Assembly: GCA_030594585.1 (NCBI GenBank)
Contig: JAUVEX010000001.1
Location: 1 to 24,039 of the forward strand
Source of the DNA: an archaeon
GTDB lineage: Archaea; EX4484-52; B79-G9
DNA length: 24,039 nt
Direction: 5' to 3'
Part shown: positions 1 through 24,039 of the stretch, piece after piece
Position numbering within the stretch: the first letter of the stretch is position 1
Layout: every line of letters begins with the position of its first letter
The notes under the pieces: generated by a model
Database searches by the model: none
What the model was told of the DNA's origin: nothing
The model's input: only the letters and a program-made list of their open reading frames with translations
Program-made: the position numbers and the translations under genes

Positions 1-2
1 TA

Positions 3-797
3 TATTGGGAAGACAACAATGCTCTTGCCGGATATATCTTCAGCTTTGACAATGGCAATGGTACATTATACAACGACTCTTATGTTGAGATGACAGGCAC
101 CGGCAACTGGTCAAATGTGACAAAGAGCGTCAACTCAACAGCAGATTCAATCATTCGCTGGCGCGTCTATGCAAATGATACCGCCGGCAACATGAATGCA
201 TCTCTCATTTATAGTTTCAATACGACAAGCACAAACATTAACATAAATATCCATGAGGCAGACAACTCAACAGATAAGGCATGGTCTATCCTAAATATCC
301 CGCTTGATTTCAATTATTACTGCTATGCCGGGATGGGTGGCTGTGAGGACACTTATGCTTCGGATAGTGATGGAAGTACTGCAAATTTTACAATAGATAA
401 TATTGGCGATACGGTTGATGTGCTTGCTTATGTTACCTCGGATTTTAACAGTTCTACATTTATGATATGCTCAAGCACAGACGATGACAATGACGGCGAT
501 GATGCTGCCTGCAAAGACTCTCCTGCAACAGGGCAGAATGGTGCTGATAACCTGCAGATATACATAAATGTAAGCGGCTCGTGGGGGTGGTATAATGTTT
601 CTAATTCAAACAGGGATGGGTCATCTTATGCCCTTGCTGTTGACTGCGATGTTCCAACAGATACGAATGCAACAGGCATTGACTTTCAGGTACGCGCGCC
701 GTATGGCACGCAGGGCAGTTACGGCACTACAATAACTTTTGTGGCATATCACAATATATGCAGTGATGGAGAGGAAGGAACTTATTATACTCCATAG
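3..797 (+). CDS. C-terminal part of a large surface glycoprotein (5'-truncated by the window edge), ending in a subunit-like beta domain
   Basis: The frame is open from base 3 (YWEDNNALAGYIFSFDNGNGTLYNDSYVEMTGTGNWSNVTK...IRWRVYANDTAGNMN) to TAG at 795-797, so ATG90 is internal. Many N-x-S/T sequons. The Ig-like 'GYIFSxDNG...WxVYANDTxGN' repeat is typical of DPANN surface proteins. The last ~185 aa are paralogous to ORF 2228-2929. Confidence 0.85.
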   Translation, partial: YWEDNNALAGYIFSFDNGNGTLYNDSYVEMTGTGNWSNVTKSVNSTADSIIRWRVYANDTAGNMNASLIYSFNTTSTNININIHEADNSTDKAWSILNIPLDFNYYCYAGMGGCEDTYASDSDGSTANFTIDNIGDTVDVLAYVTSDFNSSTFMICSSTDDDNDGDDAACKDSPATGQNGADNLQIYINVSGSWGWYNVSNSNRDGSSYALAVDCDVPTDTNATGIDFQVRAPYGTQGSYGTTITFVAYHNICSDGEEGTYYTP

Positions 798-806
798 GTG
801 TTTTGC

Positions 807-2225
807 ATGATGAAAAAACCTTTTGTTCTGTTAATCGCCCTTGCATGGGTTTTTCTTAGCTTTGCGTGCAGTGCTTCGGCAATGGGGGTTTCGCCTGCAT
901 TTTTTGATACAGGATTTCTTGAGATGAACGGAATATACGAATATTATACCTATCTGAACAATGAAGATAATATCGCCTACAATATAACGCTTTTAACAAC
1001 ACCAAGAGCAGAGTATCTTACATCATGCACTGCTTTTGTTCCGGAGCAGTTTGAGATAAAACCCGGCGAAATAAAGGAGATAAAAATCCTGTTAAATACC
1101 GGTTCCTGTGAGTTGACTCCCGGGAACCACCAGCTTATAATCCTACCTGAAATTGCGGCAAAAACAGATGCGGGCGTTAAAACAGTTTCTGTGCCTTCAA
1201 TAAGTGTGCAATTTTTAATTGAAGGTGCGGTAAATCCACTGCTTTTGCTTGAAGATTTTGAAATGCCTGCGAAGCTTGAAGCAGGCGAGGAATTTCATTT
1301 CTCATTAACTGCGAAAAACACAGGCAATGTGCGCGTTGGCGCAATCCCGTTTGTTGATATAAAAAAGCACGGGGTTGTCATACACACCGCAAGAGGCACA
1401 ACAGAGGCACTTGTAGAACCCGGCACAACAAGAGAGTTTGAGTTTTCGCACAATTATCCTATTGTTGCCGGTGATTATGTTGCAAGCGCTTATGTACGAT
1501 ATTTTGACGGGCAGGTTACCAATACGAAGGATGTTTCATTTACCGTGGTTCAAGGCAGCATTCCAGAGGATGCAAAAAATGAGGATGGCGGCAACACACC
1601 AAGCACTCCCGGATTTTTTGAGACCATAAACATTGGAGATGAGGACGATGTATTTACGGGAGAACAAGATGCGTCGCCTGAAAATTATATGGGTGATGAT
1701 GCTGGGATAGTCATAGTTGACCTTGAAGCATACATTGTTGCGCAGAGTGTTTCTGTGTCGCTTAGTTTTGAAAATAAGGATGATTCTGATTTAGATTATA
1801 GCCTTAGGGTGGCAATTTTTGACAGCAATGGCCGTATTGTGACAGACGCAAAAGAGGACAGCACTGTTCGCGCGCTTGAACTTAAGAAAGTAAATAAAGT
1901 GCTTTTTGCCGGTTCGGACAAAACATATGCTGTTGATGTGAATATAACTTATAGCGCGGGCGGAATTGAAAAGACAGTCCAAAGGAGAGTTATTGCAGAA
2001 GTGTATTCAAGTCCTACAGGAATGTTTGCTTACGGAAGTTCAACAGGAATTTTTGCTGTTGTTTTGATACTTGTTTTCCTGTATCTTTTCAACAACAGAA
2101 AATCGCTTTCATGCAGTGGAAAAAAGCCCTTAGACGCTGTTTTAAATAAATACAGCGATATAGAGAGAAATATAAGTGTTGCAGAAGACAGCATACACCG
2201 GCTGAAGAAAAAAATCAGGCGCTAA
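807..2225 (+). CDS. Membrane-anchored DUF916/PapD-like multi-Ig-domain surface protein
   Basis: AGGTG RBS at 796-800, ATG at 807/810. Signal peptide ends ASA-MGVSP. It has a 'KNTGNVRVGAIP' motif, an acidic linker, a C-terminal TM helix (IFAVVLILVFLYLF) and a basic coiled-coil tail. The family call is by motif resemblance only. Confidence 0.7.
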   Translation: MMKKPFVLLIALAWVFLSFACSASAMGVSPAFFDTGFLEMNGIYEYYTYLNNEDNIAYNITLLTTPRAEYLTSCTAFVPEQFEIKPGEIKEIKILLNTGSCELTPGNHQLIILPEIAAKTDAGVKTVSVPSISVQFLIEGAVNPLLLLEDFEMPAKLEAGEEFHFSLTAKNTGNVRVGAIPFVDIKKHGVVIHTARGTTEALVEPGTTREFEFSHNYPIVAGDYVASAYVRYFDGQVTNTKDVSFTVVQGSIPEDAKNEDGGNTPSTPGFFETINIGDEDDVFTGEQDASPENYMGDDAGIVIVDLEAYIVAQSVSVSLSFENKDDSDLDYSLRVAIFDSNGRIVTDAKEDSTVRALELKKVNKVLFAGSDKTYAVDVNITYSAGGIEKTVQRRVIAEVYSSPTGMFAYGSSTGIFAVVLILVFLYLFNNRKSLSCSGKKPLDAVLNKYSDIERNISVAEDSIHRLKKKIRR

Positions 2226-2227
2226 AG

Positions 2228-2929
2228 ATGGATGAAAAAAGAAAACTTCGCGAAACACAGCATGCAATTGCATTGTTTGTAGTATTATGCATGTTGCTTC
2301 TTTTTTTAAGCGGCACAGGATTTATTACATCCCCTTTAGGTTATGTTGTAAATACCACTATTTCTGTAACAATTGCTCCGGAACTCAATCATATTTTTTA
2401 CGAGGAAGAACTCATGAATCCTTCCAGGGATTATGTTTTCCAGATAGGGCCGATAACTACAGACGGGCTTTGGCATAGTTATAATAGCACTTACGGCGGG
2501 GTTTTTGCAGGATATGATATCGGGACTTATTCAGACAATAATACGAATCTTTTCAAGCTAAGGAATACAGGAACAAAAACCATTGATGTGATTATAGCAT
2601 CCTCTGATTTTGACAATGGCATGATAGGTGACGGAAACTATATTGATGTCAATCAATTCGGCGGCGATTTCCAGATATATATTCCAGGTACAGGATGGAG
2701 AAATGTTTCGGATAACAACAACAGGGATGAGGACGGGATCAAAAACAATGAAGAGCTTTGCATAGCCAATAATCTTGTTGTAGGTGCAGAGGTTAGCGGG
2801 TTTGATGTTCGGATACGGGCATGGCCGGGTACAAATCATGGTAATTATACGGCACATATAATGGTGTCTGTCTTTGAAAGCGACACAATTGATATCTGCA
2901 CAGGAGTTGGAGAATATGTTTTGCCTTAA
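2228..2929 (+). CDS. Secreted or N-anchored beta-sandwich subunit-like protein, paralog of the C-terminal domain of ORF 3-797
   Basis: N-terminal hydrophobic helix followed by TGFITSPLGYVV. Shares F-x3-N-x-G-x2-(I/V)DV, QIYI, GWxNVS-x-NxRD, GxDxxxRAxxGT-x-GxY and a terminal IC...GxY..P with ORF 3-797. Confidence 0.8.
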   Translation: MDEKRKLRETQHAIALFVVLCMLLLFLSGTGFITSPLGYVVNTTISVTIAPELNHIFYEEELMNPSRDYVFQIGPITTDGLWHSYNSTYGGVFAGYDIGTYSDNNTNLFKLRNTGTKTIDVIIASSDFDNGMIGDGNYIDVNQFGGDFQIYIPGTGWRNVSDNNNRDEDGIKNNEELCIANNLVVGAEVSGFDVRIRAWPGTNHGNYTAHIMVSVFESDTIDICTGVGEYVLP

Positions 2930-4262
2930 AAATACAAAAGCGGTATTTTTGAAGAATGCGGTGTTTTTTGCATTCTTTGTGTTGCTTTTGATTTTTGAAT
3001 CACAAAGCGTTTTTGGTTTGGGTGTAATTCCGTCATATATAGATGCCGGAGCAATTACGCAGGGTGATATGCATCTTTCTTCTTTTGAGGTCATCAACAG
3101 GTTTGACTATCCTGTGCCCTTAAACCTAACATTTGAGCTTACGCATTCATCTTCTTATCTGAAAGAAAATGTGATTTTCTTCCCATCAAGCGTTGTTTTA
3201 TATCCTCATAACAAATCAAAACTTTTTAATGTGCTTATCATGGACACAGAGCACCTGCCATTAGGCAACCATTTTCTTGTGTTTAGGCCGATTCCAATAA
3301 CTCTTGAAGATGCAGTGATGAATTCAAGCCAGAATATAACGACTGCATCGTATATTATGCAGACAAGCGCGTTTGCGCTTAATTTTGATATAGCCGCCAA
3401 GGGGGGCATAGTGGAAGAGGTTGGGGAGGATGTGCCGGCAAGCCCGTCAATGCCCAGCGATTCAATGATCGTGATTCAAACAATAGAAGAGGCGGCAAAA
3501 GATATTGCCATTATATACCCTTCGTTCTTTAAGGTTGCGCATGAGAACGAATCTGTTTCAATAACAGTAAAGAATGAAGGAAGTTTTAATTTTACCAATC
3601 TCACAATCCGTATAATTACTGAGCCGTTTTTTAATGTTGAATACAATAGCGTGATAGGTGCTCTTTTTTCAGGCGATGAGACAAAGGTAACTTTGAATAT
3701 GTCCGGGTTTTCAAGCACCTACCACTATGCGAAAATAGTTGTTTCTGACGGGGTGGATGAATGGGTGGAGGCAAGCATGATAGTGTATGTTCCTGACATA
3801 TCAAGAGCTGCGGTTTTACATGACTGCATTGTTTTTGAGCCGCAGAACATAAAAATAAAACCAAATACGGAAACTTCAATAAGACTTTCTGTTTCTAATA
3901 ATTGTGATATTGCGCTTAATAATGTCAATATGATTGTAAGCAACATAGCCACGAAAAACATAGGGGGCTTAAACCCAAAAAACACATCAATTGTTGAATT
4001 TTTAATTTCCCAAACTGAAAGCTATAAAGAATACCCAATTTCTTTTATTTATGATGAAGGCGCAAGTGCGGGCGTACTTCGCGTGTCTTTAGAAAGCGGG
4101 TTCTGGCAGATTGTTCTTATTTTATTTGCATTTATGCTGCTGATTGCCGGAGGGATTTATGCATACAAGCGCTTCCGAAAACGGAAGTCCGTTACTTCTA
4201 AGCTCAAGGATGTTAAATCCACTAAGCATACAAAAGGTTCTAGAAGATTCAAGCGGGTATAA
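2916..4262 (+). CDS. Membrane-anchored DUF916-like / CARDB-like multi-Ig-domain surface protein
   Basis: GGAG at 2909-2912, ATG at 2916 overlapping the upstream stop. Signal peptide ends VFG-LGVIP. The N-domain aligns with ORF 807 (YL..FxP...L..GNHxLxxxP). Has KNEG and SNNC Ig motifs, a C-terminal TM helix and a Lys/Arg-rich tail. Confidence 0.75.
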   Translation: MFCLKNTKAVFLKNAVFFAFFVLLLIFESQSVFGLGVIPSYIDAGAITQGDMHLSSFEVINRFDYPVPLNLTFELTHSSSYLKENVIFFPSSVVLYPHNKSKLFNVLIMDTEHLPLGNHFLVFRPIPITLEDAVMNSSQNITTASYIMQTSAFALNFDIAAKGGIVEEVGEDVPASPSMPSDSMIVIQTIEEAAKDIAIIYPSFFKVAHENESVSITVKNEGSFNFTNLTIRIITEPFFNVEYNSVIGALFSGDETKVTLNMSGFSSTYHYAKIVVSDGVDEWVEASMIVYVPDISRAAVLHDCIVFEPQNIKIKPNTETSIRLSVSNNCDIALNNVNMIVSNIATKNIGGLNPKNTSIVEFLISQTESYKEYPISFIYDEGASAGVLRVSLESGFWQIVLILFAFMLLIAGGIYAYKRFRKRKSVTSKLKDVKSTKHTKGSRRFKRV

Positions 4263-4280
4263 CAGCCACTCTTGAGCAGT

Positions 4281-4294
4281 ACAAAGTTTTATAT
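4281..4294 (+). promoter_or_regulatory. Putative BRE/TATA promoter of the transglutaminase-like gene
   Basis: ACAAAG-TTTTATAT about 34 nt upstream of ATG4328. Confidence 0.5.
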
Positions 4295-4302
4295 GTTTTA
4301 GT

Positions 4303-4315
4303 TAATTACTATTTA
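4303..4315. promoter_or_regulatory. Quasi-palindromic candidate operator TAATTACTATTTA (copy 1)
   Basis: Identical 13-mer at 5120-5132 and a 1-nt-insertion variant at 5040-5053. All three are intergenic. Confidence 0.45.
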
Positions 4316-4327
4316 TTAGTGGTACTT

Positions 4328-5029
4328 ATGAAACATACAACATTTTTTTTGACAGGAATTATGTTATTTCTTGTTGGCGTTTCCGGATACGCGTCTGGTG
4401 TTTTTCATCTTACATCTGGTGGTTCTTCGGGCGAAAATAGCATAACTGCAAATTTAATTCTCTCACGCGAAAATCATAATTATATTGATTTTTGGCACGA
4501 AAACAAGAATCAAATTGCGCGCATTTTCAATCCATTTATAGAGCAATTTAATAATTCCGGCTGCATTGATCATATTCATCTAAGGGCGCTTATAACCACA
4601 GACGGGGTTGTGCGCAGGAAAGCATTTGAACTTGCGAGCGTGGGCGCGGATGATATTGGGGTTGCGTATGCATTACATTCGTTTGTATTTAACGAAATCA
4701 GTTATGTGCCTGTTGATTTAGAATTTGACGCTGTTGAGACCATGATTAATAAAAAGGGCGACTGCACGGAGAAATCAGTTCTTCTTTTAAGCCTTCTTAA
4801 AGCAAGAGGAATAGAGGCGTATGTTATAGATGGAAATGCCCACAGGTATGTTTTTGCGAAACTTGACGGGGTGTGGATACCTATTGACACCACAGCAAAA
4901 GATTTTTATTTTGTTTACAAATCATGGGGTGATGAGAAACTTCGAAGCCCTTATGTTCCTGTTATGCAGGCATTCATCTTTGATGAAAATAAGGTTTTGT
5001 TCAACAAAGACTGGTGCTCAAATGCCTAG
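4328..5029 (+). CDS. Exported transglutaminase-like cysteine protease
   Basis: N-terminal signal or anchor helix. KKGDCTEKSVLLLSLLKARGI (Cys at 4763), GNAHRY (His at 4841) and WIPIDTT (Asp at 4886) match the transglutaminase-like Cys-His-Asp triad. Confidence 0.85.
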   Translation: MKHTTFFLTGIMLFLVGVSGYASGVFHLTSGGSSGENSITANLILSRENHNYIDFWHENKNQIARIFNPFIEQFNNSGCIDHIHLRALITTDGVVRRKAFELASVGADDIGVAYALHSFVFNEISYVPVDLEFDAVETMINKKGDCTEKSVLLLSLLKARGIEAYVIDGNAHRYVFAKLDGVWIPIDTTAKDFYFVYKSWGDEKLRSPYVPVMQAFIFDENKVLFNKDWCSNA

Positions 5030-5039
5030 TTTTTCTAAA

Positions 5040-5132
5040 TAATTAACTATTTATTGTGATATTTTCTTTATTTTTATGCTCTTTAGGTATTGTTTTCATA
5101 TGTTAATATATCAATTATATAATTACTATTTA
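5040..5132. promoter_or_regulatory. Two further copies of the candidate operator (5040-5053, 5120-5132) upstream of the wHTH gene
   Basis: TAATTAACTATTTA and TAATTACTATTTA in the 170-bp AT-rich intergenic region. Confidence 0.45.
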
Positions 5133-5163
5133 GTATCGTATAACTATAGATTATGTTAAATAT

Positions 5164-5181
5164 AGAAACATATATAAACCA
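5164..5181 (+). promoter_or_regulatory. BRE/TATA promoter (AGAAACA-TATATAAA-CCA) of the wHTH gene
   Basis: TATATAAA at 5171-5178 ends 24 nt before ATG5202, consistent with a near-leaderless archaeal transcript. Confidence 0.65.
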
Positions 5182-5201
5182 GACCACACCAATAAAAAGT
5201 C

Positions 5202-5447
5202 ATGCCCGGAAAAAACGGAATTTCTATTGGAAAAGCTGATAAGGTTGTTTTAAGACTTCTTGAAAAATCAGGAAGAGCACTTTCTACTTACGAGATTGCA
5301 AAAGCGCTTAAACTTTCATGGGCTACGGTCAACACCCATTGCTATAAGCTTATGTCCTTTGGAGTTATTTCCGGCAGGAATGAGGAAGTAAAAATAGGCA
5401 TGAAACGCATTGTCTGGGAGCTTAGCGGCAGCCCTGCAGGTGTTTAA
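5202..5447 (+). CDS. Small winged helix-turn-helix transcriptional regulator
   Basis: 81 aa. VLRLLEK...LSTYEIAKALKLSWATVNTHCYKLMSFGVI is a classic wHTH pattern followed by a beta-hairpin wing. Confidence 0.85.
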   Translation: MPGKNGISIGKADKVVLRLLEKSGRALSTYEIAKALKLSWATVNTHCYKLMSFGVISGRNEEVKIGMKRIVWELSGSPAGV

Positions 5448-5464
5448 AAATCAGTGTGATTAAG

Positions 5465-8026
5465 ATGAACAAACGAGATGGTGTATGTGGAAAAGAACGG
5501 TTTGAATTATTTGCTGTTTTAGCAATGATTTTTTTCTTTGGTTTTGCGGGCAATGCATATGCTGTTGAATTAACCAATGTTTCTGTAAATCCTTCCACTG
5601 CATGGATCAATCCATCAACAGGGGAATCGGTCATAGATTTGTATGCCGAATGTGTTTCAAACAGCACGGCAAATGTCACGGCGGTTATTTCCGGCGCTTC
5701 TGTTGATTCTTTAGATATGGTACGCAAGGACAATACAAGCATGTATACAGGAACACATGTTCTAAACAATTTCGGTGAGTACAATGCCACAATTACATGC
5801 GAGTATGCGAATGAGACAGATACAGCTACTGTGCCTTTTTCTGTTAACTTACTTATGATGGACATTCTTTCAATATCTGAAACAGAGGCATACGCCGGAA
5901 ACATATCCATCATAACGGCAGAAGTTCTGTTGAATGGCGAGCCTTTGGCAGACGGCGCTAACTTTAGTGTGTTACTGAAGGATTCTTCTAATATGTGGAA
6001 CGTCGAGATGCAGGAAATATCTTTTGATGGCGGGGTGTATGAGCTTGTGTGGGCAATTCCTGCAGTTGGGCAGGGAGATTATGAGGTTGATGTGACTGTT
6101 GTGTTTGAAGGGAATTCGTTTACGGCACAGCCTGCACTTTCTCTTAAAATCAGGCCGCCTGTGGAATTGGAGATATTAAGCCCTTCTGTTGACACGATAT
6201 ATTCTTTGACAGGCACAAAAGAGGTTGAAATTGTTCTAAGGGCGAAGCACAACCCTTTTTTGATAGACACATTGCACCAATCAGACTTTTGCGTTGAACT
6301 TGGTGATAAGGAACTCCAGATTGACAATTTCACATTTGATAGTGCAACAGGCACATACAGTTTCTTTGTTGACTTGTATCGGACAGAGCCCGGGGAATAT
6401 GATTATGAGCTTTTTGCGTGCGTTGATCCTGATGGCTTTTCAAAACAGAGAAGCGATTCTTTTGTACCGGTAGAGTTTATGGTTGATTTTGAAGGCATTT
6501 TGCAGGATGCGAAAAAAAAGCCTGTATCAGAAGTTACGATAATTCTTGTAAAAACCAGCGGCTGTGCTACCTATGATGAGTGTGTTACAGACAGTTCCGG
6601 TTTCTGTTCTGTGACAATCCACCCCGGAACATACGACATTGAGATGGTTTTCAGTGACATTTCAGTTAAGCTGTATGGTGTCGAGCTTCCAGGCGAGGAT
6701 GATTCTTTTAACAGGATACAGGATATTGTAAGATATGACCGATCGGTCAATATGCAAATTGATGGCCTGAAAAAAATCATGAATTTTGTTGCATTTGATT
6801 TTATGCTTCCGTATGATGACGCAAAAGTAATTATGTCCGGCGCGGGTGTGGGGGATTCTCAAGTGTTTATGTGTTCTAAATGGAATTTCGCGGACAGTGT
6901 ATGTTCGGGCACATGGGAGCCTTTTGATTCGGGAATAAATTATTTTTCAAACAAGATAGAATTCGAAACTGACGAGCTTTTCGCATTTGCAATAGGGGCG
7001 CGAGATTCGCTTAAAATTGAGATGGACGAATACCAGAAGAAATATTTTTCTGGTGAGGATGTGAGCCTAAAGGGAATTGTTAAAGACAGCAATGGCAATA
7101 TGGTGGATGATGCGAGCATAATATATAGTTTTGGAGGGGATGAAGGAAGTACGCTTACAGAATCTGACGGCACTTTTAGGATAAAATTCAACGCTCCTGA
7201 AGCTAAAGGGATATTCGATGTGCGGATAAAAGCTGAAAAATCCCCTTACGATTCTGCAAAAAGCACAATCACTCTTGAAGCATATAAAAAAGAATCAATG
7301 GATTTGAATGTTCCTCAATCATTATCAGTCATTCCGGGCAATGAAGGCGCTATTGTGGCGGGAATAAAAAACACCGGGCAGACCACACTGGTGGATGTAA
7401 AACTAACTGTTTTAGGAGTATCTTCCGGATGGTATGCAATAAGCCCGCAAAATATAGATGATTTAAAGCCGGGAGAAGAAAAAGAGTTCACAATAACATT
7501 CCTTGTGCATTTAGATGATTGTGCGAATATAATTTGCAAACAAGAATATGCTTTGCAGGCCTCGGCGCAGTCCAGCAGCGGAGCTACAGCAAACGATGAA
7601 TTTGTGCTGTATCTTGATGGAGCCTTTGATTTTGCAGGCGGCCAGGAAACCACAGAAATAACTTCGGGATTTTCAGAAAATTTTGTATCGGGAATTGCTT
7701 CTGTTGGAAATTTACTTACAGGACAGGCAATTGGAGCGGAATTGCCGGGCGGTTACTTAATTATCCTTTTTTTAGTCGTTATCTTTGCCGCAAGGAAATT
7801 CTTGAAGATGCCAAAAAAACAAAACATGGTCGAAAAGCCGCATGTTTTGGACAAAGCACAGGCCGATGAGATAAAAGCAGAAGTTTTGAGGGGTGCAAAG
7901 AAATCAAATACAAGTGCAAATCCAAAAACCCACAAAGTAAGGAAAACCGGAAGAAAAGCAAATGAAGCGCGCCCACCCACCACAAAAAAAGACATTAAGA
8001 CAATTTTGTCAAACCCCTTTGATTGA
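5465..8026 (+). CDS. Large multi-Ig-domain membrane-anchored surface protein
   Basis: GTGAT RBS at 5456-5460, ATG at 5465. Signal peptide ends AYA. Ig-like, carboxypeptidase-regulatory-like and NEW3/CARDB-like (KNTGQTTL) segments, plus a CSKWNFADSVCSGTW motif. LLTGQAIG precedes the TM helix (YLIILFLVVIFAA) and a long Lys-rich cytoplasmic tail. Confidence 0.8.
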   Translation: MNKRDGVCGKERFELFAVLAMIFFFGFAGNAYAVELTNVSVNPSTAWINPSTGESVIDLYAECVSNSTANVTAVISGASVDSLDMVRKDNTSMYTGTHVLNNFGEYNATITCEYANETDTATVPFSVNLLMMDILSISETEAYAGNISIITAEVLLNGEPLADGANFSVLLKDSSNMWNVEMQEISFDGGVYELVWAIPAVGQGDYEVDVTVVFEGNSFTAQPALSLKIRPPVELEILSPSVDTIYSLTGTKEVEIVLRAKHNPFLIDTLHQSDFCVELGDKELQIDNFTFDSATGTYSFFVDLYRTEPGEYDYELFACVDPDGFSKQRSDSFVPVEFMVDFEGILQDAKKKPVSEVTIILVKTSGCATYDECVTDSSGFCSVTIHPGTYDIEMVFSDISVKLYGVELPGEDDSFNRIQDIVRYDRSVNMQIDGLKKIMNFVAFDFMLPYDDAKVIMSGAGVGDSQVFMCSKWNFADSVCSGTWEPFDSGINYFSNKIEFETDELFAFAIGARDSLKIEMDEYQKKYFSGEDVSLKGIVKDSNGNMVDDASIIYSFGGDEGSTLTESDGTFRIKFNAPEAKGIFDVRIKAEKSPYDSAKSTITLEAYKKESMDLNVPQSLSVIPGNEGAIVAGIKNTGQTTLVDVKLTVLGVSSGWYAISPQNIDDLKPGEEKEFTITFLVHLDDCANIICKQEYALQASAQSSSGATANDEFVLYLDGAFDFAGGQETTEITSGFSENFVSGIASVGNLLTGQAIGAELPGGYLIILFLVVIFAARKFLKMPKKQNMVEKPHVLDKAQADEIKAEVLRGAKKSNTSANPKTHKVRKTGRKANEARPPTTKKDIKTILSNPFD

Positions 8027-8085
8027 AGTATTCTTAAGCATTAGGCATTTTAAACAACAGAATTCCCAAAATGACGAGCCAAAAA

Positions 8086-8100
8086 CGAAAATTTTATATA
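8086..8100 (+). promoter_or_regulatory. Consensus BRE/TATA promoter (CGAAAA-TTTTATATA)
   Basis: Near-perfect archaeal core promoter about 93 nt upstream of ATG8193. GGGGAG RBS at 8182-8187. Confidence 0.7.
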
Positions 8101-8192
8101 CTACCGCTGCAAATAAACTATTAAGGGAATAAATTATATGCTTGGTCATAATGCGTTATGCGTTATCGGCTGAAAAATGGTGGGGAGATAAA

Positions 8193-9107
8193 ATGAAAAA
8201 TTCAGTTAGTTTGTTTTTGATAGTATCTATATATCTTACAGTTGTTTTTGTTCTTGATTCTCCAAATGTACTGGCTGATGGGGATAATGATGATTTGGAT
8301 GCAAATGTGACAATTGGGACTGCAGCGCCTTCTGTAGGCGCAATATCCTGTGTTGGCGGGACAACTCTTACGCTGAATGCTGAGACAACAAAGCTTTTGA
8401 ACTGTTCTGCTACAATTACTGATTCGAATGGATATCAAGATATAATTTCCGTTCGCGGGACATTCCATAACTCTACATCAGAAAGTGATGGAGGGGATAC
8501 AAGGGATAACTACAAGAATGCTACTTGTGTATTTACAAATACAGGATCCGGCACTGACAGAAACATTGAATGCGCATTTACTGTGTGGTATCATGCAAAC
8601 CCTGCTGATTGGACCGTATATTTCAACGCAACAGATAATGGCGGGCTTACCGGAAATAACACAGCAACCATTACGGTAGACACACTTATTGCCCTGAATG
8701 TCACTGAAACGGCTATTGATTTTGAGACAGTTGCTCTTGGAGGCACTTCCAATGAAATCACCACCGCGATAAAAAATACAGGCAATGTTATTATTGACCT
8801 TAATATCAATGAAACGCTTTATGGTGGATATATGAACTGTACTGATGCGGATTCGGATGACATACAGACAGACGCGGCAGGGACAGGCATAAGGTATAAT
8901 ACAACGACAAGTTTTACCTTTTCCGACACTCCGTGGAATCTGACAGCAAGCAATCCTTTAGTGAATGTAAGCTGGGCTGAAGCGGATGAGTCAAGCACCC
9001 CAACGGCTCCAACGAATGACTTGTACTGGCTTTTGAAGCTGCCTTCTTCCGGCCTTAAAGGGGATTGCTCTACAGTGGTTAGGATATCTGCAGCGCAGGA
9101 TGTATAA
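8193..9107 (+). CDS. Secreted, heavily glycosylated two-domain beta-sandwich subunit-like protein (candidate major structural subunit)
   Basis: The start at MKNSV follows a GGGGAG RBS. Signal peptide, 12 N-x-S/T sequons, an 'IDFETVALGGTS...IKNTGNVIIDLNI' motif and a C-terminal YWLLKLP..G.C...V.ISA strand pair. No TM anchor. Confidence 0.8.
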   Translation: MKNSVSLFLIVSIYLTVVFVLDSPNVLADGDNDDLDANVTIGTAAPSVGAISCVGGTTLTLNAETTKLLNCSATITDSNGYQDIISVRGTFHNSTSESDGGDTRDNYKNATCVFTNTGSGTDRNIECAFTVWYHANPADWTVYFNATDNGGLTGNNTATITVDTLIALNVTETAIDFETVALGGTSNEITTAIKNTGNVIIDLNINETLYGGYMNCTDADSDDIQTDAAGTGIRYNTTTSFTFSDTPWNLTASNPLVNVSWAEADESSTPTAPTNDLYWLLKLPSSGLKGDCSTVVRISAAQDV

Positions 9108-9335
9108 TAGAGTTGCTTTTTATGTACTTTCAATAGTTGAAGCTCTGCGTTTCAATGCGTGGTTTTAGTCGGTTCCAAAGCAATTTACAATTTCGTTTTG
9201 AATATCTTGGAGTGAAAGCGAATTTGCGGCCAAATCAACGCGGATGGTTTTGGGCACTTAAAAGCTAATGCGTCAATACAATTTTGGATAGCGGCCAGAA
9301 TAATTTAATATAGCTGTACTTGTAAATATATTAGT

Positions 9336-10685
9336 ATGGGATATTTGCTTTTTTTAGATTCAATTAGGAGTAAACTGCTTTGTTTTTTCATGGTTTTCCT
9401 TTTGTTTTTTGTATTTTTTTCGGGCGTTGTTTCTGCCGGCAGTTTTGCAGCAGGCCCGGGTAAGATATATTATAACGATCTTCTTAAAAGCGGATATGCT
9501 GAGGCGGAAATATACTTAAATAACCCTGAAAGCATGCCTGTGGATGTTGAGATTTTCGCAAGCGGAGATATTTCCGACTGGATGTTTTTTTATCCACAGA
9601 CAATTCGTATGGGTGCACAGGAAACAGTTTCTTCAGTTGCTATTATAAAACCTCCCAAGCATGTAGCAAACGGGCAATATACCGGCGCGATAGAGATTAT
9701 TACAAGACCTGTCCGCAGTGCAAATACTACTGCGCAATATGGGTTGAGTATAGAAACTGCTATAACGCTTTGGGTTTTTGCAGAGGTTACCGACAATCAG
9801 ATTGTCGGTTATTCAGTTACAGATGTTTCTATAAGTTCGGTTGAGACGGGATACGATGTTCCATTGCTGCTTTCAGGCAAAAATACAGGCAATGTTGAGG
9901 TGGCTCCAAAAATCCATGCAGACATATATGATGCAAACATGAATCTGATTAAAGCTGTGAATATTTCCGGTACTAAGGTTATGCCAACTGCCAGAAACAC
10001 AGAGACATTTTATATTCCAACAGAAACCCTGCCTTTAGGACAGTATTGGGTAAATGTTTCTGTTTTAGTGTATGATAAGGTGGCACATACCAAACTATTT
10101 ACATTTGATATTATGGAGTTTGGCGCACTCAGGCTTACAGGTTTGTTAAAGCAGGTTGCAGCAAGTAATGTGTGGATAGAACCGGATGAGATAGTTACAG
10201 TATACGCTGTTTTTGAGAATACCGGACAGTTGCCGTTAAAAGCGAAATTCAAGGCAGAAGTATTTTTTGAAGACAAACTCATAGAAACTCTTGAAAGCGA
10301 TGAGAGAACTGTTGCGGTTGGCGAGACGGTTAATATGACAACTTATTACAATCCAAATATGCAAGGCAGGCATTTTGTAGAAGGATATGTCTATTATTCC
10401 GGGAAGACCACATACCGAAAAGGAACAGTCATTAATGTGTTTTCGGTTGACAAGAAAAGCGCGTTTTTTGAAGAACACACCTATTTTATATATACTACAA
10501 TCATTTTGTTACTGTTGTTCTTTTTGAAGCGGATTAGGGGTGTTTTTTCAAACCGTTTTGTTTCATATGAATCAGTAACCGGAAAGTACGAGGGCATTGA
10601 GAACACTATTGAGAGGCTCACAAGAAAAACCAAAAAACTAAAGCGAAAAATAGAGCACAAAAACAATTTGCGGAGGGGTGGCTGA
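9336..10685 (+). CDS. Membrane-anchored DUF916/DUF3324-like multi-Ig-domain surface protein
   Basis: Signal peptide ends VSA-GSFAAGP. Contains 'PPKHVANGQYTGAI', 'GKNTGNVEVAP' and 'FENTGQLPL'. C-terminal TM helix and a coiled-coil tail paralogous to that of ORF 807. TTTAATATA at 9304-9312 is a plausible TATA box. Confidence 0.75.
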   Translation: MGYLLFLDSIRSKLLCFFMVFLLFFVFFSGVVSAGSFAAGPGKIYYNDLLKSGYAEAEIYLNNPESMPVDVEIFASGDISDWMFFYPQTIRMGAQETVSSVAIIKPPKHVANGQYTGAIEIITRPVRSANTTAQYGLSIETAITLWVFAEVTDNQIVGYSVTDVSISSVETGYDVPLLLSGKNTGNVEVAPKIHADIYDANMNLIKAVNISGTKVMPTARNTETFYIPTETLPLGQYWVNVSVLVYDKVAHTKLFTFDIMEFGALRLTGLLKQVAASNVWIEPDEIVTVYAVFENTGQLPLKAKFKAEVFFEDKLIETLESDERTVAVGETVNMTTYYNPNMQGRHFVEGYVYYSGKTTYRKGTVINVFSVDKKSAFFEEHTYFIYTTIILLLLFFLKRIRGVFSNRFVSYESVTGKYEGIENTIERLTRKTKKLKRKIEHKNNLRRGG

Positions 10686-11326
10686 TGGGACTTTTTGGTT
10701 TTCGAAGTGACCGGGAGGAGCTAGAAAGGCTAAAAAAACGAGGGGACTACCTTGAGAGTAAGGTAAAGCTCTTAACAGAGCTTTTGTCAGACATAGATTC
10801 TGAAATAGATGTTTTGCAGTTTGACCACTCCCGACAAAAAATGCCGACGGATGTAAAGCAATCTGATACTGATTTAGAAACCTATGAACGAAAAGGGCAC
10901 CCACGCGAAAAAATTGTAATTGACATGCGCGGCGGGTCAGATGAAAAGAAACTACTGGGTTGTGGTTGGTGGCCGTCAGAAAACAATTTTAGGTGGACTG
11001 GGTGTGACAGCAAGTCGGCTGAAATAACATTCGATGTATCGCCAAAGGCAGCATACAAGCTTTATATGCGTTTTTTTGTCCCGCGTATGATTGCAAAAAA
11101 ACCAATCAGTGTTCTTGCTTGTGGCAAGAAGATTTTTGAATTTACACCAACAAAAGAATCAACTGTTGAAAAAACAATACAAATTCCTAAGAGCTTTACA
11201 GATAGCGGGATTCTTAAAATATCCTTTACTTCTTCATTTTGGTGCCCGGGTAAAATTGACAAGAGCCTGAAAGACGGGCGAATACTTTCTTTAGCATTCA
11301 AACATCTAGAACTTGAACGCATATAG
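10685..11326 (+). CDS. Cytoplasmic protein: N-terminal coiled coil plus C-terminal jelly-roll (carbohydrate-binding-like) domain
   Basis: TGATG overlap with the upstream gene. No signal peptide. The GWWPSENNFRWTG...DGRILSLAFKHL pattern resembles the beta-sandwich appended to many glycosyltransferases and sulfatases. Confidence 0.7.
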   Translation: MGLFGFRSDREELERLKKRGDYLESKVKLLTELLSDIDSEIDVLQFDHSRQKMPTDVKQSDTDLETYERKGHPREKIVIDMRGGSDEKKLLGCGWWPSENNFRWTGCDSKSAEITFDVSPKAAYKLYMRFFVPRMIAKKPISVLACGKKIFEFTPTKESTVEKTIQIPKSFTDSGILKISFTSSFWCPGKIDKSLKDGRILSLAFKHLELERI

Positions 11327-11371
11327 AACGCAAAGCTGGCTTTTAAAACAATCAACGCCCATTTAAGACTT

Positions 11372-11758
11372 ATGAAGTTCGAGGCAGCATCAGACATACA
11401 AGAAAAAGTAACCCATGTACTAGATACTCTTTCCGGAAGCTCATTTCTTCACATACGGATATCAAATTTAATATGCATGAGGTCATATGATTCAAAGGCA
11501 AGGGCCTATGCAAGAATATGGTCGCTGCCGCGAATTTGGCAGGCAGGCCTTGGTGTTGAGCCGCATTATATTATAGAAGTATTATCCCAATTTTTTGACA
11601 AGCAGTCAGATGAAGACCAGATAAGAACGCTGATACATGAGCTTATGCACATACCTAAAACTTTTTCAGGGGCTCTTGTCCCTCATAAATGTTTCAACAA
11701 AAAAATTGACAAAAAAACAGTAGAGCGGATTTTTGAGGAATATAAGAGAAATATATAA
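11372..11758 (+). CDS. Predicted metallopeptidase (COG4900-like, HExxH)
   Basis: RAYARIWSLPRIWQ...YIIEV...TLIHELMHIP is characteristic of this archaeal family. TTTTAAAA TATA box at 11341-11348. Confidence 0.85.
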   Translation: MKFEAASDIQEKVTHVLDTLSGSSFLHIRISNLICMRSYDSKARAYARIWSLPRIWQAGLGVEPHYIIEVLSQFFDKQSDEDQIRTLIHELMHIPKTFSGALVPHKCFNKKIDKKTVERIFEEYKRNI

Positions 11759-11794
11759 ACAACTGCTGACTAATAATTTATCGGGTGCGTATAT

Positions 11795-12448
11795 ATGAAA
11801 ATAATTGTTGTTGGCGGCGGAAATGTAGGAAAGAACCTGTCTTTTGTCCTTTCAAAAGAAAAAAATAAAGTAGTTCTTGTAGAAAAAGATGAAGACCTTG
11901 CAAAGGCGCTTGCGTTAAATACGGATGCTCTTGTGATTAAGGGCGATGCAACAGACATCGCAATTCTAGAGGATGCAGACATTGGAAAAACAGAGGCCCT
12001 TGTTGCAGCAACTCAGGATGATAAGACAAACCTTATGATTTGCGAAATTGCAAAAAGCAGGAATGTAACAAAAATTGTTGCGCGGGTAAATACTCCCGGC
12101 AATGAAGAGCTTTTTGTAAAGCTTGGAATTTCTTTGATTGTGCCTATAACAGAGCTTGCAGTAACTTCAATAAAAAACGCACTTGTGTCAACAGGCGAGC
12201 GGATTTTGGCGGAAATCTCTGACGGTAAGGCGCAGGCAATAGAGGTGGTTGTAACTGAGAAAAGCACACTTGTAGGCGCATATGCAAGAAAAGTCAAAGG
12301 CGGTGTTATCGGTGCTGTTTACAGGAACGGGGCTGTCATTGTCTGTGATATGAATACAAAAATAGAGGCGGGCGATGTTTTAACAATAATTGCAAAAACA
12401 GAAGATATTCCCCGAATAATAAAAGCAGCCAAAGGGGAGAATTCTTGA
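11795..12448 (+). CDS. trkA: Trk potassium uptake system NAD-binding RCK subunit
   Basis: IIVVGGGNVG Rossmann motif, GDATD...LEDADI, a TrkA_C domain (IEAGDVL), and adjacency to trkH. Confidence 0.93.
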   Translation: MKIIVVGGGNVGKNLSFVLSKEKNKVVLVEKDEDLAKALALNTDALVIKGDATDIAILEDADIGKTEALVAATQDDKTNLMICEIAKSRNVTKIVARVNTPGNEELFVKLGISLIVPITELAVTSIKNALVSTGERILAEISDGKAQAIEVVVTEKSTLVGAYARKVKGGVIGAVYRNGAVIVCDMNTKIEAGDVLTIIAKTEDIPRIIKAAKGENS

Positions 12449-13824
12449 GAAATATTTTGGCATATTTAGGGCTTTTGCTTGAAGTATTTGCATTTTTTTT
12501 GATTCTGCCTACAATTGCTGCCTTGTATTTGAATGAGCCTGCGGAACCTTTTTTAATCGCGGCACTCATTTCCCTTATTTTAGGGCTTTATTTTGAAAAG
12601 ACAAATAAACAGGAAGAGCTTCGTATAAATGAGGCATTGACACTTACAGCATTATCGTTTCTTTTTGTATCAATTATTGGCGCGATTCCATACATTTATC
12701 ATTTTGCTGAGTTTAGCAGCCGAGCACTTGTTGATTCTTTTTTCGAGTCCGTGTCAGGTTTTACAACAACAGGCCTTACTGTTTTTTCAAGTGTTGATAC
12801 TTTGCCAAAAAGCCTTCTTTTTTGGCGTGCAGAGACCCAATGGATTGGAGGCATTGGAATTATAATTGTGTTTCTTGCGATATTGTCTGAACTTAAGACA
12901 TCTGCTTTGCCTCTTTATCGAGCACAAGGATACACAGAACATATAGGAATAACAATAAAAGACACTGCACGAAAGATGGCAAAAATTTATAGCTTCTATA
13001 CACTTATCGGAATTTTGCTTCTTTATGTTGCGGGGCTTTCTTTTTTCGAGTCAATATCCATTGCGTTTTCGTCAATTTCCACAGGCGGGTTTTCAGTTAC
13101 GGGCGCGTTTTACACAAATCCGATTGTTCTTGGGATACTTTCGGTTCTTATGATTTTAGGGGCGACCTCGTTTTTTGTGCATGATCGGATGTTTCGCGGA
13201 GATATCAAATATTTTTTCAAAAATGCCGAAATTCGCGCACTTATGGCAATAGTATTTGGATTTTTTGCTCTCCTATACTTTGCGTTCCCCAATATCTCAA
13301 ATATCTTTTTTGAAGTTGTGTCTGCGGCAACAACAACAGGCTATGCAACTCAAAATCTGGCTTTGCTTCCTTTAGGGTTTATTGGAACAATAGTTATTCT
13401 TATGATTTTTGGCGGGGCATCTGCTTCCACGGCGGGAGGTATAAAAATCTCAAGAGTTTTGATTGCTTTTAAATCAATACCCTGGTTCGTTAAAAAAATG
13501 ACAGCGCCCAAAAGTGCTATTGTTCCTTTGAAAGTTGGTGGTGAATCTATTGATGAAGATGTCCTGACAACAACTGTTGTGTTTATAATGACTTATATTC
13601 TTGCTTTAGTGATTGCGAGTTCTGCTTTTATGTACTTCGGTTTTGGAATTACGGATTCTTTTTTTCAGGTAGTATCGGCTCTTGGAACTGTGGGCTTATC
13701 AACAATTGAAATATCAACAATTCCTGTAATCGGGAAAGCAATTCTTATTGCATGCATGTTCTTGGGGCGGCTTGAGATATTTCCTGTATTGATACTTTTG
13801 AAAAACATTGCAAGAAGGGAGTGA
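12445..13824 (+). CDS. trkH: Trk potassium uptake membrane subunit
   Basis: TTG start overlapping the trkA stop. Pore motifs FESVSGFTTTG, STGGF, SAATTTG and SALGTVG; also QWIGGIG, STAGGIK and MFLGRLEI. Confidence 0.95.
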   Translation: MRNILAYLGLLLEVFAFFLILPTIAALYLNEPAEPFLIAALISLILGLYFEKTNKQEELRINEALTLTALSFLFVSIIGAIPYIYHFAEFSSRALVDSFFESVSGFTTTGLTVFSSVDTLPKSLLFWRAETQWIGGIGIIIVFLAILSELKTSALPLYRAQGYTEHIGITIKDTARKMAKIYSFYTLIGILLLYVAGLSFFESISIAFSSISTGGFSVTGAFYTNPIVLGILSVLMILGATSFFVHDRMFRGDIKYFFKNAEIRALMAIVFGFFALLYFAFPNISNIFFEVVSAATTTGYATQNLALLPLGFIGTIVILMIFGGASASTAGGIKISRVLIAFKSIPWFVKKMTAPKSAIVPLKVGGESIDEDVLTTTVVFIMTYILALVIASSAFMYFGFGITDSFFQVVSALGTVGLSTIEISTIPVIGKAILIACMFLGRLEIFPVLILLKNIARRE

Positions 13825-13828
13825 TTTT

Positions 13829-15331
13829 ATGATAAAGCTTAAAGCCACATTTATGGATTTTGAAATCGGGTTGCCGATTGTTATGATGAATGCTGAAGAT
13901 GCAAGGGATTTAGGCGTTTTTCCGGGAGACCGGGTTTGTATCAGACATGGCAAGAAAACAGAAAAAACAGCATTTGTTGAACTCACAAAACATATTGTAA
14001 AAGAAGGATATTTGGGTATTCGAAAAGAGGCAAAAGAAAAATACGGGGTTCAAAAAGGCCAGGAACTTTCTGTAAGTGCAGTATTGAAGCCTGCATCTGT
14101 TGAATATATAAAGAAGAAACTTGACGGGTATGAGCTTAAAGCAATAGAGCTTGAAGAAATAATAAGGGATATTGCCACAAACAGGCTTACAGATATTGAG
14201 CTTGGATCTTTTGTTTCTGCAGTATACACGCGGGGGTTTACAGACCGGGAAGTGATTGCAACAACCAGGGCAATGGTAAATGAAGGGGAACATATTAAAT
14301 GGAACAAAAAATTCATTGTTGATAAGCACAGCATCGGAGGTGTTCCGGGAAACAGGGTAACACCCATTGTTGTTTCAATTATAGCCGCCGCAGGGCTTAC
14401 AATACCGAAAACATCATCAAGAGCAATAACAAGCCCTGCAGGAACTTCAGATACAATGGAAGTTTTCTGTAATGTGTCATTTTCAACAGATGAGATAAAA
14501 CACATAGTTGGCGAAACAAACGGCTGCCTTGTTTGGGGCGGCGCACTTGAGTTGGCGCCTGCAGACGACAAGCTCATCCGTGCAGAGTATCCGTTATCTT
14601 TGGATCCTGAAGGGCAGGTTTTGGCATCTGTTATGTCGAAGAAAAAATCTGTTGGCTCAAACTGCGTTGTGATTGACCTGCCGTTTGGCGACGGCGCTAA
14701 AGTCAAGAGCTTTGATGCTGCAAAAAGGCTTGCAATGAAATTCAAGAAACTTGGCGAGGCATTAGGTATGAAAATAGAGTGCACAATCACCAAGGGCGAC
14801 CAGCCAATTGGTAATGGTGTGGGTCCTGTCCTTGAGGCGATAGATATAATGGACACACTTTTGGGCAAAGGGCCGCAGGACCTTTCTGAAAAATCAGTTG
14901 AACTTGCAGGAGTTCTTCTTCAAATGACAAATAAAGGGGATGAAGAGACTGCACGAAAGATTCTTGAGTCCGGAGCCGCACTTGACAAATTCAAACAGAT
15001 TGTTCGCGCACAAGGGGGAACCACAAACAAGGATTTTTCCAAAATGCTTGCCAAAAAAAAGATATCCTATTATGCAAAGAAAACAGGTACAATACTTAAA
15101 GTGGACAATATGGTGGTTGCTAATCTTGCAAAAAGGGCAGGGGCTCCGAAAGATGTTGGGGCCGGAGTGTATCTGTACTTCAAAAGATGGCAGCAGGTAA
15201 AAAAAGGTGATAAGCTTTTAGATATTTATACGAGCCAAGACTATAAGATGGAATACATAAAAAAACTCCTTTCAGAAAAAGATGCTTTTGTGATAGGCTC
15301 TGATAAAGACATGACAGTTGAGGTTGTCTGA
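13829..15331 (+). CDS. deoA: AMP phosphorylase (thymidine phosphorylase family; pentose bisphosphate pathway)
   Basis: GGAGTGAT RBS. The N-terminal double-psi barrel extension (MNAEDARDLGVFPGDRV) is typical of AMP phosphorylase. DKHSIGGVPGN, KTSSRAITSPAGTSD, LAPADD and QPIGNGVGP motifs. Confidence 0.93.
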   Translation: MIKLKATFMDFEIGLPIVMMNAEDARDLGVFPGDRVCIRHGKKTEKTAFVELTKHIVKEGYLGIRKEAKEKYGVQKGQELSVSAVLKPASVEYIKKKLDGYELKAIELEEIIRDIATNRLTDIELGSFVSAVYTRGFTDREVIATTRAMVNEGEHIKWNKKFIVDKHSIGGVPGNRVTPIVVSIIAAAGLTIPKTSSRAITSPAGTSDTMEVFCNVSFSTDEIKHIVGETNGCLVWGGALELAPADDKLIRAEYPLSLDPEGQVLASVMSKKKSVGSNCVVIDLPFGDGAKVKSFDAAKRLAMKFKKLGEALGMKIECTITKGDQPIGNGVGPVLEAIDIMDTLLGKGPQDLSEKSVELAGVLLQMTNKGDEETARKILESGAALDKFKQIVRAQGGTTNKDFSKMLAKKKISYYAKKTGTILKVDNMVVANLAKRAGAPKDVGAGVYLYFKRWQQVKKGDKLLDIYTSQDYKMEYIKKLLSEKDAFVIGSDKDMTVEVV

Positions 15332-16833
15332 TGGATAAAAAAACAATACTTATTGTGCTTGACGGATGGGGTATCGGAAAAGAAAAAAAAGGAAATGCAA
15401 TTGCCTATGCAGATACTGCTAATTTCAATGATTTTTTAAGATACCCGAACACACAGCTTGCGGCAAGCGGCCATTCAGTAGGGCTTCCGGTGCGGCAAAT
15501 CGGCGGGTCTGAAGTAGGACATCTTCACATAGGCGCCGGGCGGGTTGTTGAGCAGGAGATTCTTTCAATCAACAAGAGCATTGATACCGGGTGTTTTTTT
15601 AAGAAAGGCCCGCTTTTAGAAACAATGAACTATGTTTTGAAGAACAACTCAAATCTTCACTTAATGGGGCTTTTGTCCAACGGCGGTGTTCACAGTCATA
15701 TAAATCATCTTTTTTCACTGCTTGAGCTTGCAAAAAAGAAAGGAGTTTCGAATGTTTTTATTCATGCATTTCTTGATGGTAGGGATGTTGCCCCTAAATC
15801 AGCTGAAAAATATCTTAAACTCCTTAAGCGAAAAACAGGTTCTTTAGGCATTGGGAAAGTTGCAACAATTTCCGGGAGATACTATGCAATGGATAGGGAC
15901 AATCGCTGGGAGAGGGAAGAAAAGATATACGACGCAATGGTTTTTGGAAACGGCCGCAACGCAGATGATGAGTTTTCAGCACTTGATAGCGCATATAAAA
16001 GGGGCGAGACTGATGAGTTTGTAATGCCTACAATAATTGAGGGCGCGCCGAAAATAAAAGACAAGGATGCAGTACTATTTTTTAATTTCAGGTCTGATAG
16101 GTCAAGAGAGACAACAAGGGCATTTGTGGCGCCTAATTTTAAGAAATTTTCCCGCGCAAAAAAGCTTGATATAAAATTTACGGCAATGACTGAATATGAC
16201 CGTGATTTTGATATTGGTGTTGTTTTTAAGCCGCAGATACCTAAACGGATTTTTCCTGAAATTTTAGCTTTGCATGATTTAAAACAACTTCGTATTGCAG
16301 AAACTGAAAAATACGCGCATGTGACTTATTTTTTTAATGCAGGAAGAGACGGGCCGTTTGAGCATGAAGACAGAATATTGATTCCATCCCCCAAAGTTGC
16401 AACTTATGACTTAAAGCCTAAAATGAGTGCGGATAAAATTGCAAAAGATGCAGTTTTACAGATGAAAAACCGAAAGCATGATTTCATTCTCCTTAATTTT
16501 GCAAACGCGGATATGGTGGGCCACACCGGAAAATTCAACGCTGCTGTAGATGCTGTATCGTTTGTTGATAAGTGTTTAGGAAAAGTTGTTGATTCTGCTT
16601 TAAGGAATGATTTTGTTCCGGTAATTACAGCAGACCACGGGAATGCTGAAACCATGTTTCAGAAAGACGGAACCCCACACACAGCACACACACTGAACAA
16701 AGTGCCTTTTATAATTGTTTCTGAGGAGAATATAAAATTAAAGAAAGCAGGCGCGCTTGGGAATACTGCGCCAACGCTTTTAAGAATAATGGGTCTGCCC
16801 AAACCAAAAGAGATGGGACCCGGACTGTTTTAG
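15331..16833 (+). CDS. gpmI: 2,3-bisphosphoglycerate-independent phosphoglycerate mutase (bacterial GpmI type)
   Basis: LDGWG, GSEVGH (phospho-Ser), GGVHSH, GRYYAMDRDNRWER, AETEKYAHVTYFFN, DMVGHTG, TADHGN and TAHT motifs. TGATG overlap with the AMP phosphorylase gene. Confidence 0.96.
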   Translation: MDKKTILIVLDGWGIGKEKKGNAIAYADTANFNDFLRYPNTQLAASGHSVGLPVRQIGGSEVGHLHIGAGRVVEQEILSINKSIDTGCFFKKGPLLETMNYVLKNNSNLHLMGLLSNGGVHSHINHLFSLLELAKKKGVSNVFIHAFLDGRDVAPKSAEKYLKLLKRKTGSLGIGKVATISGRYYAMDRDNRWEREEKIYDAMVFGNGRNADDEFSALDSAYKRGETDEFVMPTIIEGAPKIKDKDAVLFFNFRSDRSRETTRAFVAPNFKKFSRAKKLDIKFTAMTEYDRDFDIGVVFKPQIPKRIFPEILALHDLKQLRIAETEKYAHVTYFFNAGRDGPFEHEDRILIPSPKVATYDLKPKMSADKIAKDAVLQMKNRKHDFILLNFANADMVGHTGKFNAAVDAVSFVDKCLGKVVDSALRNDFVPVITADHGNAETMFQKDGTPHTAHTLNKVPFIIVSEENIKLKKAGALGNTAPTLLRIMGLPKPKEMGPGLF

Positions 16834-16863
16834 ATTAAAAAAGCCCAACTGTGTATCTCAACA

Positions 16864-17118
16864 TTACTCTTCTTCTGATGGGTTGCATGTAACTGTTGTT
16901 GGATCACATGATTCGCATTCAACAGTTTCGCCCGAATCTACACCAACACATTTACTTGATTTACAAATACCGCATGCTGCTGTGTTTGTATTTTCAGTAG
17001 ATATCTCCCCTACATCACCGACACTTGATGCTGTTAGCGTAATTAATGCAAGGGCAACGACAATCAATACAATAATTGTTATTACCAAAGTCATGGCCGC
17101 ACTCATACCTTTTTTCAT
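16864..17118 (-). CDS. Small type IV pilin-like protein, Cys-rich C-terminus
   Basis: Class III signal peptide MKKG|MSAAM, a 20-aa hydrophobic helix, 6 Cys and an AGGTGAT RBS. Confidence 0.8.
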   Translation of the reverse strand: MKKGMSAAMTLVITIIVLIVVALALITLTASSVGDVGEISTENTNTAACGICKSSKCVGVDSGETVECESCDPTTVTCNPSEEE

Positions 17119-17142
17119 AAATTATCACCTTTAATCATAGTT

Positions 17143-17379
17143 TTATATTGAAATCATTTTTTTTGCTGTATCTTTTGAACTGGTGGTTTCTAAAGCGCTT
17201 GTGTCTATAGTACCAACAATATCGTCTATTTTGCCATATGCTATATCTGTTGTGCCTTCGGTGCTTTCATCGACATTTCTGATTTGTTTTTCAGTCATGT
17301 TTATGAGTAAAAGCGCAACAATAACTAAAATAATAATTGTTATAACTATAGTCATTGCAGCTTCCATACCTTTTTTCAT
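17143..17379 (-). CDS. Small type IV pilin-like protein
   Basis: MKKG|MEAAMTIVITIIILVIVALLLI, paralogous to the N-terminus of 16864-17118. Confidence 0.8.
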   Translation of the reverse strand: MKKGMEAAMTIVITIIILVIVALLLINMTEKQIRNVDESTEGTTDIAYGKIDDIVGTIDTSALETTSSKDTAKKMISI

Positions 17380-17429
17380 AACATGGCCCTATACGCTTTT
17401 TTTTCTCTTGAATAGTCTTTTAGGCATTT

Positions 17430-17445
17430 TGGTTTATATAGTTTT
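17430..17445 (-). promoter_or_regulatory. Pilin promoter AAAACTATATAAACCA (copy 1)
   Basis: Contains TATATAAA. Identical over 16 bp to 19659-19674. Confidence 0.65.
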
Positions 17446-17460
17446 GGAATTTTGTTTTTA

Positions 17461-17475
17461 AGAAAGATATATATA
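17461..17475 (+). promoter_or_regulatory. BRE/TATA promoter (AGAAAG-ATATATATA) of the Cys-rich protein gene
   Basis: About 32 nt upstream of ATG17507, back-to-back with the pilin promoter. Confidence 0.55.
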
Positions 17476-17506
17476 CTACACACGACCCATAACAATTGTG
17501 GTTTTT

Positions 17507-19294
17507 ATGAAACGGATTTTTTTAGCAATTTTTGTCAGTTTTTTGATGATTGGCGGATTCGGAAATGCAATTGCTGTTGGGGATATTGATGGATACGAGA
17601 AAGTGTCTTATGTAGCTACTGTAACCGACTGGTCTTCTTACATTGAATCTGGTGTGCTTAATGATGGTGTGTATGATGCGAGGTATAAGGATGTAGGGGA
17701 GAAGGTGTCCTTAGGTGAAGGTGAGATAAAATGCATTTATCAAAATACGCCAGTTGCAACCTGGTGTTCTTATACATATAGTAAAACTACAACAAAGCTG
17801 TTGTTTTGGGATACTACAGATATAGCACTTTATAAAACACAATGTTCTAATGGCTGTGACGCTAAAACAGGCCTTTGCAAACCAGAAATAGCAGTGCCTG
17901 AAGGTTATAAATTATCTGTGGATTCTACCGCGAATAGGGTGTATCGCTGCGGAGAATGTTATGGTGAAGTGTATGACCCTACAGGACAGCCATGTTTTGG
18001 TTGGTTTAAAGATGGATCGGCAAGTGGGGTAGAACCAAATTCATTTGGTTATTTTTATTTAGGTTCTGATGATATACCTACGAATGTTTGTTTTCCTAGA
18101 ACGACTGATGTTTATTTTCGTATGGGTGACAGGAGCTCTCCGGATTATTCTGGAGACCAAAGGGTTGCTGGGGCTTATTTTTGCGACAGTTTCGGGCGTA
18201 CATATTATAAGCACTGCCCATATGGTTGTGCAAAGGATGGCGGGGGATGTGAGGGATTAAGTGAACCTCCAGTTGATATAATCCCTAAAACCAGAGCAGT
18301 GCCTGGAGGTTATACGCCATATGAGGATTCTGATGGCGCACAATATGTCTGCGGAGAAGGTGATGGAGAATTATTTGATTCTGCGGGGCAGCCATATTTT
18401 GGTTATTTTAGATACGATCACGAACAGATGAACTTCGTAAATTTTGATTTATGGGATGATTCGCTTGCGGATGCCGATATTTACATGGGTGCGGGCGAAG
18501 GTGACATATATGCCCTTTGTTCGATGAATGGAGATATTCCTGTGTCTAATGTGGCTGTCGGCAGTTCGACAACCTATATGAATTCACATCAACCGGGAGC
18601 TTACTTTTGCGATGGGGAAGGACAGATGTATTATAAACTATGTTCTGCCGGCTGCGACGATTACAATTTGGGTTATTGTGATGGTGATTCTGTAAATACG
18701 GAAACAGGCGATTCGGATGACGGGACAACAGGAACTGATGATGAAACCCAAACAGATTTAGACAGTTCAACTGAGGTTGCAGTTGACAGAATAACCTATG
18801 AAAACAAACCAGGGCTTTTTTACAAACACACAAGTGATTGTACTCATCCAGGCAATTATATTTGTGTGGAACGCGATAATAATGAAGATGTTTCTTTATT
18901 GTGGTATTGCAATCCAGCAGATGATAAAAAGTATTATATGATTTGTCCCACAGACAACTGCATGCCTCCGAATGGCATAAGCACGGTTGGGTATTGTGCT
19001 GCGGAAGCCCCCAGCATAACAGAAATTCCAAATATTGAATTTATTCTAGATACTGATGAAGCGATTATTGCTTTGGACTCAGCTGCAGGGGTTAATTCTG
19101 TTGCATATATGTTTGGGAATAAAGTTGGTTCAATATATGCCTGGAGTGATGATTGGTTCTGGTATGGCTGTAATGGTGGTACTTCATGTGATGTTATATT
19201 TCAATCAACCATGTTTGGGAGTAATCATTATATTGCAATAAAAGCATATGCTTTGAATGGAATACAAACAGAACGGATTCAGTTGATTGAATAG
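17507..19294 (+). CDS. Secreted Cys-rich repeat protein (adhesin-like)
   Basis: Signal peptide MKRIFLAIFVSFLMIGGFGNAIA, about 27 Cys, two ~130-aa internal repeats, a Asp/Thr-rich linker and no C-terminal TM helix. Confidence 0.8.
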   Translation: MKRIFLAIFVSFLMIGGFGNAIAVGDIDGYEKVSYVATVTDWSSYIESGVLNDGVYDARYKDVGEKVSLGEGEIKCIYQNTPVATWCSYTYSKTTTKLLFWDTTDIALYKTQCSNGCDAKTGLCKPEIAVPEGYKLSVDSTANRVYRCGECYGEVYDPTGQPCFGWFKDGSASGVEPNSFGYFYLGSDDIPTNVCFPRTTDVYFRMGDRSSPDYSGDQRVAGAYFCDSFGRTYYKHCPYGCAKDGGGCEGLSEPPVDIIPKTRAVPGGYTPYEDSDGAQYVCGEGDGELFDSAGQPYFGYFRYDHEQMNFVNFDLWDDSLADADIYMGAGEGDIYALCSMNGDIPVSNVAVGSSTTYMNSHQPGAYFCDGEGQMYYKLCSAGCDDYNLGYCDGDSVNTETGDSDDGTTGTDDETQTDLDSSTEVAVDRITYENKPGLFYKHTSDCTHPGNYICVERDNNEDVSLLWYCNPADDKKYYMICPTDNCMPPNGISTVGYCAAEAPSITEIPNIEFILDTDEAIIALDSAAGVNSVAYMFGNKVGSIYAWSDDWFWYGCNGGTSCDVIFQSTMFGSNHYIAIKAYALNGIQTERIQLIE

Positions 19295-19347
19295 TTGTTG
19301 GGAAAGGATATTGAAGTACCTCAATTACATCAAAATTTTATAATTTC

Positions 19348-19638
19348 TTAAAGAGCTGACGGTATTTCAGACTGCTCAACTGGTGGCGGCGTTGGATTAA
19401 ATAGTGCTTGTGCTTCACTGTTTGCGCTGCTTTCAGAAATGCTCGGGATGTTAGCTACATACACATCTGGTTTTGTGTCTTCGATTTTTTCACCCAGATT
19501 ATCTGTGGTCTCTTCGGTATTTTCTTTGAATGGATTTAATGAGTCATATACTGAAGAAAATATTATGGCGCCAACTATGATGGAAATCACGATAGTAAAT
19601 AGTATCGCCATTGTTGGGGTACCTATACCTTTTTTCAT
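19348..19638 (-). CDS. Small type IV pilin-like protein with a Pro/Ser-rich tail
   Basis: MKKG|IGTPTMAILFTIVISIIVGAIIF. ATG at 19638 is preferred over GTG19647. Confidence 0.75.
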   Translation of the reverse strand: MKKGIGTPTMAILFTIVISIIVGAIIFSSVYDSLNPFKENTEETTDNLGEKIEDTKPDVYVANIPSISESSANSEAQALFNPTPPPVEQSEIPSAL

Positions 19639-19658
19639 ACATTTCACTTTATTTTTGG

Positions 19659-19674
19659 TGGTTTATATAGTTTT
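19659..19674 (-). promoter_or_regulatory. Pilin promoter AAAACTATATAAACCA (copy 2)
   Basis: The TATA box ends about 24 nt before ATG19638. Identical to 17430-17445. Confidence 0.65.
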
Positions 19675-19690
19675 TAGGTCGATATACTGC

Positions 19691-21580
19691 TTAACAAGGT
19701 ATCCAATAGTCTGATGGGGGGTTTTTGCAACCGCATTTGTATCTTGTTACGCATGTTTCTGTGCAAGTTTCCGGATCCCCACTACATGTTTCCGTGCAGT
19801 CTTCGTAAGGGCAAGAATATCTACTGTAGCATCCATTCTCGCACTTTTTTCTTTGATATGTTACTGAAGTACTTCCGATATTATACCCATAACACTCATC
19901 AATTATGTCAAATGACGCGCGTGTTGTTTTTCCAAGAGGAACAAGACCTGTTTGTTCGTAGCATCCGTTTGTGGGTTTTGGTGTTGAGCATTTGTATGCG
20001 GAAATTCTTGTATCTGCGTAGAATGTGTTTTCCTGTGTTTTGTCTATGTTTGTCCATTCAGACGCTATAAGAACAGTTATGTTTTGAGGTGATTGAGTTG
20101 TTATTTTGTATTTTGTATCTGTTGCATTTACTATGATGGTATATATTAATCCATAGTTGTAGTCACATTCACCATAGCTTGTTCCAAATGTGCTTGTGCA
20201 GGTTGTAGTTGTTTTTCCGCATGATGAGCAATCATCGTTGCATTGGCAGCAAATGCCTGTGTTACCTTCGTTGTGGGCTATTTCTATTGCATTCCAGTAA
20301 TCATTCCAGTTGTTGGGTGTTGAAATAGTGTATGAAATATTGAACATAATCTCTTTAGCATTATGTTGTGCGTTTAGTGTTTGATTGAGTTTTGTTACTT
20401 CATATTCTAGAATATTTTTCATTTTTTGTTCAAAATAGGCCGTTGTGCCTATACTTTCTCCATTTTCGTCTTTTCCATATCTTGAAAGCAGTGTTCCACA
20501 GGTGGGAAGAGTTTTAATTCCGCAGCCGTCTTTCCAATATTTTATTTTGTCTGTTGTTTTTCGAATATTGTCTGTGAAGTTTGTTTCAATTGCATCATAT
20601 AATGCCTCATTTTTTATAACATCATCCCTTACAATATAATACAGCATCCAGTATCTTGCTTTTAGTGTATCGTTTATTGCACCAAAGTTCCATGATTCGA
20701 CTTCAGGGAGGTTCGCACCTGTAATTTTTGCGGTTATTCCTTCTTCAGGCATTGCAAAACCGGTTGCAAATCCATGAGTTAATTCATTTCCAAAAACCGC
20801 GTTTATATTTGAAACAGAAATAGTCTTGTCCGGTTCCCGGATTGCCTGCGCTTCCCGTAGATTGCTTGTCAAATAATTGTTTATGCTGTTTACAAAAACA
20901 TATTTATCTGATGTTCCTTTATATGGTGATGCCGCGATTGTTTTTATGTATGCGATATTTTCTCCACTTCCTTTGAATTTAAGTGTTCCGGCACCTGAAA
21001 GCTCAAAGAAGTGGGTTCCTGTTTCGTCGATTTCTGTTATGCCGTCTTCTATATTGCAGCCAGTACATGAGACGGTTACGGTTCCTTTTTTAAACATCCA
21101 TAGATTTACAAAAGCAGTTACTGGCGGACTGTTTGCGCTGTTTGGGTTTTGTATGGGTACATTAATTTCGCCAGTTCCGACAAGAGTATTTATGTCTTCA
21201 TAATATGTAAATGGTATTCTTTTTTGATTATTGTTATTGTCATCAACGAAATTCCATAGATATATTCCGTTTGAAAATTGAGGGGATTGGTCATTGCTGT
21301 CCTTTACGGATGCAGAAGAGATGCTATTCGGAACCCCCCCATGTTCGCCTAAGTGCGTTAGAGTATCTATAAGCCCTGCAAAAAGGGCGGTTCTTTCAAA
21401 AACAGAATTATATGTTGCGATGTCCCTGTCAAGAGAAGTTACAAAGTAATTTGAATATACCTCCTGAACTTCATTTGCGCCATAGCCCACCCACAACTGC
21501 ACGAAGTAAAGCGTTGTCATTACCATAAGGACTATTACAAGAAATCCGAGCACTGTTGAAAATTCGCCTTTTTTGTTCAT
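19691..21580 (-). CDS. Large class III signal-peptide protein (minor pilin / tip adhesin-like), Cys-rich C-terminus
   Basis: MNKKG|EFSTVLGFLVIVLMVMTTLYF. Has an LGEHGG motif, a CCQCNDDCSSC cluster and 10 Cys in the last 50 aa. Confidence 0.78.
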   Translation of the reverse strand: MNKKGEFSTVLGFLVIVLMVMTTLYFVQLWVGYGANEVQEVYSNYFVTSLDRDIATYNSVFERTALFAGLIDTLTHLGEHGGVPNSISSASVKDSNDQSPQFSNGIYLWNFVDDNNNNQKRIPFTYYEDINTLVGTGEINVPIQNPNSANSPPVTAFVNLWMFKKGTVTVSCTGCNIEDGITEIDETGTHFFELSGAGTLKFKGSGENIAYIKTIAASPYKGTSDKYVFVNSINNYLTSNLREAQAIREPDKTISVSNINAVFGNELTHGFATGFAMPEEGITAKITGANLPEVESWNFGAINDTLKARYWMLYYIVRDDVIKNEALYDAIETNFTDNIRKTTDKIKYWKDGCGIKTLPTCGTLLSRYGKDENGESIGTTAYFEQKMKNILEYEVTKLNQTLNAQHNAKEIMFNISYTISTPNNWNDYWNAIEIAHNEGNTGICCQCNDDCSSCGKTTTTCTSTFGTSYGECDYNYGLIYTIIVNATDTKYKITTQSPQNITVLIASEWTNIDKTQENTFYADTRISAYKCSTPKPTNGCYEQTGLVPLGKTTRASFDIIDECYGYNIGSTSVTYQRKKCENGCYSRYSCPYEDCTETCSGDPETCTETCVTRYKCGCKNPPSDYWIPC

Positions 21581-21585
21581 AATTA

Positions 21586-22089
21586 TCAATATTCCATAAA
21601 TAGTGTTATTTTTGCAATACTGTTATCATGTGTTGCAATTTGTGCTGTTTCTTTGTTTGTTGTTAATCCGAAGCTGCCAAGGTTCATTTTGATTGTGTTG
21701 TCTTTTTCTACTTTAAGATAATACTTATTTCTTCCGAGAGCTGTTTCATATGTAAAATCAATTGCATTGAAATAGGACATAAGACATGTTTCAACAGTCG
21801 TGGTTTCTTCAAGAGTGTTGTAAATTATTTCAATATCCTCATCAGCAGAAACTTCTTGTGCAAGCCCGAAAGATATTATTTCTGCGTTTGTAAATTTTGT
21901 TCCGGTGCATGTATTGTCATTAAGGAAAGCATAAAGCGCGGTATCTGCACTTGTTTCATTTCTTACATATTCTTTAGAGACGACAACACTTTTTCCAACA
22001 ATTAGTGCAAATGCGAGTGCTATAATACATACTGCAAAAAATATTACCATTAAAAGTGGCAGGGACATCTGCGCTTTTTTTTGTTTCAT
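21586..22089 (-). CDS. Type IV pilin-like (minor pilin) protein
   Basis: MKQKKA|QMSLPLLMVIFFAVCIIALAFALIV. GTGAT RBS. Confidence 0.78.
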   Translation of the reverse strand: MKQKKAQMSLPLLMVIFFAVCIIALAFALIVGKSVVVSKEYVRNETSADTALYAFLNDNTCTGTKFTNAEIISFGLAQEVSADEDIEIIYNTLEETTTVETCLMSYFNAIDFTYETALGRNKYYLKVEKDNTIKMNLGSFGLTTNKETAQIATHDNSIAKITLFMEY

Positions 22090-22113
22090 TTAATCACAGT
22101 TTTTACATTCATT

Positions 22114-22692
22114 TTAATGACCTAGCATAGGATATGAGGTATATTGGTTGCCGGATAGCACCCCCTCATATATTATGGGCTTTCTTGTGCCGAAACCATA
22201 TTTTATTATGGCGGGTGTTATTATTTTTCCTTTTTTTATAAGGGCTGTCCTTGTTTCTTGGAACCATCCTTCAGGGTATACATAATACATTTCTGAACTG
22301 TTGCCGAAAATCCATTGAGGTGTTGGTTCTCCTGAATCGTAGATTTCTACATAGTAATAGTACTCTTTTGTGTCTAAACAGATTTTATCCAATAATTCTG
22401 CATGGTTTGTATCGTATGTGACTGAATCCCTGTTGGTAATTGTGATGGCATTAGTTGCGCTGTCAAGTGCATCTGCATCAAGAGTGTTCAAAAGTGTTAG
22501 TCCCTGTGCATCTTTTGCGACAAAACAGGGGCTTTGGATAAACTCGTTTGTAAGATCAATCTCAAAGTCCCCAACTACATCAAGGCCGGTAACTGTTGTG
22601 TTAAACCATATGTTTTGGGCAAATACAATTGTTAAAAACCCGGCAAAAAAAATTATATACATCAAGGATGATACGGCTTCATTTATTTCCAT
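22114..22692 (-). CDS. N-terminally anchored pilin-cluster protein lacking a basic leader
   Basis: MEINEAVSSLMYIIFFAGFLTIVFA. An in-frame stop 6 codons upstream excludes a longer leader. First gene of the - strand operon. Confidence 0.72.
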   Translation of the reverse strand: MEINEAVSSLMYIIFFAGFLTIVFAQNIWFNTTVTGLDVVGDFEIDLTNEFIQSPCFVAKDAQGLTLLNTLDADALDSATNAITITNRDSVTYDTNHAELLDKICLDTKEYYYYVEIYDSGEPTPQWIFGNSSEMYYVYPEGWFQETRTALIKKGKIITPAIIKYGFGTRKPIIYEGVLSGNQYTSYPMLGH

Positions 22693-22695
22693 ATA

Positions 22696-22740
22696 ATTAC
22701 CTATAGATTACCTATAAAATATGATTACCTGAGATTACAT
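22696..22740. repeat. Four ATTAC(CT) direct repeats in the divergent promoter region
   Basis: ATTACCTATA at 22696, ATTACCTATA at 22707, ATTACCTGAG at 22724 and ATTACAT at 22734. Confidence 0.6.
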
Positions 22741-22840
22741 TGTTTTGCGACATTATATATGTTCGAGCATAGGTATTTATAAAGTTTGAAGAATATAGTT
22801 TTGTATCGAGATATCGAGATATGTTTTTGCTGGTGATTTA

Positions 22841-22990
22841 TTGAATGTAACAGTTATTTGTTCTAAATGTGACGGGCTTTTTGATTGGCGCTGGGGCAGA
22901 AGTAAAGGAGTATGTCAGCACTGTGATGCCATGCTGTCAATAAAAGATGTCAAGCTCGCCAAAGGCGAAATAGTTAAGCTATTTCAATGA
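22841..22990 (+). CDS. Zinc-ribbon microprotein (49 aa, not in the ORF track)
   Basis: GGTGAT RBS at 22832-22837, TTG start. Translates as MNVTVICSKCDGLFDWRWGRSKGVCQHCDAMLSIKDVKLAKGEIVKLFQ, i.e. CxxC-x14-CxxC. TATTTATAAA at 22774-22783 is a candidate TATA box. Confidence 0.7.
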   Translation: MNVTVICSKCDGLFDWRWGRSKGVCQHCDAMLSIKDVKLAKGEIVKLFQ

Positions 22991-23046
22991 TTCCTTTATA
23001 AATGAATTATCCTATAAATCTTACATAACAGTTATTGGGTGATTCT

Positions 23047-23655
23047 ATGGCTAAAAAGGATGTAAATGTTCAAAATATTGTTGTCTCAGGGGATAAACAC
23101 ACTATTGTTAAAAACGATATAAAAATTCAAAATATTGTTGTATCTGCGGATACACATACAAAATTTTCTTTAGAAATGCTTGCAGCAAATCTTGACGGTG
23201 CTGAATATGAGCCGGAATCTTTTCCGGGGCTTGTATATCGCGTTAAGGAACCAAAGGCATCCGCTCTTGTGTTTACAACAGGAAAGATAATCTGTTCCGG
23301 TGCAAAATCTTATGATTCTGCGAAAAAATCAATTGCCCAGGCATTGGAAGACTTCAAAAAAATAGGAATTGAGATTACTGGGAAAACAGATACGGCTATT
23401 GTAAATATTGTGGCTTCAGCAAACCTTGGCGTAAAGCTTGATTTGAATAAAATTGTGTTTGAGCTTGGTGAGTGCGAGTACGAGCCTGAACAATTTCCGG
23501 GTTTGGTATACCGGCATGACAAGCCAAAGGTTGTGTTTTTGATCTTTAATTCAGGCAAAGTTGTATGCACGGGCGCTACATGCGAGACAGATGTAGATAT
23601 TGCTGTTGACATGTTGAAAAAGAAGCTTGAAGATATTCACGCTGTAAGGAAATAA
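23047..23655 (+). CDS. tbp: TATA-box-binding protein
   Basis: GGTGAT RBS at 23038-23043. Two TBP repeats (NIVVS...YEPESFPGLVYR...FTTGKIICSGAKS and NIVAS...YEPEQFPGLVYR...FNSGKVVCTGA). Confidence 0.97.
   Translation: MAKKDVNVQNIVVSGDKHTIVKNDIKIQNIVVSADTHTKFSLEMLAANLDGAEYEPESFPGLVYRVKEPKASALVFTTGKIICSGAKSYDSAKKSIAQALEDFKKIGIEITGKTDTAIVNIVASANLGVKLDLNKIVFELGECEYEPEQFPGLVYRHDKPKVVFLIFNSGKVVCTGATCETDVDIAVDMLKKKLEDIHAVRK
23053..23160 (+). repeat. 57-nt (19-aa) tandem duplication at the TBP N-terminus
   Basis: TTCAAAATATTGTTGT is identical at 23069-23084 and 23126-23141. Protein: KKDVNVQNIVVSGDKHT / KNDIKIQNIVVSADTHT. Confidence 0.85.
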
Positions 23656-23738
23656 TATTTTTTGTTTCTTGACGGTTAAAATTTGTGGTTGGATATTAGA
23701 ACTACTTAGTTATTTTTTAGAATGTTTATGGTTTCTTA

Positions 23739-23981
23739 CTAATCACATGCAAAATCTACTTCATTTATTGTGCATTTGCATGGTTCATCCATACATATAG
23801 CGCATTGGGCCTCGCATATTGCTGCTTCTTCATAAGAAAGTCCGGTATCTGTTATTTTTGTATCTCCGGCATCAATAGAATTCATGACAGCGACGCCAAT
23901 AAGAGCTATTATTGCAAGAGCAATCACTATTGCGATTATCTTTTCCAATCCTCCGCCTGTTAAGTCTCCTTTGCGTTGCAC
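23739..23981 (-). CDS. Small type IV pilin-like protein, Cys-rich C-terminus
   Basis: GTG start at 23981 (alternatively 23990). MQRKG|DLTGGGLEKIIAIVIALAIIALIGVAVM, with 6 Cys in the C-terminal 25 aa. Confidence 0.72.
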   Translation of the reverse strand: MQRKGDLTGGGLEKIIAIVIALAIIALIGVAVMNSIDAGDTKITDTGLSYEEAAICEAQCAICMDEPCKCTINEVDFACD

Positions 23982-24002
23982 ATAAATCACGATATATTTT
24001 TA

Positions 24003-24038
24003 TCAATTACAGTCAGGTTTAGCTGCCAGGCAAGATTC
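24003..24038 (-). CDS. Possible 3' end of an upstream Cys-containing gene (truncated by the window edge)
   Basis: The open frame ...ESCLAAKPDCN* ends 13-22 nt before the pilin start. Too short to confirm. Confidence 0.3.
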   Translation of the reverse strand, partial: ESCLAAKPDCN

Positions 24039-24039
24039 T

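Follow-up and report, generated by a model that had tools for sequence, protein, structure and literature searches.

Solved archaeal TATA-binding proteins (TBPs), such as those of Methanocaldococcus jannaschii (2z8u), Sulfolobus acidocaldarius (1mp9) and Pyrococcus woesei (1pcz, 1ais and 1d3u), contain two PF00352 repeats. In the TBP fold, strand S1 occupies the middle of a ten-stranded sheet, between S5 and S1'. Eukaryotic TBPs carry an N-terminal domain, which includes a polyglutamine repeat. This extension is described as less well conserved and poorly understood in function (PMC3597702). Our search of the literature returned no description of an archaeal TBP with a duplicated S1 strand or a repeat tail.

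The TBP gene analysed here lies on the forward strand at positions 23047-23655 of the window (the whole stretch of 24,039 nucleotides under analysis). It consists of 202 codons plus a stop and encodes a protein, P0001, with two complete TBP repeats, as in the solved archaeal TBPs, with which P0001 also shares the order of secondary-structure elements, the S1 motif, and the phenylalanines of the FPG and F-x-x-G motifs. End-to-end alignments were obtained for its residues 24-200 with 1mp9 and for residues 18-198 with 2z8u. Unlike these proteins, P0001 bears 19 more residues at its N-terminus, which are a diverged copy of residues 20-38, S1 included, and it lacks their acidic C-terminal tail, ending instead with ...KKKLEDIHAVRK. 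The N-terminal tail resembles the eukaryotic extension in being non-conserved, variable in length, prone to repeats and placed at the same end of the saddle core. However, the eukaryotic tails are far longer, have an unrelated sequence and do not duplicate any strand of the core, and homology between the two is not implied.

The TATA-binding protein and its paralogue

Pfam, matches to solved structures and an AlphaFold2 model all identify P0001 as an ordinary archaeal TBP of 202 aa. The protein matched PF00352 in two stretches (E = 1.5e-58, 195 bits, with a cut-off of 22.9), each half was matched at 93-104 bits in a genome search, and the closest solved structures were 2z8u (E = 2e-44) and 1mp9 (E = 4e-44). 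In the AlphaFold2 model (mean pLDDT 88.8, pTM 0.79) the pattern S1-H1-S2-S5-H2 occurs twice, which corresponds to two beta-alpha-beta4-alpha folds; the predicted elements are strand 26-35, helix 42-48, strands 52-54, 62-66, 71-75 and 80-86, and helix 89-105, after which the pattern repeats.

Residues F59, F76, F150, F167, N29, V31, N120 and V122, invariant in an alignment of 101 TBP sequences, are all present in P0001, giving both conserved phenylalanine pairs and the N-x-V motif of S1. In solved complexes the phenylalanine pairs of the TBP repeats are the DNA-kinking residues. The core is under strong purifying selection (pN/pS about 0.04-0.06), which suggests that P0001 binds TATA DNA and recruits TFB.

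The genome assembly (approximately 1 Mb in 163 contigs, 78% complete) contains two TBP genes, the second of which encodes a 50%-identical paralogue and is located on another contig. Two TBP genes were also found in most of the 40 relatives from the same order.

The tandem duplication and the start of translation

Two copies of a 57-nt unit occupy positions 23045-23158 and include the start codon and the first 19 codons of the TBP gene. Tandem Repeats Finder reported this repeat with a period of 57 and 2.0 copies (23045-23156, 81% matches, zero indels). At a lag of 57 the best register begins at 23045, where 46 of 57 bases match, whereas the maximum averaged 27.9 and never exceeded 33 when the window was simulated 200 times with a first-order Markov model. 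These results bear out the claim of the initial annotation that a 57-nt duplication places two S1-like copies ahead of the core, although that account missed the register: the unit starts at 23045, 2 nt 5' of the ATG, and therefore the start codon itself was duplicated.

Copy 1 (23045-23101, forward strand) holds the presumed working ATG and encodes MAKKDVNVQNIVVSGDKHT, with the S1-like heptad VQNIVVS at 23068-23088. Copy 2 (23102-23158, forward strand) encodes IVKNDIKIQNIVVSADTHT, with the real S1 strand IQNIVVS at 23125-23145, and is followed by the normal TBP core. Both copies in the window genome read QNIVVS, with synonymous differences in Val and Ser codons (GTC/GTA and TCA/TCT). Over the whole unit the copies are identical at 43-45 of 57 nt, with a pN of about 0.2 and a pS of 0.17-0.43. 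Gene conversion between the copies was considered as a source of their identical 16-nt core and set aside, as the heptad shows synonymous differences at about the gene-wide rate, a comparison that covers two sites only.

In this register the ATG GCT AAA AAG of copy 1 aligns with ATT GTT AAA AAC in copy 2. The remnant of the duplicated start is therefore the ATT of codon 20 (23104-23106, forward strand), which lies opposite the ATG at 23047-23049 and is ATT in each of G000, G001 and G003. As the inner ATG is now ATT, the 19 extra residues are locked into the protein. In agreement with the initial annotation, which had noted the lack of a start codon between the copies, we detected no in-frame ATG, GTG or TTG between codon 1 and Met44. 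Its further remark that S1 of archaeal TBPs usually follows only a few residues is borne out by the median of 125 relatives (9 residues, quartiles 7 to 21) but is no rule, since 36 of these 125 have at least 20.

Upstream of the gene, two TATA-like boxes can be read from the sequence of the forward strand: TTTATAAA at 22995-23002 and CTATAAAT at 23012-23019. All four genomes of the genus have kept the first, also the genome that is free of the S1 duplication, while the second is not conserved in this way; both are putative promoter elements. A Shine-Dalgarno-like GGTGA (23038-23042, forward strand) is placed 4 nt before the ATG at 23047. It is kept in G000, G001 and G003, and G002 has GAGTGAT at the equivalent place. 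The conservation of this motif supports ATG 23047 as the start.

Public gene calls of relatives place the start elsewhere. The proteins P0122 and P0123 (178 aa; NCBI and nr) have the sequence that P0125 and P0002 show over residues 26-202, with M replacing I25, so that the apparent start is the ATA of codon 25 (23119-23121, forward strand) and the extra copy is cut off. Taken at face value, these calls would favour translation from this ATA, or from the ATT of codon 20, with copy 1 left outside the protein as a 5' leader, and the resulting product of 178 aa would have the typical length of an archaeal TBP. We regard this as improbable. Apart from the second box and the variant motif of G002, the signals described above are kept in the genus and precede ATG 23047; the homologous ATG is the sole possible start in the congener G002, where a TAA stands just upstream; and the 24 codons concerned are open, with zero indels, in all four carriers of the duplication, despite a pS of about 0.35. 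ATA and ATT are rare as start codons. The NCBI calls are most simply explained as a length-guided pick by an annotation pipeline; the ATA start is an annotation choice and is no evidence of initiation at codon 25. As far as sequence can indicate, the extra copy is translated in frame.

The public annotations of the same gene are thus inconsistent, as the duplicated segment has been silently dropped from the gene calls of two relatives (178 aa) and retained in other sources (202 aa). It is mainly for annotation, where such start calls disagree, and for calibration that the present case matters.

Carriers of the duplication and divergence of the extra copy

Among 40 relatives, a match over the full residues 1-202 was obtained only in G003 (96%) and in G001 (97-98%, split over two contigs); the genomes of the other relatives align to P0001 from about residue 20 onward. 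In a collection of 5.8 billion proteins, two N-terminal S1 motifs were found, among the best 120 of 5721 homologues, only in the 90% cluster of P0001 and P0002. This cluster comprises four distinct full-length forms: P0001, P0002, P0124 and P0125, the last of which is from genome G001. A scan of JGI metagenome contigs, with a best match of 72% identity, added no close relative, and thus the carrier clade stays at four sequences.

In a maximum-likelihood tree of TBP cores the four carriers form one shallow clade (support 80/89), nested in the clade of the genus (97/97) together with the congeners P0003 and P0004/P0005. The carriers are confined to a single genus of DPANN archaea; to the question raised by the initial annotation, whether the duplication is clade-wide in DPANN, the answer is therefore negative. 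By contrast, the initial annotation was right that the repeat is no assembly artefact. A collapsed or mis-joined repeat, introduced in assembly or binning, can be practically dismissed, as the copies differ at 12-14 of 57 positions and the same arrangement, with lineage-specific differences, recurs in at least four separately assembled genomes or contigs. That four distinct carriers come from separate assemblies indicates that the duplication is inherited.

The two copies have evolved very differently within this clade. In copy 2, NDIKIQNIVVSADTHTKF is identical in all carriers (the preceding residue 22 being K or N) and nearly so across the family, where IKIQN[IV]VVS is conserved. Copy 1, on the other hand, reads MAKKDVNVQNIVVSGDKHT in the window protein, MVKKDVKVQNIVVSEDKQV in P0002, MVKKDVKVQNIGVSEDKHV in P0124 (heptad core QNIGVS) and MAKKDVNVQNIVVPADKHI in P0125 (heptad core QNIVVP). 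Residue 12 of copy 1 corresponds to V31, invariant in the 101-sequence alignment, and residue 14 to S33, at least 90% conserved; V12G in P0124 and S14P in P0125 of G001 therefore mean that the extra strand accepts Gly and Pro at sites at which real S1 strands admit neither. The initial annotation had taken the QNIVVS kept by both copies as a possible sign of selection on a spare S1, a reading that these changes in the first copy do not support.

Variation is also concentrated in the tail, where 7 of the 20 sites of residues 2-21 vary, compared with 9 of the remaining 181 (Fisher p = 2e-4), giving approximately seven times the per-site rate. By Nei-Gojobori estimates for G000, G001 and G003, the pN of copy 1 (0.064-0.128) exceeds that of the core (0.012-0.025), at a pS of 0.32-0.41, from which copy 1 would be relaxed roughly five- to ten-fold relative to the core. 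Within copy 1, variable sites number 2 of 7 in the heptad and 5 of 13 in the flanks, so that the heptad is no better kept.

Some features could nevertheless be explained by a functional extra segment, which would act as a pseudo-strand on the saddle or the sheet edge (auto-inhibition), in dimerisation by beta-augmentation or in partner binding, and would thereby tune promoter use. The pN of copy 1 is only 0.2-0.36 of the gene-wide pS, and its decay is hence below the fully neutral rate. Q-N-I and V13, i.e. a Q-N-I-x-V core, are kept in all four carriers; the two Ile-to-Val changes that separate copy 1 from copy 2 (I6V and I8V) are conservative and preserve the alternating hydrophobic pattern; the heptad differences between G000 and G003 are all synonymous; and the reading frame of the extension is intact in several species-level lineages at a pS of about 0.35. 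There may be weak residual constraint on copy 1, as judged from 20 codons in four related sequences. We still consider a functional role unlikely. Two of the four carriers have V12G or S14P, each at a site that is never or seldom altered in real S1; conservation of the heptad does not significantly exceed that of its flanks; and the duplication is restricted to one shallow clade, whose congeners are without the NIVVS part. Moreover, textbook TBP structure, with S1 in mid-sheet between S5 and S1', leaves no free slot beside S1.

The AlphaFold2 model points in the same direction. It places S1 at residues 26-35, i.e. in copy 2, and predicts coil for residues 1-25. Copy 1, over which the alignment is shallow, is not predicted as a beta-strand within the sheet. 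The pLDDT of residues 1-21 is below 50, but only one other sequence of the 101-sequence input alignment covers these residues, and so the low values could reflect alignment depth instead of true disorder. By itself the model hints only weakly at a disordered tail, which agrees with the substitution pattern. The proposed check of the spare strand on the monomer thus went against it, with copy 1 left unstructured in the model and copy 2 forming S1. That the extra strand might swap into the saddle, alter dimerisation or change promoter specificity is speculation. A tail that did act on the saddle or in dimerisation would make this TBP a rare case of an archaeal basal factor under the control of a duplicate of its own DNA-binding strand, and the variable repeat tails of the family would then be worth studying biochemically; the evidence at hand points in the opposite direction.

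Our results are best accounted for, with good though not full confidence, by a slippage-type duplication that was fixed by loss of the inner ATG and is tolerated as a floppy N-terminal tail, not as a second working DNA-contacting strand. An in-frame duplication of 57 bp, most likely through replication slippage or unequal exchange, would have arisen in a repeat-prone, A-rich 5' coding region, copying the final 2 nt of the leader together with 19 codons from the start of one of the two TBP genes. Before this event the protein probably began with M-V-K-N-D-I-K-I-Q-N-I-V-V-S-A-D-T-H-T. After the later change of the inner ATG to ATT, translation from the outer ATG would add 19 residues before the real S1. 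The core-adjacent copy 2 would then serve as the working S1, and the distal copy 1 would form a flexible tail under strongly relaxed constraint, tolerated because the TBP N-terminus accepts extensions. For calibration, it may be noted that a motif which looked conserved in one genome appears, once close relatives are compared, to be a young and relaxed product of slippage.

Repeat tails of related TBPs

Orthologues in the sister genus carry other in-frame tandem arrays at the same 5' spot, which end just before IKIQNIVVS. Three of these have a period of 36 nt, with 6.5 copies in L010 (G007:C43), at least 3.8 copies in L011 (G009:C37), which is cut by the contig end, and 2.3 copies in L008 (G014:C124); L019 (G013:C79) has a period of 33 nt and 2.8 copies. 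The encoded repeats are acidic, 11-12 aa long (e.g. GKDISNDTENVT and KSVAEDAGIK), and stand directly before S1. P0014 and P0016 have near-identical cores, whereas their copy numbers differ, which gives tails of 37 and 62 aa, respectively. P0030 has two 11-aa units before S1.

These tails resemble that of the window in that they affect the same gene at the same spot 5' of S1, through in-frame tandem duplications whose number of copies varies from one close relative to another. In contrast, the units of the sister lineages are 33 or 36 nt long, acidic, stop before S1 and reach 6.5 copies, while the window unit of 57 nt is present twice and runs through S1. That this spot bears arrays with units of 33 or 36 nt, repeated 2 to 6.5 times, points to a slippage hot spot. 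The duplication in the window would accordingly be one case of a recurrent process, the 5' end of this paralogue being a tandem-repeat hot spot family-wide, in which the window unit happens to be long enough to take in S1.

Congeners of the carriers (P0003, P0004 and P0005) have short degenerate partial copies, ending with VE or VQN before NDIKIQN. The tail of P0003 reads MVDKDIKVE ahead of NDIKIQN, that of G002 reads MVKNDTKNVNFSNVQN ahead of NDIK..., and the units of G002 and P0004 end with VQN. The NIVVS part of the extra copy is not kept beyond the shallow carrier clade. Between G002 and copy 1 there is a 13-nt match, AATGTTCAAAATA, and a V before Q or E is common to the congener tails. 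The shared V and AATGTTCAAAATA are suggestive of trimmed descendants of the same 57-nt event; alternatively, in stretches as short and AT-rich as these, the congener tails may be small independent duplications.

One could also propose that the variable tandem-repeat tail, a pseudo-S1 in the carrier clade, competing with DNA or a partner or adding to it by beta-augmentation, and acidic in the sister lineages, tunes through its length or content the activity or promoter choice of one of the two TBPs, but to this we attach only a slight probability. The duplication is an ordinary lineage-specific quirk of a known protein, and the variable repeat tails found family-wide are mildly interesting.

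A different kind of repeat variation was seen in more distant homologues from metagenome contigs. P0006, P0010, P0021, P0044 and P0048 are TBP homologues of 272-289 aa, 46-50% identical to P0001. Three full Pfam TBP repeats, not two, are present in P0006, P0010 and P0021, and three S1 motifs, near residues 7-9, 98-100 and 191, in P0006, P0021, P0044 and P0048. The contigs are short (1.2-2.6 kb), so that an assembly error is possible, though several independent sequences are involved.

The TBP gene of the window is flanked by two small ORFs. Immediately 5' of it, on the forward strand, lies an ORF of 49 aa (22841-22990) with two CxxC pairs, resembling a zinc ribbon, for which a Pfam search gave zero matches; its 3' part is conserved at this position throughout the four genomes of the genus. 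In an ORF of 83 aa (23739-23990), just downstream on the opposite strand, the N-terminus is short and charged, a hydrophobic helix (…KGDLTGGGLEKIIAIVIALAIIALIGV…) comes next and the tail is rich in Cys, features by which the product looks like an archaeal pilin-like protein.
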